A stretch of 64,000 nt of DNA, taken from Arcobacteraceae bacterium (GTDB lineage Bacteria > Campylobacterota > Campylobacteria > Campylobacterales > Arcobacteraceae). Both the position numbers and the translations under genes were made by a program. Shown here piece after piece: positions 1 to 64,000 of the stretch; the stretch's first letter is position 1, and every line of letters begins with the position of its first letter. Below the pieces are notes generated by a model. That model was not told the origin of the DNA. It saw only the letters and a list, made by a program, of their open reading frames with translations, and searched no databases. The DNA lies in assembly GCA_048268245.1 (NCBI GenBank), contig JBLWVX010000012.1, positions 1 through 64,000 of the forward strand. Reading direction: 5' to 3'.

Positions 1-415
1 AAAAGAAGTTAAAAAAGAAATCAAAGAGACAAAAGAAAAGATAATAAAAGAACAAACAAAACCTATTAAGCAAATACAACTAAAAACAAGTATAAACCAA
101 GAAAAGATAAAAAAAGAACAAGATAGGTTAAAAAACCAATATCTTCATGCACTAAGAGCAAAAATAAATGAGAATAAACACTATCCAAAAATCTCAAAAA
201 GACTAAAAGAACAAGGGGTTGCAACAATCTCTTTTAGAGTTTTAAAAACTGGAAACTTTATAAATATAAAAGTTTTAAAGACAAGTTCTAAAAAACGACT
301 AGATAAAGCAGCACTTGAAGCAATATCTGATACAAACTATTTTATGCCATTTGATAAAAAAATAAAAGCCTCATATATGGATATAATTATCCCTATAGAG
401 TTTAAACTACAATAA
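1..415 (+). CDS. tonB: TonB family energy transducer, C-terminal part (start lies before the window)
   Basis: Frame 2 is open from the window edge: Lys/Glu-rich linker, then NKHYPKISKRLKEQGVATISFRV...LDKAALEAI...IPIEFKLQ* (TonB C-domain pattern). Directly precedes exbB/exbD. Confidence 0.88.
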   Translation, partial: KEVKKEIKETKEKIIKEQTKPIKQIQLKTSINQEKIKKEQDRLKNQYLHALRAKINENKHYPKISKRLKEQGVATISFRVLKTGNFINIKVLKTSSKKRLDKAALEAISDTNYFMPFDKKIKASYMDIIIPIEFKLQ

Positions 416-424
416 GGAAAACCA

Positions 425-964
425 ATGCAACATTCGCTAATTGAATACATACACCTAGGTGGTTATGTTATGTATATTTTAGTATTTTTAAATATAGTGG
501 GACTTACTATATTACTTTGGAAGTTTATACAACTACAAGTTGAAAAAAAAAGAGCACAAAAAATAGTAACAAATATATTTAATGAAGTTCAAAAAGAACA
601 CTCTACAGCCTTTGTTCATTTAGAAGATGAGATTTATAATAAAGCTTCAAAATATTTACTTTCTTGTGAATCTGGAATGAATACTATCAAGATAATCGCA
701 ACAATTGCTCCTATTTTAGGACTTTTAGGAACTGTAATAGGTGTACTTTCATCTTTTGAAACTATTGCAGCAACTGGTTTTTCAAGTGGAGCTAACTCTT
801 TTGCTTCTGGTATTTCCCTTGCACTTATTACAACTGTAGGAGGGCTTATAGTTGCTCTTCCTCATTATGTAGGGTACAACTACCTTCAAGGTGCTTTTAC
901 TAAGCTAGAAGCAAAATATGAATCTTTAATCGTACATAGGATAACTCGTGAGAAGATTAGTTAA
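425..964 (+). CDS. exbB: MotA/TolQ/ExbB proton channel protein
   Basis: APILGLLGTVIG and GISLALITTVGGLIVALP motifs; lies between tonB and exbD. Confidence 0.9.
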   Translation: MQHSLIEYIHLGGYVMYILVFLNIVGLTILLWKFIQLQVEKKRAQKIVTNIFNEVQKEHSTAFVHLEDEIYNKASKYLLSCESGMNTIKIIATIAPILGLLGTVIGVLSSFETIAATGFSSGANSFASGISLALITTVGGLIVALPHYVGYNYLQGAFTKLEAKYESLIVHRITREKIS

Positions 965-1346
965 AAAAAGAGAGTTAATCTCAATGGATTTAACACCACT
1001 TATAGATGTGGTGTTTTTACTTTTAATCTTTTTTATTGTTGCAAGTGAGTTTAAAAAAAATGAAACTATTTTAAATCTAAGTCTTCCTGCTTCACAAAGT
1101 AGTTCACAAATTGTTAAAAAAGAAGAAGTTGTAATAGAAATCACAAAAGAAAAACTAGCTTACAATAGCAAAGAAACTGATTTTTTACAGCTTGAAGAGT
1201 CATTAAAAGATATAGATAAAAAAAGAGCTTTAATAGTTAGAATTGATAAAGAAGTAAAATATGAAAGGGTTGTAAAATTACTTGATTTACTAAATAAACT
1301 CTCATTATCAAATCTTCTTTTAGTAACAAAAGAAGATAAAAAGTAA
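948..1346 (+). CDS. exbD: ExbD/TolR biopolymer transport protein
   Basis: DLTPLIDVVFLLLIFFIV transmembrane motif; GTG start overlaps the end of exbB. Confidence 0.9.
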   Translation: MRRLVKKRELISMDLTPLIDVVFLLLIFFIVASEFKKNETILNLSLPASQSSSQIVKKEEVVIEITKEKLAYNSKETDFLQLEESLKDIDKKRALIVRIDKEVKYERVVKLLDLLNKLSLSNLLLVTKEDKK

Positions 1347-1366
1347 AGTTCTTCTACAATAAGTTT

Positions 1367-2062
1367 ATGCAAACAATTCCCTTAATAAACTTATTGTATT
1401 TACTTTTACCCCTTGTTATAGTTTGGTACTTTTATAAATCTTGGGTAGGTAATCAAACAGAGATTTTATATGCAACTATTAGAATGGTTGTACAACTACT
1501 TGCAATTGGGTATTTACTTTTAATACTTTTTGAAAATAAACATATCTATATGGGGATAATAGTTATTTCTTTTATGCTAATAATCTCAACTTGGATATGT
1601 ATTAGAAATATAAAAAACAAAACGAAAAATGAGTATATAAATGTATTTATTTCATCTACTGTCTCAAGTTTAATACATCTTATTTTAATATTATATTTTG
1701 TACTACAATTAGAAAACTTATACGAACCACAGTACGTAATACCATTAGCAGGAATGGTCTTTGCAAACAACATGAATGGCCTATCTTTAGCTATTGAGAG
1801 GTTTGAAAGTGAGTATTATAGAAATAAAGATTTCAAGCTTTCAAGAAAAGATGCTTTTAAAGCATCAATGATACCACAAATCAACTCACTATTAGCAGTA
1901 GGATTAGTATCATTGCCTGGTATGATGACAGGTCAAATCCTATCAGGAGTTGATCCACTTATAGCAGTAAGGTACCAAATTATGATAATGTCAATAATTT
2001 TATCGGGAACAGGACTTAGTATAATTATTTACTTTTTATTAAAAAGAAAAAGTTTAAATTAA
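1367..2062 (+). CDS. UPF0014 (FetB/YbbM-like) ABC transporter permease
   Basis: [23 protein letters not shown] and [27 protein letters not shown] motifs. Confidence 0.85.
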
Positions 2063-2406
2063 GAGTTAAACTTTTCTTTATGTATTTCACCCCATAAATA
2101 CATCTGTTTTAATATAGGTTTTAAACTCTGTCCATATTCAGTTAAAGAGTACTCCACCTTTGGAGGAACAACTGGATACACTTCTCTGTGGACTATTCCA
2201 TCCTCTTCTAACTCTCTTAATTTTTGGATTAACATCTTTTGTGTTGTTCTTGGAAGAAGTTTTTGTAATTCATTAAATCTTTTTTTCTCACTTCTCAAGT
2301 ACCACAAAATTAAGATTTTCCATTTTCCTGCAAGTACATCAAGTGCCGTTTCTACTGGACATTTTTCAATACTTTGTTCTATATTTTTATCTATTTTTTT
2401 AGTCAT
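2059..2406 (-). CDS. HxlR-family winged-helix regulator
   Basis: [15 protein letters not shown]...RFNEL...PPKVEYSLT; divergent from the oxidoreductase gene. Confidence 0.92.
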
Positions 2407-2518
2407 TTTAATACTCCATAGTATCTTTTTAGTAAGTACCTATCTTTTTTGTTAGTTCTTGCTCTTTAGATATATTTTAGCTAAACTTTTAAAAATATCA
2501 AAACTAAGGATTAAATAT

Positions 2519-3508
2519 ATGAAAGCATTAGTTGTAGAAAAAATAGCAGATAAAGAGTTTAGTACAGAAGTTAGAGAAGTATCTATGCCAAAGTGTGATG
2601 ACAACGAAGTAATTATTAAAGTAAATTACTCATCTTTAAACTATAAAGATGCTTTAAGTTCAGTAGGAAATCCTGGTGTTACAAGAAACTTTCCACATAT
2701 TACTGGAATTGACTTAGCTGGTGAGATTTATGAGTCTAAATCACCAATTTTTAAAGCAGGGGAGAGAGTACTTGTAACTGGTTATGATTTAGGAATGAAC
2801 ACTGATGGTGGACACGCTCAATATGTAAAAGTTCCTGCTTCATGGGTAGCTAGAACTCCTGATGCAATTACAGATAAAGAGATCATGACATTTGGAACAG
2901 CAGGTCTTACAGCAGCACTTTCAATCAATGAATTAATTGACAATGGTATAAAAGCTGAAAGTGGTGCTATCTTAGTTACAGGAGCTACTGGTGGAGTGGG
3001 TTCTATTGCCGTATCTATTTTAAGTAAAATAGGTTATAAGGTTGTAGCTATTTCTGGGAAATCAGAAAAAGTTGATTACTTAAAAAGAATAGGTGCAAGT
3101 GACGTTATTTTAAGAGATGAATTCAATGAAGAAAGCTCAAAAAGACCATTATTAGGTGAAAAGTACGCAGGTGTTGTAGATACAGTTGGTGGTGAAGTTT
3201 TGGCAAATGCTTTAAAACTTATCAAATATGATGGAGTTGCTACTTGTTGTGGACTTACTTCTTCTCACGAATTAAATACAAATGTATTCCCATTTATTTT
3301 AAGAGGGGTTAGACTTATAGGTATTGATTCTGTTGAGTGTAAACTAGAGAAAAAGCAAGCTGCATGGGAAAAAATAGCAAGTAAATGGAAAATCGAAAAC
3401 CTTAAAAACATCACAAACGAAATAAATTTAGATGAAATAAAAAAAGCCTACGAATTACTACTTGAAGGTAGAGCTGTAGGAAGATATGTAGTTAAAATAA
3501 GTGATTAA
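2519..3508 (+). CDS. YhdH/AcuI-family NADPH-dependent quinone/acryloyl-CoA oxidoreductase (MDR family)
   Basis: YSSLNYKDAL, VTGATGGVGS and PFILRGVRLIGIDS. Start moved to ATG 2519, after an AAGGA RBS. Confidence 0.9.
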   Translation: MKALVVEKIADKEFSTEVREVSMPKCDDNEVIIKVNYSSLNYKDALSSVGNPGVTRNFPHITGIDLAGEIYESKSPIFKAGERVLVTGYDLGMNTDGGHAQYVKVPASWVARTPDAITDKEIMTFGTAGLTAALSINELIDNGIKAESGAILVTGATGGVGSIAVSILSKIGYKVVAISGKSEKVDYLKRIGASDVILRDEFNEESSKRPLLGEKYAGVVDTVGGEVLANALKLIKYDGVATCCGLTSSHELNTNVFPFILRGVRLIGIDSVECKLEKKQAAWEKIASKWKIENLKNITNEINLDEIKKAYELLLEGRAVGRYVVKISD

Positions 3509-3568
3509 AAGACTTAATAGCTAATTTTGATATAATATCCCCATTAAATTAAAATATAGGGATATGTA

Positions 3569-4801
3569 ATGCAACAATTTTTAGAAGAGGCTAAAAAAAC
3601 TAGCCGAACTATTGCAAACCTTAGTACTAAAACTAAAAACAAAGTACTAAACGAAATGGCTGATGCATTAATGGCACATTGTGATTATATAGTTGATCAC
3701 AATAGAAAAGATATGCATGAAGGAAATATGAATGACTTAAGTGAAGCCTTACTTGACAGACTTCTTCTTACAGGAGAGAGAGTTCAAGGAATGGCTGATG
3801 CAATTAGACAAATTGCTTCACAAAAAGAGCCAGTAGGAAGACTACTTGAAGGATGGGTAACAGAAGATGACCTTAATATCCAAAAAGTATCTGTTCCTAT
3901 TGGGGTTATTGGTATTATTTATGAAAGTAGACCAAATGTAACATCTGATACAGCAGCACTTTGTTTTAAAAGTGGAAATGTTTGTGTTCTAAAAGGTGGG
4001 AAAGAAGCTCAACACTCAAATAAAGCTATTGCAAATGTATTAAGACAAGTATTAGCAAAAAATAAACTACCAGAACAAGCTATTTCACTATTACCTGACT
4101 CAACAAGAGAAGGTGTAGCAAATCTTATTAAGCAAGATAAATATGTAGACTTAATCGTACCAAGAGGTGGAGAAGCATTAATTAGATACGTAAGTGAGAA
4201 CTCATCAGTTCCTGTAATCAAACACGATAAAGGTTTATGCCATATTTATATCGATAGAGATGCAGCTCACAATAAAATCATTGATATTGCTTTAAATGCA
4301 AAAGTTCAAAGACCAGGTGTTTGTAATGCCATGGAAACATTACTAGTTCATCAAGAAATTGCCCCTTATATTTTACCTGGACTTTATGATGCGTTTATGG
4401 AACATGGAACACAACTTAAAGGTTGTAAAGAGACTTTAAAACACTTAGATATTCAATGTGCGACACATGAAGATTATGATACTGAGTATTTAGCAAATAT
4501 TTTAAATATTAAAATAGTTCAAAATGTAGATGAAGCTATTGCTCATATCTCAAAATATGGTTCAGGTCACTCTGAATCAATTTTAAGTGAAAACTACACA
4601 GCTGTAAATAAATTTTTAGATGGTGTAGATGCTGCTTGTGTATATGCAAATGCAAGTACAAGATTTACAGATGGTGGAGCCTTTGGACTTGGAGCGGAAG
4701 TTGGTATTTCTACAAATAAACTTCATTCAAGAGGACCTATGGGTATAAATGACTTAACAACATTTAAGTATAAAATCTACGGAAAAGGGCAAATAAGATA
4801 A
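3569..4801 (+). CDS. proA: Gamma-glutamyl phosphate reductase
   Basis: GVIGIIYESRPNVT, CNAMETLLV and NASTRFTDGG...GAEVGISTNKLHSRGPMG. Confidence 0.97.
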   Translation: MQQFLEEAKKTSRTIANLSTKTKNKVLNEMADALMAHCDYIVDHNRKDMHEGNMNDLSEALLDRLLLTGERVQGMADAIRQIASQKEPVGRLLEGWVTEDDLNIQKVSVPIGVIGIIYESRPNVTSDTAALCFKSGNVCVLKGGKEAQHSNKAIANVLRQVLAKNKLPEQAISLLPDSTREGVANLIKQDKYVDLIVPRGGEALIRYVSENSSVPVIKHDKGLCHIYIDRDAAHNKIIDIALNAKVQRPGVCNAMETLLVHQEIAPYILPGLYDAFMEHGTQLKGCKETLKHLDIQCATHEDYDTEYLANILNIKIVQNVDEAIAHISKYGSGHSESILSENYTAVNKFLDGVDAACVYANASTRFTDGGAFGLGAEVGISTNKLHSRGPMGINDLTTFKYKIYGKGQIR

Positions 4802-5127
4802 TGTCAAAAAAAGTATATTGTGTTGCTTCATTTAAAGCAAAAGAGGGAAAAGAGCAAGAGTTAATTGAAGTTTTACAAGACTTAGAGCCTCAAACTACAA
4901 GAGAAAATGGATGTATTCAATATATAGTTACAAAGCACTTTGAACATCCAAATGCTATGGGGAAATCTTTTCCTATAGTTTTTAATGAAATCTGGGCATC
5001 AAATGAAGACTTTGAACTTCACTGCAAAAAACCTTACATCACAGAGTTTTTTGAAACTCACTGCGTAAACCCTGATGGTTTAGTTGCAGACTTCAATGTT
5101 TGTGTATATACAGACGAAGTAAACTAA
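4801..5127 (+). CDS. Putative quinol monooxygenase (ABM family)
   Basis: Size and pattern A-K-GKEQEL...TRENGCIQY...FNEIWAS...FELH. Confidence 0.8.
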   Translation: MSKKVYCVASFKAKEGKEQELIEVLQDLEPQTTRENGCIQYIVTKHFEHPNAMGKSFPIVFNEIWASNEDFELHCKKPYITEFFETHCVNPDGLVADFNVCVYTDEVN

Positions 5128-5150
5128 TTACAATTTGATTACAAGCCTTT

Positions 5151-5186
5151 CTTAAAAAAGTAGATATAATCTTCTCTTTTTTAAGA
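5151..5186. terminator. Probable intrinsic terminator after proA-ABM
   Basis: Imperfect inverted repeat CTTAAAAAAG...CTTTTTTAAG. Confidence 0.45.
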
Positions 5187-5193
5187 GGTTGTA

Positions 5194-6354
5194 ATGAAAA
5201 ACTACATTGATATTTTTATAAAATTTTTTACTTTAGGACTTTTTAGTTTTGGTGGTCCTATGGCTCATATAGGATACTTTAGAAAAACATTTGTTGAAAA
5301 ACTAAACTGGCTAGATGATAGTTCATACTCAAGAATTTTAGCCTTAAGTCAGTTTCTTCCTGGACCTAGTTCCTCACAAGTTGGTTTTGCTATAGGTCTT
5401 AAAAAAGGTGGCTTAATAGGAGCTATTACAGCTTTTGTAGCTTTTACCTTTCCCTCTTTCATACTTTTATATTTTATAGCGACATTTGATTTATCTTCAA
5501 GTCAAAATAGCAGTATTGAAGCTTTGATTATAGGTTTAAAACTATTTGCTGTTGTGATTGTAAGTGATGCTATAATTTCTATGTTTAAAAGCTTTTGTAA
5601 AGACAAAATCACAATATCAATCTTTGCAATAAGTACTTTTTTACTTATTAATTTCTCTTTTGCTTATATGCAGGTTTTAGTTTTAGTTCTTGCAGGAGTT
5701 GTTGCTTATTTTTTTGTAAAAGAAGAAAAAAGTGAGGAAAAAAGTACAACTATTAAAAGCAAGAAACTTCCACTTTTTATATTTTTTGCTCTTTTACTAG
5801 TTCTTCCATTTCTTGCTTCAACTAGTACTGAACTTAAAATATTTAGTTCTTTTTATGAGGCTGGAAGTTTAGTATTTGGAGGAGGGCATGTTGTACTTCC
5901 ACTTCTTCAAGAGACTTTAGGAGAGCTTATAACAAAAGATGATTTCATTCTATCTTACTCACTTGCACAAGCAGTTCCTGGACCTATGTTTACAATCGCT
6001 TCATATTTAGGTGCAACTATTACTCAAGAGCAAGCCTTCATGGGAGCTTTGATTGCGACACTAGCTATTTTCCTTCCAGGATTTTTATTGATTTTAGCTT
6101 TTTATGAAAGTTTTGAATCACTAAGCACAAAAAAGAGTATTAAAAAAGCTTTAGTAGGTGTAAATTCAGGAGTTGTAGCCTTACTTTTTGCGGTACTTAT
6201 AAATACAGTTTTTCCAAGTGCTGTTTACTCAATCTTTGATTTTTTAGCAGTTTTAATAGGGCTATTTATTCTAAAAGTTTATAAAACTAATATTTTCTTT
6301 TTAATTTTAGGATTTATTCTATTTGGTTTTGTAAAAACTTTTTTTAACTTCTAA
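5194..6354 (+). CDS. chrA: Chromate efflux transporter (long-chain CHR)
   Basis: SFGGP, SQFLPGP, VFGGGHVVLP and AQAVPGP motifs. Confidence 0.93.
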   Translation: MKNYIDIFIKFFTLGLFSFGGPMAHIGYFRKTFVEKLNWLDDSSYSRILALSQFLPGPSSSQVGFAIGLKKGGLIGAITAFVAFTFPSFILLYFIATFDLSSSQNSSIEALIIGLKLFAVVIVSDAIISMFKSFCKDKITISIFAISTFLLINFSFAYMQVLVLVLAGVVAYFFVKEEKSEEKSTTIKSKKLPLFIFFALLLVLPFLASTSTELKIFSSFYEAGSLVFGGGHVVLPLLQETLGELITKDDFILSYSLAQAVPGPMFTIASYLGATITQEQAFMGALIATLAIFLPGFLLILAFYESFESLSTKKSIKKALVGVNSGVVALLFAVLINTVFPSAVYSIFDFLAVLIGLFILKVYKTNIFFLILGFILFGFVKTFFNF

Positions 6355-6361
6355 GTAATCT

Positions 6362-6763
6362 TTACTTAAAAGTCATTATTTCATAACTTATATATTCAGA
6401 CATTAATTTGATTTCAGCTTTTGTATATTTAGTCATTTGAAAGTTCATAGCAAGAAACTTTTTCTCTTTATTTTTATAAGCTAATAATGATTTATAGATT
6501 TCTTTTTCGCTCATATACTTTACTAATTTCTCTCCATCAGTTGAAATATCCCAGTTTTTTCCATGACAGTTTTTACACTCAGTGACCATCATATAACCTT
6601 TTGATATAAACTCTTGGCTTGGTTTCATTTTCTTGGCAATTTTATCAAAACACTCAAGTCTATTTTCATTTTGTTTTAAAACTGAACATTTTTCAATCTC
6701 TTCTTTTAAAGTAAGTGAGAAAATAGATGTCACTAAAACTAATGTGATTAATAAGCTTTTCAT
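6362..6763 (-). CDS. Exported monoheme c-type cytochrome
   Basis: Signal peptide, CKNCH heme motif, distal Met (AMNFQM). Confidence 0.75.
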   Translation of the reverse strand: MKSLLITLVLVTSIFSLTLKEEIEKCSVLKQNENRLECFDKIAKKMKPSQEFISKGYMMVTECKNCHGKNWDISTDGEKLVKYMSEKEIYKSLLAYKNKEKKFLAMNFQMTKYTKAEIKLMSEYISYEIMTFK

Positions 6764-6766
6764 TCT

Positions 6767-7396
6767 TTACCTTTGTGATAGTGCAAGTTTTATTCCAAGT
6801 CCTACTAAAACAAAAGAAGTTAAGATATTCATATACTTTACAATACTTGGTTTCTCTAAAAGTCTTTTACTAAGTAAGTTCCCAGCTACTCCTATACTTG
6901 AAAAAACTATAATAGTTAAAGCCATAAAAATAGCTCCTAAAATAATCATCTGTGTTGGTACATTTCCAGCTTGTGTATTTACAAACTGAGGAAGAAAAGC
7001 CAAAAAGAAAATAGATACTTTTGGATTTAAAATATTCATTACAAAACCCTTTATATATAACTGTTTAAGCTCTTTTATAGAGTTTTGAGCACTTAGATCA
7101 AGTTTTTCATTTCTATATTTAAAAGCTTGATAAGCTATATAAAGTAAATAAGCAGCCCCTGCAAACTTTATAATATTAAAAGCAAGTTCTGAGGTTTGAA
7201 AAATTACAGAAATACCAAATGCTGCTGCTGATGTATGAATAATAAGACCTGTTGCTAAACCTAATGTAGTAACAATTGCAGCTTTCTTACTTTTTGTCAT
7301 ACCTTGTGTTAAAACATAAATATTATCAGGACCTGGTGCTAAACATAATAAAAATGAAGCGATTATGAACATATAAAGCTCTGTTAGTTCAATCAT
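6767..7396 (-). CDS. LysE/RhtB family translocator
   Basis: PGPDN, GAAYLLY and NILNPKVSIFFLAFLPQF. Confidence 0.93.
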   Translation of the reverse strand: MIELTELYMFIIASFLLCLAPGPDNIYVLTQGMTKSKKAAIVTTLGLATGLIIHTSAAAFGISVIFQTSELAFNIIKFAGAAYLLYIAYQAFKYRNEKLDLSAQNSIKELKQLYIKGFVMNILNPKVSIFFLAFLPQFVNTQAGNVPTQMIILGAIFMALTIIVFSSIGVAGNLLSKRLLEKPSIVKYMNILTSFVLVGLGIKLALSQR

Positions 7397-7506
7397 AAAA
7401 TACCTTTATAAAATTATATTTTATTGTATCAAAAAAATAGAAAAAAGAATTTTATACCACTAAGTGAACACCAAGTAGTTATAAAATCTTTTAAAAGGAG
7501 TTTTAT

Positions 7507-8856
7507 ATGAAATATACACAAAAGAGGTATCTAACTTATTCAATCATTAGTATTGTTGTTTTTTTACTACCATTTATTACAATCAATGGTAACCACTTAT
7601 TGCTTTTATCTTTTGAGAAAATGCAGTTTCATTTTATGGGATTTGCTTTTAATGTAAATGAGCTTTATATAATGCCATTTTTATTAATACTTTTATTTAT
7701 TGGTATTTTTGCCATAACATCAATGTTTGGTAGATTATGGTGTGGTTGGGGCTGTCCTCAAACTATCTTTAGAGTTATTTATAGAGACCTAATTGAAACA
7801 AAGCTTTTAGGTATGAGAAGACATAAAAACAAACAAAAAGATATTGACTATTCTAAAAAATCAAATCAAATCAAAAAATATCTAGCTATATTAATTTGGG
7901 GATTTTTATCACTTGTTGCAGCTTCTAATTTCTTATGGTATTTTGTACCACCTGAAGAGTTTTTTGCTAAGCTTCAAGATCCACTAAACCATTCACTTTT
8001 AATAATGTTTATTTTAAGTATTGCACTATTTTTAATCTATGATGTTATTTTTATGAAAGAAAACTTCTGTGTTTATGTATGTCCTTACTCAAGAATTCAA
8101 TCTGTTCTTTATGATGATGATACAAAACAAGTTGTTTATGATACAAATAGAGGTGGAGATATATACAAAAACAATGTAAAGTCAATTTTTAAAATGAAAA
8201 AACTTGAGAAAAATGACGAATGTACTACTTGTGAAGCCTGTGTTAAAGTATGTCCTACTCATATTGATATTAGAAAAGGTTTACAAGTTGAGTGTATAAA
8301 CTGTTTAGAGTGTAGTGATGCTTGTGATACAGTTATGAGTAAAATGGGTAAAGAGTCACTTATTAACTGGGGAAGTACAAATGAAGTAATAAATAAGAAA
8401 AAAGTTTCAATATTCTCAAAAAGAAATATCGCTTATTTTGTATCTCTTGCTTTATGTATAGTTCTTACAGCATCATTTGCTTCAAGTAAAGAGTATTTTC
8501 TAGTAAATATAAATAAAACAACAAAGCTTTATAGTATTAAAGATGAAGGAAAAGTTTCAAATAACTATGTTTTAACATTCCATAATACTAGTAATAGGGA
8601 ATATACTTTTGTTCTTGATGTTGAAAATAAAGACTTCTATATAAAAAGATTTAAACCATTTAAACTAAAACCAAATAGTAGAGTAAAAAAAGTAGTGATT
8701 TTAGAGACTAAAAAGAGACTTTTTATCTCAGATAAAAAAGATACAGCTTTAAGTATCAAAGTAAATATAAAAGCTTTAGAAAATAAAGAAGCTACTCAAA
8801 CAAAAGAGTTATCTTTTATCTATCCTAGAAATTCACTTTTCAAAGACAAAAATTAA
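7507..8856 (+). CDS. ccoG: Cytochrome c oxidase accessory protein CcoG
   Basis: GRLWCGWGCPQT, FCVYVCPY and CTTCEACVKVCPTHIDIRKGLQVECINCLECSDAC. Confidence 0.93.
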   Translation: MKYTQKRYLTYSIISIVVFLLPFITINGNHLLLLSFEKMQFHFMGFAFNVNELYIMPFLLILLFIGIFAITSMFGRLWCGWGCPQTIFRVIYRDLIETKLLGMRRHKNKQKDIDYSKKSNQIKKYLAILIWGFLSLVAASNFLWYFVPPEEFFAKLQDPLNHSLLIMFILSIALFLIYDVIFMKENFCVYVCPYSRIQSVLYDDDTKQVVYDTNRGGDIYKNNVKSIFKMKKLEKNDECTTCEACVKVCPTHIDIRKGLQVECINCLECSDACDTVMSKMGKESLINWGSTNEVINKKKVSIFSKRNIAYFVSLALCIVLTASFASSKEYFLVNINKTTKLYSIKDEGKVSNNYVLTFHNTSNREYTFVLDVENKDFYIKRFKPFKLKPNSRVKKVVILETKKRLFISDKKDTALSIKVNIKALENKEATQTKELSFIYPRNSLFKDKN

Positions 8857-8934
8857 TAAAAACATCACTCAATCACTTAATTATTAATTAATTATAAATC
8901 AAATATGATTAAATAGATAATTCAAAGGAAGAGC

Positions 8935-9105
8935 TTGTTAGGGATAATACTTAATTATGATAATGATAAACAAATGGGTCATATTTCATCAAATAATGAA
9001 AGATATGGGTTCATGATGGAACTTAGGAACTCCATCTATAATAGCAATAACATTTATAGCATCTGCTTTTACATTGAATTATTAAAACACAAAGGAAACA
9101 TATGA
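8935..9105 (+). pseudogene. Remnant of a paralog of the downstream DUF805-type gene
   Basis: TTG-started 56-aa frame (MLGIILNYDNDKQMGHISSNNERYGF...) matches the N-terminus of the next gene. A hydrophobic tail (LGTPSIIAITFIASAFTLNY*) lies in another frame. Confidence 0.6.
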
Positions 9106-9665
9106 CAGGTAAAATTTTAAATATTGACACAGATGCGAATGTGGGTGTTATTTCTGGACAAGATGGAAATAGATATAATTTTAATATCTCAGAGTGGAAA
9201 AGTAGTGATACTAAACCAGCTGTTGGATTAGAAGTTGATTTTAATATTCTTGATGAAATGGCAAGTGATATTTATTTAATAAATAAAGCAAAGGCAAATT
9301 TTGATATTAAACATGAAGAAAAAGGAGCTTTCAATCATTACCTAGATGCATTCAAAAATTATGCAACATTCTCAGGAAGAGCAAGTCGAAGTGCTTTTTG
9401 GTATTTTCAATTAATTAACTTTATTATTGGAACATTAATTACAATAGTTGTAAAAATCATCCCCGTTTTTTATTTTGTATCAGTAGTTTATTCATTAGCA
9501 ATAATTGTACCAAGTATTGCTTTAGGTGCTAGAAGATTACATGATACAGGAAGAAGTGGTTGGTGGCAACTTTTAATGCTTATTCCATTAATTGGTATTA
9601 TTGTATTAATTATACTTTGGATACAAAAAACAAAACAAGAACAAACAAAGTATGACCTTAACTAA
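9102..9665 (+). CDS. DUF805 (YhaH-like) membrane protein with N-terminal OB/cold-shock-like domain
   Basis: YATFSGRASRSAFW and RRLHDTGRSGWW; N-terminus G-I-----G-ISGQDGNRYNF. Confidence 0.85.
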   Translation: MTGKILNIDTDANVGVISGQDGNRYNFNISEWKSSDTKPAVGLEVDFNILDEMASDIYLINKAKANFDIKHEEKGAFNHYLDAFKNYATFSGRASRSAFWYFQLINFIIGTLITIVVKIIPVFYFVSVVYSLAIIVPSIALGARRLHDTGRSGWWQLLMLIPLIGIIVLIILWIQKTKQEQTKYDLN

Positions 9666-9676
9666 AACACAATAAC

Positions 9677-10987
9677 CTAATTAGCTTTTTCCAAAAAGAG
9701 GGTAAACAAAGCTCCCTCTTTTTGATTTATAACTTCTATTTTACCTTCAAAACTATCTTCTATTATCTGTTTTACTAAATAAAGTCCTATACCTAAACCT
9801 TCATTTTTTGTAGTGTAGTATGGTTCAAAAATTTTATTTATATTTTTTATACCACCTGCATTATCAACTATTTTTATTACTACCTCTGCGCTTGAAGAGC
9901 TTAACTCTAATTTTATTTTTGGTTTCTCTAAGTTAATTAACTCATCTTTTGCATTTGTAAGTAAAGATAGTATTACTTGAGATAGTTCATTTAAAATTCC
10001 ATAAACCTCTATATTTTCATTTGTATTAATACTAAAATCAAGTTCTATATTGTACTTTTTTAAATCAGGGTCAATTATAGTTATAGCTTTTTGTATTGCA
10101 TCTTTTACTAAAAAGTTCTCTTTTTGTTTTAAAGGTGTATAAAACTGTCTAAAATCCTCTATTGTTTTAGATAGGTATTGTAACTGCTCATTTGCTTGTT
10201 GCATTTTTTTGAAAAAAAACTCATCATCTAATCTTTTATTTTCATATCTTTTTTTTAGATTCATCAAAATATACGAGATGTTATTTAAAGGCTGTCTAAA
10301 CTGATGGGTAATATTTTGAAGCATTTGTCCAGTTTTTGCAAGCTTTGATTGCTGGAATAGCATCTCTTCATAGTTTTGGCTTTGTTGTTTTAAACTATTG
10401 TATTTATAGGCTACTGACATAGTAAATAGCACTGCTTCAATAGAGAAAGCAACTGTTACTAAATCCATATAACCATTAGTTGTATAAAAGCCTTTAAAAT
10501 CACCAATAAAAAGTATCAAACAAAATACTGACCAACCAAGAACATAAACTAAAGTTGGCTTAACACCTTGCTTTAGATTAAAAATCACAGAGATAAATAA
10601 AACAGCATAAATAATAGTATAAGGTAGATACTCAAAAAGCATATAGTGATAAAAGGCTGTAAGTATCACTACATTTAATAAAAAAGTATTTAGTATCAGC
10701 TCTTTATAGTTTGTAATCTTAGGTATAAACTTTCCTTCATAGAAGTTTATAGCAAAAACCAAAGCACTTAAACTAGCAATAACTAAAGCTAACTCTTGAA
10801 CAAATATACTTATATCAAACATAGAACTATATGAAACTATATATACAAGTGAAGCTATTTGCATTAAACAGTAACTTATATAAAATATCTCTTTTGAGTA
10901 TATATACCTAACAAAAGTATATATGATTGTCATAAGAACAATTCCAAAAGTAATACCATAAGTTAAAACAAGAGCTAAATCATACAT
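9677..10987 (-). CDS. Multi-TM (7TM-DISM-like) sensor histidine kinase
   Basis: Hydrophobic N-half, H-box ITHQFRQPL, DNAGGI, FEPYYTTK, GLGIGLY. Confidence 0.92.
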   Translation of the reverse strand: MYDLALVLTYGITFGIVLMTIIYTFVRYIYSKEIFYISYCLMQIASLVYIVSYSSMFDISIFVQELALVIASLSALVFAINFYEGKFIPKITNYKELILNTFLLNVVILTAFYHYMLFEYLPYTIIYAVLFISVIFNLKQGVKPTLVYVLGWSVFCLILFIGDFKGFYTTNGYMDLVTVAFSIEAVLFTMSVAYKYNSLKQQSQNYEEMLFQQSKLAKTGQMLQNITHQFRQPLNNISYILMNLKKRYENKRLDDEFFFKKMQQANEQLQYLSKTIEDFRQFYTPLKQKENFLVKDAIQKAITIIDPDLKKYNIELDFSINTNENIEVYGILNELSQVILSLLTNAKDELINLEKPKIKLELSSSSAEVVIKIVDNAGGIKNINKIFEPYYTTKNEGLGIGLYLVKQIIEDSFEGKIEVINQKEGALFTLFLEKAN

Positions 10988-11660
10988 CTATTTTATAACC
11001 CACACCCCATTGATTTGAAATAAGCTCTTTTGGGATTTTTGTTTTCAGGTTTTTAACCAATGTCTTTAGAGCATCCTTACTCATAACATCATCTCTCCAA
11101 ACATAGTTTTCAATCTCACTATGAGTTACATATCTATTTTTATTTTTCAAAAGTAAAGATAAAAAATCAAGCTCTTTTACTCTAAGTTTTACAAGTTCAT
11201 CATTTTTAAATAAAGTTAAATTAAACATATCAAAACTAAACTGCTCATCTAACTTGATGATATTTGAACTATCTTCATTTAAAGCATTTACACAAAGACT
11301 TAGTGCCTCATCAAACTTTTTATCATCTACAGGCTTTACTAGATACTTTACAAGCTGTAACTCTATAGCCTTAAATAAATAGTCCTTATCACAAAAAGCA
11401 GAGATTACTATAACTTGTACTTTCTTATCTTTTTTTCTTATTTTTTGTATAAACTCTAAACCATTTAGCTTTGGCATTTGAATATCAGTGATTATAATAT
11501 GAGGTTGTTCTTTTTCATAAAGTTTTAAAGCCTCTAAAGCATTAGAAGCTTCAAATACAAAACCAAAATAGTTTTCTAAATACTCAACACCATTTTGTCT
11601 TGCTATATCATCATCTTCTACAAATAAAACTTTTATATTTTTAGTATCAATATTTTGCAT
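10980..11660 (-). CDS. OmpR-type response regulator
   Basis: VLFVEDD, TDIQMP and KP motifs plus C-terminal winged helix (GVGYKI). Probable start at MQNID (11660). Confidence 0.92.
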   Translation of the reverse strand: MQNIDTKNIKVLFVEDDDIARQNGVEYLENYFGFVFEASNALEALKLYEKEQPHIIITDIQMPKLNGLEFIQKIRKKDKKVQVIVISAFCDKDYLFKAIELQLVKYLVKPVDDKKFDEALSLCVNALNEDSSNIIKLDEQFSFDMFNLTLFKNDELVKLRVKELDFLSLLLKNKNRYVTHSEIENYVWRDDVMSKDALKTLVKNLKTKIPKELISNQWGVGYKIDV

Positions 11661-11701
11661 ATTTGTATTATATCTTAATTTCTTTATGATAAAATCCAAC
11701 T

Positions 11702-12235
11702 ATGAGAGAATATAAAACACAATCAAAAGAGATTATTTTAACAACAACAATAGATACACCATTAGGACAAATGTTTGCAGCAGCTACAAAAAAAGGTCTT
11801 GTGATGTTATGTTACTTCACACCTTTTAATATAGAAGCTAGAATAGATACTTTAAAGAAGAGTTTTGATGTGGACATCATTCCTTCAAACTGTGAGTATT
11901 TTGATATGCTAAGAGTACAACTTGATGAATATTTCAATAAACAAAGAACAAGTTTTGAGCTACCTATGCAGTTAGTTGGGTCTACTTTTCAAATACAAGT
12001 ATGGAAAGAACTTCTAAAAATTCCTTATGGACAAACAGCAACGTTTGAGCAAATAGCATCACAAATAGAAGGACTTAAATCAAAAAAAGCCTTAGAGAGC
12101 CCATGTGCTCAAAATATGTTAAATATCATAGTTCCTTGTCATAGAGTTATGAAAGAAGAGGGTGTTTCAAATATCTATGCAGGTGGAGATAGTAAAAAAG
12201 AGTTTCTACTTAATTTAGAAAACAAAAAATCTTAA
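11702..12235 (+). CDS. ogt: Methylated-DNA--protein-cysteine methyltransferase
   Basis: FQIQVW...IPYG and the active-site PCHRV motif. Confidence 0.85.
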   Translation: MREYKTQSKEIILTTTIDTPLGQMFAAATKKGLVMLCYFTPFNIEARIDTLKKSFDVDIIPSNCEYFDMLRVQLDEYFNKQRTSFELPMQLVGSTFQIQVWKELLKIPYGQTATFEQIASQIEGLKSKKALESPCAQNMLNIIVPCHRVMKEEGVSNIYAGGDSKKEFLLNLENKKS

Positions 12236-12268
12236 GTATAATACTCAAAATTATTAAGAAGTAAAGAA

Positions 12269-13678
12269 TTGATAGATAAAAATATTTTTAGACAGTATGA
12301 TATTAGAGGAGTTGTAAATAAACAACTTACAAAAGAAAACACAAAAATCATAGCCTATCACTTAGGTATTCAGATACAGAAAAAAAGCTGTAAAAATGCC
12401 TATATTGTAGTTGGCTACGATGTAAGAAAACACTCAAAAATGCTTTTTAAAGCACTTGTTAGTGGACTTAATGCTTCAGGATGTAGAGTTTTAAACTGTG
12501 GTTTAGTTGCAACTGGTGTTAACTATTTTGCATCTTTCCAAAGCTTTAAAATAAAAAATCAAAAAATAAAACCAAATGCTTCTATTATGATTACAGGAAG
12601 TCACAATGCCAAAAAATATAATGGTTTTAAAATAACAGTAAACAATGAACCTTTTTTTGCAGATGATTTAATAAAAGTTTATAAGCAAATCAAGAAAAAT
12701 CCTGATATAAAAATCAAAAAAGATTTATCACACGAAAAAATAAATGCAAGAAAGCTTTATATAGACTATATGATTAAACAGTTTTCACATTTACAAGGCT
12801 TTAAAGAAAAGTTTGCAATAGATTGTGGAAATGGCGTTGCTAATACTGTTATATGTAAAATACTTGATAAACTTGATTTAAAGTATAAAGCTTTAAATAC
12901 AATTCCAGATGGAAACTTTCCAAACCACCATCCAGACCCATCTAAAGAGAAAAACCTTGCTAGTTTAAAAAAACTTCTAAAAGATGATATAAATCTTGGT
13001 TTTGCATATGATGGAGATGCTGATAGAATTGCTGTATTAACACAAAAACACAATATAAAAGGTGACACTTTAGCTTATCTTTTCTCAACAACTATGAAAA
13101 ACCCTGTGATTATTGGAGAGGTTACTTACTCTCAAAATATATTTGATGAGATAAATAATCATGGTAAAACTGTTATGGATAAAACAGGTTATTCAAACTT
13201 AAGATTGAAACTAAAAGAGTTAAATGCTGATTTAGCAGCAGAAGTATCAGGACATATTTTCTTCAATGATAGATATTATGGATATGATGATGCTATTTAT
13301 GCAACACTTAGAGTCTTAGAACTAGTTTTCAAAGGTATAAACCTTGATAAGCAAATAGCTAAGCTTCCGAGTGTTTATACAAGTCCTAATATAGAAATGT
13401 TTATAAGTGAAGACATTAAATTTGCTTTAATAAAAAAACTAAAACAAGAGATTAAAAAGCCTCAAAGGGGATTTCCTGTAATAAAAGAGGTAATTAAAAT
13501 AGATGGTATTAGAATAGTGTTTGAGTATGGTTGGGCTTTAGTTAGAGCTTCAAACACAGAACCAAAGCTAGTTACTAAATATGAAGCTACTTCTCATGCT
13601 ACAGCTATTTCTTATCAAATGGCTGTAGAAAATTTAATAAAAAAGGTATTAAATGAACTTAATAGCACTTCAAGTTAA
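12269..13678 (+). CDS. Phosphomannomutase/phosphoglucomutase
   Basis: FRQYDIRG, ITGSHN, DGDADR and RASNTEP. Confidence 0.93.
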   Translation: MIDKNIFRQYDIRGVVNKQLTKENTKIIAYHLGIQIQKKSCKNAYIVVGYDVRKHSKMLFKALVSGLNASGCRVLNCGLVATGVNYFASFQSFKIKNQKIKPNASIMITGSHNAKKYNGFKITVNNEPFFADDLIKVYKQIKKNPDIKIKKDLSHEKINARKLYIDYMIKQFSHLQGFKEKFAIDCGNGVANTVICKILDKLDLKYKALNTIPDGNFPNHHPDPSKEKNLASLKKLLKDDINLGFAYDGDADRIAVLTQKHNIKGDTLAYLFSTTMKNPVIIGEVTYSQNIFDEINNHGKTVMDKTGYSNLRLKLKELNADLAAEVSGHIFFNDRYYGYDDAIYATLRVLELVFKGINLDKQIAKLPSVYTSPNIEMFISEDIKFALIKKLKQEIKKPQRGFPVIKEVIKIDGIRIVFEYGWALVRASNTEPKLVTKYEATSHATAISYQMAVENLIKKVLNELNSTSS

Positions 13679-14378
13679 AACGAGTAAAGATTTTCAAAAA
13701 AACTTGGAGCATTTAAAAAGTTTGATTCAAAAGTGTGAAGAAAACTCTATTATTTTAGCCCCTGAGATAGCTCTTAGTGGTTTTTGTTATGATAGGATGC
13801 AAGAAGCTTCAAACTTTAGTATAAAGGCTATAGAAGAGATAAAAGAACTAGCTTTTAATAAAACGATTGCTTTGACTTTTATTACTAAAAAAGATGATAA
13901 ATATTATAACACTTTACATGTATTTCATAAGCAAGAGATTTTGCATACTCAATCAAAAGTTCAATTATTCCCTTTAGGAAATGAACTTGAACACTTTGAA
14001 GCAGGAAATAAAGAAGATATAAAAATTCTTGATATAAACGGTCTTAAAGTAGCCACACTTATTTGTTTTGAGCTTAGATTTCCTCAACTTTGGGAAAAAG
14101 TAAAAGGTGCTGATATTATTTTAAATCCTGCAATGTGGGGAATAAAAAGAAAAGACCACTATGAAACTATCTCTAAATCCCTAGCTCTTGTAAATCAGTG
14201 TTTCGTAATTGCAAGTAATAGTGCAGATGATAATATGGCAAAAGGAAGTGCTATTATCTCACCTTTTGGAAATGTAGTAAAAGATGATGAAAAAGAGATT
14301 ATCAAAGTAAGTGCTGATTTAAATGAAATAAAAAAAGTTAGAAAATATATAAATATAGGATTAGATGAAAATGAGTAA
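13653..14378 (+). CDS. Carbon-nitrogen hydrolase (nitrilase family)
   Basis: Catalytic E/K/C pattern: APE, SKVQLF, ICFELRFP. Confidence 0.9.
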   Translation: MNLIALQVKTSKDFQKNLEHLKSLIQKCEENSIILAPEIALSGFCYDRMQEASNFSIKAIEEIKELAFNKTIALTFITKKDDKYYNTLHVFHKQEILHTQSKVQLFPLGNELEHFEAGNKEDIKILDINGLKVATLICFELRFPQLWEKVKGADIILNPAMWGIKRKDHYETISKSLALVNQCFVIASNSADDNMAKGSAIISPFGNVVKDDEKEIIKVSADLNEIKKVRKYINIGLDENE

Positions 14379-14820
14379 AGTAAAATCAATTATCTTTGTT
14401 TGTCTTGGAAATATCTGTAGATCTCCAATAGCACAAGGAGTAGGGCAAAGATACGCTAAACAGAATAATCTTGACTTAGATGTACAAAGTGCTGGAACAG
14501 GTGATTGGCATATAGGAGAGCCTCCTTGTGAAAACTCTATAAAAGTTTGTAAACATAATGGTCTTGATATTTCAAAACAAAGAGCTCAGCAAGTAACTAT
14601 AGAAGATTTAAAAAAATATGACTTGGTTATAGGATTAGATGACTCAAATATTGCGAACCTTAAAAAACTAGGTGCAAAAGATGTACTAAAACTAGGAGAT
14701 TTTGGATTTGATGGGCAAGATGTGCCTGATCCATACTTTTTTGAAGGTTTTGAAGGTTTTGATAAAGTTTATGAAATGATTGAAATTTGTGTAGAAAATC
14801 TGATTAAGGAAAAATGCTAA
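14365..14820 (+). CDS. Low-molecular-weight protein-tyrosine phosphatase
   Basis: VCLGNICRS P-loop and DPY. Confidence 0.95.
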   Translation: MKMSKVKSIIFVCLGNICRSPIAQGVGQRYAKQNNLDLDVQSAGTGDWHIGEPPCENSIKVCKHNGLDISKQRAQQVTIEDLKKYDLVIGLDDSNIANLKKLGAKDVLKLGDFGFDGQDVPDPYFFEGFEGFDKVYEMIEICVENLIKEKC

Positions 14821-14832
14821 AAGATAGATTTA

Positions 14833-15042
14833 TTAATCTATCTTCATAGCTTCTTTAATTTCTTCAAAAGGTATACCATTTCTTTTGGCCATTAATGCCA
14901 TATTTACTATTCTTACTATATGACTTGGTATACTTTTATATGTTGTAAAAGTTGTAGCTTTTACACCTATATTCTCTGCAAAACTCTTTTGTGAAGAGAA
15001 ACCTATTTCTTTTATTGTTTTCTTAAATTCTCTTTTTTCCAA
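14833..15042 (-). CDS. Small Cro/XRE-like helix-turn-helix protein
   Basis: SQKSFAENIGVKATTF is HTH-like; 69 aa with a TTG start. Confidence 0.6.
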   Translation of the reverse strand: MEKREFKKTIKEIGFSSQKSFAENIGVKATTFTTYKSIPSHIVRIVNMALMAKRNGIPFEEIKEAMKID

Positions 15043-15138
15043 TTTTTATAACTCGTTAAAATTTTTTCGGAATTATATTCTTAAAAGCTAAATACTAGAT
15101 TAAATTAAGGCATAAAACTAGTAATTTATAGTTAGAAT

Positions 15139-15174
15139 TTGACAAATAATCTGATTTTATATATAATGCGCGCC
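15139..15174 (+). promoter_or_regulatory. Perfect sigma70 promoter with GC-rich discriminator
   Basis: TTGACA (15139-44), 17 bp, TATAAT (15162-67), then GCGCGCC. Confidence 0.85.
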
Positions 15175-15204
15175 AAAATTAAGTGAAAATAAAGGAGACC
15201 TTTA

Positions 15205-15702
15205 ATGAATTTGAAAATAATTCTATTTGTTTCACTGTTAATTAGTAATATCTTCGCAACTAATTTCAACCCTTCAAAACTGACAAAAGAAGATATTAAA
15301 ATGTTAAAACTAATTAAAAAACAAGGTGCAAAATATGGTCTTAGCTACTCATTAATGGCAATAGCTATTAAAGAGTCTTCAATAGGTAAATACCTTGTAA
15401 ATGTTAATAGTAAAGATTTTGGTTTATACCAAGCAAATATTAAAACTGTTATAAGCAGAGAAAAAGTAAGAGATACTTCATGGAATAGAAATAGATATGC
15501 CATGAAACTTATTTCAGACTTTGAATTTGCAACAAAAAATGCAATTGCTGAACTTAAATACTGGAAAAAAGTTCATAAAAATGATTGGAGAAGAGTATGG
15601 AGTAGTTATAATGGTGGTTGGAGTTATAACTCAAAAAGAGCTAGAAAATACTCAAGAGATATTGCTTCCATTGTTAGAAAATTAAAAAAAGCAAATGTTT
15701 AA
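15205..15702 (+). CDS. Exported lysozyme-like / SLT-domain transglycosylase
   Basis: Signal peptide, AIAIKESS (catalytic Glu), GLYQ and YNGG. Confidence 0.8.
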   Translation: MNLKIILFVSLLISNIFATNFNPSKLTKEDIKMLKLIKKQGAKYGLSYSLMAIAIKESSIGKYLVNVNSKDFGLYQANIKTVISREKVRDTSWNRNRYAMKLISDFEFATKNAIAELKYWKKVHKNDWRRVWSSYNGGWSYNSKRARKYSRDIASIVRKLKKANV

Positions 15703-15734
15703 AAATTTTAAATATAACTAGATTCTAGTTATAT

Positions 15735-16232
15735 TTAATCAACTTCTACTTCCTTATCTTCAACTTTCTGAGAATAAATCGTTTCTTTTCCTGATGCCAA
15801 AATCCTAGCTTGATCTACCCACTGATATTTCTTAACACAACCTGGCAATTGAAGAAACTCTTCTATCCAATCTGCATTTTTACTTGTCCATTTTGCAATT
15901 TGATCAAAATGAAAAATACCAATATTATTTAAATCTTTTTCAATTTTAGAATTTATACCTTTTATTTTTTTAAGATTATCTTTTCCTGCTTGTCGTGGAC
16001 TTGATAAAATTAAAGGTTTATTATCTACACTTGAATTCTTCTTAAAGATAGGATTGATATTAGACCTTCTAGCATTTGGCTGTAAACTTGCACCATCATC
16101 TATTTTGTCTGTATTATCTACTGGTGGCGAATATGAAACTTTTGAGGCTCTTCCTAAAACAAAGCCTATTAAAAGACCTACAAATGCTGCTATTATTAAG
16201 TTTACAACTATTAAAGAAGCTATCTCTAACAT
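15735..16232 (-). CDS. Membrane-anchored protein with C-terminal helix-hairpin-helix-like domain
   Basis: N-terminal TM; DNLKKIKGI...GIFHFDQIAKW...WVDQA. Confidence 0.7.
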   Translation of the reverse strand: MLEIASLIVVNLIIAAFVGLLIGFVLGRASKVSYSPPVDNTDKIDDGASLQPNARRSNINPIFKKNSSVDNKPLILSSPRQAGKDNLKKIKGINSKIEKDLNNIGIFHFDQIAKWTSKNADWIEEFLQLPGCVKKYQWVDQARILASGKETIYSQKVEDKEVEVD

Positions 16233-17059
16233 CAGTTTTCTCCTATTATATTAATTTCAACTCTTCTGTTTATTTCAGATAAACCATTTTTATCATCTTT
16301 TACTATTGGGAACTTTTCACCATAACCAACAGCTTTTAATCTATCTTTGTTAATTCCTAATGAACTTAATGATTTTTTTACACTATTTGCTCTATCTTGC
16401 GATATTCTTAAGTTTAATGAGGCTCTACCTCTAGAATCAGTATGACCTGCAATTTCTACTTTAATATTCTCATGCTCTTTTAAAATATCTGCAACTTTTT
16501 GAACACTTGAAAAAGACTCTGTTGTGATATCAACACTTCTTCTTTTGAAGATAATTTTATTCTCTTTTAAAATAGTATTTATTTGCTCTTGGATTTCTTT
16601 AGGTGTAATACTAGGTTCTTCAATAACCTCTTCTTCTTTTAGAGATTCTTCTTGTTTTTCTTGAGTATCTTCAACCTTGTCTACACTATTTTGGTTTTCA
16701 TCTTGATTTAATATTTCTTCTTGTTTAACTTCTTCATCTACCATATCATTACCAGAAATTAATTTATCTTGAACTTGCTCTTCACTTTGTTTAATTTCAC
16801 TTTCTAAATTTGTATTAGATTGATTAGTTGATTCTAAACTATCTTTTAATAGTTCATCTTTAATTTTTAGGGCTTTATTTTTTATCTCTTCTATATAATT
16901 AATAACAACTTGCGTATCAAAATTTATAAGTTTTTCATTAGTACTTACTGTTTGTGCAGAATTATCTTGCATTTTACTATAATCAAAACTAACTACAGTA
17001 TAAACTATTAAAGCTATTAAGATAAATAGTAACGAAAAAATCTTTGTACCAAATGACAT
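16232..17059 (-). CDS. OmpA/MotB-like peptidoglycan-binding protein
   Basis: IAGHTDSRG...NLRISQDRA...GYGE...NRRVEI; N-terminal TM and acidic linker. Confidence 0.9.
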   Translation of the reverse strand: MSFGTKIFSLLFILIALIVYTVVSFDYSKMQDNSAQTVSTNEKLINFDTQVVINYIEEIKNKALKIKDELLKDSLESTNQSNTNLESEIKQSEEQVQDKLISGNDMVDEEVKQEEILNQDENQNSVDKVEDTQEKQEESLKEEEVIEEPSITPKEIQEQINTILKENKIIFKRRSVDITTESFSSVQKVADILKEHENIKVEIAGHTDSRGRASLNLRISQDRANSVKKSLSSLGINKDRLKAVGYGEKFPIVKDDKNGLSEINRRVEINIIGEN

Positions 17060-17253
17060 ATTTTACTCCCTAAAAAAGGTAGATTATTTAAAAGCTATAT
17101 TATATATAAAGTTTATAAAAAATAACTGTAATAGTGAGTTTTTTTCAACTAAATTTTAACTTATATATAATAAATAGTTTGAAAATTTTATATTATTATA
17201 AAAATAGTATTAATTAGATATAATATGCCACCAAAAATAGCAAAGGATTTTAA

Positions 17254-18474
17254 ATGCAACATATTATAAATTCAGCTCAAACTTGCCTTGATTGTAAAAA
17301 ACCAAAATGCCAAAAAGGTTGTCCTGTAGGTACTCCAATTGCTGAAATGATTAGACTATTTTTATCAGGAGAGATAAAAGAAGCAGGACAAAAAGTGTTT
17401 GAAAACAATCCCTTATCTATTATTTGCTCACTTGTTTGTCCTCATGAGAAGCATTGTGAAGGTCACTGTATTTTAAATAAAAAATACACACCTGTAAATG
17501 TAGGTGGAATTGAAAACTATATTTCAACTTACTATATGAATTATAGAGAGTTTGAGAAACCTGAACAAATTGGTAGAAACATAGCTATTATTGGTTCAGG
17601 ACCTGCTGGAATAAGCTTAGCTATGATTATGGCTTTAAAAGGTTATAGTATTACTATGTATGAAGCAAATGATAAAATAGGTGGAGTTCTTAGATTTGGT
17701 ATTCCTGACTTTAGACTTGATAAAACTATTCTTGATAAAGTTGAAGAAAACCTTTTAAAACTTGGTGTTAAAATTAGAAAAAATATCATGATAGGGAAAA
17801 ATATAACTATAGATGATTTATTTAGAGATGAGTTTGATGCTGTATTTATAGGAACTGGTGTTTGGAGACCAAAAAAACTTGGAATTAAAGGTGAGAGTTT
17901 AGGAAATGTACACTTTGCTATCGATTATTTAAAAACTCCAAAAGCTTATGACTTAGGTAAAAAAGTTATAGTTGTAGGTGCTGGAAATGTTGCTATGGAT
18001 GTTGCTAGAACTGTTATTAGAAATGGGGCGAGAGAAGTTCAAATCATGTATAGAAAAGATGAACAGAGTATGCCTGCTGAAAGAATAGAGATTGAACATG
18101 CAAAAATAGATGGTGTAAAATTTAATCTATTCAAATCTCCTTTAGAGTTTACAGAAGACGGAATAAAGTATGAAACAACAAACCCTCAAGAAGAAAAAAC
18201 TCAAGGTTTTGAACAAGCTGATTCTATATTAGTTGCTATTTCCCAAACAGCTAGAGATTTAATTGTAAAAAATAATGCTGGTTTATACTTAGGAGATGAT
18301 GGTCTTTTAGAAAGTGATGAAAATGGTTGCACTACAAGAAAAGGTGTTTTCGCCTCAGGTGATGTAGTTACAGGTGCAAGAACAGTAGTTGAAGCTGTAG
18401 CTTTCTCAAAAAGAGTTGCTGTTGCTATTGAAGAATATATCAGTACTTTGCCACCAAAGAATAAAGCTTCTTAA
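17254..18474 (+). CDS. GltD/NfnB-like NAD(P)-dependent Fe-S flavoprotein
   Basis: CLDCKKPKCQKGCP, CSLVCPHEKHCEGHC, GSGPAG and GAGNVAMD. Confidence 0.88.
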   Translation: MQHIINSAQTCLDCKKPKCQKGCPVGTPIAEMIRLFLSGEIKEAGQKVFENNPLSIICSLVCPHEKHCEGHCILNKKYTPVNVGGIENYISTYYMNYREFEKPEQIGRNIAIIGSGPAGISLAMIMALKGYSITMYEANDKIGGVLRFGIPDFRLDKTILDKVEENLLKLGVKIRKNIMIGKNITIDDLFRDEFDAVFIGTGVWRPKKLGIKGESLGNVHFAIDYLKTPKAYDLGKKVIVVGAGNVAMDVARTVIRNGAREVQIMYRKDEQSMPAERIEIEHAKIDGVKFNLFKSPLEFTEDGIKYETTNPQEEKTQGFEQADSILVAISQTARDLIVKNNAGLYLGDDGLLESDENGCTTRKGVFASGDVVTGARTVVEAVAFSKRVAVAIEEYISTLPPKNKAS

Positions 18475-18899
18475 AGCTTATTCTTTTCATATAAAAACTT
18501 AAAAATCTCATTTTGAGTTTTTATATATTTATCTAATTCTTCTTTTCCAACAAGTAAGCTAAGTTCATCCTGTGTCTTTTGAATAAACTTATTTGCTTTA
18601 TTAATTAAATCTTCACTTTTAGATGTTAAAAGAACTCTTTTCTCTTTTTTATTTACTTCTTGCAAAAAAATAAGATAACCCAACTTTTCAAGTTTTTTCA
18701 GATTTTTATGCATAGCCTGTCTTGAATATCCAAGCTTTTTTGCAAGACTTGAAATAGAGATATTTTCGTACTCTTTAATATATGGGAAAATAGTTATAAG
18801 AGAACTTGATAGACCTAGAAAACCACATTTTTCTAACTCTTTTAAAATTAATTCATTAAAAACTTTACTTGTTTCTAAAGATAAAAAGCATAGCGACAT
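18471..18899 (-). CDS. MarR-family regulator
   Basis: ISSLAKKLGYSRQAMHKNLKKLEKLGY winged-helix pattern. Confidence 0.85.
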   Translation of the reverse strand: MSLCFLSLETSKVFNELILKELEKCGFLGLSSSLITIFPYIKEYENISISSLAKKLGYSRQAMHKNLKKLEKLGYLIFLQEVNKKEKRVLLTSKSEDLINKANKFIQKTQDELSLLVGKEELDKYIKTQNEIFKFLYEKNKL

Positions 18900-18901
18900 T
18901 T

Positions 18902-18941
18902 TGTAAACCTAATTGACATTATTATATTTTTAGTATAAAAT
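18902..18941 (+). promoter_or_regulatory. Promoter of the monooxygenase gene with an overlapping imperfect palindrome (candidate MarR operator)
   Basis: TGTAAAC-CTA-ATTGACA overlaps -35 TTGACA (18913-18); TAAAAT follows 17 bp later. Confidence 0.5.
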
Positions 18942-18967
18942 TACACCAAATTTTAAAGGAGTATAAC

Positions 18968-19273
18968 ATGAAATACCTTATGCAGATTGACTTTCCTCAT
19001 GAAGGCCCTTTTGGTGATAAATTAACTGCTGCTATGAGTGATTTAGCAAAAGATATTGCAAATGAAAATGGTTTGATATTTAAATTATGGACAGAAAATG
19101 AAGATACAAAAGAAGCTGGAGGAATCTATGTTTTTGATAATATTGAAGATGCAAAAAGATATTTAGCAAAACATACAGCAAGACTAGAATCTTTTGGATA
19201 TACAGATATCAAAAGCAAAATATTTACAATAAATGAAGAGCTAAGTAAATTAAGTAAATCTACTTTTCTTTAA
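18968..19273 (+). CDS. ydhR: YdhR-like putative monooxygenase
   Basis: QIDFP..GPFG, KLWTEN...EAGGIYVF and YLAKHTARL. Confidence 0.85.
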   Translation: MKYLMQIDFPHEGPFGDKLTAAMSDLAKDIANENGLIFKLWTENEDTKEAGGIYVFDNIEDAKRYLAKHTARLESFGYTDIKSKIFTINEELSKLSKSTFL

Positions 19274-19296
19274 AGTTTAAAAGAGGTGTATAAATA

Positions 19297-19449
19297 CTAT
19301 TTTTTTATATCAAGCTTAAAACATGCACCTCTTTGAGCTTCACCTTCATGGTCAAAATCTTTATTGTTACTTATTTCAAGTTTAATAATCCTTTGTTTAT
19401 CTTGAACCTTATCAAGCTCTTCAAGTGCATTTAAAATAATATTTTTCAA
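19297..19449 (-). pseudogene. Remnant of a histidine-kinase ATPase domain
   Basis: 50-aa frame MKNIILNALEEL...IIKLEIS...GACFKLDIKK*: N-box-like start and GAxF end, with the G1/F/G2 boxes missing. Confidence 0.5.
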
Positions 19450-19477
19450 ACTAAACTCTTTTCTTATATCTTAACTT

Positions 19478-19521
19478 CATTGATTTATATCAATGTTTTG
19501 TCTTTTGAATACTTCTATAAT
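19478..19521 (+). promoter_or_regulatory. Crp/Fnr-family box and -10 element of the hcp promoter
   Basis: CATTGAT-TTAT-ATCAATG (TTGAT-N4-ATCAA at 19480-93); TATAAT at 19516-21. Confidence 0.8.
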
Positions 19522-19556
19522 TCTGTAAATTTTGAAAAATAAAAAAGGATGAAAAC

Positions 19557-20882
19557 ATGAGTATGTTTTGTTATCAATGTGAAATGAGTCAAAAAGGTGG
19601 TTGTGGTAGCACGGGTGCTACTGTAGGAACTTGTGGTAAGGATGAAAACTTAGCAAGACTTCAAGATATAATGATTTTTGGACTTAAGGGTCTTAGTGCA
19701 TATAGAGAGCATTTAAACAGCTTTAAACCTGAACTTACAAAAGAGATTGATGATGTAATGAGTGAAACATTATACTTTACTCTTACAAATGTAAACTTCA
19801 ATTTCCAAGATCATATAAATCAACTTATGAAAGTTGGTTCTGCTGGTGTAAAAGTTATGAACCTATTAGGTGAAGCCCACACTAATAAGTTTGGTATTCC
19901 AACTCCTGTAGTTGTACCTCAAAATAAAGTTGAAGGTAAAGCTATTTTAGTTTCTGGTCATGATTTAGACTTCTTTGAGAAACTACTTATTGCTACAGAA
20001 GATAAAGGTATTAACATCTATACTCACTCTGAAATGTTACCAGCACATGGGTACCCAGAATTAAAAAAATTCAAACACTTAAAAGGTAATGTAGGAAAGG
20101 CTTGGTTTGATCAAGCAAAACTTATGGAGAAATTTACAGGAACATTTGTAGTAAATACTAACTGTATTGTACCTCCTAAGAAAAACTGCTCTTATCTTGA
20201 TAGGGTATTTACACATAATATTGTAGGTATTGAAGGTTCAACTGCTATTGTTGACTATAACTTTGATGAACTTATTGAAAAAACACTTTCATGTCCAGAT
20301 GCAAATGGTATTGATTTAAATGAAGACACTACTTTAACAACAGGTCATAACTATAAAACAGTTCTTACTTTAGCACCACAAATTATTAAAGCACTAGAAG
20401 AAGGTAAGATTAAACAGTTCTTTGTTGTTGCAGGATGTGATGCACCAGGTAAACCGGGAGAATATTATAGAGAATTAACACAAAACTTACCAAAAGACAC
20501 GGTAATTCTAACTTCTTCATGTGGTAAGTTTAGATTCAATGATATTGATTTTGGTGAGATAGAAGGGACTGGAATTCCTAGATATTTAGACCTAGGTCAA
20601 TGTAATGACTCATATGGTGCAGTTGAAATAGCAAAAGCTTTAAGTGATGCATTAAATACACCAATAAATGATTTACCTGTATCAATCGTATTATCATGGA
20701 TGGAGCAAAAAGCTGTGATTATTTTACTTGCTTTATTCTCTTTAGGTATAAAAGATATATATTTAGGACCAAAACCTCCACAGTTTGTAAATGAAGATAT
20801 TTTCAACTTCTTAGCTGAGAATTTTAACCTTACACTTACAACAAATGCAAAAGATGATTTACAAAAACTTCTAATAGCATAA
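19557..20882 (+). CDS. hcp: Hybrid cluster protein (hydroxylamine/NO reductase), short form
   Basis: MFCYQC...CGK, ILVSGHDL, YTHSEMLPAHGYP, GCD, LDLGQCND and SWMEQKA. Confidence 0.96.
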   Translation: MSMFCYQCEMSQKGGCGSTGATVGTCGKDENLARLQDIMIFGLKGLSAYREHLNSFKPELTKEIDDVMSETLYFTLTNVNFNFQDHINQLMKVGSAGVKVMNLLGEAHTNKFGIPTPVVVPQNKVEGKAILVSGHDLDFFEKLLIATEDKGINIYTHSEMLPAHGYPELKKFKHLKGNVGKAWFDQAKLMEKFTGTFVVNTNCIVPPKKNCSYLDRVFTHNIVGIEGSTAIVDYNFDELIEKTLSCPDANGIDLNEDTTLTTGHNYKTVLTLAPQIIKALEEGKIKQFFVVAGCDAPGKPGEYYRELTQNLPKDTVILTSSCGKFRFNDIDFGEIEGTGIPRYLDLGQCNDSYGAVEIAKALSDALNTPINDLPVSIVLSWMEQKAVIILLALFSLGIKDIYLGPKPPQFVNEDIFNFLAENFNLTLTTNAKDDLQKLLIA

Positions 20883-21217
20883 GTAACAGAGTATATAACT
20901 CCGTTACTTTTTATATCATATCTTAATAATATTTTAAAACAAGGAAGTATCTACTAAATTAAGCTTAATATGGGCTTTATAATTGTGTACTTTTTACACA
21001 ACATATAAAAAATAACTAAATTTGCATTGTAAAATGAGATTTTGTCACAAAAATGTAATTTTTTTATAATACGTAGCATTAAAATAGCATTTTATACAAC
21101 ATCAGTGTTACTTTATAGATTAAAAATGACTTTTAAGACTATAATATTGTAAAAAATACATTTGAATTAATTTTAATAATAAGCTATATTTCTTCAACAA
21201 AATTTGAAGGCTATAAT

Positions 21218-23014
21218 TTGTCTAATGTAAATGAAATTTTAAAACTATCACAAAAACTAAATATTTTATATGTAGAAGATGATGAAACACTAAGAACTGA
21301 AACATCTAAACTACTAAATTATTTTTTTGCTAATGTTGTAACTGCAGAAAATGGAATTGAAGGAATTGAAAAGTTTAAATCAAATCAAATTGATTTAATA
21401 ATGACAGATATTTGTATGCCTAAATTAGATGGTCTTTCAATGATAAAAGAGATTAAAAAATCTAATCCTAATATTCCAACTATTATTAATTCTGCATTTA
21501 ATGATGTTTCATATTTACATGAAAGTATAAATATCAAAATTGATGAGTATTTAATCAAACCATTAAGTTTAGAAAAATTAAAAGAGTCATTAGATAAAAC
21601 TATAAATAAAATACTTCTTCAAAGAAAAATACTTCTTCTAAACAATTATGAAGAGGCTATTACTAAAAATTCTATTCTTGCTAAACTAGATTTAAAAGGT
21701 GATTTCATATATACTAATGAGAAATTCGATGAACTATTTAGATATAGAAAAAATGAATTATTAGAAAAAAATTTCAATACTATATTAAAAAAAGAATCAA
21801 TAAAATTTACTTCATTGCTAAAAAAGATAGAACTTACAAAAGAGCCTTGGCATGGACAATTAAAATGTAAAAAGAAGAACAATAAAAAAACATGGGTTAA
21901 AATAGATATTACACCAATATTTGATGAAGATGAATTATTGAAGGAGTTTTTAATCATCTTTATTGATATTACTAAAGAAATAAGTTTAAAAAAATATCTA
22001 AAAAAAGAACTCAATCAAACTAAGTACAACTTAAAAAATGCTATCAAACTAACTTCACAATACGAAATGGCAATTAATGAAAGTAGTATTCTTACTAAAT
22101 CCAATCTAAAAGGAAAAATTACATTTGTAAATGAAAAGTTTTGTGATATTTCAGGATATAGCCAAGAAGAATTAATTGGAAAACCTCATAACATTATTAG
22201 ACACCCTGATACTCCATCAAGTGTATTCAAAGAGTTATGGGGAACAATTAAAGAAGGTAAATGTTGGCAAGGTATTATAAAAAATAGAAAAAAAGATGGT
22301 GCTTCTTATTGGGTATCAACTACAATTATTCCAATTAAAAATAAGAAAAATGAAATTAAAGAGTATATATCAATAAGACATGATTTAACAAAAGTATTTG
22401 AACTTCATGAGGAAATAGAAGAGACTCAAAGAGAATTAGTTTACAAACTTGGAGAAATTGGAGAAACAAGAAGTAAAGAAACAGGAAATCATGTAAAAAG
22501 AGTAGCTCAATACTCAAAAGATCTTGCAATGTTATATGGATTAAATAAAGAGGATTGTGAAATACTTTTTGCTGCTTCACCAATGCACGACATAGGAAAA
22601 GTTGGTATTCCTGATGAAATCCTAAAAAAACCTGGCAAGCTTACTACAGAAGAGTTTAACATAATGAAATCTCACTCAACAATAGGTTATAACATTTTAA
22701 AAGGTTCTCAAAGACCTGTTTTAAAAGCTGCTGCGACTATTGCTAAAGAGCATCATGAAAAATATGATGGAACAGGCTATCCTAGAGGACTTAAAGGTCA
22801 AGAAATCCATATATTTGGAAGAATAACTGCACTCGCTGATGTTTTTGATGCACTTGGATCAGATAGATATTACAAAAAAGCATGGGAAGATGAAAAAATA
22901 TTTAATTTAATCAAAAAGGAGAAAGGAAAACATTTTGATCCAATATTAGTTGATTTATTTATAAACAATATAGAAATATTTTTAGAAACTAGAGATAAAT
23001 ATACAGATAAATAA
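21218..23014 (+). CDS. Receiver-PAS-PAS-HD-GYP cyclic-di-GMP phosphodiesterase
   Basis: YVEDD/TDICMP receiver, two PAS/PAC repeats, HDIGK...HHEKYDGTGYP. Confidence 0.92.
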   Translation: MSNVNEILKLSQKLNILYVEDDETLRTETSKLLNYFFANVVTAENGIEGIEKFKSNQIDLIMTDICMPKLDGLSMIKEIKKSNPNIPTIINSAFNDVSYLHESINIKIDEYLIKPLSLEKLKESLDKTINKILLQRKILLLNNYEEAITKNSILAKLDLKGDFIYTNEKFDELFRYRKNELLEKNFNTILKKESIKFTSLLKKIELTKEPWHGQLKCKKKNNKKTWVKIDITPIFDEDELLKEFLIIFIDITKEISLKKYLKKELNQTKYNLKNAIKLTSQYEMAINESSILTKSNLKGKITFVNEKFCDISGYSQEELIGKPHNIIRHPDTPSSVFKELWGTIKEGKCWQGIIKNRKKDGASYWVSTTIIPIKNKKNEIKEYISIRHDLTKVFELHEEIEETQRELVYKLGEIGETRSKETGNHVKRVAQYSKDLAMLYGLNKEDCEILFAASPMHDIGKVGIPDEILKKPGKLTTEEFNIMKSHSTIGYNILKGSQRPVLKAAATIAKEHHEKYDGTGYPRGLKGQEIHIFGRITALADVFDALGSDRYYKKAWEDEKIFNLIKKEKGKHFDPILVDLFINNIEIFLETRDKYTDK

Positions 23015-23019
23015 GGAAG

Positions 23020-23418
23020 ATGATGAATAAAGAAATTAAACTATCAAAGAATACTATGATTGTTTCAGAAACAAACTCTAAAGGTAAAATAGTTTACGCA
23101 AATGAAGATTTTTGTAAAATTGCAGGTTTTTCTAAAAGTGAAATAATTGGAAAACATCATAATATTGTAAGACATGATGATATGCCTAAAGAGGCTTTTA
23201 AAGACTTATGGAAAACTATAAAAAAAGGTCAAACATGGAAAGGTATAGTAAAAAACACTACTAAAGATGGTGGATACTATTGGGTTAATGCTACTGCTTA
23301 TCCTGTAAAAAAAAGAGATGGTAAATTAAGATATATTTCGGTTAGAGTTAAACCTACAAAAGAAGAAGTAAATCAAGCAGAAAAACTTTATAGACAAATG
23401 AAACTAAGGGAAAGGTAG
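23020..23418 (+). CDS. Stand-alone PAS sensor (Aer/CetB-like)
   Basis: IVSET...YANEDF...[10 protein letters not shown]...W.G.VKN..KDG.YYWV. Confidence 0.9.
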
Positions 23419-24677
23419 TGTTTTTTTCAAAAAAAAATGATATAAATAAAATACTAGAATTTCTTGAAGAATTCGATTCTTATATAAAAAATGACCTAAA
23501 CCAAATTCATATACCAAAGCAAAACTCAAAAAAACTTAGACTTGTTGAAAATAAAATCTACGATATAGCACAATATATCTCAAACCAAAGAGAACAAGAC
23601 ATAAAAGTATATGGAGAAATTATGCTTGCGTGTGAAAAGTTATCTGATGGTTTCACAGAAGATCATATAACTGAAAAATCAAATGATGCTAAAATTAATT
23701 ACATTATTGAAACAGTAAATACTACTATTGAAAAAATTGATAAAGCCTTAAAAATTGTAACGTCAAGGCTTAAAGAATATGAGCAACAAAACTATCTTGA
23801 ATTAGTTGATGAAGACCTATTTAGAGGTGGAGAATTAAAAAATCTACTTTTAGGTATAAATTCATTAAAAGATAAAGTTACAGATAACTTATCAAAAAAC
23901 TATAAACAAGGTTTACTTTTAGAAAAAGAGTCTAATATTTTATTACAAGAGTCAAGAAAACTTGCAAAATCTACAATAACACAAGCTGCAACAATAGAAG
24001 AAACAGCAGCATCCATAGAAGAAATAACAGCAACAGTTTCTCAAAATAGAATAACAACAAATGAAATGTCAAAGCTTGGAGAGCAAGTTAAAAACAATGC
24101 AAATAATGGGATTAGTTTAATATCAAATACAATAACATCAATGGATGAAATAGAAGAGGCAACAAATACAGCAACAGAAGCAATTAGTGTAATCTCTCAA
24201 ATTGCTTTTCAAACAAATATTTTATCACTAAACGCAGCAGTTGAGGCAGCAACTGCAGGAGAAGCTGGTAAAGGATTTGCAGTTGTAGCTCAAGAAGTGC
24301 GAAATCTTGCAAATAAAAGTGCAGAAGCTGCAAAAAAGATTGAAGACCTAATGAATAATCTAACACACAAAACTCAAGAAGGTAAGAATAATTCTCATAA
24401 AATGCAAAATGAATATACAGTATTAAATGAAAATATAAATAAAACTATTGAGCATATCAAAAAAGTTGAATTATCTTCTCAAGAACAAGAAATAGGAATC
24501 AAACAAATAAATGAAGCATTAGCTCAAATAGATGGCTTTACTCAAGAAAATTCACTAATTGCAACTAGAGTTAGTGAAATCTCTCAAGATAGTAATAAAG
24601 TCGCTAAAGAAGTTGTAAGTGCAATAAGAGTGGCTAAGTTTGAAGGTAAAGAATCTATCTCAATAGAAGATGTATAA
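23418..24677 (+). CDS. Methyl-accepting chemotaxis protein, no obvious TM segment
   Basis: [37 protein letters not shown] signalling hairpin. Confidence 0.93.
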
Positions 24678-24697
24678 TCTTCTATTGAAGCAAAGAA

Positions 24698-25624
24698 CTA
24701 AAAACCTCCATATAAAGCAAGAACTATTGGTATATAAAGAATTGAAACTATAGTACTTAGAATTACTGTGAAGCTTGCTTTTTGAGGCTTCGCATTTAGA
24801 AGTACTGCTAAAGTTACTGTATTTCCTGCAAGTGGTACTATTGAGAATAAAAATAAAACCTTATATAAATCTTCATTTAAAAACATGATATAAGCTTTGT
24901 CTATATAAATTACTGCAAGCATTGCTAAAGGCCAGAAGATAAACTTCAAAATAAAAGTAATAGAAATAAATTTTGCATCTAAATCACTTCCCCTTTGAAG
25001 ACCAATAAGACCCATACCTAACATCATCATTCCTAAAATTCCATAAGCACCTTTAAACTGCCCTGTATACGCACTAATAGCCTCAGGTATTTGAACTCCT
25101 ATTAGATTACAAATTATACCTAATACAAAAGCATATAAAATAGGAAGTCTTAACATTTTCATAAGGGATTGCTTTACAGTAAAATTTCCTTTTGCTGTCA
25201 CATAAAAACCACTTGTACTTTCATATAAAAGTGAAGCTAAAACTGTAAAGATATAAATATCAGCTAAATACGGAGGGAAAAATATAATAGCTAAAGGAAT
25301 ACCAAAATATCCAGTATTTCCTGTTCCTGCACTAAATGCTAAGATATTTCCTGTTGGGTCATTCCATGATTTACCCCATATAAATAAAGACAAAAAAGCA
25401 ATGATAGAGCAAAATAGATATAAAAAGACAGGTAAAAACAAAATTGATAAATCTATTTTAACACTAAGTGTTGCTGAAAAAACAACAATAGGACCTAAAA
25501 TATAAATCAATATATTAGCAATTGACTCTCTTTTTACATCTAAAAATTTAGTAGATATATAGCCTAAAACAATATTAATATAAAGTGGAAAAATCTTAAG
25601 TAAGATTATAAAAAACAGTGACAT
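24698..25624 (-). CDS. AEC (auxin efflux carrier) family transporter
   Basis: About ten hydrophobic segments and GNTGYFGIP. Start set at ATG 25624 after an AGGAGAG RBS. Confidence 0.88.
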   Translation of the reverse strand: MSLFFIILLKIFPLYINIVLGYISTKFLDVKRESIANILIYILGPIVVFSATLSVKIDLSILFLPVFLYLFCSIIAFLSLFIWGKSWNDPTGNILAFSAGTGNTGYFGIPLAIIFFPPYLADIYIFTVLASLLYESTSGFYVTAKGNFTVKQSLMKMLRLPILYAFVLGIICNLIGVQIPEAISAYTGQFKGAYGILGMMMLGMGLIGLQRGSDLDAKFISITFILKFIFWPLAMLAVIYIDKAYIMFLNEDLYKVLFLFSIVPLAGNTVTLAVLLNAKPQKASFTVILSTIVSILYIPIVLALYGGF

Positions 25625-25691
25625 ACTCTCTCCTAACATTGACTATACAGTCAAGGAAAGAATATATCACATTTTTTATACATAAGTCAAG

Positions 25692-26120
25692 TTATTTAAT
25701 TTCTATTTTTCTTTTTGTTTCATCTTCATTAATCTTTGGTAAAACTACTTCTAGAACTCCATTATCGCTTGAGGCACTAATATTTTCTAAATCTACATTA
25801 TCAGGTAGAGTAAACACTCTTTGAAATTTACCAAAAGAGCTTTCAACTTTATAGTAATCCTCTTCTTTTACTTCCTCTTTAAAGTTTCTTTCTCCAAAGA
25901 TAGTTAAAGTTCTATCTTTAATATCAATATTGATATCTTCTTTTTTCATTCCTGGTAAATCAACATCGATATGATAAGCGAACTCACCTTCTCTTGTATT
26001 TACACTTGGTGCAAATGCACTAATTGTTGTGTCATTATTTTTTGTATTATTGTAAGTCATTAGACTTGGCATATTCATAAAATCTTTAAATGGATCAAAT
26101 CTTGTTACTAGCATTTTCAT
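25692..26120 (-). CDS. Hsp20/alpha-crystallin small heat-shock protein
   Basis: DLPGMKKEDI, GKFQRVFTLP and NGVLEVVLPK; CIRCE/HAIR sites upstream. Confidence 0.95.
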   Translation of the reverse strand: MKMLVTRFDPFKDFMNMPSLMTYNNTKNNDTTISAFAPSVNTREGEFAYHIDVDLPGMKKEDINIDIKDRTLTIFGERNFKEEVKEEDYYKVESSFGKFQRVFTLPDNVDLENISASSDNGVLEVVLPKINEDETKRKIEIK

Positions 26121-26140
26121 CTCCTTAAATCAAAACTTTA

Positions 26141-26161
26141 TATGAGTTATGTCAACTCTTA
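26141..26161. promoter_or_regulatory. HAIR-like (HspR) operator
   Basis: TATGAGT-N7-ACTCTTA versus consensus CTTGAGT-N7-ACTCAAG; lies between the hsp20 -10 and RBS. Confidence 0.6.
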
Positions 26162-26181
26162 ATGAAATATTAACAAATTTT

Positions 26182-26240
26182 TTAGCACTTGTCAAGAGTA
26201 AGTGCTAATATATTTAGCAATTAATTAAAATTAGTGCTAA
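26182..26240. promoter_or_regulatory. Two tandem CIRCE (HrcA) operators over the hsp20 promoter
   Basis: TTAGCACTT-N9-AAGTGCTAA (26182-208) contains the minus-strand -35 TTGACA; second copy TTAGCAATT-N9-TAGTGCTAA (26214-240). Confidence 0.85.
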
Positions 26241-26623
26241 TTAATATAATTTGATAACTCTATTAAATTTTTATCTGGATCTCTTAAATAAATAGAATTT
26301 ATCAAACCTTTTGCACCTGTTCTTTGAACTATTCCTTCTTCTATTTCAATACCTAAAGATTCAATATATAATTTTGCTTCTTCTATTTGTGTATCAATAA
26401 TAAAACATAGATCTGCACTACCTTCTTTTACATTATAAGCTTTAGGCTCAAACTCTTTTCCTAACAGATGTAAGTTAATTTTAGAATTTCCAAATCTCAA
26501 AGCAACTCTATTTTTTTTGAAAATCTCTTTTTTCATACCTAAAACTTTTTCATAAAAATCAACTGCTTTATCGATATTTTTAACAGTCAATACAAAATGA
26601 TCTAAGCTATTTATATTAATCAT
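26237..26623 (-). CDS. VOC/glyoxalase family protein
   Basis: LDHFVLTV, KINLH, GSADLCF and SIYLRDPDKNLIEL. Confidence 0.92.
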   Translation of the reverse strand: MININSLDHFVLTVKNIDKAVDFYEKVLGMKKEIFKKNRVALRFGNSKINLHLLGKEFEPKAYNVKEGSADLCFIIDTQIEEAKLYIESLGIEIEEGIVQRTGAKGLINSIYLRDPDKNLIELSNYIN

Positions 26624-26749
26624 TCTTATATACCAAAAAACTTCATATTTTCATAACTTGTCATTTGCGCATTCCTTTGTTAATAAATACTTGTATTATA
26701 AAGTATTTTGATTTCATGTTGACTACCTAATAACTATTTATTTATAAAT

Positions 26750-27013
26750 TTATATTTTACTTTCTTTAGTTATTTCAATCCAAAAAAACTTATTTCCACT
26801 TCCTTTTTCAACTGCTTTCCAACCAAATGATGTTGAGTGAAAATATAAAGTATCTTTGATAATTTTAAATGTAGTTTCAATATCTACTTGCTCTCCAAAA
26901 GCCTCTTTGAACATCACATATAAATACTCACCATCTTCTTCAAAGTCATATCTAAAGTTTGTAAAATCTACTAATTGTTTATCTAAAAAATCTTTTACTT
27001 TTTGTTTTATCAT
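26750..27013 (-). CDS. Hypothetical protein
   Basis: 87-aa ORF with AAGGG RBS; no motif recognised. Confidence 0.7.
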   Translation of the reverse strand: MIKQKVKDFLDKQLVDFTNFRYDFEEDGEYLYVMFKEAFGEQVDIETTFKIIKDTLYFHSTSFGWKAVEKGSGNKFFWIEITKESKI

Positions 27014-27123
27014 TATAAACCCTTATTTCTATTAAATATTTGTATTTTATGTTTTTATACCTTGAAGCTATATAATATAGTAATTTACTCATGTTTATGT
27101 TAGAATAATTAAAAGGAGATACT

Positions 27124-27615
27124 ATGAAAACATTGCTTATAATTATGGTTTTAATAAGTGCTGTTTTTGCTTCCCAACCTGATGAATTTGATAGAGAACT
27201 TTATAATGAGGGCGAGCAAATATTTGATAAAAAATGTAGTCAATGTCATAAAAAGTCTATGAATATAGGTTTACTTATGAAAAATTTTGTAGAAGAAAAT
27301 AACAAACTATTAAATCTAAAAGCTCCTACGGGAAATGAAATATCATATAGACTAAAAAGCCAAATTGGAAGTAAAGATGATATAGAATTTCAACTTATGG
27401 AAACAGGAGATTTTTTAGTAGATTATCTTTATAATCCAGATATAAAAAAGACTATATGTTTAGAAGCAGTAATAAGACACTTTGATACTATGCCAAGTAT
27501 GAAGGGTAAAATTACAGAAGATGAAATAAGAACAGTTGGGCACTTTTTATATTTCATTGAAGGATTCAATGGAGTTAATAAGTACTATCATAATATAGAT
27601 AAAGAGTTTGAATAA
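27124..27615 (+). CDS. Exported monoheme cytochrome c
   Basis: Signal peptide, CSQCH, distal TMPSM; AAGGAG RBS. Confidence 0.85.
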   Translation: MKTLLIIMVLISAVFASQPDEFDRELYNEGEQIFDKKCSQCHKKSMNIGLLMKNFVEENNKLLNLKAPTGNEISYRLKSQIGSKDDIEFQLMETGDFLVDYLYNPDIKKTICLEAVIRHFDTMPSMKGKITEDEIRTVGHFLYFIEGFNGVNKYYHNIDKEFE

Positions 27616-27638
27616 AGAAGAATAGATTTTCTTCTTTA
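27613..27638. terminator. Bidirectional terminator between convergent genes
   Basis: TAAAGAAGAA-N6-TTCTTCTTTA inverted repeat that includes both stop codons. Confidence 0.6.
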
Positions 27639-27782
27639 CTGTTTTTGTACTGGCTGTTGAGCTAAAGGCTTATTTTTCTGTTGCTGTTCTTGCTCTATGA
27701 TATTGTTGTATTTATCAACTAAAATATTTACCATATACCCCATCGAAACAACAATCAAAACAATTACAAATATATTTTTCAA
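27636..27782 (-). CDS. Small single-TM protein (48 aa), absent from the ORF track
   Basis: AGGAGAG RBS, TTG start, MKNIFVIVLIVVSMGYMVNILVDKYNNIIEQEQQQKNKPLAQQPVQKQ*. Confidence 0.7.
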   Translation of the reverse strand: MKNIFVIVLIVVSMGYMVNILVDKYNNIIEQEQQQKNKPLAQQPVQKQ

Positions 27783-27940
27783 ACTCTCTCCTAAGTAATG
27801 TTATTTGTATTTATATGGGATTGATTATATAGGATTTTGTTTTATTTTTTCTTAACAAGTAAATTTCTTTAACAAAATTACACTAAATTGAAGATTAAAC
27901 AGTTCTTTATATTTATTATGAGATAATTGTAGATAAGGAA

Positions 27941-28044
27941 TAAGAGAGGTGGAAATATGGGATTCCATATGCCTTGAACTCTTGGCTTAATGCAGGGCGT
28001 AACTAGTTCAGGAAAGATGCGGGGAGGTTCCCTCCCGCCTCTTA
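27941..28044. ncRNA. Candidate structured RNA (four-way junction, tRNA-like geometry); unidentified
   Basis: 50 G+C in 100 nt (27941-28040) in a very AT-rich context; closing stem plus three internal hairpins folded by hand. Confidence 0.55.
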
Positions 28045-28431
28045 CTTCGTTATAAAATCTTCTTTAATTACTATTAAATTTGCATTTAACTTAAAATTCT
28101 TTTTAATTTGACTTGGATTTGTTTGAAATAAGGTTGAAACCTCAGTTCTATTGTTTTTAGAAATCATTCCATATACAAGAAATTTATTATCAACTTTAGA
28201 TAAACAATTATATATATTCTTTTTATCATCAAAATAAATCATTAAAGTATTATCAATAACAATCTGAAAATTACCATTATGAAGAAATTCTTTATCCAAC
28301 GGAGGATGTTTTTCTTCTACTTTTTTAATTGTAGCATCAGTCATATAAACTTTTTTTGCAAAAACATTTCTAATTTTATGTATAATATGACTACTTACAA
28401 TTCCTAAATATACTCTATTTTTAGAACCCAT
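28042..28431 (-). CDS. Hypothetical basic protein, possibly BECR/PBECR (barnase-EndoU-colicin E5/D-RelE) RNase fold
   Basis: 129 aa with AGGAG RBS just after nrdB. The VYMT..TIKKVEEKHP helix followed by several short beta-strand-like segments ending EVSTLF resembles this fold by eye only. Confidence 0.6.
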   Translation of the reverse strand: MGSKNRVYLGIVSSHIIHKIRNVFAKKVYMTDATIKKVEEKHPPLDKEFLHNGNFQIVIDNTLMIYFDDKKNIYNCLSKVDNKFLVYGMISKNNRTEVSTLFQTNPSQIKKNFKLNANLIVIKEDFITK

Positions 28432-28449
28432 AGGAAACTCCTATATTTT

Positions 28450-29481
28450 CTAAAAATCGTCGAAGTCGATGCTTCCTTTCGAATAATTAACAACATTCCC
28501 TTCGAAGAAATTCGTTCTTTGGTCATTAAATGAAGCATAACCATCTACCCAAGGTATTGGGTGTTTTACATTGTATTCTGGTTTATATCCTACTGCTTCT
28601 AGTCTTCTATCTGCAAGATATTGGATATATTGAGTGATTATAGCGTCTGTGAACCCTAAAATCTGTCCTTGAGTGATATATGAACCCCAAGAAGCTTCAA
28701 GCTCTACAGCCTTTCTAAACATACTTCTTACAGTTTGTTCTAATTCAGGTGTAAATAAATCAGGTCTTTCTTTTCTTGTAGAATTAATCATGTTTTGGAA
28801 TAAAAGTAAATGAGTTACTTCATCTCTTTGAATAAATCTAATCATTTGAGAAGAACCAAGCATTTTTCCTGATTTTCCAAGTGCATACATAGCTGCAAAA
28901 CCTGCATAGAAATATAAACCTTCTAAAATTTGGTTAGCAAACATTGCAAGTAAGATTTTTTCATCTGTAATATCAGTTTCATCACCTGCTGTTAAGCTTT
29001 TATATACATCTGCAATATAGTTGTTCTTTTCTCTTAGTTTTGCATCTGTTTTCCACATATTATAAATTGCATCTGTGTTATCAGAAATAGACTCTACCAT
29101 AACAGCATATGATTTAGAGTGGTTTGCTTCTTCGTAAGCTTGTCTTGATAAACAAGCATTTACTTCAGGAGCTGTGATATATGGATTGATATTATCCATT
29201 AGATTATTTGTTTGCAATGAATCCATGAAAATTAGTTGTGATAAAACTAAATCATACATTCTTTTTTCAGGTGGAGTTAGGTATTTATAATCCTTTGCAT
29301 CACCTGTCATTTGAACTTCTTTAGGAAACCATGTATTTGCTTCCATTGTATCCCATAAGTTCAGTGCCCACTGGTACTTCATCTTTGTAAAGTTAATCAT
29401 ACCATCAGGGTTTCCCCCAAATATTCTTCTATCTGTTAGATTTTCGTTTGATTGTGGGTTATATATCGTTTTTCTATCCAT
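28450..29481 (-). CDS. nrdB: Class Ia ribonucleotide reductase beta subunit
   Basis: Di-iron ligands and radical Tyr: [28 protein letters not shown]. Confidence 0.96.
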
Positions 29482-29548
29482 TAGGATTGTCCTCTAAGTT
29501 TTTAATATATTTTATTAATTTTTCGTATGGAAAAAGTGTAAGGTTATC

Positions 29549-31933
29549 TTATTGACAACCTGCACATTCCATACTTCTGTCTTCTACATCATTGTTAGCT
29601 TCAGGAGATTGACTTCTTAGGTAGTAAGTTGATTTAAGACCTAATTTCCAAGCTAGTGTATAAATTTCATGTAAGTATCTACCACTTGCTTTATCTAAAC
29701 TCATAAAGATATTTGTTGACTGCCCTTGATCAATCCATTTTTGTCTAATAGCTGCTGCTCTAATAACATTTAATTGATCAACTTCAAATGCTGGCGTATA
29801 GTAAGACCAAGTCTCAGGGCTTAGTTTTGGAACAACTACAGGAATTAATCCTGATAAGTTTTCTTCAAACCATTTTCTTTTATATACAGGCTCAATTGCT
29901 TGAGTAGTACCAACTAAAATAGAAATAGATGAAGTAGGTGCCACTGCCATAAGATAACCATTTCTTATACCATCTTTTTTAACTTTTTCTCTTAACTCTT
30001 CCCAGTTGTATGCAGAGTCAAATAAGTCTCTATTTACTAAAGCTTTTACAGCTTGAGGTGCATGGTCATGAGGCATAATACCTTCACTCCATTTAGAACC
30101 TTCAAAAGTAGGGTAAGTTCCTTTTTCAACTGCTAAATCAGATGATGATTTAATAGCATTATAAGAGATTGCTTCCATAACTTGGTCAATCTTCTTAAAG
30201 TGCTCTTCACTTCCCCATACAAGTTGTTGCTCTGCTAGCATTTGAGCTTCACCCATTACACCAAGACCAATTGATCTTGATTTTAAGTTAGTAGCTTTTA
30301 CTTTTCTTAATGGGTAGAAGTTTAAATCAATAACATTATCAAGCATTCTAACTGCAATTGGAACAACTCTTTCAATATCTTCTTTAGTATTGATTCTAGA
30401 TAAGTTTATAGAAGCTAAGTTACATACTGCTGTATCACCATCAGTTTTGTCTTTTTCTACAATAAATACTCTTTTTCCATCTATTGAATCAAGTGCTGTA
30501 ACTTTGTTTGCTTTCTTTTCAATTCCGCCATCAACAGTGATTAATTCATCTTCTTCATAAGTTTTAATAGTTCCGTCTTCAAACTCTAACTTAATTTTAT
30601 AGTGGTTAGGATTTGTATTTTGGAAAATCTCAGTACAAAGGTTAGAACTTCTAATATGACCTACATGTGAGTTTGGGTTTGCTTTATTTGCATTGTCTTT
30701 GAAACAAAGGAATGGAGAACCAGACTCAAAGTAAGAAGTAAGGATTTTTTTCCATAAATCTTTAGCTTTCATTCTATCTTTTGTGATATTTTCATCTCTT
30801 TCATACTCTTCATATCTAGCTCTAAATGCATCACCGTGAAGTTCAGATAAATCTTTTACTTCATAAGGGTCAAATAAAGTCCAGTAAGAGTCCTCTAAAA
30901 CTCTTTCCATAAATAAATCTGTAATCCATAAAGAAGGAAATAAATCGTGTGCTCTTCTTCTTTCTTCACCAGAGTTTTTCTTAAGGTCAATAAAATCAAC
31001 TATATCCATATGCCAAGGCTCAAGATATACAGCAATAGCACCTTTTCTTGTACCTAACTGATCAACTGCTAAAGCAACGTCATTTGTGATTTTAAGAAAT
31101 GGAACTGTTCCACCAGCAGCACTTTTATGGTCATCAATAACACCACCTAAAGCTCTTACTTGGTTCCAATCCCAACCAATACCACCACCATATTTAGATA
31201 ATAGTGCCATTTCATGGTAAGAATCAAAAATACCTTCAATATTATCAGGAGTAGAACCTATATAACATGAAGATAATTGGTGTCTATTTGTTCTAGCATT
31301 TGATAAAGTAGGAGTTGCAAGCATAACTTCAAACTTAGATACTACATCATAGAAGTCTTTAGCTGCTTGTTGTTTGTTATCTTCATCTTGGGCTAGGAAC
31401 ATAGCAATTGCCATAAACATTTGCTGTGGTAATTCAATAGGATTACCTTTTTTGTTTTTAATTAAATATCTATCGTATAAAGTTTTGATTCCAAGGTAAT
31501 TGAAAAGTAAATCTCTTGAAGGATCCATATAATTATTTAAATCATCTAGGTCGTATCCTTCACCTAGATTAGGGATAAGTCTTCCAGCATCTTTACCATA
31601 TTTTAGGTAATCTTTTAAATGGCAATAAGGCTCACCTTTGATACCATGAGTCTCTTTTCCAACTCTATGGTAAAGGTCAAATAAATAAAGTCTTGCTGCA
31701 GTAAATGTCCAATTTGGAACATCAATATCAATTTTTTCTACTGCTGTTTTAATTAGTGCATCTTGTACATCAGAACTCTTCATTCCATCTACAAATTTGA
31801 TTTGTGAATCAAGCTCTAATTCACTTTGAGATACTCCATCTAATCCTTCAGTTGCCTCAATAGTCATCTTTTGGATTTTAGTAATATCTAAAACCTCTTT
31901 ACGACCATTTCTTTTTTGAATCATAATTGCCAT
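29549..31933 (-). CDS. nrdA: Class Ia ribonucleotide reductase alpha subunit
   Basis: N-terminal ATP cone, ATPTL, LSSC, SNLCTEI, CNLAS and C-terminal CAGC. Confidence 0.97.
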   Translation of the reverse strand: MAIMIQKRNGRKEVLDITKIQKMTIEATEGLDGVSQSELELDSQIKFVDGMKSSDVQDALIKTAVEKIDIDVPNWTFTAARLYLFDLYHRVGKETHGIKGEPYCHLKDYLKYGKDAGRLIPNLGEGYDLDDLNNYMDPSRDLLFNYLGIKTLYDRYLIKNKKGNPIELPQQMFMAIAMFLAQDEDNKQQAAKDFYDVVSKFEVMLATPTLSNARTNRHQLSSCYIGSTPDNIEGIFDSYHEMALLSKYGGGIGWDWNQVRALGGVIDDHKSAAGGTVPFLKITNDVALAVDQLGTRKGAIAVYLEPWHMDIVDFIDLKKNSGEERRRAHDLFPSLWITDLFMERVLEDSYWTLFDPYEVKDLSELHGDAFRARYEEYERDENITKDRMKAKDLWKKILTSYFESGSPFLCFKDNANKANPNSHVGHIRSSNLCTEIFQNTNPNHYKIKLEFEDGTIKTYEEDELITVDGGIEKKANKVTALDSIDGKRVFIVEKDKTDGDTAVCNLASINLSRINTKEDIERVVPIAVRMLDNVIDLNFYPLRKVKATNLKSRSIGLGVMGEAQMLAEQQLVWGSEEHFKKIDQVMEAISYNAIKSSSDLAVEKGTYPTFEGSKWSEGIMPHDHAPQAVKALVNRDLFDSAYNWEELREKVKKDGIRNGYLMAVAPTSSISILVGTTQAIEPVYKRKWFEENLSGLIPVVVPKLSPETWSYYTPAFEVDQLNVIRAAAIRQKWIDQGQSTNIFMSLDKASGRYLHEIYTLAWKLGLKSTYYLRSQSPEANNDVEDRSMECAGCQ

Positions 31934-31987
31934 TTTAATTACCTTGTTTGTATTTTTATCAATTTTTATTTAAGTTAAAGAGTATTC

Positions 31988-33316
31988 TTATTTGAATACT
32001 CTTTTGAAGATTGCATCAACGTTTTTAGTATAGTAATCGTAGTTGAAACACTCTCTGATTTGTTCTTCGCTTAATTTAGCTCTTAAATCTTTGTCTGATA
32101 ATAAGTGTCCTAAGTATAAAGACTCACCTTTTTTGTTTACTGTTGGCTTACCTTCTTTAATCTCAGCCCATACTTTCATAGCATTTCTTTGAACAATTTT
32201 ATATGCGTCTTCTCTACTTACACCTTGAAGTGGTAACTCAAGTAATACTCGCTGGCTGAATACTAATCCACCAGTTTGGTTTAAATTTTTCATCATGTTT
32301 TCTGGCATTACAGTTAAGTTTGCAATTACATTGTTCATTCTATGTAACATAAAATCAGTAGTAATAAATGCATCTGGTAACCAGAATCTTTCACTTGAAG
32401 AGTGAGAGATATCTCTTTCATGCCATAAAGCAACGTTTTCCATAGCTGGAATTGCATGAGCTCTAATAGATCTTGCAAGTCCTGTAATATTTTCAGTTAA
32501 AATAGGGTTTCTTTTGTGAGGCATTGCTGAAGATCCTTTTTGACCTTTTGCAAAGAACTCTTCTGCTTCATAAACTTCTGTTCTTTGTAAGTGTCTTACT
32601 TGAACAGCAAATTTTTCAATAGTTGAAGCCATAGATGCTAAAGCAGTCGCTAATCTAGCATATCTATCTCTATGTACAACTTGATTTGAACAAGGTTCTG
32701 GTTTTAAACCTAATTCTTTCATTGCATACTCTTCTAACTCTAAAGGAGCGTGAGCAAAGTTACCCATAGCACCAGAGATTTGACCTACAGAGATAACTTT
32801 TAGAGTCTCTTTTAAGTTTTTAAGATGTCTTTTCATTTCATCATACCAAACAGCTAAAGTAAGACCAAATGTAATAGGCTCACCATGAATACCATGAGAT
32901 CTTCCTACCATTAAAGTATATTTATGCTCTTTAGCTCTTTTTTTGATAGATTTCATAAGCATTTTTACATCTTTGATAACTAGTTTTAGTGAGTCTCTCA
33001 TTTGTAAAGCAACACCTGTATCAACTGCATCAGATGAAGTCATACCATAGTGGAACCATCTTGATTCTTTTCCTAAAGACTCTGAAACGCTTGTATTAAA
33101 TGCTATTAAGTCATGTTTAGTAATTGCTTCAATCTCTTCAATTCTCTCTACTGAGAAAGTTGCGTTTTTTACAATCTTTTCACAATCTTTATCAGGAATA
33201 AGTCCTAATTTGTTCCAAGCTTTTACAGCTGCTTTTTCAACTTCAAGCCATGCTGCATATCTTGCATGTTGTGTCCAATGTTTTGCCATTTCTTCTCTTG
33301 CATATCTTTCAACCAT
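31988..33316 (-). CDS. purB: Adenylosuccinate lyase
   Basis: MVERY, HYGMTSSD, GRSHGIH and GSSAMPHKRNP. Confidence 0.97.
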   Translation of the reverse strand: MVERYAREEMAKHWTQHARYAAWLEVEKAAVKAWNKLGLIPDKDCEKIVKNATFSVERIEEIEAITKHDLIAFNTSVSESLGKESRWFHYGMTSSDAVDTGVALQMRDSLKLVIKDVKMLMKSIKKRAKEHKYTLMVGRSHGIHGEPITFGLTLAVWYDEMKRHLKNLKETLKVISVGQISGAMGNFAHAPLELEEYAMKELGLKPEPCSNQVVHRDRYARLATALASMASTIEKFAVQVRHLQRTEVYEAEEFFAKGQKGSSAMPHKRNPILTENITGLARSIRAHAIPAMENVALWHERDISHSSSERFWLPDAFITTDFMLHRMNNVIANLTVMPENMMKNLNQTGGLVFSQRVLLELPLQGVSREDAYKIVQRNAMKVWAEIKEGKPTVNKKGESLYLGHLLSDKDLRAKLSEEQIRECFNYDYYTKNVDAIFKRVFK

Positions 33317-33497
33317 CTACAAATCCCCTATTATCTGTGTTTTCAAATTTTATTACATTTTTCTTATAATTTATGTATGATATGTTATCTAAAAAAGTCA
33401 AAAATTTTGATTAAATAAGATGAAAATTTTAACTAAAAAATATAAAAGAATTAAATAAGACAAAAATTGCCCTATTTAATTGTTTCAGGAAGACAAT

Positions 33498-34394
33498 TTG
33501 CCATTTATTTTAAAGAAAATAAAAGCCGAAAAAGGTAAAAAATTAAGCCTTTTTCTGCTACAAAATTTAACAATACACCACACAAAAGCCCAGAAATACG
33601 CATCTAGAGGTCGTGTATTTGATGAAAACATGAATGTATTAAAACCAAAAGATATAATTGATACAGATTATATATACATGGCTGTTTTTGAGGGTGCTAC
33701 AAGGGGTTTAAAGCCTCTAATTGAGTTTGAAAACTTTGCCATTTTTGATAAGCCAACTAACCTTATGGTTCACCCAATTTCTAAGAACACTAAATATTCA
33801 TTGTTAGATGAAATAAGATACCATTTTGGAGAAAATGCAAACTTAATTCATAGAATTGATGCAGAAACATCAGGACTTGTAATTGTAGGAAAAAACAAGA
33901 AATCTGAAAAACAATTAAAAGATATGTTTGAAACTAAAGAGTATCATAAATCTTATCTTGCAATAGTGGAGGGTGAAATTGATAAGGAAGTAACTATTGA
34001 TAGTAAACTTCAAAAAGAGGGTAAAAATATTGGTGTTAGAATGAGTGCAGGAGATGAAGGAAAAGAGTCATGTACTATTATAAAACCAATAAAATATAAC
34101 AAAGAGAAAAATTTAACTTTAGTAGAAGCTCAACCAATTACTGGAAGACAACATCAAATAAGAGTTCATTTATACTCAATAGGACACAGAATCATAGGTG
34201 ACCCTATATATGGAGTTGATGATGATATTGCAGAAGGCTATTTAAATAAAACTTTAGAGCAAAGCATAAGAGAAAAAGAAACAAAAGGCTCAAGACTTTG
34301 GCTTCATGCGAACTATTTAGAGTTTACTTTCCAAGGGGTGGTTTATAAAGTTTTCTCTAAAAATAGAGATATTATAGATGAATTTAACTCTTAA
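33498..34394 (+). CDS. RluA-family pseudouridine synthase
   Basis: HRIDAETSG, TGRQHQIRVH and GDPIYG. TTG start chosen after a GGA RBS. Confidence 0.93.
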   Translation: MPFILKKIKAEKGKKLSLFLLQNLTIHHTKAQKYASRGRVFDENMNVLKPKDIIDTDYIYMAVFEGATRGLKPLIEFENFAIFDKPTNLMVHPISKNTKYSLLDEIRYHFGENANLIHRIDAETSGLVIVGKNKKSEKQLKDMFETKEYHKSYLAIVEGEIDKEVTIDSKLQKEGKNIGVRMSAGDEGKESCTIIKPIKYNKEKNLTLVEAQPITGRQHQIRVHLYSIGHRIIGDPIYGVDDDIAEGYLNKTLEQSIREKETKGSRLWLHANYLEFTFQGVVYKVFSKNRDIIDEFNS

Positions 34395-34798
34395 ATTAAA
34401 AGTGCTATAAAAGCATACCTTGAAAACTTAGCAATAACTACAAGAAAAATAAAGAGTTTTAAATTAAATTTTAAAACTCCTGCTATGAAAGTAATAGGGT
34501 CACCTATTATTGGAACCCATGAAAATAGAATACACCAAGCCCCATACTTGTCAAAATATTTTTTTGTACTTAAAACTCTTTTTTCATTTAAAAGCCTTTT
34601 TCTTACTAAAAACTCTTCCCCTTTTAAACCTAAAAAATAGTTTATTATAGAACCAAGCGAGTTTCCTAATGTTGCGAAAAAAAGTAGTAAATAAAGGTTA
34701 TATCCCTCTTTTATATCATAAATTAGTAAAGCTTCACTTCCAAAAGGAATAAGAGTTGCAGATACTAAAGCTGATATAAAAAGAGTTAAATAAACCAT
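34391..34798 (-). CDS. YqaA/DedA (SNARE-associated) membrane protein
   Basis: SATLIPFGSE, GNSLGS and SWVPIIGDP. Confidence 0.9.
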   Translation of the reverse strand: MVYLTLFISALVSATLIPFGSEALLIYDIKEGYNLYLLLFFATLGNSLGSIINYFLGLKGEEFLVRKRLLNEKRVLSTKKYFDKYGAWCILFSWVPIIGDPITFIAGVLKFNLKLFIFLVVIAKFSRYAFIALLI

Positions 34799-35712
34799 TA
34801 GACTTTTTTCTTCCTTCTTATTTTAGGCATTTTCATAGGTGGCATTTGAGATAAAATAACCCCAACTAAAATTACAGCAGAAGCCGTAAGTTCAAAGGAA
34901 GTCAATTCTTCTCCTAAAATTATATATGCAAGTATTAATGTAAATATAGGAATTAAATTTACAAAAACTGCAGTTTTTGAGGCCTCTACTTTTGTTAAGG
35001 CAAAATTATATAAACCATAACCACCTAAAGTAACAACTACACCTAAATATATAGTCCAACTCAAAGCCTCAACAGAGAATACCATAGGAGTATTAAAATA
35101 CTCGTAAACAAAGAAAGGAAAGAAAAATATTGCACCTATAAAAGCCTGAATAGCAGTAATAAATAAGGCTGAAAATTTATGTGTTAAATATCGTGCAACA
35201 ATAGTATACCCAGCAGCACAACTCATAGCTAGTAATTCTAAAAAATTACCTAATAATGGATTTGGAGCTGATACAGAAGTAGTTGCATTTACACTTAAAC
35301 TAATAACTCCTATCATTGCTAAAGCTGAACCTAAAATAAGCTTTCTTGTAATAATTTCTTTTAAGAAATATCCAGCTGCCATAGCAGTAATTAAAGGCAT
35401 TAATGATGCAATCATACCAGCTTGAGAAGCAGATGTAAGCTGTAAAGCCTTTGCTTCAAAAATGAAATATAAACAAGGCTCAAAAATAGCCAATAATAGA
35501 ATAAACTTAATATCTTTTTTTGTAAAATCATACTTCAAAAAGCTTTTTATGAAGTAAACAAAGCATAAGGAAGCTGCAAGCATTCTAATGAAGATTACAG
35601 TAAAAGGTGCTAGGTCATCCATAGCAGCTTTTAATGCAATAAAAGAACTTCCCCAAATAAACATCGCAAAAACAAGCGATAAAATACCAATTAAATTAAA
35701 ATTTTTTGTCAT
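34798..35712 (-). CDS. DMT/EamA family transporter
   Basis: Two EamA repeats: IWGSSF...LKE and ...NLIP...LGE. Confidence 0.92.
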   Translation of the reverse strand: MTKNFNLIGILSLVFAMFIWGSSFIALKAAMDDLAPFTVIFIRMLAASLCFVYFIKSFLKYDFTKKDIKFILLLAIFEPCLYFIFEAKALQLTSASQAGMIASLMPLITAMAAGYFLKEIITRKLILGSALAMIGVISLSVNATTSVSAPNPLLGNFLELLAMSCAAGYTIVARYLTHKFSALFITAIQAFIGAIFFFPFFVYEYFNTPMVFSVEALSWTIYLGVVVTLGGYGLYNFALTKVEASKTAVFVNLIPIFTLILAYIILGEELTSFELTASAVILVGVILSQMPPMKMPKIRRKKKV

Positions 35713-35852
35713 TTTTTATACTTTTTATATGAAATTTTTTGAAATTATATCCGATATTCCAAATAAAAAAATTAATTTATAAAAAGTTAAAGTTAATTTT
35801 AGTATAATTTCGTTTCATAAAGAGGAACACTGAGAATATTTTTAATATTTTG

Positions 35853-35963
35853 AGTGCTCTTCTTTAGACCCTTACAATCATTATGTTGAGATAACGCCCC
35901 AGGATGGGAACATAGCAAGGCACCTCTCTTAGTGGTGTGTTTGGGTATCTGGAGAAGAGTACT
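35853..35963 (+). ncRNA. ffs: Signal recognition particle (4.5S) RNA
   Basis: Long hairpin with apex CCAGG-ATG-GGAA-CAT-AGCAA (GGAA tetraloop and CAGG/AGCA symmetric loop of SRP helix 8); TATAAT at 35803-08. Ends approximate. Confidence 0.9.
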
Positions 35964-35985
35964 TTTTTAAAGTACTCTTTTTTTT
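35955..35985 (+). terminator. Intrinsic terminator of ffs
   Basis: AAGAGTACTTTT-TT-AAAAGTACTCTT followed by a T-run. Confidence 0.8.
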
Positions 35986-36025
35986 GCACTATTAAAAAAT
36001 CTTATAACAGCTTTTTTTACTAAAT

Positions 36026-36688
36026 TTACACTAAATCTTGAAAATCTGATTTTAAAATTAGAAGTTTTTTATCTCTTTTATTATAAATAAACCTATTGTC
36101 ACCATCCTGAATAGCTTTAAATATTATAATTTTTATCTCTTTTTGAGTTTTATTATATTTTTTCATAAGAACTGAAAACTCTTGTAAAGTCATTAAGTTC
36201 AAATCTTTTTTTTCAAAATTATCATTTGCACTGTTTTTAGCTTGATTATCTCGAAGATTTGTTAATTGAGCTGGTTGATTTTTATAAATAGTTCTCATTT
36301 CATTAAAAGCACTTTGAAGTAGCTTTATTTCTGAGTTAAATACCTTAATTATTCTTTTTTGATTTTTTTCTAATCTAATTATCTCTGATCTATACTGCTT
36401 TTTCATCCATTTCATAGAGTCTTTTAAAAGAAGTATTTGTTCATTTTTTACTTCAATAATAGATTGTATATGCTCTTCATTTTCTTTTTGAGTATTTGTA
36501 GTTTTGACTGCCTCAACATTTACTTTGTTTATTGAAGCAGCTTTTTCCATTTCATCAGTGATATAAACATACGTTCTACCTGATTTTTTGATAGATTTTA
36601 ATTGTTCTTTTTTAATTCTATAGTGTACACCTTGTAAAGAAAGACCCAAAATTTGGGCAGCTTGTGAGGTAGTAACTAATCTTTCCAA
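36026..36688 (-). CDS. HTH DNA-binding protein with central coiled coil
   Basis: VTTSQAAQILGLSLQGVHYRIK (HTH_17/MerR-like), then a heptad-rich helical region. Confidence 0.8.
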   Translation of the reverse strand: MERLVTTSQAAQILGLSLQGVHYRIKKEQLKSIKKSGRTYVYITDEMEKAASINKVNVEAVKTTNTQKENEEHIQSIIEVKNEQILLLKDSMKWMKKQYRSEIIRLEKNQKRIIKVFNSEIKLLQSAFNEMRTIYKNQPAQLTNLRDNQAKNSANDNFEKKDLNLMTLQEFSVLMKKYNKTQKEIKIIIFKAIQDGDNRFIYNKRDKKLLILKSDFQDLV

Positions 36689-36699
36689 GGTTTTAGTCC

Positions 36700-37083
36700 T
36701 TACATTTTTGCACTGTCAATTTCGATAACTGTATGTACATTTCCTCTTGGTTTAAAATCTGCAATAACTTTCATCCATTTTGGCTCTAATTTTTCATATA
36801 ATGTATCAAAAATTTCATTTGCTGAGTTTTCATGAGAAACTTCTCTATACATAAATGTATTAATATAAATTTTTAAAGCTTTTAATTCTATAACTTTCTT
36901 ATTTGGAGTATACTGAATTTTAATTGTTGCAAAATCAGGGTACCCACTTCTAGGACATTTAGCCATAAACTCTGGTAATTCAATATCTATAATATAGTTT
37001 TTATCATTTGTATTTGGCCAGAAATTCTCTTCATTGTTAATATCAAATTCAACAATTTCTTTTTCACCATATTTCATTTCCAT
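36700..37083 (-). CDS. queF: NADPH-dependent 7-cyano-7-deazaguanine reductase
   Basis: PEFMAKCPRSGYPDFA, ELKALKIY, SHE and PRG. Start approximate. Confidence 0.95.
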   Translation of the reverse strand: MEMKYGEKEIVEFDINNEENFWPNTNDKNYIIDIELPEFMAKCPRSGYPDFATIKIQYTPNKKVIELKALKIYINTFMYREVSHENSANEIFDTLYEKLEPKWMKVIADFKPRGNVHTVIEIDSAKM

Positions 37084-37226
37084 ATCTTTTATAACCTTTA
37101 TAATAATTAATTTAAGCAAATTTTATCAAAATCTTACTTACAAATGTTACTAATTGAAAAAAAACATGAATTTAAGTATAATCGCTATACTCATGCTATA
37201 AAAATATAAAAATAAAAGAAGGTAAT

Positions 37227-38243
37227 ATGGAACAAAAAATATATGATATTGTAATTATTGGTGGAGGTCCTGGTGGTATTGGTACTGCCATTGAAGCTTC
37301 AGCGCATAAAGTCGGAGATATATTACTAATAGAGAAAACAGATAATCACTCAAATACTATTAGAAAATTTTATAAAGACAATAAAAGAGTAGATAAAGAT
37401 TATAAAGGTCAAGTAACGCAACTTCAAGGAAATGTTGATTTTTATGATGGAACAAAAGAAACAACACTCGATTACTTTGATGATTTATTAGATAGCGAAA
37501 AAATTGACTCAATGTTTAATACAGAAGTTGAAAAAATTGTAAGAGAAAGTGATGATTTATTATATATTCATACATCTTCTGGATTAATAAAGTCTAGAAA
37601 TGCAGTAATTTCTATTGGAAAAATGGGTAAACCTAATAAACCATCATACAAAATTCCACCCTCAATCAAAGCAAACGTTAATTTTAACCTTGATAAATGT
37701 TCTTCAAATGAGAAAATTTTAGTTGTTGGTGGTGGTAACTCTGCTGCTGAATATGCATATGATTTAGCTGATCAAAACAACAACGTTACTATGGTTTATA
37801 GAAAGCCAGAGTTTTCAAGATTAAATGAAACTAATGAAGAAATCTTATATAGATACCATGGTGAAGAAAAATTAAGACTTAGAATGAATACTGATATTGA
37901 GTCATTAGAAAATGATTCAGGAAAAGTAAAAGTAAATTTTAATGATGGATTCTCGGTTATCTATGATAGAGTTATTTATGCAATCGGTGGAACAACTCCT
38001 GTTGACTTCTTAAAATCATGTGGTGTAGAAGTAAATGAAAATAATCAACCAATTTTTGATGAACATCAAGAAACTTCTGCAAAATGTGTTTATGTAGCTG
38101 GTGATATTGCATTTAAATCAGGTGGATCTATTGCCATTGCTTTAAATCATGGATACCATATTGTAAATAACATTATTAGAAAAAGAGGAAGAATCTTCTC
38201 TCACACTGAAAAAGTAGCTAGCGTTTTAAACCCAGCAAACTAA
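37227..38243 (+). CDS. Thioredoxin-reductase-like FAD/NAD(P) oxidoreductase (no CxxC)
   Basis: GGGPGG, VVGGGNSA and YVAGD motifs. Confidence 0.85.
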   Translation: MEQKIYDIVIIGGGPGGIGTAIEASAHKVGDILLIEKTDNHSNTIRKFYKDNKRVDKDYKGQVTQLQGNVDFYDGTKETTLDYFDDLLDSEKIDSMFNTEVEKIVRESDDLLYIHTSSGLIKSRNAVISIGKMGKPNKPSYKIPPSIKANVNFNLDKCSSNEKILVVGGGNSAAEYAYDLADQNNNVTMVYRKPEFSRLNETNEEILYRYHGEEKLRLRMNTDIESLENDSGKVKVNFNDGFSVIYDRVIYAIGGTTPVDFLKSCGVEVNENNQPIFDEHQETSAKCVYVAGDIAFKSGGSIAIALNHGYHIVNNIIRKRGRIFSHTEKVASVLNPAN

Positions 38244-38247
38244 TTTT

Positions 38248-38273
38248 AGATAAAACACTTAGGTGTTTTATCT
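38248..38273 (+). terminator. Hairpin terminator
   Basis: AGATAAAACAC-TTAG-GTGTTTTATCT. Confidence 0.7.
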
Positions 38274-38274
38274 C

Positions 38275-38411
38275 TCACAACAAAATGCCTTAATTGCAAC
38301 TCAAGCACATTATGCTGTGGAACAAACTGACCAAATGACAAAACTAGTGCTTAGCAGTGCTAATGAAAAAACTTTCATGGAAAAAATGAAGTAAAAGCTA
38401 AAGAGTTTTAA
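38275..38411 (+). pseudogene. 3' remnant of an MCP gene
   Basis: SQQNALIATQAHYAVEQTDQMTKLVLSSANEKTF, then frameshifted GKNEVKAKEF*. Matches the TQEN..IAT...KFEGK tail of the MCP at 23418-24677. Confidence 0.65.
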
Positions 38412-38418
38412 AAACTCT

Positions 38419-38640
38419 TTAGCTAGCAAAGTAATTTGTTAAATGAATACAATCTTTACAATTTAAACCTTTTTCATCTTTATTACAAGTAACACAAGGT
38501 CTTGGCTTATCAAATTCTCTTTTTTCTTTAACATTAGGATAAATTGAAGCTACATAAGAAATATTTTTAACTGGATCATACAATAGTTTATTTAATACTT
38601 CATCATATAAATTTTGATTTCTTAGATATATTGTAAAACT
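38419..38640 (-). pseudogene. Start-less frame (or 54-aa TTG ORF from 38583) with CxxC-x8-CxxC motif
   Basis: 73 open codons ending ...PRPCVTCNKDEKGLNCKDCIHLTNYFAS*; in-frame stop just upstream and no clear RBS. Confidence 0.45.
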
Positions 38641-38759
38641 TTAGTATTTTTTAAAATTTTTAAATTTAAGTATTATTTTTGGAAAAAGTTGAAAATAAAA
38701 GATAGAAAATAGTATATCAAAAGAGTAAAAAAACTTATAGTAACTAGTTATATAACAAT

Positions 38760-39170
38760 TTATGCAGCAGCTAAAACTGTTAAGTATGCTCCTTCTTGAT
38801 ATTTTTTTAATTCATTAGGAAACGCTATCATATTCTTTTTCTCAAATGCACTTATGCTTTGAGAGGATACTAGTGAACTTTCACAATAGCTATTTAATTG
38901 AATAAGCCCTTCCATTTTAAATGTAACTGCTCCACCTGCAAAGTTACCTTTTTTTGCTCTTTTTTTAATAAATAGTTTCTCTATTTCATTCTCTTCTAAA
39001 AAGCTATTTACTTTACTTGTAAACTCTTTTATAGATTCACTTGATTCATCATCATCTAAAGTGATTTTTTTTATTTTTAGGTCAATATAAATTATAATAT
39101 CATCATCATTTTTCTCAAATACTGAAAAAATTGCATTATTTGCTTTTAATTCTACTCCACATAACTTCAT
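38760..39170 (-). CDS. DUF3010-like protein
   Basis: MKLCGVELK...KKRAKKGNFAGGAVTFKMEGLIQL. Confidence 0.8.
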   Translation of the reverse strand: MKLCGVELKANNAIFSVFEKNDDDIIIYIDLKIKKITLDDDESSESIKEFTSKVNSFLEENEIEKLFIKKRAKKGNFAGGAVTFKMEGLIQLNSYCESSLVSSQSISAFEKKNMIAFPNELKKYQEGAYLTVLAAA

Positions 39171-39259
39171 ATTAAATCCTTTTTGAAAATATGAATAATT
39201 ATATATTAAAAAAGTAAATGATTGGTTTTTTATTTCAATTTGTAAGATTTTTAGAAAAG

Positions 39260-39294
39260 GAGACTTTTTAGAGACTTTTAAAAAGTCTCTTTTT
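39260..39294. terminator. Terminator between gyrB and the DUF3010-like gene
   Basis: GAGACTTTT (twice) followed by its inverse AAAAGTCTC. Confidence 0.6.
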
Positions 39295-39308
39295 AGTCTA
39301 TTAATAGA

Positions 39309-41627
<2,319 letters not shown>

Positions 41628-41659
41628 CTATTTTTGTCCTTATTTTTATATATTTAAAT

Positions 41660-42730
41660 TTATTTTTCTAAAACTATTGGCATTACAATTGTAAAAAACT
41701 TTTCATCTTCTAAGTAGAATGGTAAATTAGATTCATTAAATCCAACAGTTATATTTTCATTGTTTGTCATACTTAAGAAGTCTAATAAATATTTGGCATT
41801 CACTGCTAAATAAAAGTTTTCTTCAATATTTAAATTTATATCGATTTGTGTTTGTGATTCACTATCTTCATCTAAAGATTCAAAAACTATTGCATTTGAT
41901 GTAAATGTAATTTTGATATTTGAGAATAGTGATGTAACTAATTTAATTGATTCAACTAGTTGACTTTTTGGTAATGATAAACTATATTTTAAGTTCGAGG
42001 GTATAATTCTTTCATAATCAGGGAATTTACCATTAATTAGCTTTGTAAAGAATTTAGAATTACTATTTTGTATTACTAAGTTTGTTTCATCATAAGAGAT
42101 ACTTGCTTCATCTATAAATAGTTTTTGTATTTCAATAATTGCTTTTTTAGGGATAATAAACTGAGATTCATTATTTGAAATATTTTGTAAATGCGATATT
42201 GCTAATCTTCTAGTATCTGTTGCTACAAAATTAATCTTATCATTTTTAACATCAATTAAAGCTCCATTTAACTCAAACTTAGGATTATTGTTATCTACAG
42301 CAGGTGTAATCTTTCTAATAGAATTAATAAAGTTTAATGTAGATATATCTAATTTATTTAAATTTTCATCTTTTAGCATATTAGGATATTCAGATGCATC
42401 ATACATTGGTAATTTAAATATAGATTTATTTTGTTTGATTACAAGATTGTTTCCTGTAGTTTCAAATATAATATCTTCATTTTTTAATCTTTTTATAATA
42501 CCAAGTAAATTAGAACCATTTACAGTTGCTTTACCTTCTTCTATTTCATTAATACTATCGATATGAGACTCTAATCCTATTTCATAATCAGTAGCTTTTA
42601 AAATTAATTTTGTATTTGCAATCTCTAAATATATATGTGATGTAATTGCACTAGCATCTTTTTTTTCTAAAAAAGGTTGCATTGAAGCTATTACATTTTC
42701 AATGATATTTTTAGTAATTATAAACCTCAT
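41660..42730 (-). CDS. dnaN: DNA polymerase III beta clamp
   Basis: ATDYEI, VATDTRRL, GKFPDY and VMP; position between dnaA and gyrB. Confidence 0.97.
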   Translation of the reverse strand: MRFIITKNIIENVIASMQPFLEKKDASAITSHIYLEIANTKLILKATDYEIGLESHIDSINEIEEGKATVNGSNLLGIIKRLKNEDIIFETTGNNLVIKQNKSIFKLPMYDASEYPNMLKDENLNKLDISTLNFINSIRKITPAVDNNNPKFELNGALIDVKNDKINFVATDTRRLAISHLQNISNNESQFIIPKKAIIEIQKLFIDEASISYDETNLVIQNSNSKFFTKLINGKFPDYERIIPSNLKYSLSLPKSQLVESIKLVTSLFSNIKITFTSNAIVFESLDEDSESQTQIDINLNIEENFYLAVNAKYLLDFLSMTNNENITVGFNESNLPFYLEDEKFFTIVMPIVLEK

Positions 42731-42734
42731 TTTA

Positions 42735-42870
42735 TATCTCCTATTATTTATATATCTTTAGTGGAAGTAGTAGTGTGTGTGAAAAGATGAAAATACTTTC
42801 AAATCGTCGACTGTATCGAAACACTTTCATGTGATATAACGAAATGAAATATTCACACCTTTTCACACAT
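42735..42870. other. oriC: oriC2: replication-origin subregion with DUE
   Basis: DnaA-box-like 9-mers at 42778-86, 42830-38, 42849-57 and 42859-67; DnaA-trio-like AAG-TAG-TAG (42765-73); AT-rich tract towards dnaN. Confidence 0.85.
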
Positions 42871-42900
42871 TGCTTTGAAACTTTTTTTTCTTACTACTTT

Positions 42901-44223
42901 TTACCACTCCTTATTTATGATTTTATTCTTTAAATTTTCAATGATTAATTTAAAGTTTTCATCTTTCTCAATTAACTCATTTGCTTTCTTAATATTATGA
43001 GAAATTGAAGAGTGATCTTTCATTCCTAAGAACTTTGCAATATCAGGCATTGAGTTATGTGTAAGTTCTCTTGCAAGATATATAACAACTCTTCTTGCAT
43101 TTGCAACTGTTGCTGTTCTTTTCTTAGATTTAATATCACTTGGTTTAATATTAAGCTCACGTGCTACTATATCGATAACATCTGGTAGTTTAATATTCTC
43201 TTTTGTTTCTTTAATTTGCTCTTTTAATAAACCTTGCACCATCTCTAATGTAATCTCTTGGTTTAATAAAGAAGCACTTGCATTAATTCTAATAAGTACA
43301 CCTTCTATCTCTCTAATAGAGTTATCAAGGTTAGTAGCTATAAAATTAATGATTTCTCTTGTTAATGCAATACCATTTAATTCAGATTTTTTTTCAATAA
43401 TTGCAATTTTTGTCTCTAAGCCTGGAATTTGAATATCAGCCGTTAAACCCCACTCAAATCGAGACTTTAGCCTATCTACAAGTCCCGCAATTTGTGATGG
43501 AAGCCTATCACTTGTCATTACAATTTGCTTTTTCGCATTATGTAGTTCATTAAATGTATGGAAGAACTCTTCTTGAGTTTGCTCTTTTCCACTTAAGAAC
43601 TGAATATCATCTATAAGTAAAACATCACACTTTCTATATTTTGATCTAAAATGCTCCATGTTTTTGTTTTTAATTGAGAATGTAAAGTCATTCATAAACT
43701 GCTCAATTGTTACATAGATAACTGTTTGACCTTTTTCAATAGCAGCATTTCCAACTGCTTGAAGTAAATGTGTTTTTCCAAGACCAGTTCCTCCATAAAT
43801 AAATAATGGATTATACTGTGTTCCTGGTTTGTTTGATACTGCAAGTGACGCATTATAGGCCATTTGGTTAGAAGGTCCTACTACAAATGAATCAAATGTA
43901 TATGATGGATTTAGTATAGTACTTTCTGCTGTTTCATTTCGTACTTGCTCTTTAATAATCTCTTTTTTAGATTTTTTTTCACCAGCTATTTTAATCTCTA
44001 CTTTTGGTTTTGTACCATCGTATTGTTCAAAGCAGTTTTGTATAAGTCCTGTGAATTTACTTTTTATCCATGAAGCTATATATTTATTTGATACTTCAAA
44101 TACAGCTAGCTTCTCATCTGATGAGATTTTCTTGTATGTTAATTGTTTTAAGTATCTATCATAATCAATAGATGTTGCTTCTTTTTCAATAAGCGCTAAA
44201 AAATCTTTATTTGTCATATACAT
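42901..44223 (-). CDS. dnaA: Chromosomal replication initiator DnaA
   Basis: YTFDSFV, YNPLFIYGGTGLGKTHL, LLIDDIQF and KDHSSI. Confidence 0.99.
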   Translation of the reverse strand: MYMTNKDFLALIEKEATSIDYDRYLKQLTYKKISSDEKLAVFEVSNKYIASWIKSKFTGLIQNCFEQYDGTKPKVEIKIAGEKKSKKEIIKEQVRNETAESTILNPSYTFDSFVVGPSNQMAYNASLAVSNKPGTQYNPLFIYGGTGLGKTHLLQAVGNAAIEKGQTVIYVTIEQFMNDFTFSIKNKNMEHFRSKYRKCDVLLIDDIQFLSGKEQTQEEFFHTFNELHNAKKQIVMTSDRLPSQIAGLVDRLKSRFEWGLTADIQIPGLETKIAIIEKKSELNGIALTREIINFIATNLDNSIREIEGVLIRINASASLLNQEITLEMVQGLLKEQIKETKENIKLPDVIDIVARELNIKPSDIKSKKRTATVANARRVVIYLARELTHNSMPDIAKFLGMKDHSSISHNIKKANELIEKDENFKLIIENLKNKIINKEW

Positions 44224-44300
44224 TAACTCTTTATTTTATAAATAATAGCTATTATATCTAATTTATTATAAATTTAGATAAACTTAAATAAAAATAAGAT

Positions 44301-45620
44301 TTATCTCTTAATTAAAGAATCAATAATGGATAATTTATTGTGATTATTCGTTATTCTTAAAAATGAAAGATAATTATTTATTAGGCTAGTAATATTATCT
44401 ATAGATTTTTCTCTTATTTCAAAGATTTTATAATTAGCTTCATTTAAATCAATGATACTTTTTATGCCATATTTATACTCTTTTTTAATAATATCTCTTG
44501 ATATAGTTGCAGTAACTAAAGCTTTTTCATATAATTTGATATATTTTATTGACCATTTTATATTGGTAATTATTTCTTCATATTGAAGGTTTAATTCATT
44601 TTTTAAGTTTTCTAATTCTTTTTGAGAAGATTTAATATTTAGTTTTGAAGCAAGCTCTAGTGCTCTTAATGAACCTCCTTTATATAAAGGGATTGATAGT
44701 CTTAAAAGTATTTCTCTATCTTCATCATATGTTGAACTAAATGTTGAGGTATTTTGAACATTTATATTTTTTGTATATTTCATACTTAAGTTCAATTTTG
44801 GTAAATGATTGTTTTTTGCATCACTTAGCTCATTTTTATAAACTTGTAGTATATTTTTAAGTTTTTTTATTTCTAAATTTGATTGAATTTTAGTAAAGTT
44901 TGAAAGTTCATTTTGTAATTGTTTTATGACAGAAGGATGTAGTTTTAATTTGTCAAGTCTAGGTATTATAAATTTAATATCTTTTCCTATAAAAGTTTGA
45001 AGTTTATTTTTATTTAGTTTAAATAAAAGTTTTTCTTTTTCTAAATCAATAATAGCTTGGTTTAGTTGTGATTCTACATTTAATATTTCTGTCAATGTTG
45101 ATAAGTCCATTTTATATCTTTCATCTAAAAGTGATTTTTTTGATTTTAAAAGTTTTTTATAACTAATAAGCATTCTTAGTTTATTTTTAGACTTAATCAA
45201 AGTTAAATAAACTTCAAGAACATCCCTTATAAGGTCTTGCTTAGCAATTTCAACTTCAGTTTGAAAAGATTTGAATTTAGACCTTTCTATGTCTATTTTT
45301 GAACTAATATTTTTATCAAAAATTGCTTGTTGTAAAACAACATTATAATTTCTTAATTTTTGTGAAATTTTTTTTGTACTTCTATTTTCAAATTTGTAAT
45401 CATTTTTACTATAAGTTGAGTAAAAATTAATGTCTGGATAAAGTTTGGATTGAGCTTGTTTTATATTTTGGTAATTTGATTTGAGCTTTAATTCTAAAGC
45501 TTTAATTTTTTTAGAGCTTTTTAAACTTAAGTTATAGGCTTTTGAGAATGATAAAACCTCTACGCTATAACTATTTATTGAAAAAATAAATAAGAATAGC
45601 ACAGCAATACTATTCCTCAT
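44301..45620 (-). CDS. TolC/PrtF-like outer-membrane secretion channel
   Basis: Signal peptide, two OEP-like repeats (SKLYP...; NHLP...LSIPLYKGG...YKYGIKSIIDL); last gene of the T1SS operon. Confidence 0.88.
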   Translation of the reverse strand: MRNSIAVLFLFIFSINSYSVEVLSFSKAYNLSLKSSKKIKALELKLKSNYQNIKQAQSKLYPDINFYSTYSKNDYKFENRSTKKISQKLRNYNVVLQQAIFDKNISSKIDIERSKFKSFQTEVEIAKQDLIRDVLEVYLTLIKSKNKLRMLISYKKLLKSKKSLLDERYKMDLSTLTEILNVESQLNQAIIDLEKEKLLFKLNKNKLQTFIGKDIKFIIPRLDKLKLHPSVIKQLQNELSNFTKIQSNLEIKKLKNILQVYKNELSDAKNNHLPKLNLSMKYTKNINVQNTSTFSSTYDEDREILLRLSIPLYKGGSLRALELASKLNIKSSQKELENLKNELNLQYEEIITNIKWSIKYIKLYEKALVTATISRDIIKKEYKYGIKSIIDLNEANYKIFEIREKSIDNITSLINNYLSFLRITNNHNKLSIIDSLIKR

Positions 45621-46899
45621 TTAAACTCCTGTTAAACCTATCAAATAGAGGTTTTAATAAGTAGCTTAGAACAGTCCTATGACCTGTTTTTATCATGATT
45701 TCTGCTGGCATTCCTGTAACTAAATTAAAGTTATAATTTTTAATTTGTTCTTGACCCACTTCATCTAATTTTAATTTAATTTCATAAAAATATTCATTTG
45801 CCGCTTCATCATATAATGTATCTGCTGAAACATAGTATACTACAGCATGTACACCATATGATTTTTGAGTATTATAAGCAGAAAAGATAATTTGTGCATT
45901 TAGTCCAGGTTTTACTTTGTCAATGTCAGTAGAGCTTATTTGCCCTTCAACTATTAAGTCTACATTTGTGGGAACAATTTCTAGAATATCTACACCTGCT
46001 TTTATTATTGAATCTTGTATGTAGTTTGAAATACCTACTATATTTCCAGAAGAAGGGGAATAGATTTTTGTTTTATTTAATTTATCTTTTAAAGAGTCTA
46101 TTTTTAATTCAATAGTACTAATTTTGGAGCTTACACTAGTTAGTTCTTCTAATGTTTCTTTTTTAAAATCAGTAGTTATTAAAAGCTTTTTTGTTTTTAA
46201 TTCATTTATTTTTTCATTAAGTTTAATTCTTTCTTTTTTTGTATTAAGTATTTCAGCATTTAATTGAGAATCTTCTCGAATAAATTTTCTTAAGTCAATT
46301 TTATTTATTAGCTTTTTTGCATATAGTTTTTCTAACTCTTTAATTTCCTCATTTATCGACTTTTTAATGAATTGTTTACTTTTTAAAGTATAATTTAAAG
46401 CTTCAATTTGATTTTTTAATTGAGATATTTGTCTACTAATAATATCTTCATTATTTTTAATAGAATTGATAGTACTTAAGAAGAGACTTTTTTGTTCATT
46501 AATTATTTTTTTATCTTGAATTTTTAGATTGAAATTTATAAAGTCTTTCTCATTTTTTTGTGCTAAAAGTCTTGATTTTAAAGCTAATAAATTTTCATAT
46601 TGTGTTAGTTGGCTATCTAATTCGGCTCTTAATTGAGTATCATCTAATTCTATAAGTAATTGACCTTTTTTTACAAAATCACCATCTTTAACATGTATTG
46701 TTTTAATTATTCCACTTTCTAAACTTTGAATTCTTTTTTTATTGAAGTCAGAAGAGACTTTTCCTGCAGCAGTTACATTAATTGCAAGAGGTGCAAATGT
46801 AATCCATCCACCTAAAAGTATAAAAACAATGATAATAACTATAAATCCAGATCTAATTATTTTAGATGCATCAGCGTTAGGTGCTTTATTCATGGGCAT
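45610..46899 (-). CDS. HlyD/PrtE-family T1SS membrane fusion protein
   Basis: N-terminal TM, IQSLESGIIKTIHVKDGDFVKKGQLL, coiled coil, GMPAEIMIKTGHRTVLSYLLKP. Confidence 0.95.
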   Translation of the reverse strand: MPMNKAPNADASKIIRSGFIVIIIVFILLGGWITFAPLAINVTAAGKVSSDFNKKRIQSLESGIIKTIHVKDGDFVKKGQLLIELDDTQLRAELDSQLTQYENLLALKSRLLAQKNEKDFINFNLKIQDKKIINEQKSLFLSTINSIKNNEDIISRQISQLKNQIEALNYTLKSKQFIKKSINEEIKELEKLYAKKLINKIDLRKFIREDSQLNAEILNTKKERIKLNEKINELKTKKLLITTDFKKETLEELTSVSSKISTIELKIDSLKDKLNKTKIYSPSSGNIVGISNYIQDSIIKAGVDILEIVPTNVDLIVEGQISSTDIDKVKPGLNAQIIFSAYNTQKSYGVHAVVYYVSADTLYDEAANEYFYEIKLKLDEVGQEQIKNYNFNLVTGMPAEIMIKTGHRTVLSYLLKPLFDRFNRSLNEE

Positions 46900-48586
46900 T
46901 GTCTACTTCAAAAAATTTATTTTCACTAAGAACTTTATTAGTTTCATCATAATCTTTTATGTAACCATTATCTATTAATAAAATTTTATTTGTAATCTCC
47001 AAAATATTCTCTTTGTGGGTTATTATTATTACTGTAGTTTGATTTTGTTTCAAACTTTTTATAGTATTTAATAGAGCTTTTTCACCCTCTTTATCCAAAT
47101 TTGAATTAGGTTCATCTAAGATAACAAGCATAGGATTATCATAAATCGCTCTTGCCAGACCAATTCTTTGTTTTTGTCCACCAGATAAACTATCTCCTGA
47201 GTTGGTTATTTTCGTTTCATATGCTTTAGAAAACTTTAAAATCATCTCATGTACACCTGCTTTTTTAGCCGCTTCAATTATTTTTTCTGAGTTATGATCT
47301 TTAAATCTAGAAATATTTTCACTAATTGTTCCTTCAAAGAGTTCTATATCTTGTGGTAAATAGCCAATTTTAGGTCCTAGCTCATCATTATTTAATAGAC
47401 TTATATCGATATTATCAATCTTAATTTTCCCTTTTGATAAAGGCCAAATATTAAGTATTGCTTTTACAAGGGTTGATTTTCCAGTACCACTTTTTCCAAT
47501 TAGAGCAACGATATCACCATGGTTTATTTTTAAAGAAATATTTTTAATTGTCTCATTATCTACTAAAGGAGGTTTTATGGCAATATTTTCAAGAAAAATA
47601 TTTGCTTTTGTAATAGGAATTGAAGTTTGTTTCTTTTTTCTTGGAAATTGATTTAATAATTCATCAATTTTCTTTTGACTATTTCTATAGTTTACAAAAC
47701 CCTTCCAACTTGAGATAATTAAATCAAGAGGTGCTAGGGCTCTACCCATAATAATTGAGGCTGCAATCATCATCCCTGCAGTTACTTCATATTGAATAGC
47801 TAAATAAGCTCCAAGCCCTAAAATTAAGGATTGAGATAAAACTCTAAAGCTTTTAGAAATGTTAGTCCATATACTAGATTGAGTACTAGCATCATTTTGC
47901 ATATTTAAAAAGGTATAATATTTTTTATGCCATATTTTTCTAATACTCTCTTTCATACCCATAGAATTGATAACAGAGGCATTTTTTAATGAAGAGTCAA
48001 TATATTTATTAGAGTCAATATTGTTTTTATTTGCTTTATTTAATCTATTCTTCGTTGTTATTTCATTTATAACTGTGATAACAACTAGAATAATAATTGT
48101 AAAAATTGCAAAAAAACCAAATGCAGGATGAAATAAAAATAGAATCCCAACATATATAGTAATCCAAGGAGCATCAAAAAATGCAAAGATACTTCTACCT
48201 GTCATAAACTGCCTAATATGAGTTAGATTATTTAAATATGCAGAATTAGCTTTTTTAGGATCAATTAATTCTAATTCGAATAAAGAGTCAAAAATTCTAT
48301 TGCTCAGTGAATTATCAATATGGTTTCCTATCTTTATTAAAATTTGAGATCTAACTATTTCAAGTAAAGCCATAGTAATAAATAAGACAATAACTATGAA
48401 TGTAAGCATCAATAAAGTGTCTTCACTATTGCTTTTTAATACTCTATCATATAACTGAAGCATATAAATAGGGGGAACAAGCATTAATATATTAATTAGG
48501 AAACTAAATAAACCCACAATTAAAAAGGTTTTTTTACTTTTTTTAAGTGTAGATTTTAATTCCGAAAGATTTTGATTTGATGACAC
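46886..48586 (-). CDS. PrtD-family T1SS permease/ATPase (no C39 peptidase domain)
   Basis: INILML.PPIYMLQLYDRVL, FFDAPW, GKSGTGKS, GYLPQDIELF, LSGGQKQR and LDEPNSNLD. Confidence 0.95.
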   Translation of the reverse strand: MSSNQNLSELKSTLKKSKKTFLIVGLFSFLINILMLVPPIYMLQLYDRVLKSNSEDTLLMLTFIVIVLFITMALLEIVRSQILIKIGNHIDNSLSNRIFDSLFELELIDPKKANSAYLNNLTHIRQFMTGRSIFAFFDAPWITIYVGILFLFHPAFGFFAIFTIIILVVITVINEITTKNRLNKANKNNIDSNKYIDSSLKNASVINSMGMKESIRKIWHKKYYTFLNMQNDASTQSSIWTNISKSFRVLSQSLILGLGAYLAIQYEVTAGMMIAASIIMGRALAPLDLIISSWKGFVNYRNSQKKIDELLNQFPRKKKQTSIPITKANIFLENIAIKPPLVDNETIKNISLKINHGDIVALIGKSGTGKSTLVKAILNIWPLSKGKIKIDNIDISLLNNDELGPKIGYLPQDIELFEGTISENISRFKDHNSEKIIEAAKKAGVHEMILKFSKAYETKITNSGDSLSGGQKQRIGLARAIYDNPMLVILDEPNSNLDKEGEKALLNTIKSLKQNQTTVIIITHKENILEITNKILLIDNGYIKDYDETNKVLSENKFFEVDNAHE

Positions 48587-48610
48587 ATAACACCTTATTC
48601 TAAAATGATG

Positions 48611-48644
48611 AAAGAAAAGTAAGTAGGATTTAACCTACTTACTT
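48611..48644 (-). terminator. Intra-operon terminator/attenuator hairpin
   Basis: Minus strand AAGTAAGTAGG-TTAAAT-CCTACTTACTT-TTCTTT; perfect 11-bp stem. Confidence 0.8.
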
Positions 48645-48653
48645 ATATAATTA

Positions 48654-48890
48654 TTAAGCGATTTCGCAATTTACTTCAGGAGTTTCACCATTTACAGTTA
48701 CATCAATGTTTACGTCAAGAGATGCATCTGAATCTGAATCAAAAGCTCCTGCTAAACTATCAACAAGACCTCCAAGAATACTACCTACTGCACCAATGAT
48801 TCCACCAACTAAATTTACTACTGTTCCAACAATCCCTGCAACTAACTCTACTACTGGAGTTAATAATCCACCTAAAAGTGATCCTAACAT
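48654..48890 (-). CDS. 78-aa Gly/Val/Leu-rich repeat protein, probable T1SS substrate
   Basis: AAGGAA RBS before ATG 48890; four 11-aa repeats and an acidic tail; first gene of the T1SS operon. Confidence 0.8.
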   Translation of the reverse strand: MLGSLLGGLLTPVVELVAGIVGTVVNLVGGIIGAVGSILGGLVDSLAGAFDSDSDASLDVNIDVTVNGETPEVNCEIA

Positions 48891-49006
48891 TCTAAATTCC
48901 TTAAATTTGTTTACAGTAACTAAGTTACTTATCAAATTATTCAATAGTTTAGCTTAAATTATAATTAAAATTATATAAAAATTACTATTAATATTACTTT
49001 ATGTTA

Positions 49007-49172
49007 TGTGAATAGTTATATTGTGCTGTGAAGATTGATGAATAAATGTTGTTCACATAGTGAATAAGTAGTGAATAACTAATGTTTATTAAGTGAATAT
49101 TTAGGTAAAAAATACCATTATACGGTGCTTGAAAGCATGTGAATAAAAATAAGATAAAAAAAGAGTGAATTA
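49007..49172. other. oriC: DnaA-box cluster (putative oriC1) upstream of ruvC
   Basis: TTATTCACA-like 9-mers at 49007-15, 49027-35, 49049-57, 49059-67, 49070-78, 49092-100, 49138-46 (exact, TGTGAATAA) and 49164-72. Confidence 0.75.
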
Positions 49173-49174
49173 GC

Positions 49175-49642
49175 GTGAAAATATTAGGAATTGACCCAGG
49201 AACTAGAAACTGTGGATATGCAATTATTGAAAAAAATGGAAGAAATTTAAAGCTTATTGAAGCAGGGCTTATAAAAATTAAAACAAAAGTTCTTCAAGAG
49301 CAGATAGTAGAAATGACTGAGGGCTTTGATTTGATTTTTAATAGACATAAAATTGATGAGGTGTCAATAGAGGACATGTTTTACGCTTTTAACCCAAAAA
49401 CTGTAATTAAACTAGCTCAATTTAGAGGTGCAATTTCACTCAAAGTCTTACAAGTATTTGGAAACTTTGCTGAGTATACTCCTCTTCAAGTAAAACAAGC
49501 TGTTACAGGAAATGGAAAAGCTGATAAAACTCAAGTTGCTTTTATGGTAAAAAGACTTCTTGGAATAAAAAAAGAAATAAAACCTTTGGATATTACTGAT
49601 GCAATAGCAATTGCTTTAACTCACGCTCAAAGAATAAGATAA
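49175..49642 (+). CDS. ruvC: Holliday junction resolvase
   Basis: [23 protein letters not shown] and DITDAIAIA. Confidence 0.97.
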
Positions 49643-49722
49643 TTGGTAAAAAATATTTAACTTATATTATAAATACTTTTTATTTGTTATAATTTCGCCT
49701 TAATTATAAGTAGGAATAGTAA

Positions 49723-50298
49723 ATGAAAAGAATAGGTATACTAGCTTCATACAATGGAAGTGGTTTTCAAACAATACAAAAAGCAATAGAAGATAAAATA
49801 CTAGAGGCAAAAGTAGTGGTAGTTATTTCAAATAACTCAAATGCAAATGTTTTAGAAACAGCAGAGTCTTTAGATATACCAAATTTTGTAATAAATGACA
49901 AAAGGTATCCAGGTCAAGACTGTGATGATAAAATAGCTAGATTGCTTTTAGAATTTGATTGTGACTATGTTTTTTGTTCAGGGTATATGAAAATGATAGG
50001 ACCTAAACTTATAAACGCTTTTGAAAACAAAATTATAAATACTCATCCTGCAATATTACCTTCAAAATATGGTGGAAAAGGTATGTATGGAAGATACGTA
50101 CATGAAGCTATTATTAAAAATGGTGAAGAAAAATCAGGGGTTACTATTCATTATGTAAATGAAAAATATGATGACGGTGAGATTATTCTTACAAAAGAGC
50201 TTGTATTAGATGAAAATGAAACAGTGGATTCACTAGAAAGTAGAATCAAAGATTTAGAGTCTATTGCTATTATAGATACTTTTAAAAAGCTTTTATAA
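49723..50298 (+). CDS. purN: Phosphoribosylglycinamide formyltransferase
   Basis: ASYNGS, INTHPAILP, SGVTIHYV and YDDG. Confidence 0.93.
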   Translation: MKRIGILASYNGSGFQTIQKAIEDKILEAKVVVVISNNSNANVLETAESLDIPNFVINDKRYPGQDCDDKIARLLLEFDCDYVFCSGYMKMIGPKLINAFENKIINTHPAILPSKYGGKGMYGRYVHEAIIKNGEEKSGVTIHYVNEKYDDGEIILTKELVLDENETVDSLESRIKDLESIAIIDTFKKLL

Positions 50299-50333
50299 AT
50301 TGAAGTTTAACTATTAGCCTTTGGCTAATAGTC

Positions 50334-50786
50334 TTATTTAAATACTGCGTCTAATTCTTCAGCAGTTGTGATGTATTTTACGTTTGAAACTTTTCCATTT
50401 TCTACAGAATAAACAGTAATTTGTCCTTCTTTTTTAGTAAATGATTTTGATTGTTCTTCGTCTACTAATAAAATAGAGAAAGGATAATCTCTCATTTTTG
50501 GTAATGCAAAGAATTTAGTAATTAAACTTGGCATTCCTGAAATATCTGCTACATAATATGAGTTTTTAGATTTTAAGAAACCTTTTTCTTTTTTTAATAA
50601 GTAATCTCTAATTACTTCACTTGCATCTCTATCACCTGCTACAATAATGTTTTTAGCATCTGCTTTAATAGTTTGTTTCTTTTCAAATTGATCTTGAATT
50701 TCGAATGCTGGAGTTGAGTCTCCAATATTTAATGCGTTTGCAAATGTTGCAGCTAATAATGCAGCAACGAATAAAATCTTCTTCAT
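50334..50786 (-). CDS. Exported hypothetical protein (redoxin-like N-terminus, no Cys)
   Basis: Signal peptide, IGDSTPAFEIQDQF and ADISGMPSLITKFFALPKMR. Confidence 0.75.
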   Translation of the reverse strand: MKKILFVAALLAATFANALNIGDSTPAFEIQDQFEKKQTIKADAKNIIVAGDRDASEVIRDYLLKKEKGFLKSKNSYYVADISGMPSLITKFFALPKMRDYPFSILLVDEEQSKSFTKKEGQITVYSVENGKVSNVKYITTAEELDAVFK

Positions 50787-50857
50787 TTTTTCTCCTAAAT
50801 TTAAATTGCGAAATTCTACCCATAAAAAGTAAATGAAAAGTTAAGATAAAAACTAAT

Positions 50858-51469
50858 CTATTTGGATAAGGTTGGAAGTTGCCAGTTTTTGTAGTATGCT
50901 AAAAGTCTTAAAACAACACCAAATACAAAAACTATAATTAATGAGTAGATGTTTTTTAAATCTAGTAAATATAAACCATAAGTTACTAGCCCAACTATAA
51001 TTGCAACTGTTGCATAAAATTCTGAAACTAAAATAGATGGTACCCTATTGATTAAAATATCTCTAATTGTACCACCACCAACAGCAGTAATGAAAGCTAA
51101 AATTAATACACCAAGAAAATTAAAATCATTCTCAATAGCAACAAGTGAACCCGTAATAGCAAAGGATACAAGGCCTATAGCATCTGATACAATAAAAGCA
51201 GTCTTACCTTCTAGGTCATCTATTTTATGGAGTTTTAAAACAAGGGATATTAATACAGTGGCTACCACTAAGGTTACTGGTAACACATCAGTAAATACAT
51301 AAGGAGTTTTATTTGCAAGAACATCTCTTGTCATTCCACCACCAAGTGCTGTTAAAAATGCTGAAATAAAAACACCTAAAATATCTAGTTTATAATGTAC
51401 TGCAATTAAAAACCCTGATAGGGCGAAACAAATTACACCAATGATATCTGCTAATTGCAGTGCTGTCAT
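50858..51469 (-). CDS. UPF0126/TRIC-family membrane protein
   Basis: Duplicated TALGGGMTRDVL / TAVGGGTIRDIL. Confidence 0.92.
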   Translation of the reverse strand: MTALQLADIIGVICFALSGFLIAVHYKLDILGVFISAFLTALGGGMTRDVLANKTPYVFTDVLPVTLVVATVLISLVLKLHKIDDLEGKTAFIVSDAIGLVSFAITGSLVAIENDFNFLGVLILAFITAVGGGTIRDILINRVPSILVSEFYATVAIIVGLVTYGLYLLDLKNIYSLIIVFVFGVVLRLLAYYKNWQLPTLSK

Positions 51470-51516
51470 ATATAAACCTTTATGATTTTTGATGAAGAGA
51501 TTATACTACAGCCTTT

Positions 51517-52434
51517 TTAAAAAATGGATAAACCTGTTTTATTTGTAAAAAGCTCTAAAGCTTTTGTTCCTGCATAGGAGTTTCCAAATTTATTTAATCT
51601 TGGAGCATAAACACAAATAGCCATTTTCTTAGGAACAATAGCTACTATTCCTCCTCCAACACCACTTTTACCTGGAAGACCAACTCTATATGCAAAATCA
51701 CCTGATGCATCATAATGTCCACAAGTTAGCATTAAAGAGTTTATTCTTTTTGCTTTACTTTCATTTATCAACTGCTCATTTGTAATAGGGTTTAATCCAT
51801 GGTTTGCTAAAAATAGCATAGACTTTGCAAGTTGTGTAGTACTCATATCAATGGAACATTGCTTAAAGTATGTTTGCATTACACTATCTGTAAAGTTTTT
51901 TATATTTTTGAAACTCTTCATCATATTAATAAGTGCAAGATTTCTGTGACCATGTTTTACTTCTGATTTAAACACTTCTTTATTATATGTAATACTATGG
52001 TCATTTGCTGCATCTTGTATAAAATGAAGTATATAATCAAATGTATTCTCTTTATATAAGGATATAAGTGAGTCAGTTGTTACAATAGCCCCTGCATTTA
52101 TAAATGGATTTCTAGGAACGCCATTTTCATACTCAAGTTGTACTAGCGAGTTAAAAGGATCCCCTGATGGTTCATGTCCTACTCTTTTATATAACTCTTT
52201 ACTGTAGTTTTGAAGTGCGAGAGTAAATGTAAATACTTTTGAAATACTCTGAATAGAAAATGGCTTTTTGTGTGAGCCTATATGATACTCATTTAAATCT
52301 ACATCTATAATACTCATAGCAAAATCATTTTTCTTTACTTTCTGTAAAGCTGGAATATAGTTTGCAACTTCACCTTTTTTTAGATGGGGTTTTATCTCTT
52401 CTTTAATCTCTTCTAAAATTTCTTGATAATTCAT
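51517..52434 (-). CDS. glsA: Glutaminase
   Basis: VANYIPAL, FSIQSISK, NPFINAGA and PGKSGVGGG. Confidence 0.95.
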   Translation of the reverse strand: MNYQEILEEIKEEIKPHLKKGEVANYIPALQKVKKNDFAMSIIDVDLNEYHIGSHKKPFSIQSISKVFTFTLALQNYSKELYKRVGHEPSGDPFNSLVQLEYENGVPRNPFINAGAIVTTDSLISLYKENTFDYILHFIQDAANDHSITYNKEVFKSEVKHGHRNLALINMMKSFKNIKNFTDSVMQTYFKQCSIDMSTTQLAKSMLFLANHGLNPITNEQLINESKAKRINSLMLTCGHYDASGDFAYRVGLPGKSGVGGGIVAIVPKKMAICVYAPRLNKFGNSYAGTKALELFTNKTGLSIF

Positions 52435-52635
52435 ATATAACCTTTATATGCTAAAAAATAAATTTGAATATTGTATCAAAGATTGGGAAGATAAAAAGTG
52501 TATTTGTTATCAAGTTGTAATTAGTAAGACAATATATCTATAGTTTAAGCAAGGTTTTAGTATAATCGCGAAAACTTATCAGGAAAATTTTAGCTAAAAT
52601 TAAAACTTCCTTCAAAATTATTATAAAGAGAATAA

Positions 52636-54453
52636 ATGAGAGATATTAGAAATATTGCAGTTATTGCGCACGTTGACCATGGTAAAACAACACTTGTTGA
52701 TGAGTTATTAAAACAGTCAGGTACTTTTGCAGCTCACCAAGAAGTTGATGAAAGAGTTATGGATAGTAACGATATCGAAAAAGAAAGAGGAATTACAATT
52801 CTTTCTAAGAATACTGCTATTGATTACGAAGGTGTAAGAATTAACATTATTGACACTCCGGGACACGCCGATTTTGGTGGAGAAGTTGAGAGGGTTCTTA
52901 AGATGGTTGACTCAGTATTATTACTAGTTGATGCACAAGAAGGTGTTATGCCTCAAACTAAATTCGTTGTAAAAAAAGCACTTCAATTAGGTCATAGACC
53001 AATCGTTGTTGTAAATAAAATTGATAAACCAGCAGGTGAGCCTGATAGAGTTGTTGATGAGGTATTTGACCTATTTGATCAAATGGGTGCTACTGAAGAG
53101 CAACTTGAATTCCCTGTAATTTATGCAGCAGCTAGAGATGGTTATGCAATGCATGCCTTAGAAGATGAAAAGAAAGATTTACAACCATTATTTGAAACGA
53201 TTTTAACAGAAGTTCCAAAACCAAATGGAAGCGAAGAAAATGGTCTTCAACTTCAAGTATTTACACTTGATTACGATAACTTCATTGGTAAAATCGGTAT
53301 TGCTAGAATCTTCAATGGTACTATTTCAATGGGTGAAACTGTTGTTTTATGTAAAGCTGACGGTGAAAAAGTTAAAGGTAGAGTTTCTAAGCTTATTGGA
53401 TTCAAAGGTTTAGAGAGAATTGAAATTGATAAAGCAGGTGCAGGTGACATTTGTGCTGTTGCTGGATTTGAAACTATTGATGTAGGTGATTCTCTTTGTG
53501 ATCCTGCAAATCCAATGCCACTAGATCCTATGCATATTGAAGAGCCAACATTATCTGTAACATTTGCAGTAAATGATTCTCCACTAGCAGGAACAGAAGG
53601 TAAGTTTGTAACTTCAAATAAAATTGATGAAAGACTTGCAGCTGAGATGAATACTAATATTGCTATGAACTATGAGCAAATTGGTGAAGGTAAATTTAAA
53701 GTAAACGGAAGAGGTGAGCTTCAAATTACTATTCTTGCTGAGAATATGAGAAGAGAAGGTTTTGAGTTCTCTATTGGTAGACCAGAAGTAATTACAAAAG
53801 AAGAAAATGGTGTAACTATGGAGCCATTTGAGCATTTAGTAATTGATACACCTGAAGAGTTTTCAGGAACAGTTATTGAAAAATTAGGAAAAAGAAAAGC
53901 TAATATGACAAATATGGTACCTATGGGTGCTGGATTTACAAGATTAGAGTTTGAAATTCCTGCAAGAGGATTAATCGGTATTAGAACTGAGTTCTTAACT
54001 GATACAAAAGGTGAGGGTGTTATGAACCACTCATTCTTAGACTTTAGACCTCACTCAGGTACAGTTGAATCTAGAAAATATGGTGCATTAGTATCTATGG
54101 AAAATGGTGAAGCACTTGGTTATTCTATCTTCAACTTACAAGATAGAGGAGTTATGTACATTAAACCACAAGATAAAGTATATAACGGAATGGTAATTGG
54201 AGAGCATGCTAAATCTAATGACTTAGATGTTAACCCAATTAAAGGTAAACAATTAACAAACGTTAGATCTTCAGGTGCTGATGATGCTATTAAGCTTATT
54301 CCACCAAGAGAGATGTCTTTAGAAAATGCACTAGAGTGGATTGAAGAAGATGAGCTTGTTGAAGTAACTCCAATTTCGGTTAGAGTTAGAAAAAGAGAGC
54401 TTGATCCAACAGCAAGAAAAAGAGCAGCAAAGAAAGCTAAGTTCGCTGAATAG
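52636..54453 (+). CDS. typA: Translational GTPase TypA/BipA
   Basis: [30 protein letters not shown] and ELVEVTP. Confidence 0.98.
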
Positions 54454-54476
54454 TAAGATTTTATAAACAATCTTAT

Positions 54477-54510
54477 AAAGGGGAAGAGCTTTTGCTCTTC
54501 CCCTTTTTTT
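54477..54510 (+). terminator. Intrinsic terminator of typA
   Basis: AAAGGGGAAGAGC-TTTT-GCTCTTCCCCTTT followed by a T-run. Confidence 0.92.
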
Positions 54511-54730
54511 ATGCAAAAAATTAAATAAAAGGAATAGATTTCATGTCTGATGATATGTGGCTTAGGATTTCAAACAGTTTTAAAATAAATTTATATTAAT
54601 AGGAGATTTTTTTCTCCTATTAAAAGGAGAAAAAAATGAAAAACAATATTAATACAAATAAAAAAGATTACATAATTTTAATTACAATATATTTTTTAAC
54701 AATTACTACTAGTTTTTTAACTATTACAAA

Positions 54731-56950
54731 CTAATTGTTAAAAGAGATTTTAAACTTAGCACCTGTGTACTCTATGTCATCATGTATATAGGTGCTATTT
54801 GATGCTACAACTTTAGCATCATGATGGTCTGTGATAATTTGATAAGTCATAGATAAACCAATTCCTGTACCAATATTCTTATGTTTTGTTGTAAAGTAAG
54901 GCTCAAAGATTTTATTTAAAATATCTTTTTTTATACCCCCACCATTGTCTACAATTGTTAAGTCTAAACCAGTAGGGGTTTTTTGAGTTTCAATAAAAAT
55001 AAGCTTTTTATTATGCTTTTTTATATTTTCATTCATTGCATCTTTTGAGTTATTGATAATATTTATAAGACCTTGAATTAGCTGATTTTCAAAAGCAGGT
55101 ATTTCCATATCTTCATTTATATTTAAAATAAGTTCAATTTCATTGCTACTTAGGGTTGACTTTATAATATTTATTGTTTTATTTACAATTTGAGATATTT
55201 TTACAACATCTTTTTGCTCTTTATTTCGTATAAAATCTCTGAAATCTTCTATTGTATTTGATAAATATTTTGCTTGTTTTGTAATATTTTCCATACTTTT
55301 GTATAAGTCTTCTTTTCCTAATTTATTTACTTCACTTTTTAAAATTGTAGCACTTGATATTGAAGTAATAACACTTAAAGGTTGTCTCCATTGATGAGCA
55401 ATATTTCCTATCATTTCACCCATTGATGCTAGCTTAGATTGAGATTCCATAACTTTATTTTGAGAAATATCTCTTGAAATTCCTAAATAACCATATATTT
55501 CATTGTTCTTATTTTTTAAAGCTGTTACTGTTAAACTTATAGGTATATGTTTACCATCTTTAGTTTTGTAAGTCCATTCTAGCTCACTATATCTTAGGAC
55601 AGATTTTGCAATAAAAATATTAAAATTAGGTTCTATTTCTTCTCTTAACTTTTTACTAAACTCTCTTGCCATCATATTAAGTTCGTTTTCTAAGTGGAAA
55701 ATTAGTGGTGTTTGTTTATCAATAAGCTCTTCTTGAGTATATTCAGTAACCTTTTCTACTTCTTTATTTATTTGTTTAATAATACCTTTTTTATCAGTTC
55801 TAATTATCATATATCCAGAGTTATCAAAGATTGTTGTTTGTAGTTCTAATGCTTCATATAGTCTATTTTCACTATTTTTTTCATTTGTTACATCATAGAA
55901 CCAACCAATAATTGCTTTTTCATTATCAAATTCTATATTCATATAAGAAGCTAATGCCCAAACTCTCTTATTATTGATCTTCAATACAATAAGTCTATTA
56001 TAGATTGTTTCATTGTTTTTTAATTCTTCTAAAATTTGATGATATACTTCTTTGTTTTCATAATAGCTTTTAGGCTTTTTAAAATCATTGTCTTTTTTTA
56101 TTATTTTTTTATATGCATGATTTGCAAAAACCACTTCTTCACTATTATTTTTTGCAATTCTTACTGCAATTGGACTATTTTGTAGAAGATACTCTAATTT
56201 ATTTTGTTCATCTTTTAAAACATCTGTAGATTTTTTAATTGTGTTAATCATTTTGTTTATACTACTTGATAGGTTATCAATCTCTATAAAGGTATTATCT
56301 TCAAGAAGTTTAGTTGGAATACCATCTTTATCTACAATGCTTACTGTTTTTGTAATATCTGAAATAGGTTTTAGTATAAAGGCTTTAATTGTTAAAAACA
56401 AAAATAAAATTAAAAAAAGTGAAAGAATAAATGTATTTTTAATATTTTCTATAATTATTTCTTTTAGCTCTTTATTCATTTCCTCATCAGTAATATAAAT
56501 ACTAATTGTTCCTATTTCAGTACCAAATGATGAAATAATTTTATATGTATCAGAGTAGAAAGCACCTTGAAGTTTTTGATTATGCTTTAGGTTTGTAGGA
56601 TCATAATCTGTTATTTTACCATCTTGTTTAATTTTTCCACTAGATAAAAACTCTTCACCTAGAATTTTTCCCATGTTATAGTCATTTATAATAATTGCTA
56701 AAATATCTTTTCTACTTAATTCATTGTATATTAAAGTATTGTATTCATTTATAGCATATGCAGAAATTAGATTTTTAATATTATCTTTAATAGATAAAAT
56801 AGTAGTTCTAGAGTCATTTTTCATATTATGGATTATTTTATCTTTTGTATATATATAACTATATGTATAGTTAATTGCCATAGTTAAAACTACAGTAGAA
56901 ATAATAGTTATAGCTAATGCAAAATATAAAGATAATTTAAATTTTCTCAT
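54731..56950 (-). CDS. Two-TM PAS-domain sensor histidine kinase
   Basis: Periplasmic domain, HAMP-like linker, two PAS domains, IAHQWRQPL, DNGGGI and GTGIGL. Confidence 0.93.
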   Translation of the reverse strand: MRKFKLSLYFALAITIISTVVLTMAINYTYSYIYTKDKIIHNMKNDSRTTILSIKDNIKNLISAYAINEYNTLIYNELSRKDILAIIINDYNMGKILGEEFLSSGKIKQDGKITDYDPTNLKHNQKLQGAFYSDTYKIISSFGTEIGTISIYITDEEMNKELKEIIIENIKNTFILSLFLILFLFLTIKAFILKPISDITKTVSIVDKDGIPTKLLEDNTFIEIDNLSSSINKMINTIKKSTDVLKDEQNKLEYLLQNSPIAVRIAKNNSEEVVFANHAYKKIIKKDNDFKKPKSYYENKEVYHQILEELKNNETIYNRLIVLKINNKRVWALASYMNIEFDNEKAIIGWFYDVTNEKNSENRLYEALELQTTIFDNSGYMIIRTDKKGIIKQINKEVEKVTEYTQEELIDKQTPLIFHLENELNMMAREFSKKLREEIEPNFNIFIAKSVLRYSELEWTYKTKDGKHIPISLTVTALKNKNNEIYGYLGISRDISQNKVMESQSKLASMGEMIGNIAHQWRQPLSVITSISSATILKSEVNKLGKEDLYKSMENITKQAKYLSNTIEDFRDFIRNKEQKDVVKISQIVNKTINIIKSTLSSNEIELILNINEDMEIPAFENQLIQGLINIINNSKDAMNENIKKHNKKLIFIETQKTPTGLDLTIVDNGGGIKKDILNKIFEPYFTTKHKNIGTGIGLSMTYQIITDHHDAKVVASNSTYIHDDIEYTGAKFKISFNN

Positions 56951-57936
56951 TAATCTTCGATTCCTAAAACATTTAGATTTATTTCATCTTTTTTTTCTTT
57001 TATATTTTTTTTTGTTATATTTAATATAGGGATTTGTACATTTTTAACTATGTTTTGTTTATTTAGGTATTTATGCATAGAAATAGCTGCTTTTTGACCC
57101 ATAAGATAAGGTTGTTGCATTCCTGATGCTATTATAGTATTTTCTTTTATTAATTCAATAAATTCTGGTTCTGCATCAAAAGCAATAAGTAGTATCTCTT
57201 TGTCTTTGTTTGCATCCCTAAGGGCTTTAATTGCACCTTTATAGATATTTGAAGTTTGTATCCAAATAGCACCAAGTTCAGGGAATCTATCTATTAACTC
57301 TTTTGTATATGTATAAGTTTCTTCATCACTCCAAGTAACTAACTGTTTTATGTCAGCACCTTTAATATTTTTTTGATTTAAAGCTTCCATAAAACCTGCA
57401 GTTCTTTGCTGGCCATTTAATCTTTTTTGAGGTATAGCAATAATTCCTACTTTTTTATTATTAATGCCTCTTCTTTTCATTTCTTTAACTAATGTATTTC
57501 CAATATTATAAGCACCTAATCTATTACTTGAAGAGATATAAGATATATAATCATTACTATCACTTCCCACATCGGCAATAACTACAGGAATATTGGCTTT
57601 TTTTGCAAGCTTCAAAATAGTTACACAAGCAGAAGAAGTAGTAGGGGAAACAATAATACCATCAACACCACTTTTTATAGCTTTAATAGTATGCATTAAT
57701 TCTATTTTTGCACTATTTTGTGAGTCATATATCTTAAGGTCATAGTCAAGCTCTTGACTAACATTATGAATACCTTTTGCCATAATAGTCCAAAAAGGAA
57801 TCTTCATATCAGCATTAATATAAACAATTTTTTTTGAATCATTTGCATTTAGTAGTGAAAAATTAAAAATAATAAAAATTAAAAAAATATTGAAATGCTT
57901 CATTCTAGACCTAAAGTTATTTTTTTTGTTATGCAT
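56950..57936 (-). CDS. RbsB/TorT-like periplasmic substrate-binding protein
   Basis: Signal peptide (start may be 57903), PFW...G, VDGIIVSP, IPVVIAD and QQPYLMG. Confidence 0.88.
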   Translation of the reverse strand: MHNKKNNFRSRMKHFNIFLIFIIFNFSLLNANDSKKIVYINADMKIPFWTIMAKGIHNVSQELDYDLKIYDSQNSAKIELMHTIKAIKSGVDGIIVSPTTSSACVTILKLAKKANIPVVIADVGSDSNDYISYISSSNRLGAYNIGNTLVKEMKRRGINNKKVGIIAIPQKRLNGQQRTAGFMEALNQKNIKGADIKQLVTWSDEETYTYTKELIDRFPELGAIWIQTSNIYKGAIKALRDANKDKEILLIAFDAEPEFIELIKENTIIASGMQQPYLMGQKAAISMHKYLNKQNIVKNVQIPILNITKKNIKEKKDEINLNVLGIED

Positions 57937-57997
57937 TGTACATTTATTTAATTTTATATTTTATTAATAAAGGTGACTAAAAAGAGAATATCTCTTT

Positions 57998-60226
57998 TTA
58001 GTTAAATTTTTTATTGTCAGTATTTTTTATAATTTCTAAGGCTATATGATTTGTTTTTGTAGCAATTTCTTTTGCATTTGTAGCTACTTTTGCATTTTCT
58101 TGAGTTAATTGGTCTATTTTTGTAATGGCTTCATTAATTTGTGAGATAGTTCTACTTTGTTCTTGAGTTGAGTCTGTTACTGATGAGATAATTTCACTAG
58201 TACTCTCTATTTTTTCATTAAGTTTACTAAACCCTTCAATCATTTTTTCAGAACTATTTTTACCTTCACTTGCTTTTAAATTAGCTTTTTCAACAAGTTC
58301 TTTTATATCTTTTGCTGCTTCTGCACTTCTTCCTGCAAGGTTTCTTACTTCTTGGGCAACCACTGCGAAGCCTTTTCCTGCTTCACCTGCTGTTGCTGCT
58401 TCTACGGCTGCATTTAATGAAAGAATATTTGTTTGGAATGCAATTTGGTCAATAATAGTAATAGCTTCATTAATTTCTTGTGTTGCATTATTGATTTCTT
58501 CCATAGATTTTTGAGTTTGACTAGCTAGGTTTTTACCTTCATTTGCATAAGTCAATGTCTCTTTTGATAGCTCTTGCATTGTTATAGCTTGTGAAGAGAT
58601 TTCTCTAATAGAAGCTGTTGTTTCTTCTACAGATGCGGCTGTCTCTTCAATAGATGCAGCTTGTGATAAAGCAGAATTATTTAAGTGCTCTACATTTGAA
58701 GAAAGCTCTTGTGAGTTTTGGCTTAATATATCACCATTATTTTTATTTTCTCTTAACATCGAAGTAATAGCTTCACCTAAGGCATTAATACCATCAATTA
58801 GTTTTTTAGTCTCTCCATGAATATCTTTATTTTCTATTTTTGATAAATAGTCATAGTTTGTATATTTGTTCAATTCATCTAAGATATTATTCATTAATGC
58901 TTCTTGATTTATAAGCATTTTATTAATTGTTTTTGCAAAAGTTCTAATTTGAGGATTTGCAGGCATTGACATTACTTGGTTGTGATAACTTCCTTGCTCT
59001 AGTTTATTTAAAACTAAAATAGCTTCACCAACACACTTCATATCTTGCTCTAATTCTTTTTCTAATGTTTCTAAGTTTTTATTGATAAATTGAGAAATTT
59101 CATTTAATTCATCTTTTGATGTAACGCTGATATGCTCAAATGTATTTCTTTTTCTATTCATAAAGTCAAAGAATACTTCAATACCATATCTTATTTTCAT
59201 AATTGAATCAATCATACTTCTTATATTATATGAAATAATTAAAAGAGTTAAAGAAATAACAATTACTAAAAATACAGTTAATAAAATAAAGTTATTTAAA
59301 GCCTCTTCTTTTTTAATGATAGTATCTTTTATTATCATCTCAGATAAATAGTCATCTGTTTTTTTAAGAAGATCGATTTTTTTAGTTATTGTTTGAAACC
59401 AGTGAGTGGCATCAATATTAAAGTTACCTTGACCATTGTTATTTGTAATAATTAGTTTTCTTAATTTGTCTACTTCTTTTAATGATTCACCTTGAATCGT
59501 ACTATTTTTAAAATTTACTGCTTCTTTTCCAGATAATGTTTCAAATGTAGACATATCAGCATCTTGTTGAGCTATAAGAGTGATAAATCTTGCTTGAAGT
59601 CCCGGAAGAAGTTTATTTGCACTAAATATAGCAGACCCTACAGCTCTTTCAATACCAGCTCTTTCTTTTGATTCTAAAAATGAGTAGTAAGCCATAGATT
59701 CAATTACTATTTTATTATCAAGGGATTGTTTTGAAGTTAATGTAATATACTTTAAAAACATTGAGTTTAGGTTTGTATAGTATCCTAAGGCATTTTTTAA
59801 ACTAATGTTGAAGCCATCAACTTGACTTCTGATATTATTAACTTTTCCAATTTCATTTAGAACTTTTTTTAATCTATTTGAATTTTCTTCATTCAAAATA
59901 GCATGTAAGTTATTTGATGAGATAAAGCTATTTAGTTCATTTAGTTTTTTATTTGTAAGTTCTCTTTGATTGGCAAGAATATTTTTAAACTTAGAGCCTT
60001 TACTTCCAATAAACCCTGCAGTTGCACCTCTTTCTTTTTGTGTTTCATGCACTAAGTGAGAGATACTTGCATTTAGATTCATTAGAACTTCTAGTTTATC
60101 ATAGTTTTTATATTTACTAAAACTTTGAAAAAGTAAAATTGTTGATATTACTAAAATAGCAAGCATTGGAATTATTATAGAGACTAATAACTTTTTTTTG
60201 ATTGATAAGTTTTTTAAGAAGTTCAT
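57998..60226 (-). CDS. MCP with periplasmic NIT (nitrate/nitrite-sensing) domain
   Basis: [10 protein letters not shown] and [12 protein letters not shown] motifs, two TMs and the MCP hairpin. Confidence 0.92.
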
Positions 60227-60236
60227 TACTTTTTCC

Positions 60237-60623
60237 TTATTTCATTGTTTTATATAGTTCTATAGCTTTTTCTATCTCATCTCTAGAAGCTACTTTTCTA
60301 CATGACATATAACCTTTTGAGCCATCACTTGATTCTAATGGGTATATAGTTGCATAAACCCAGTAATAATTTCCTAGTTTAGTTTTGTTTTTTACAAAAC
60401 CTTTCCAAATATTTCCACTTTGGATAGTTTTCCATAAGTCTTCAAAAGCTGCTTTTGGCATATCAGGGTGTCTTAAAATATTGTGAGGTTTATCTATTAG
60501 TTCATCAAGTGAATACTCACTGATTTCACAGAATTCATCATTTGCGTACTTTATAAAGCCCTTTTCATCTGTTTCTGAAACAATAAATGAGTTGTTATCT
60601 AGAAGTATTTCTTTACCACTCAT
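60237..60623 (-). CDS. Stand-alone PAS sensor (Aer/CetB-like)
   Basis: IVSETD.KG.I.YANDEF...[17 protein letters not shown]. Confidence 0.9.
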
Positions 60624-60718
60624 AATAATTCCTTTTTATAAATTGTTATATATTATATAACAATTATTATTAAAAAGATAAAAGTCTATATGTTTATTTT
60701 TTATTCTAAGATAATTTT

Positions 60719-61410
60719 ATATGGGTATGTCCACAAAGAGCCCAATCAATATCTTTTGTATCAATATCATTTAGGTATCTTGGTTGATGGGATAAAAGTA
60801 TGGTTGGAGAGTTTTTTTGTTTTCTAAATCAGGTATAAAGTTTCCATATTTATGAGCAAAAATATCATAAACACCAGCTAAATTGAAACCTTTGTTTTCT
60901 TCTCCTATACAAACTGATTCATTTTCAAGTACTTTTATATTTAAAGAGTTTACTCTTTTTACAGGAATTGCAATAAACTTTTTATCAATATGCGCATCAC
61001 TTAGTTGGACAATATTATAAGGTTTTTGATTTTTATATCTACAACTTAAGTTCAATAGTTTTTGCATTTTGCATAGCTTTGGCATTTGTTTCAACTATAA
61101 GTGAAATAGTACCAATATCTAGGCATTTTTTAACACCATATGAGATGATTTTATGAATAATTGTTATGATAAATGTAAGGAAAATCACCCCAATAGGTAA
61201 AGATAATAGGAAATATAGCCAGTTAGGGAAAACTGGGTTGTATCTAGCAACTGGGTACATACATACCCCAAAAAATGTAATATATAAAAATATGCTAAGA
61301 TACTTTTTTGTCTTATCTTTAAACGCAAGTTTATCAATAAGACGTTTTTTTATTATGTATGTTTGGAAAGTAAATACTGATAAAAAAACAGTTATAAATA
61401 TTATAAAACT
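60719..61410 (-). pseudogene. Fragmented membrane-anchored metallophosphoesterase (YkuE/YaeI-like)
   Basis: TM N-part, QLSDAH, VLENE, SHQP and LCGHTH motifs are spread over different frames; GD and GNH motifs are absent. Ends approximate. Confidence 0.8.
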
Positions 61411-61522
61411 AATGGGGAAATTATATATAGTAAAAATTAATAGATATTTAACAAAAAATAAAATTTATATTAAATAAGAAAATTTATCCCAAAGAAATAA
61501 AGAAGCCATAAAAATAGGCTCT

Positions 61523-62824
61523 TTATTTACTTTGTTTTGAAATACAACTAACTAAATTAAGTATTTCTTCTTCTGTTTGAGTGTAGTGAATAGATATTCT
61601 AAGCCATCCTGGTTTATTTGAAATATTTGCATCATTAATACCTAATAGGTCATGACCATAAGGTCCTGCACATGAACATCCTGCTCTTGTTTGGAAACCA
61701 TCAGTTGCAGAGATTTTTGCACACAGCTCATAAGGGTCTATACTATTTATATTAAAAGATACAATACCTATATTATCTTCTTGCTGATTTCCATAAATTT
61801 CACAATTTGGAAGTTTATTTAACTCACTTATAAATAGTGTTTTTAGTTTTGTTTTTTGTTCATTTATAAATTCAAAACCTACTTCATTTCTTAGTTGGTA
61901 AGCTAAAGAAGCTCTAATAAACTGTAAAATTCCAGGTGTTCCTGCATCTTCTCTTAATTCGATACTTTTTTGATAAACTTGGCTTTCTTTATTTACATAT
62001 TCAACAGTTCCACCTGCAGCAAAAGTAGGGGATAGTTTAGTGTTGATTAAAGACTTTCTAACTATTAGAAGTCCACATGAACCAGGACCTCCTAGAAGTT
62101 TATGTGGAGACATAAACATAGCATCATAAAGCTCACATGGTACATTCATATAAGGCGAACTTGCAGCTGCATCAAAACATACTAATGCATTATATTTTCT
62201 AAGAAGTTTAGAGATTTTTTTAAAAGGAGTAATAATACCAGTTACATTTGAAGCAATACAGAATGAACCAATAATTTCTCTTCCTTTATTTTTCTTCAAA
62301 ATCTTCTTTAAGTGTTTCATGTCGATTAAACCTTCATCATCAAGTTTAACCCTTTTTATTTCACATAAAGCTTCTCTAAATGATACTTCATTTGAGTGAT
62401 GTTCATAAGGTCCAACTATAACTAAAGGTAATTTTGATTTATCTACTTTTATTTTATATCTCTTTTTAGTTGCAGGAGGAATATAAAGACCCAGTAGTTC
62501 TTGTAAATGTTTAATTGCAGCAGTAGTTCCACAGCCACTTGGAAGTATTGCAAACTCTTCATTTACATCAAGGTTTTTAGCTAAGTTAGTTCTTGCTTGT
62601 TCATAATAGTAAGTTGTTGCTTTTGCATTTGTAGACTCCATAGAATGAGTGTTTGCATAAGTTTCTAAAACATCTCTTATTCTATTTTCAATAGGTCTAA
62701 AAGCAAGTCCTGAAGCAGTATAATCAAAATACTCACTTTTGCTTTTTCCAATAGTATTGTATTTTAAAAAATCTAATTTTTTTGTATTTTCATTAAAAAA
62801 AGGTTTAAATATATCTCGTGTCAT
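61523..62824 (-). CDS. Class V PLP-dependent enzyme (cysteine desulfurase-like)
   Basis: YFDYTASG, EHHSN, SNVTG, SPHKLLGG and RAGCSCAGPY. Confidence 0.9.
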   Translation of the reverse strand: MTRDIFKPFFNENTKKLDFLKYNTIGKSKSEYFDYTASGLAFRPIENRIRDVLETYANTHSMESTNAKATTYYYEQARTNLAKNLDVNEEFAILPSGCGTTAAIKHLQELLGLYIPPATKKRYKIKVDKSKLPLVIVGPYEHHSNEVSFREALCEIKRVKLDDEGLIDMKHLKKILKKNKGREIIGSFCIASNVTGIITPFKKISKLLRKYNALVCFDAAASSPYMNVPCELYDAMFMSPHKLLGGPGSCGLLIVRKSLINTKLSPTFAAGGTVEYVNKESQVYQKSIELREDAGTPGILQFIRASLAYQLRNEVGFEFINEQKTKLKTLFISELNKLPNCEIYGNQQEDNIGIVSFNINSIDPYELCAKISATDGFQTRAGCSCAGPYGHDLLGINDANISNKPGWLRISIHYTQTEEEILNLVSCISKQSK

Positions 62825-62899
62825 TTTTGCTCATTAAATTAGTTAGGATTATTAGCTTTATAATTTTAAGTTATTTTTCATAAGAGTTTGCTTGTGTAT

Positions 62900-62930
62900 C
62901 GTATAAGAGCGTTCATATGACTCTTATACG
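62900..62930. terminator. Hairpin at the 3' end of the reductase-like gene
   Basis: CGTATAAGAG-N11-CTCTTATACG. Confidence 0.6.
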
Positions 62931-64000
62931 AAAGGATTAAATTCTATTGCTTCTAGATCTTTTGCAAAATCTTGTGATTTGCCTGTTGGTGCATCTAAAA
63001 CTATTACATTTGCTTTATGTGTAAGTTTTACTTTTGATGCTCCATATTTTTCAAGTAAGTTTATAAGTTGTTCTATTTTTTGTGAACCAATATCTAGAGT
63101 TTTTAGTTTACAACCAATATAACTTTGATTTTCAATTTTACTTTCATTGATTCCAAGTCTTGGAGCTTTTCCTTCAACGAACTCTTCATCAATATCAAAA
63201 TCTTTTATTCTAAAAGTCACTGATGAGTCTAAAATATCAAAGAATTTACTAAATCCCCAAGATCCAACTAGGTATTGAAAAGTACTATCTTCAATTTCAT
63301 CTCTTATTCCAAAATCTTTATAGATTTTAGCAATAGCTCTTGCTGTTGGGATAATTTGAGAAGATGTAATAAATCCTAAATGCTCACCTATAACTCTAAG
63401 TGAGTAAACAACTTTACCTTTTTCATTTTTTGTTGCATTAAAGCTTATATCAGGTGTGTATGTTAAAGCACAACCTTGAGCATAACCACTTACTGCAATT
63501 GTTAATTCATTTGGTAAGTTAGAGAAGTTTTTATTGCCTATAAATGTTTCATTTAATTTAGCTGCAATACTACTTACATCTGCTATTTGTGTTTTGTCTA
63601 TTCCATTTACAGGACATGTAATTATATTTTTTACATTATGTCCTGCTTCAAAAATAGTTTTTAATCCTACATTTTGTAGAAGATTAAAAATCTCAGGTAG
63701 ATTATGCATTCTTAGCCATTTAAATTCAACTTTTTGATAAGTATTAAAAAGTAAACTATCTTTAGCAAATTTCTTAGATATAGTTAACAATGTATTTAAT
63801 TGTTCTAGGTTTAATTGTCCTAAAGGTAGAGGCACTTTAAGTCTAAAGTAGTCTTCTGTATCCTCTTGTTTATGAATACCATACCATTTAAACCTAATAA
63901 GGTCTTCTGGGCTAGCTTTTTCACCTAAAACAGCATAGATATAGATGTCACTTATAACATCTAATCCATCCTTATTTTTTTTTATTTGCTCTATATCCAT
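62924..64000 (-). CDS. Nitrite/sulfite reductase-like protein lacking the C-terminal siroheme/Fe-S domain
   Basis: IEQIKKNKDGL, FKWYGI, FRLKVP..GQL and NVKNIITCP. ATG sits exactly at the window edge, so the start is unconfirmed. Confidence 0.75.
   Translation of the reverse strand: MDIEQIKKNKDGLDVISDIYIYAVLGEKASPEDLIRFKWYGIHKQEDTEDYFRLKVPLPLGQLNLEQLNTLLTISKKFAKDSLLFNTYQKVEFKWLRMHNLPEIFNLLQNVGLKTIFEAGHNVKNIITCPVNGIDKTQIADVSSIAAKLNETFIGNKNFSNLPNELTIAVSGYAQGCALTYTPDISFNATKNEKGKVVYSLRVIGEHLGFITSSQIIPTARAIAKIYKDFGIRDEIEDSTFQYLVGSWGFSKFFDILDSSVTFRIKDFDIDEEFVEGKAPRLGINESKIENQSYIGCKLKTLDIGSQKIEQLINLLEKYGASKVKLTHKANVIVLDAPTGKSQDFAKDLEAIEFNPFV

Follow-up and report, generated by a model that had tools for sequence, protein, structure and literature searches.

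The window analysed here, 64,000 nucleotides of an Arcobacteraceae contig, carries a four-gene cassette on its minus strand, in which a small ORF is followed by prtD, prtE/hlyD and tolC. The small gene (48654..48890) encodes a protein of 78 amino acids. Behind it lie a PrtD-type ABC permease/ATPase of 566 aa with a GTG start (46886..48586), a PrtE/HlyD membrane-fusion protein (45610..46899) and a TolC-family outer-membrane factor (44301..45620). The ATPase scored 693 bits against TIGR01842 (cut-off 510) and the membrane-fusion protein 331 bits against TIGR01843 (cut-off 209); the outer-membrane factor passed the Pfam OEP profile (148 bits) and stayed below the cut-off of TIGR01844 (143 vs 225). 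These ORF coordinates and profile matches confirm the gene order given in an earlier note on this DNA. Its claim that the ATPase lacks a C39 domain also holds, with no match to PF03412.

The cassette is flanked by ruvC and dnaA in all five genomes that carry it, where it is inserted inside the replication origin oriC1 (location taken from excerpts of PMC5043019). The ruvC-side part of oriC1 (48990..49174, no strand assigned), with DnaA-box-like motifs at 49138-49146, 49070-49078, 49059-49067 and 49007-49014, lies 4.7 kb away from dnaA. On the other side, a remnant of the ruvC-dnaA interval (44224..44300, minus strand) contains a promoter-like TATAAT and the dnaA leader, and its last ~50 bp match relatives with an empty site. 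Between ruvC and prtD, the five genomes hold no second conserved ORF of at least 20 aa besides the small gene, and no gene of S-layer size occurs in the cassette. It contains neither an immunity nor an S-layer gene, in agreement with the earlier note. None of the five cassettes includes a receptor, regulator or modifying enzyme.

Three features mark the 78-aa ORF as a real gene: a ribosome-binding site, a terminator that is conserved, and purifying selection. Synonymous changes exceed non-synonymous ones among three close homologs (12/4, 12/1 and 7/5 codons). The ribosome-binding site AAGGA (48898..48902, minus strand) is present in all five loci and, together with the starts of the homologs, places the start at ATG 48890 and not at the upstream TTG 48944. 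A 96-aa version with the TTG start was ruled out since the homologs begin at the ATG preceded by this site, and an 83-aa ORF on the opposite strand was ruled out since the length of the antisense frame is not kept. Upstream, a promoter-like element TTTAAG ... AATAAT (48936..48958, minus strand), recognised by eye and with similar elements in the four other loci, may resemble the Campylobacter sigma-70 consensus.

The gap between the small gene and prtD contains a predicted intrinsic terminator/attenuator hairpin with an 11-bp stem (48617..48644, minus strand). It occurs at the same place in 5/5 loci, with stem changes that by eye preserve pairing, and a terminator scan returned two sites against 0.7 expected in shuffles. 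Neither this hairpin nor the oriC1 placement was mentioned in the earlier note. The prtD start, GTG here, is TTG in two of the other genomes (G104 and G168). From the promoter, ribosome-binding site, terminator and non-ATG start of prtD we infer that the cargo far outnumbers the exporter; the small gene would be strongly transcribed, with most transcripts ending at the hairpin. By a codon-usage proxy the small gene ranks at the 90th percentile among 1393 ORFs, but with only two reference genes this is a weak measure.

Residues 5-48 of the protein consist of four in-register, amphipathic 11-residue repeats of mainly Gly, Leu and Val. The register, which the earlier note had proposed, is borne out by a best self-identity lag of 11 and by a hydrophobic moment that peaks at 98 degrees (period 3.67, or 11/3), a peak matched by 0/1000 shuffles. 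The protein has a mass of 7.6 kDa, a net charge of -10 and no Lys, Arg or His; it contains no RTX repeats (the GGxGxDxUx nonapeptide) and has no match to PF00353. The sequence upholds what had been said on basic residues and RTX repeats, and the claimed lack of a Sec signal agrees with inspection alone, the basic n-region being missing. A low-confidence AF2 monomer (pLDDT 56) has helices at residues 2-31 and 35-51.

Six further Arcobacteraceae homologs bring the family to seven members. All are hydrophobic, Gly-rich proteins of 76-79 aa with no Lys, Arg or His, a net charge of -7 to -10 and no double-glycine leader. The uncharged amphipathic Gly/Leu/Val core is kept in 7/7 and the 11-residue period in 5/7; each homolog has 3-7 GxxxG motifs, and six of the seven have one GAV motif. 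An acidic tail common to all seven carries the element [VI]x[VI]NG at positions -13 to -18, spelled [VI]-[TD]-[VI]-N-G across members and VTVNG at -15 in the 78-aa protein. With N at its position 4, this element is loosely similar to VTLIG, a motif that excerpts of PMC3430570 describe as shared among substrates of type I secretion systems (T1SS). The extreme C-terminus of the 78-aa protein reads ...EVNCEIA, and the earlier note had seen the export signal in such an ending of an acidic plus hydrophobic residues. This proved not to be the kept feature: only three members end in this way (EIA, ELA, ELA), the rest ending in GTCC/GVCC or GGLA, and [VI]x[VI]NG is kept instead.

Searches of Pfam and NCBIfam with the seven members gave sub-threshold matches only (DUF4307, E 0.004, in one of the seven), and microcin HMMs gave no match (best E 0.17, one homolog). 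No relative of the small protein was found among PDB sequences, and the ESM Atlas had no usable match to it. The earlier note had counted a match to a characterised family against its reading; none reached threshold in Pfam, NCBIfam or the PDB sequences.

An HMM of the small protein matched 5/184 family genomes, a patchy distribution. The small gene stands directly upstream of prtD-prtE-tolC in all five, which answers the earlier question of whether homologs sit upstream of prtDEF. This count covers the five genomes, with homologs P0003 and P0007 outside it, and the five cassettes are related, representing one origin and not five independent associations. An HMMER search of 50% representatives gave five matches, of which P0003 alone is a true homolog; the other four are longer proteins with repeats, which we judged to match by composition. 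A single-sequence word search scored 0/30 candidates, and a pattern scan of genome contigs confirmed one of eighteen, at a locus already counted. No longer fused forms (140-2000 aa) appeared among 8000 candidates scored, which is weak evidence; descent of the small protein from a large one as a remnant is unsupported.

In a tree of 52 rows, the five linked ATPases form one clade (support 100/100), and no ATPase of that clade lacks the small gene. This clade branches from within SapC-linked exporters of the S-layer type, and identity to SapC-linked homologs is 55-60%. A SapC-like gene lies upstream in most of the neighbouring exporters (PF07277 confirmed in the three tested). SapC-linked exporters ship S-layer proteins. 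The nesting recalls SapCDEF of Campylobacter fetus, but here the locus is another one, there is no S-layer-size gene, and sapC is absent from both the cassette and the genome (no PF07277, 99% complete).

The position of the small gene, where the sister exporters have SapC, would also suit a real protein that is not cargo, such as a membrane-associated accessory in SapC's stead, with the exporter serving a larger protein elsewhere. The hydropathy of the family (GRAVY 0.8-1.4, 19-residue maxima 1.7-2.1) could mean membrane association; however, the core is amphipathic rather than uniformly hydrophobic, the terminator 3' of the small gene suits an abundant cargo, and the position of the tail motif suits a C-terminal signal. 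As for larger proteins, the genome of the window has large adhesins and, at the end of contig C17, a single truncated RTX ORF next to an incomplete hlyD; no ABC partner was seen in its vicinity. Two RTX proteins occur in G168, and the exporter might handle the RTX proteins of both genomes as well. Yet PF00353 gave no match in the three other cassette genomes (G085, G104, which is one contig, and G106). Further T1SS cargos of the window's genome are encoded elsewhere, mostly with their own exporters, and for its large adhesins there are exporters of LssB/LapB size, on C52 and C56. The earlier note had allowed that the exporter might serve a large RTX or S-layer protein encoded elsewhere, and this now loses ground for RTX proteins in 3/5 genomes, with the truncated RTX ORF still in its favour. 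Altogether, a small protein that is not cargo seems quite improbable.

Linkage in 5/5 genomes, the monophyly of the exporters, the anatomy of the operon and the lack of a family match give good support to reading the small protein as a tiny, dedicated cargo whose family is undescribed. On these points the earlier suggestion of an undescribed class of small T1SS cargo stands, while export itself is predicted from sequence. We propose that the cassette is a self-contained PrtDEF-type T1SS, drawn from the SapC-linked Campylobacterales exporters and dedicated to the 78-aa protein, which it very probably exports. The unfolded, very acidic protein would be engaged by its uncleaved C-terminal tail, a strand of alternating acidic and aliphatic residues that closes with [VI]x[VI]NG, and then threaded through both membranes.

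The cassette resembles the T1SS PrtDEF, AprDEF, HasDEF and LipBCD, whose ABC proteins have neither C39 nor CLD, in its three-gene exporter, its ATPase above the TIGR01842 cut-off, its upstream cargo gene with a terminator and its cargo, which is acidic, has no leader and carries close to its C-terminus a motif loosely like VTLIG. It differs from them in that the cargo is 7.6 kDa in size and has neither RTX repeats nor an enzyme domain. To our knowledge, the smallest cargo of the PrtD/AprD/HasD class is HasA, of about 19 kDa. According to excerpts of a review (PMC8277102), the cargos of PCATs with an active C39 domain have N-terminal leaders and reach about 10 kDa at most, and C-terminal signals belong to larger proteins. 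If our reading is true, a natural 7.6-kDa cargo on a C39-less exporter breaks this division, and would offer a near-minimal substrate for learning what a PrtD-type transporter recognises, with the 30-residue tail as a candidate export tag.

Peptides with the same four-by-eleven core and a double-glycine (GG) leader occur in Azonexus/Rhodocyclaceae and in metagenome contigs (P0008-P0018, L048-L066); they are absent from the earlier note. The Arcobacteraceae and GG-leader cores aligned with an hhalign probability of 98.5% over 47 columns, and the four 11-mers of the GG-leader peptides are in the same register and start near the mature N-terminus. Unlike the 78-aa protein, these peptides have a leader and a C39-PCAT route and no acidic tail. 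A C39-PCAT exporter is linked in 12/19 of their loci (11/11 among those over 8 kb), an independent sign that such cores are T1SS cargo. At the sequence level, the same core with GG leaders and PCATs links the small protein to microcin-like peptides. Helices of this kind also turn up in surface proteins that are unrelated, so the likeness may reflect either shared ancestry of the two families or convergence. GG-leader peptides often come in 2-4 tandem copies, and some of their loci contain cpaB/rcpA Tad genes (4/19) or a LapA-like retention module (3/19). A plasmid tblastn with one of these relatives gave no match with the low-complexity filter on. The closest annotated plasmid PCAT that we examined, from Burkholderia, was rejected, as its partner is a different small peptide outside this family. 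A literature search, with supplements outside it (those of microcin-mining studies might list GG-leader peptides), found no description of the cassette or of either peptide family.

Once outside, the ~45-residue core of the Arcobacteraceae protein would fold into an amphipathic 11/3 helix that has one aliphatic face, a stripe of glycines and a narrow polar face devoid of charge. It may adsorb to hydrophobic interfaces (the outer membrane, air-water, oil or particles) and assemble with itself as a film or fibre whose acidic tails point towards the water. The role would be that of a protein surfactant or a component of the biofilm or surface matrix, and not that of a toxin. Among the functions proposed earlier (surfactant, amyloid or coat, membrane-active peptide), the findings point rather towards a non-toxic role at an interface or in a matrix, and we put the chance that export and such a coating or self-assembling function both hold at about even. 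Excerpts of two studies give precedents, in which small T1SS peptides rich in Gly clump on cells or form the fibres of a biofilm: MccAB1 of Acinetobacter, which forms biofilm amyloid through GAV motifs (PMC13188072), and CdzC/CdzD of Caulobacter, which aggregate at the cell surface (PMC5380434). Like MccAB1 and other class II microcins, the small protein is below 10 kDa, rich in Gly and hydrophobic residues and probably a T1SS cargo, and it shares with Cdz a glycine-zipper-type sequence. It departs from class II microcins in its C-terminal acidic extension and in lacking a GG leader, C39 peptidase, immunity gene and cupin gene; Cdz comprises two processed peptides and the immunity protein CdzI, whereas here there is a single leaderless gene and no immunity gene.

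Both precedents, as excerpted, are also toxins, coupling aggregation with killing. The small protein might itself be an antibacterial, akin to a microcin without a leader, that takes the same export route. Its glycine-zipper helices would permeabilise the membranes of competitors, and its acidic tail would silence it in the producer, unless immunity is encoded elsewhere. The GxxxG motifs and patchy distribution would fit, as would the GG-leader look-alikes: the closest have PCATs with an intact C39 active site, and the ESM Atlas clusters nearest to one of them are auto-named bacteriocins, every score being under 0.9. The MccAB1 immunity gene was itself an overlooked small ORF, in excerpts of PMC13188072, but here no immunity ORF of at least 20 aa is conserved across the five cassettes and none was evident in six GG-leader loci scanned. 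The protein also has no basic residues for anionic membranes and no leader for removal, and the GG-leader relatives frequently lie within adhesion islands. We regard an antibacterial role as unlikely.

RaxX is a small T1SS cargo with an effector role. TesG is another, in excerpts of PMC12646011, and both are likened to the small protein by role and not by sequence comparison. By analogy, the cassette could export a diffusible signal or a host- or eukaryote-directed effector in place of a structural surfactant, and PAS sensor kinases do adjoin GG-leader relatives. Against this, the five cassettes lack a receptor gene and its like, as noted above, and bulk material is what a locus built for high expression and a core of repetitive, low-complexity sequence would suit; a signal or effector is rather improbable.

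The two families might also represent one family of non-toxic, microcin-like 4x11 amphipathic surface peptides whose export signal was swapped. The Betaproteobacteria would use a cleaved GG leader and a PCAT, and the Arcobacteraceae, after loss of the leader, a gained acidic C-terminal signal of ~30 residues and a re-purposed S-layer-type PrtD. Such a swap is possible but doubtful; if it is true, a C39-less T1SS would have a natural cargo below 10 kDa, with the tail as a minimal portable export tag, on a non-mobile cassette that splits oriC1. Since the two families combine one kind of core with opposite signals, they offer a ready-made swap experiment. They also suggest a class of small peptides of surfaces or biofilms that are not toxic; many of these would carry a mistaken annotation as bacteriocins. 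On a different matter, oriC1 tolerates an insertion of 4.7 kb here, a natural test of whether the bipartite origin of Campylobacterota depends on its usual spacing.

The small ORF (48654-48890, - strand, 78 aa) lies upstream of prtD, prtE/hlyD, and tolC, and the whole set sits between ruvC and dnaA in a low-GC genome. We searched 184 genomes of its family, and because the named relatives are Halarcobacter and Aliarcobacter, the host is assigned to Arcobacteraceae. The earlier note had described this gene order and an ATPase without a C39 domain, and both descriptions held: the ATPase scored 693 bits against TIGR01842 (cut-off 510) and carries no C39 domain. The MFP was over the TIGR01843 cut-off, and the OMF was over the Pfam OEP cut-off and under that of TIGR01844. 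The exporter belongs to the known PrtD class, for which so small a cargo would be new as far as we searched.

An HMM built from five homologs of the small protein matched 5/184 family genomes (G000, the window's own genome, and G085, G104, G106, and G168), while PrtD was over the cut-off in 23/184. Protein searches added two further homologs (P0003 and P0007), neither with genomic context. The suggested linkage of the homologs to PrtD was confirmed, with the small gene immediately upstream of prtD in all five genomes and the encoded PrtDs 69–75 per cent identical to the window's. In a tree of 52 rows (PrtD matches over 450 aa from the family and order searches), these five form one clade (100/100), every member of which has the small gene. 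The five cassettes have one origin, not five independent ones. Their clade lies nested within a group of exporters, most of them preceded by a SapC-like gene (PF07277 confirmed on all three tested). No SapC was found in the window's own genome, and among 401 genomes sampled from the order no other PrtD exceeded 59 per cent identity. The small gene occurs in 1/6, 3/25, and 1/11 genomes of three genera; the system is undescribed and narrow in distribution. The genomic evidence that the protein would be a dedicated miniature cargo is strong. Across Campylobacterales, most SapC-linked loci, including L005, L011, and L013, encode, upstream of prtD, SapC fusion proteins of ~430–470 aa whose N-terminal part is an IS200-like (Y1_Tnp) domain.

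The 78-aa ORF is a gene. Synonymous codon changes predominate over non-synonymous ones among three close homologs (12/4, 12/1, and 7/5), and an AAGGA RBS and a hairpin directly 3' of the stop codon are kept in 5/5 loci. Another short hairpin, possibly a 5' mRNA-stabilising stem, was seen by eye just 3' of a promoter-like element (~48914-48929, - strand); it recurs with differing sequence at all five loci (including L020-L022 and L039 of other genomes). The four in-register 11-mers also stood up to analysis, with a hydrophobic moment maximal at period 3.67 (matched by 0/1000 shuffles) and separate helix faces for aliphatic, glycine, and polar residues. Of the seven homologs, five show the 11-residue period clearly, and in P0003 and P0007 the peak is at 3.5. 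Lys, Arg, and His are absent from all seven (net charge -7 to -10). AF2 modelled two helices at pLDDT 56.

A conserved acidic and hydrophobic C-terminal ending, as previously proposed, was not found: the extreme C-terminus varies (EIA, ELA, GGLA, GTCC, GVCC). What is kept in 7/7 homologs is an alternating acidic/aliphatic strand ending [VI][TD][VI]NG, 13–18 residues from the end, which appears loosely similar to the T1SS-substrate export motif VTLIG (PMC3430570).

It is improbable that the small protein is not the cargo. As to whether the exporter instead serves a large RTX or S-layer protein encoded elsewhere, PF00353 had no match in G085, G104, or G106; in G000 it matched a single contig-end ORF, and in G168 it matched two large proteins. 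Large adhesins of the window's genome have LssB/LapB-type exporters (720–730 aa) on other contigs. On contig C17 of that genome (48241-52532), a contig-truncated RTX-bearing ORF adjoins a partial 270-aa HlyD-like ORF, possibly a decayed T1SS locus; since no ABC gene was seen close by, some room is left for a second cargo.

On the leading reading, the small protein, presumably made in excess, would leave the cell uncleaved with the acidic tail as its export signal; the 11/3 helix, which is uncharged, would coat interfaces and self-associate, serving as surfactant or matrix. Judged from sequence, this combined reading has about an even chance of being right, and export taken alone is very probable. 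Precedents are MccAB1, an amyloid in biofilm (PMC13188072, in excerpt), and CdzC, which forms surface aggregates (PMC5380434, in excerpt). Both are also toxic and come with an immunity gene; none was found in the cassettes, as the earlier note had observed for the window's. A leaderless microcin is unlikely, and a signal or effector is less likely still.

The small protein likewise matched no characterised family, with nothing above threshold in Pfam, NCBIfam, or PDB, and it falls outside RTX proteins, class II microcins, and Cdz by the defining tests of each. We know of no natural sub-10-kDa cargo of a C39-less exporter, and none appeared in the literature searched. In a review, small cargos are associated with C39 PCATs (PMC8277102, in excerpt).

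Eight weaker matches of the profile search (E 1e-5 to 0.08), of which two are named Azonexus and Rhodocyclaceae, carry a double-glycine (GG) leader at the N-terminus and lack the acidic tail. Scanning metagenomes yielded 19 GG-leader loci, though these include two near-duplicate pairs and seven short contigs that are partial or uninformative; a PCAT is present in 12/19, including 11/11 above 8 kb. C39 was Pfam-confirmed on two of these PCATs, and Cys/His motifs were present in 6/6 checked. Four of the nineteen loci have cpaB/rcpA and three a LapA-like retention module. The Gly/Leu peptides of these loci (L048-L066, e.g. L048:7490-13269, L049:285-13425, and L058) are an uncharacterised family, often encoded as 2–4 tandem copies. 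They travel with HlyD-PCAT-TolC, no immunity gene is evident, and in several loci the neighbours include Tad pilus, PAS kinase, and LapA-like genes. Some of the peptides are Cys-terminal, as are three Arcobacter homologs (L020-L022) ending in a Cys-rich CxxCC that the other four lack; disulphide cross-linking or metal binding is possible.

The mature GG-leader cores share with the Arcobacter core both the four 11-mers and their register, and hhalign gave 98.5% over 47 columns, covering the core only. The Arcobacter HMM scored 29/30 unique cores above their reversals and 24/30 above all 50 pattern-keeping shuffles, though the cores were chosen by such searches, and reversed or shuffled cores hold ~70–75 per cent of the score. 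Because like Gly/Leu amphipathic stretches occur in unrelated proteins (a leaderless 148-aa protein and the ends of 550–940-aa proteins), the case for unique ancestry is weakened. Either homology or convergence may account for the likeness, and one core with different export signals would be an intriguing but unproven reading. The 148-aa protein (L116:158-604, genome G510) is acidic, K/R-free, and Leu/Val/Gly amphipathic; its neighbours are two large adhesin-like repeat genes, ruvC is ~11 kb away, and G510 has no PrtD over the cut-off. A cluster in genome G426 (L117:36-8508) encodes a 562-aa Leu/Gly/Thr/Asp-rich, low-basic protein and repeat proteins of 942 and 675 aa with Gly/Leu amphipathic C-termini, each repeat gene followed by an OmpA-like gene (labelled by eye).

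The ruvC-dnaA interval contains oriC1 (PMC5043019, in excerpt). Empty, it spans ~190–280 bp in five same-genus genomes (RuvC 95–98 per cent identical) and five others, although in 4/10 the locus stops at a contig end, which was treated as the dnaA side. Of this interval the window retains ~135 bp at the start, which carry DnaA-box-like motifs, and ~50 bp at the end; ~60 bp are replaced by the 4.7-kb cassette, in which no integrase or transposase was found. The cassette splits oriC1 (44224-49174) and puts 4.7 kb between dnaA and most of the DnaA-box-like motifs. It occupies the same site, again without mobility genes, in four genomes from two further genera. Marker identities are mixed and favour neither history, and the patchy presence across three genera makes either route of spread compatible: recombination through conserved flanks fits, as does old inheritance with losses. 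In G168 (L040:14112-16427), GyrB is 82 per cent identical to the window's, below the 89 per cent reached by that of a more distant genus (g10); RuvC, DnaA, and DnaN show the reverse, a pattern that suggests recombination near the origin.
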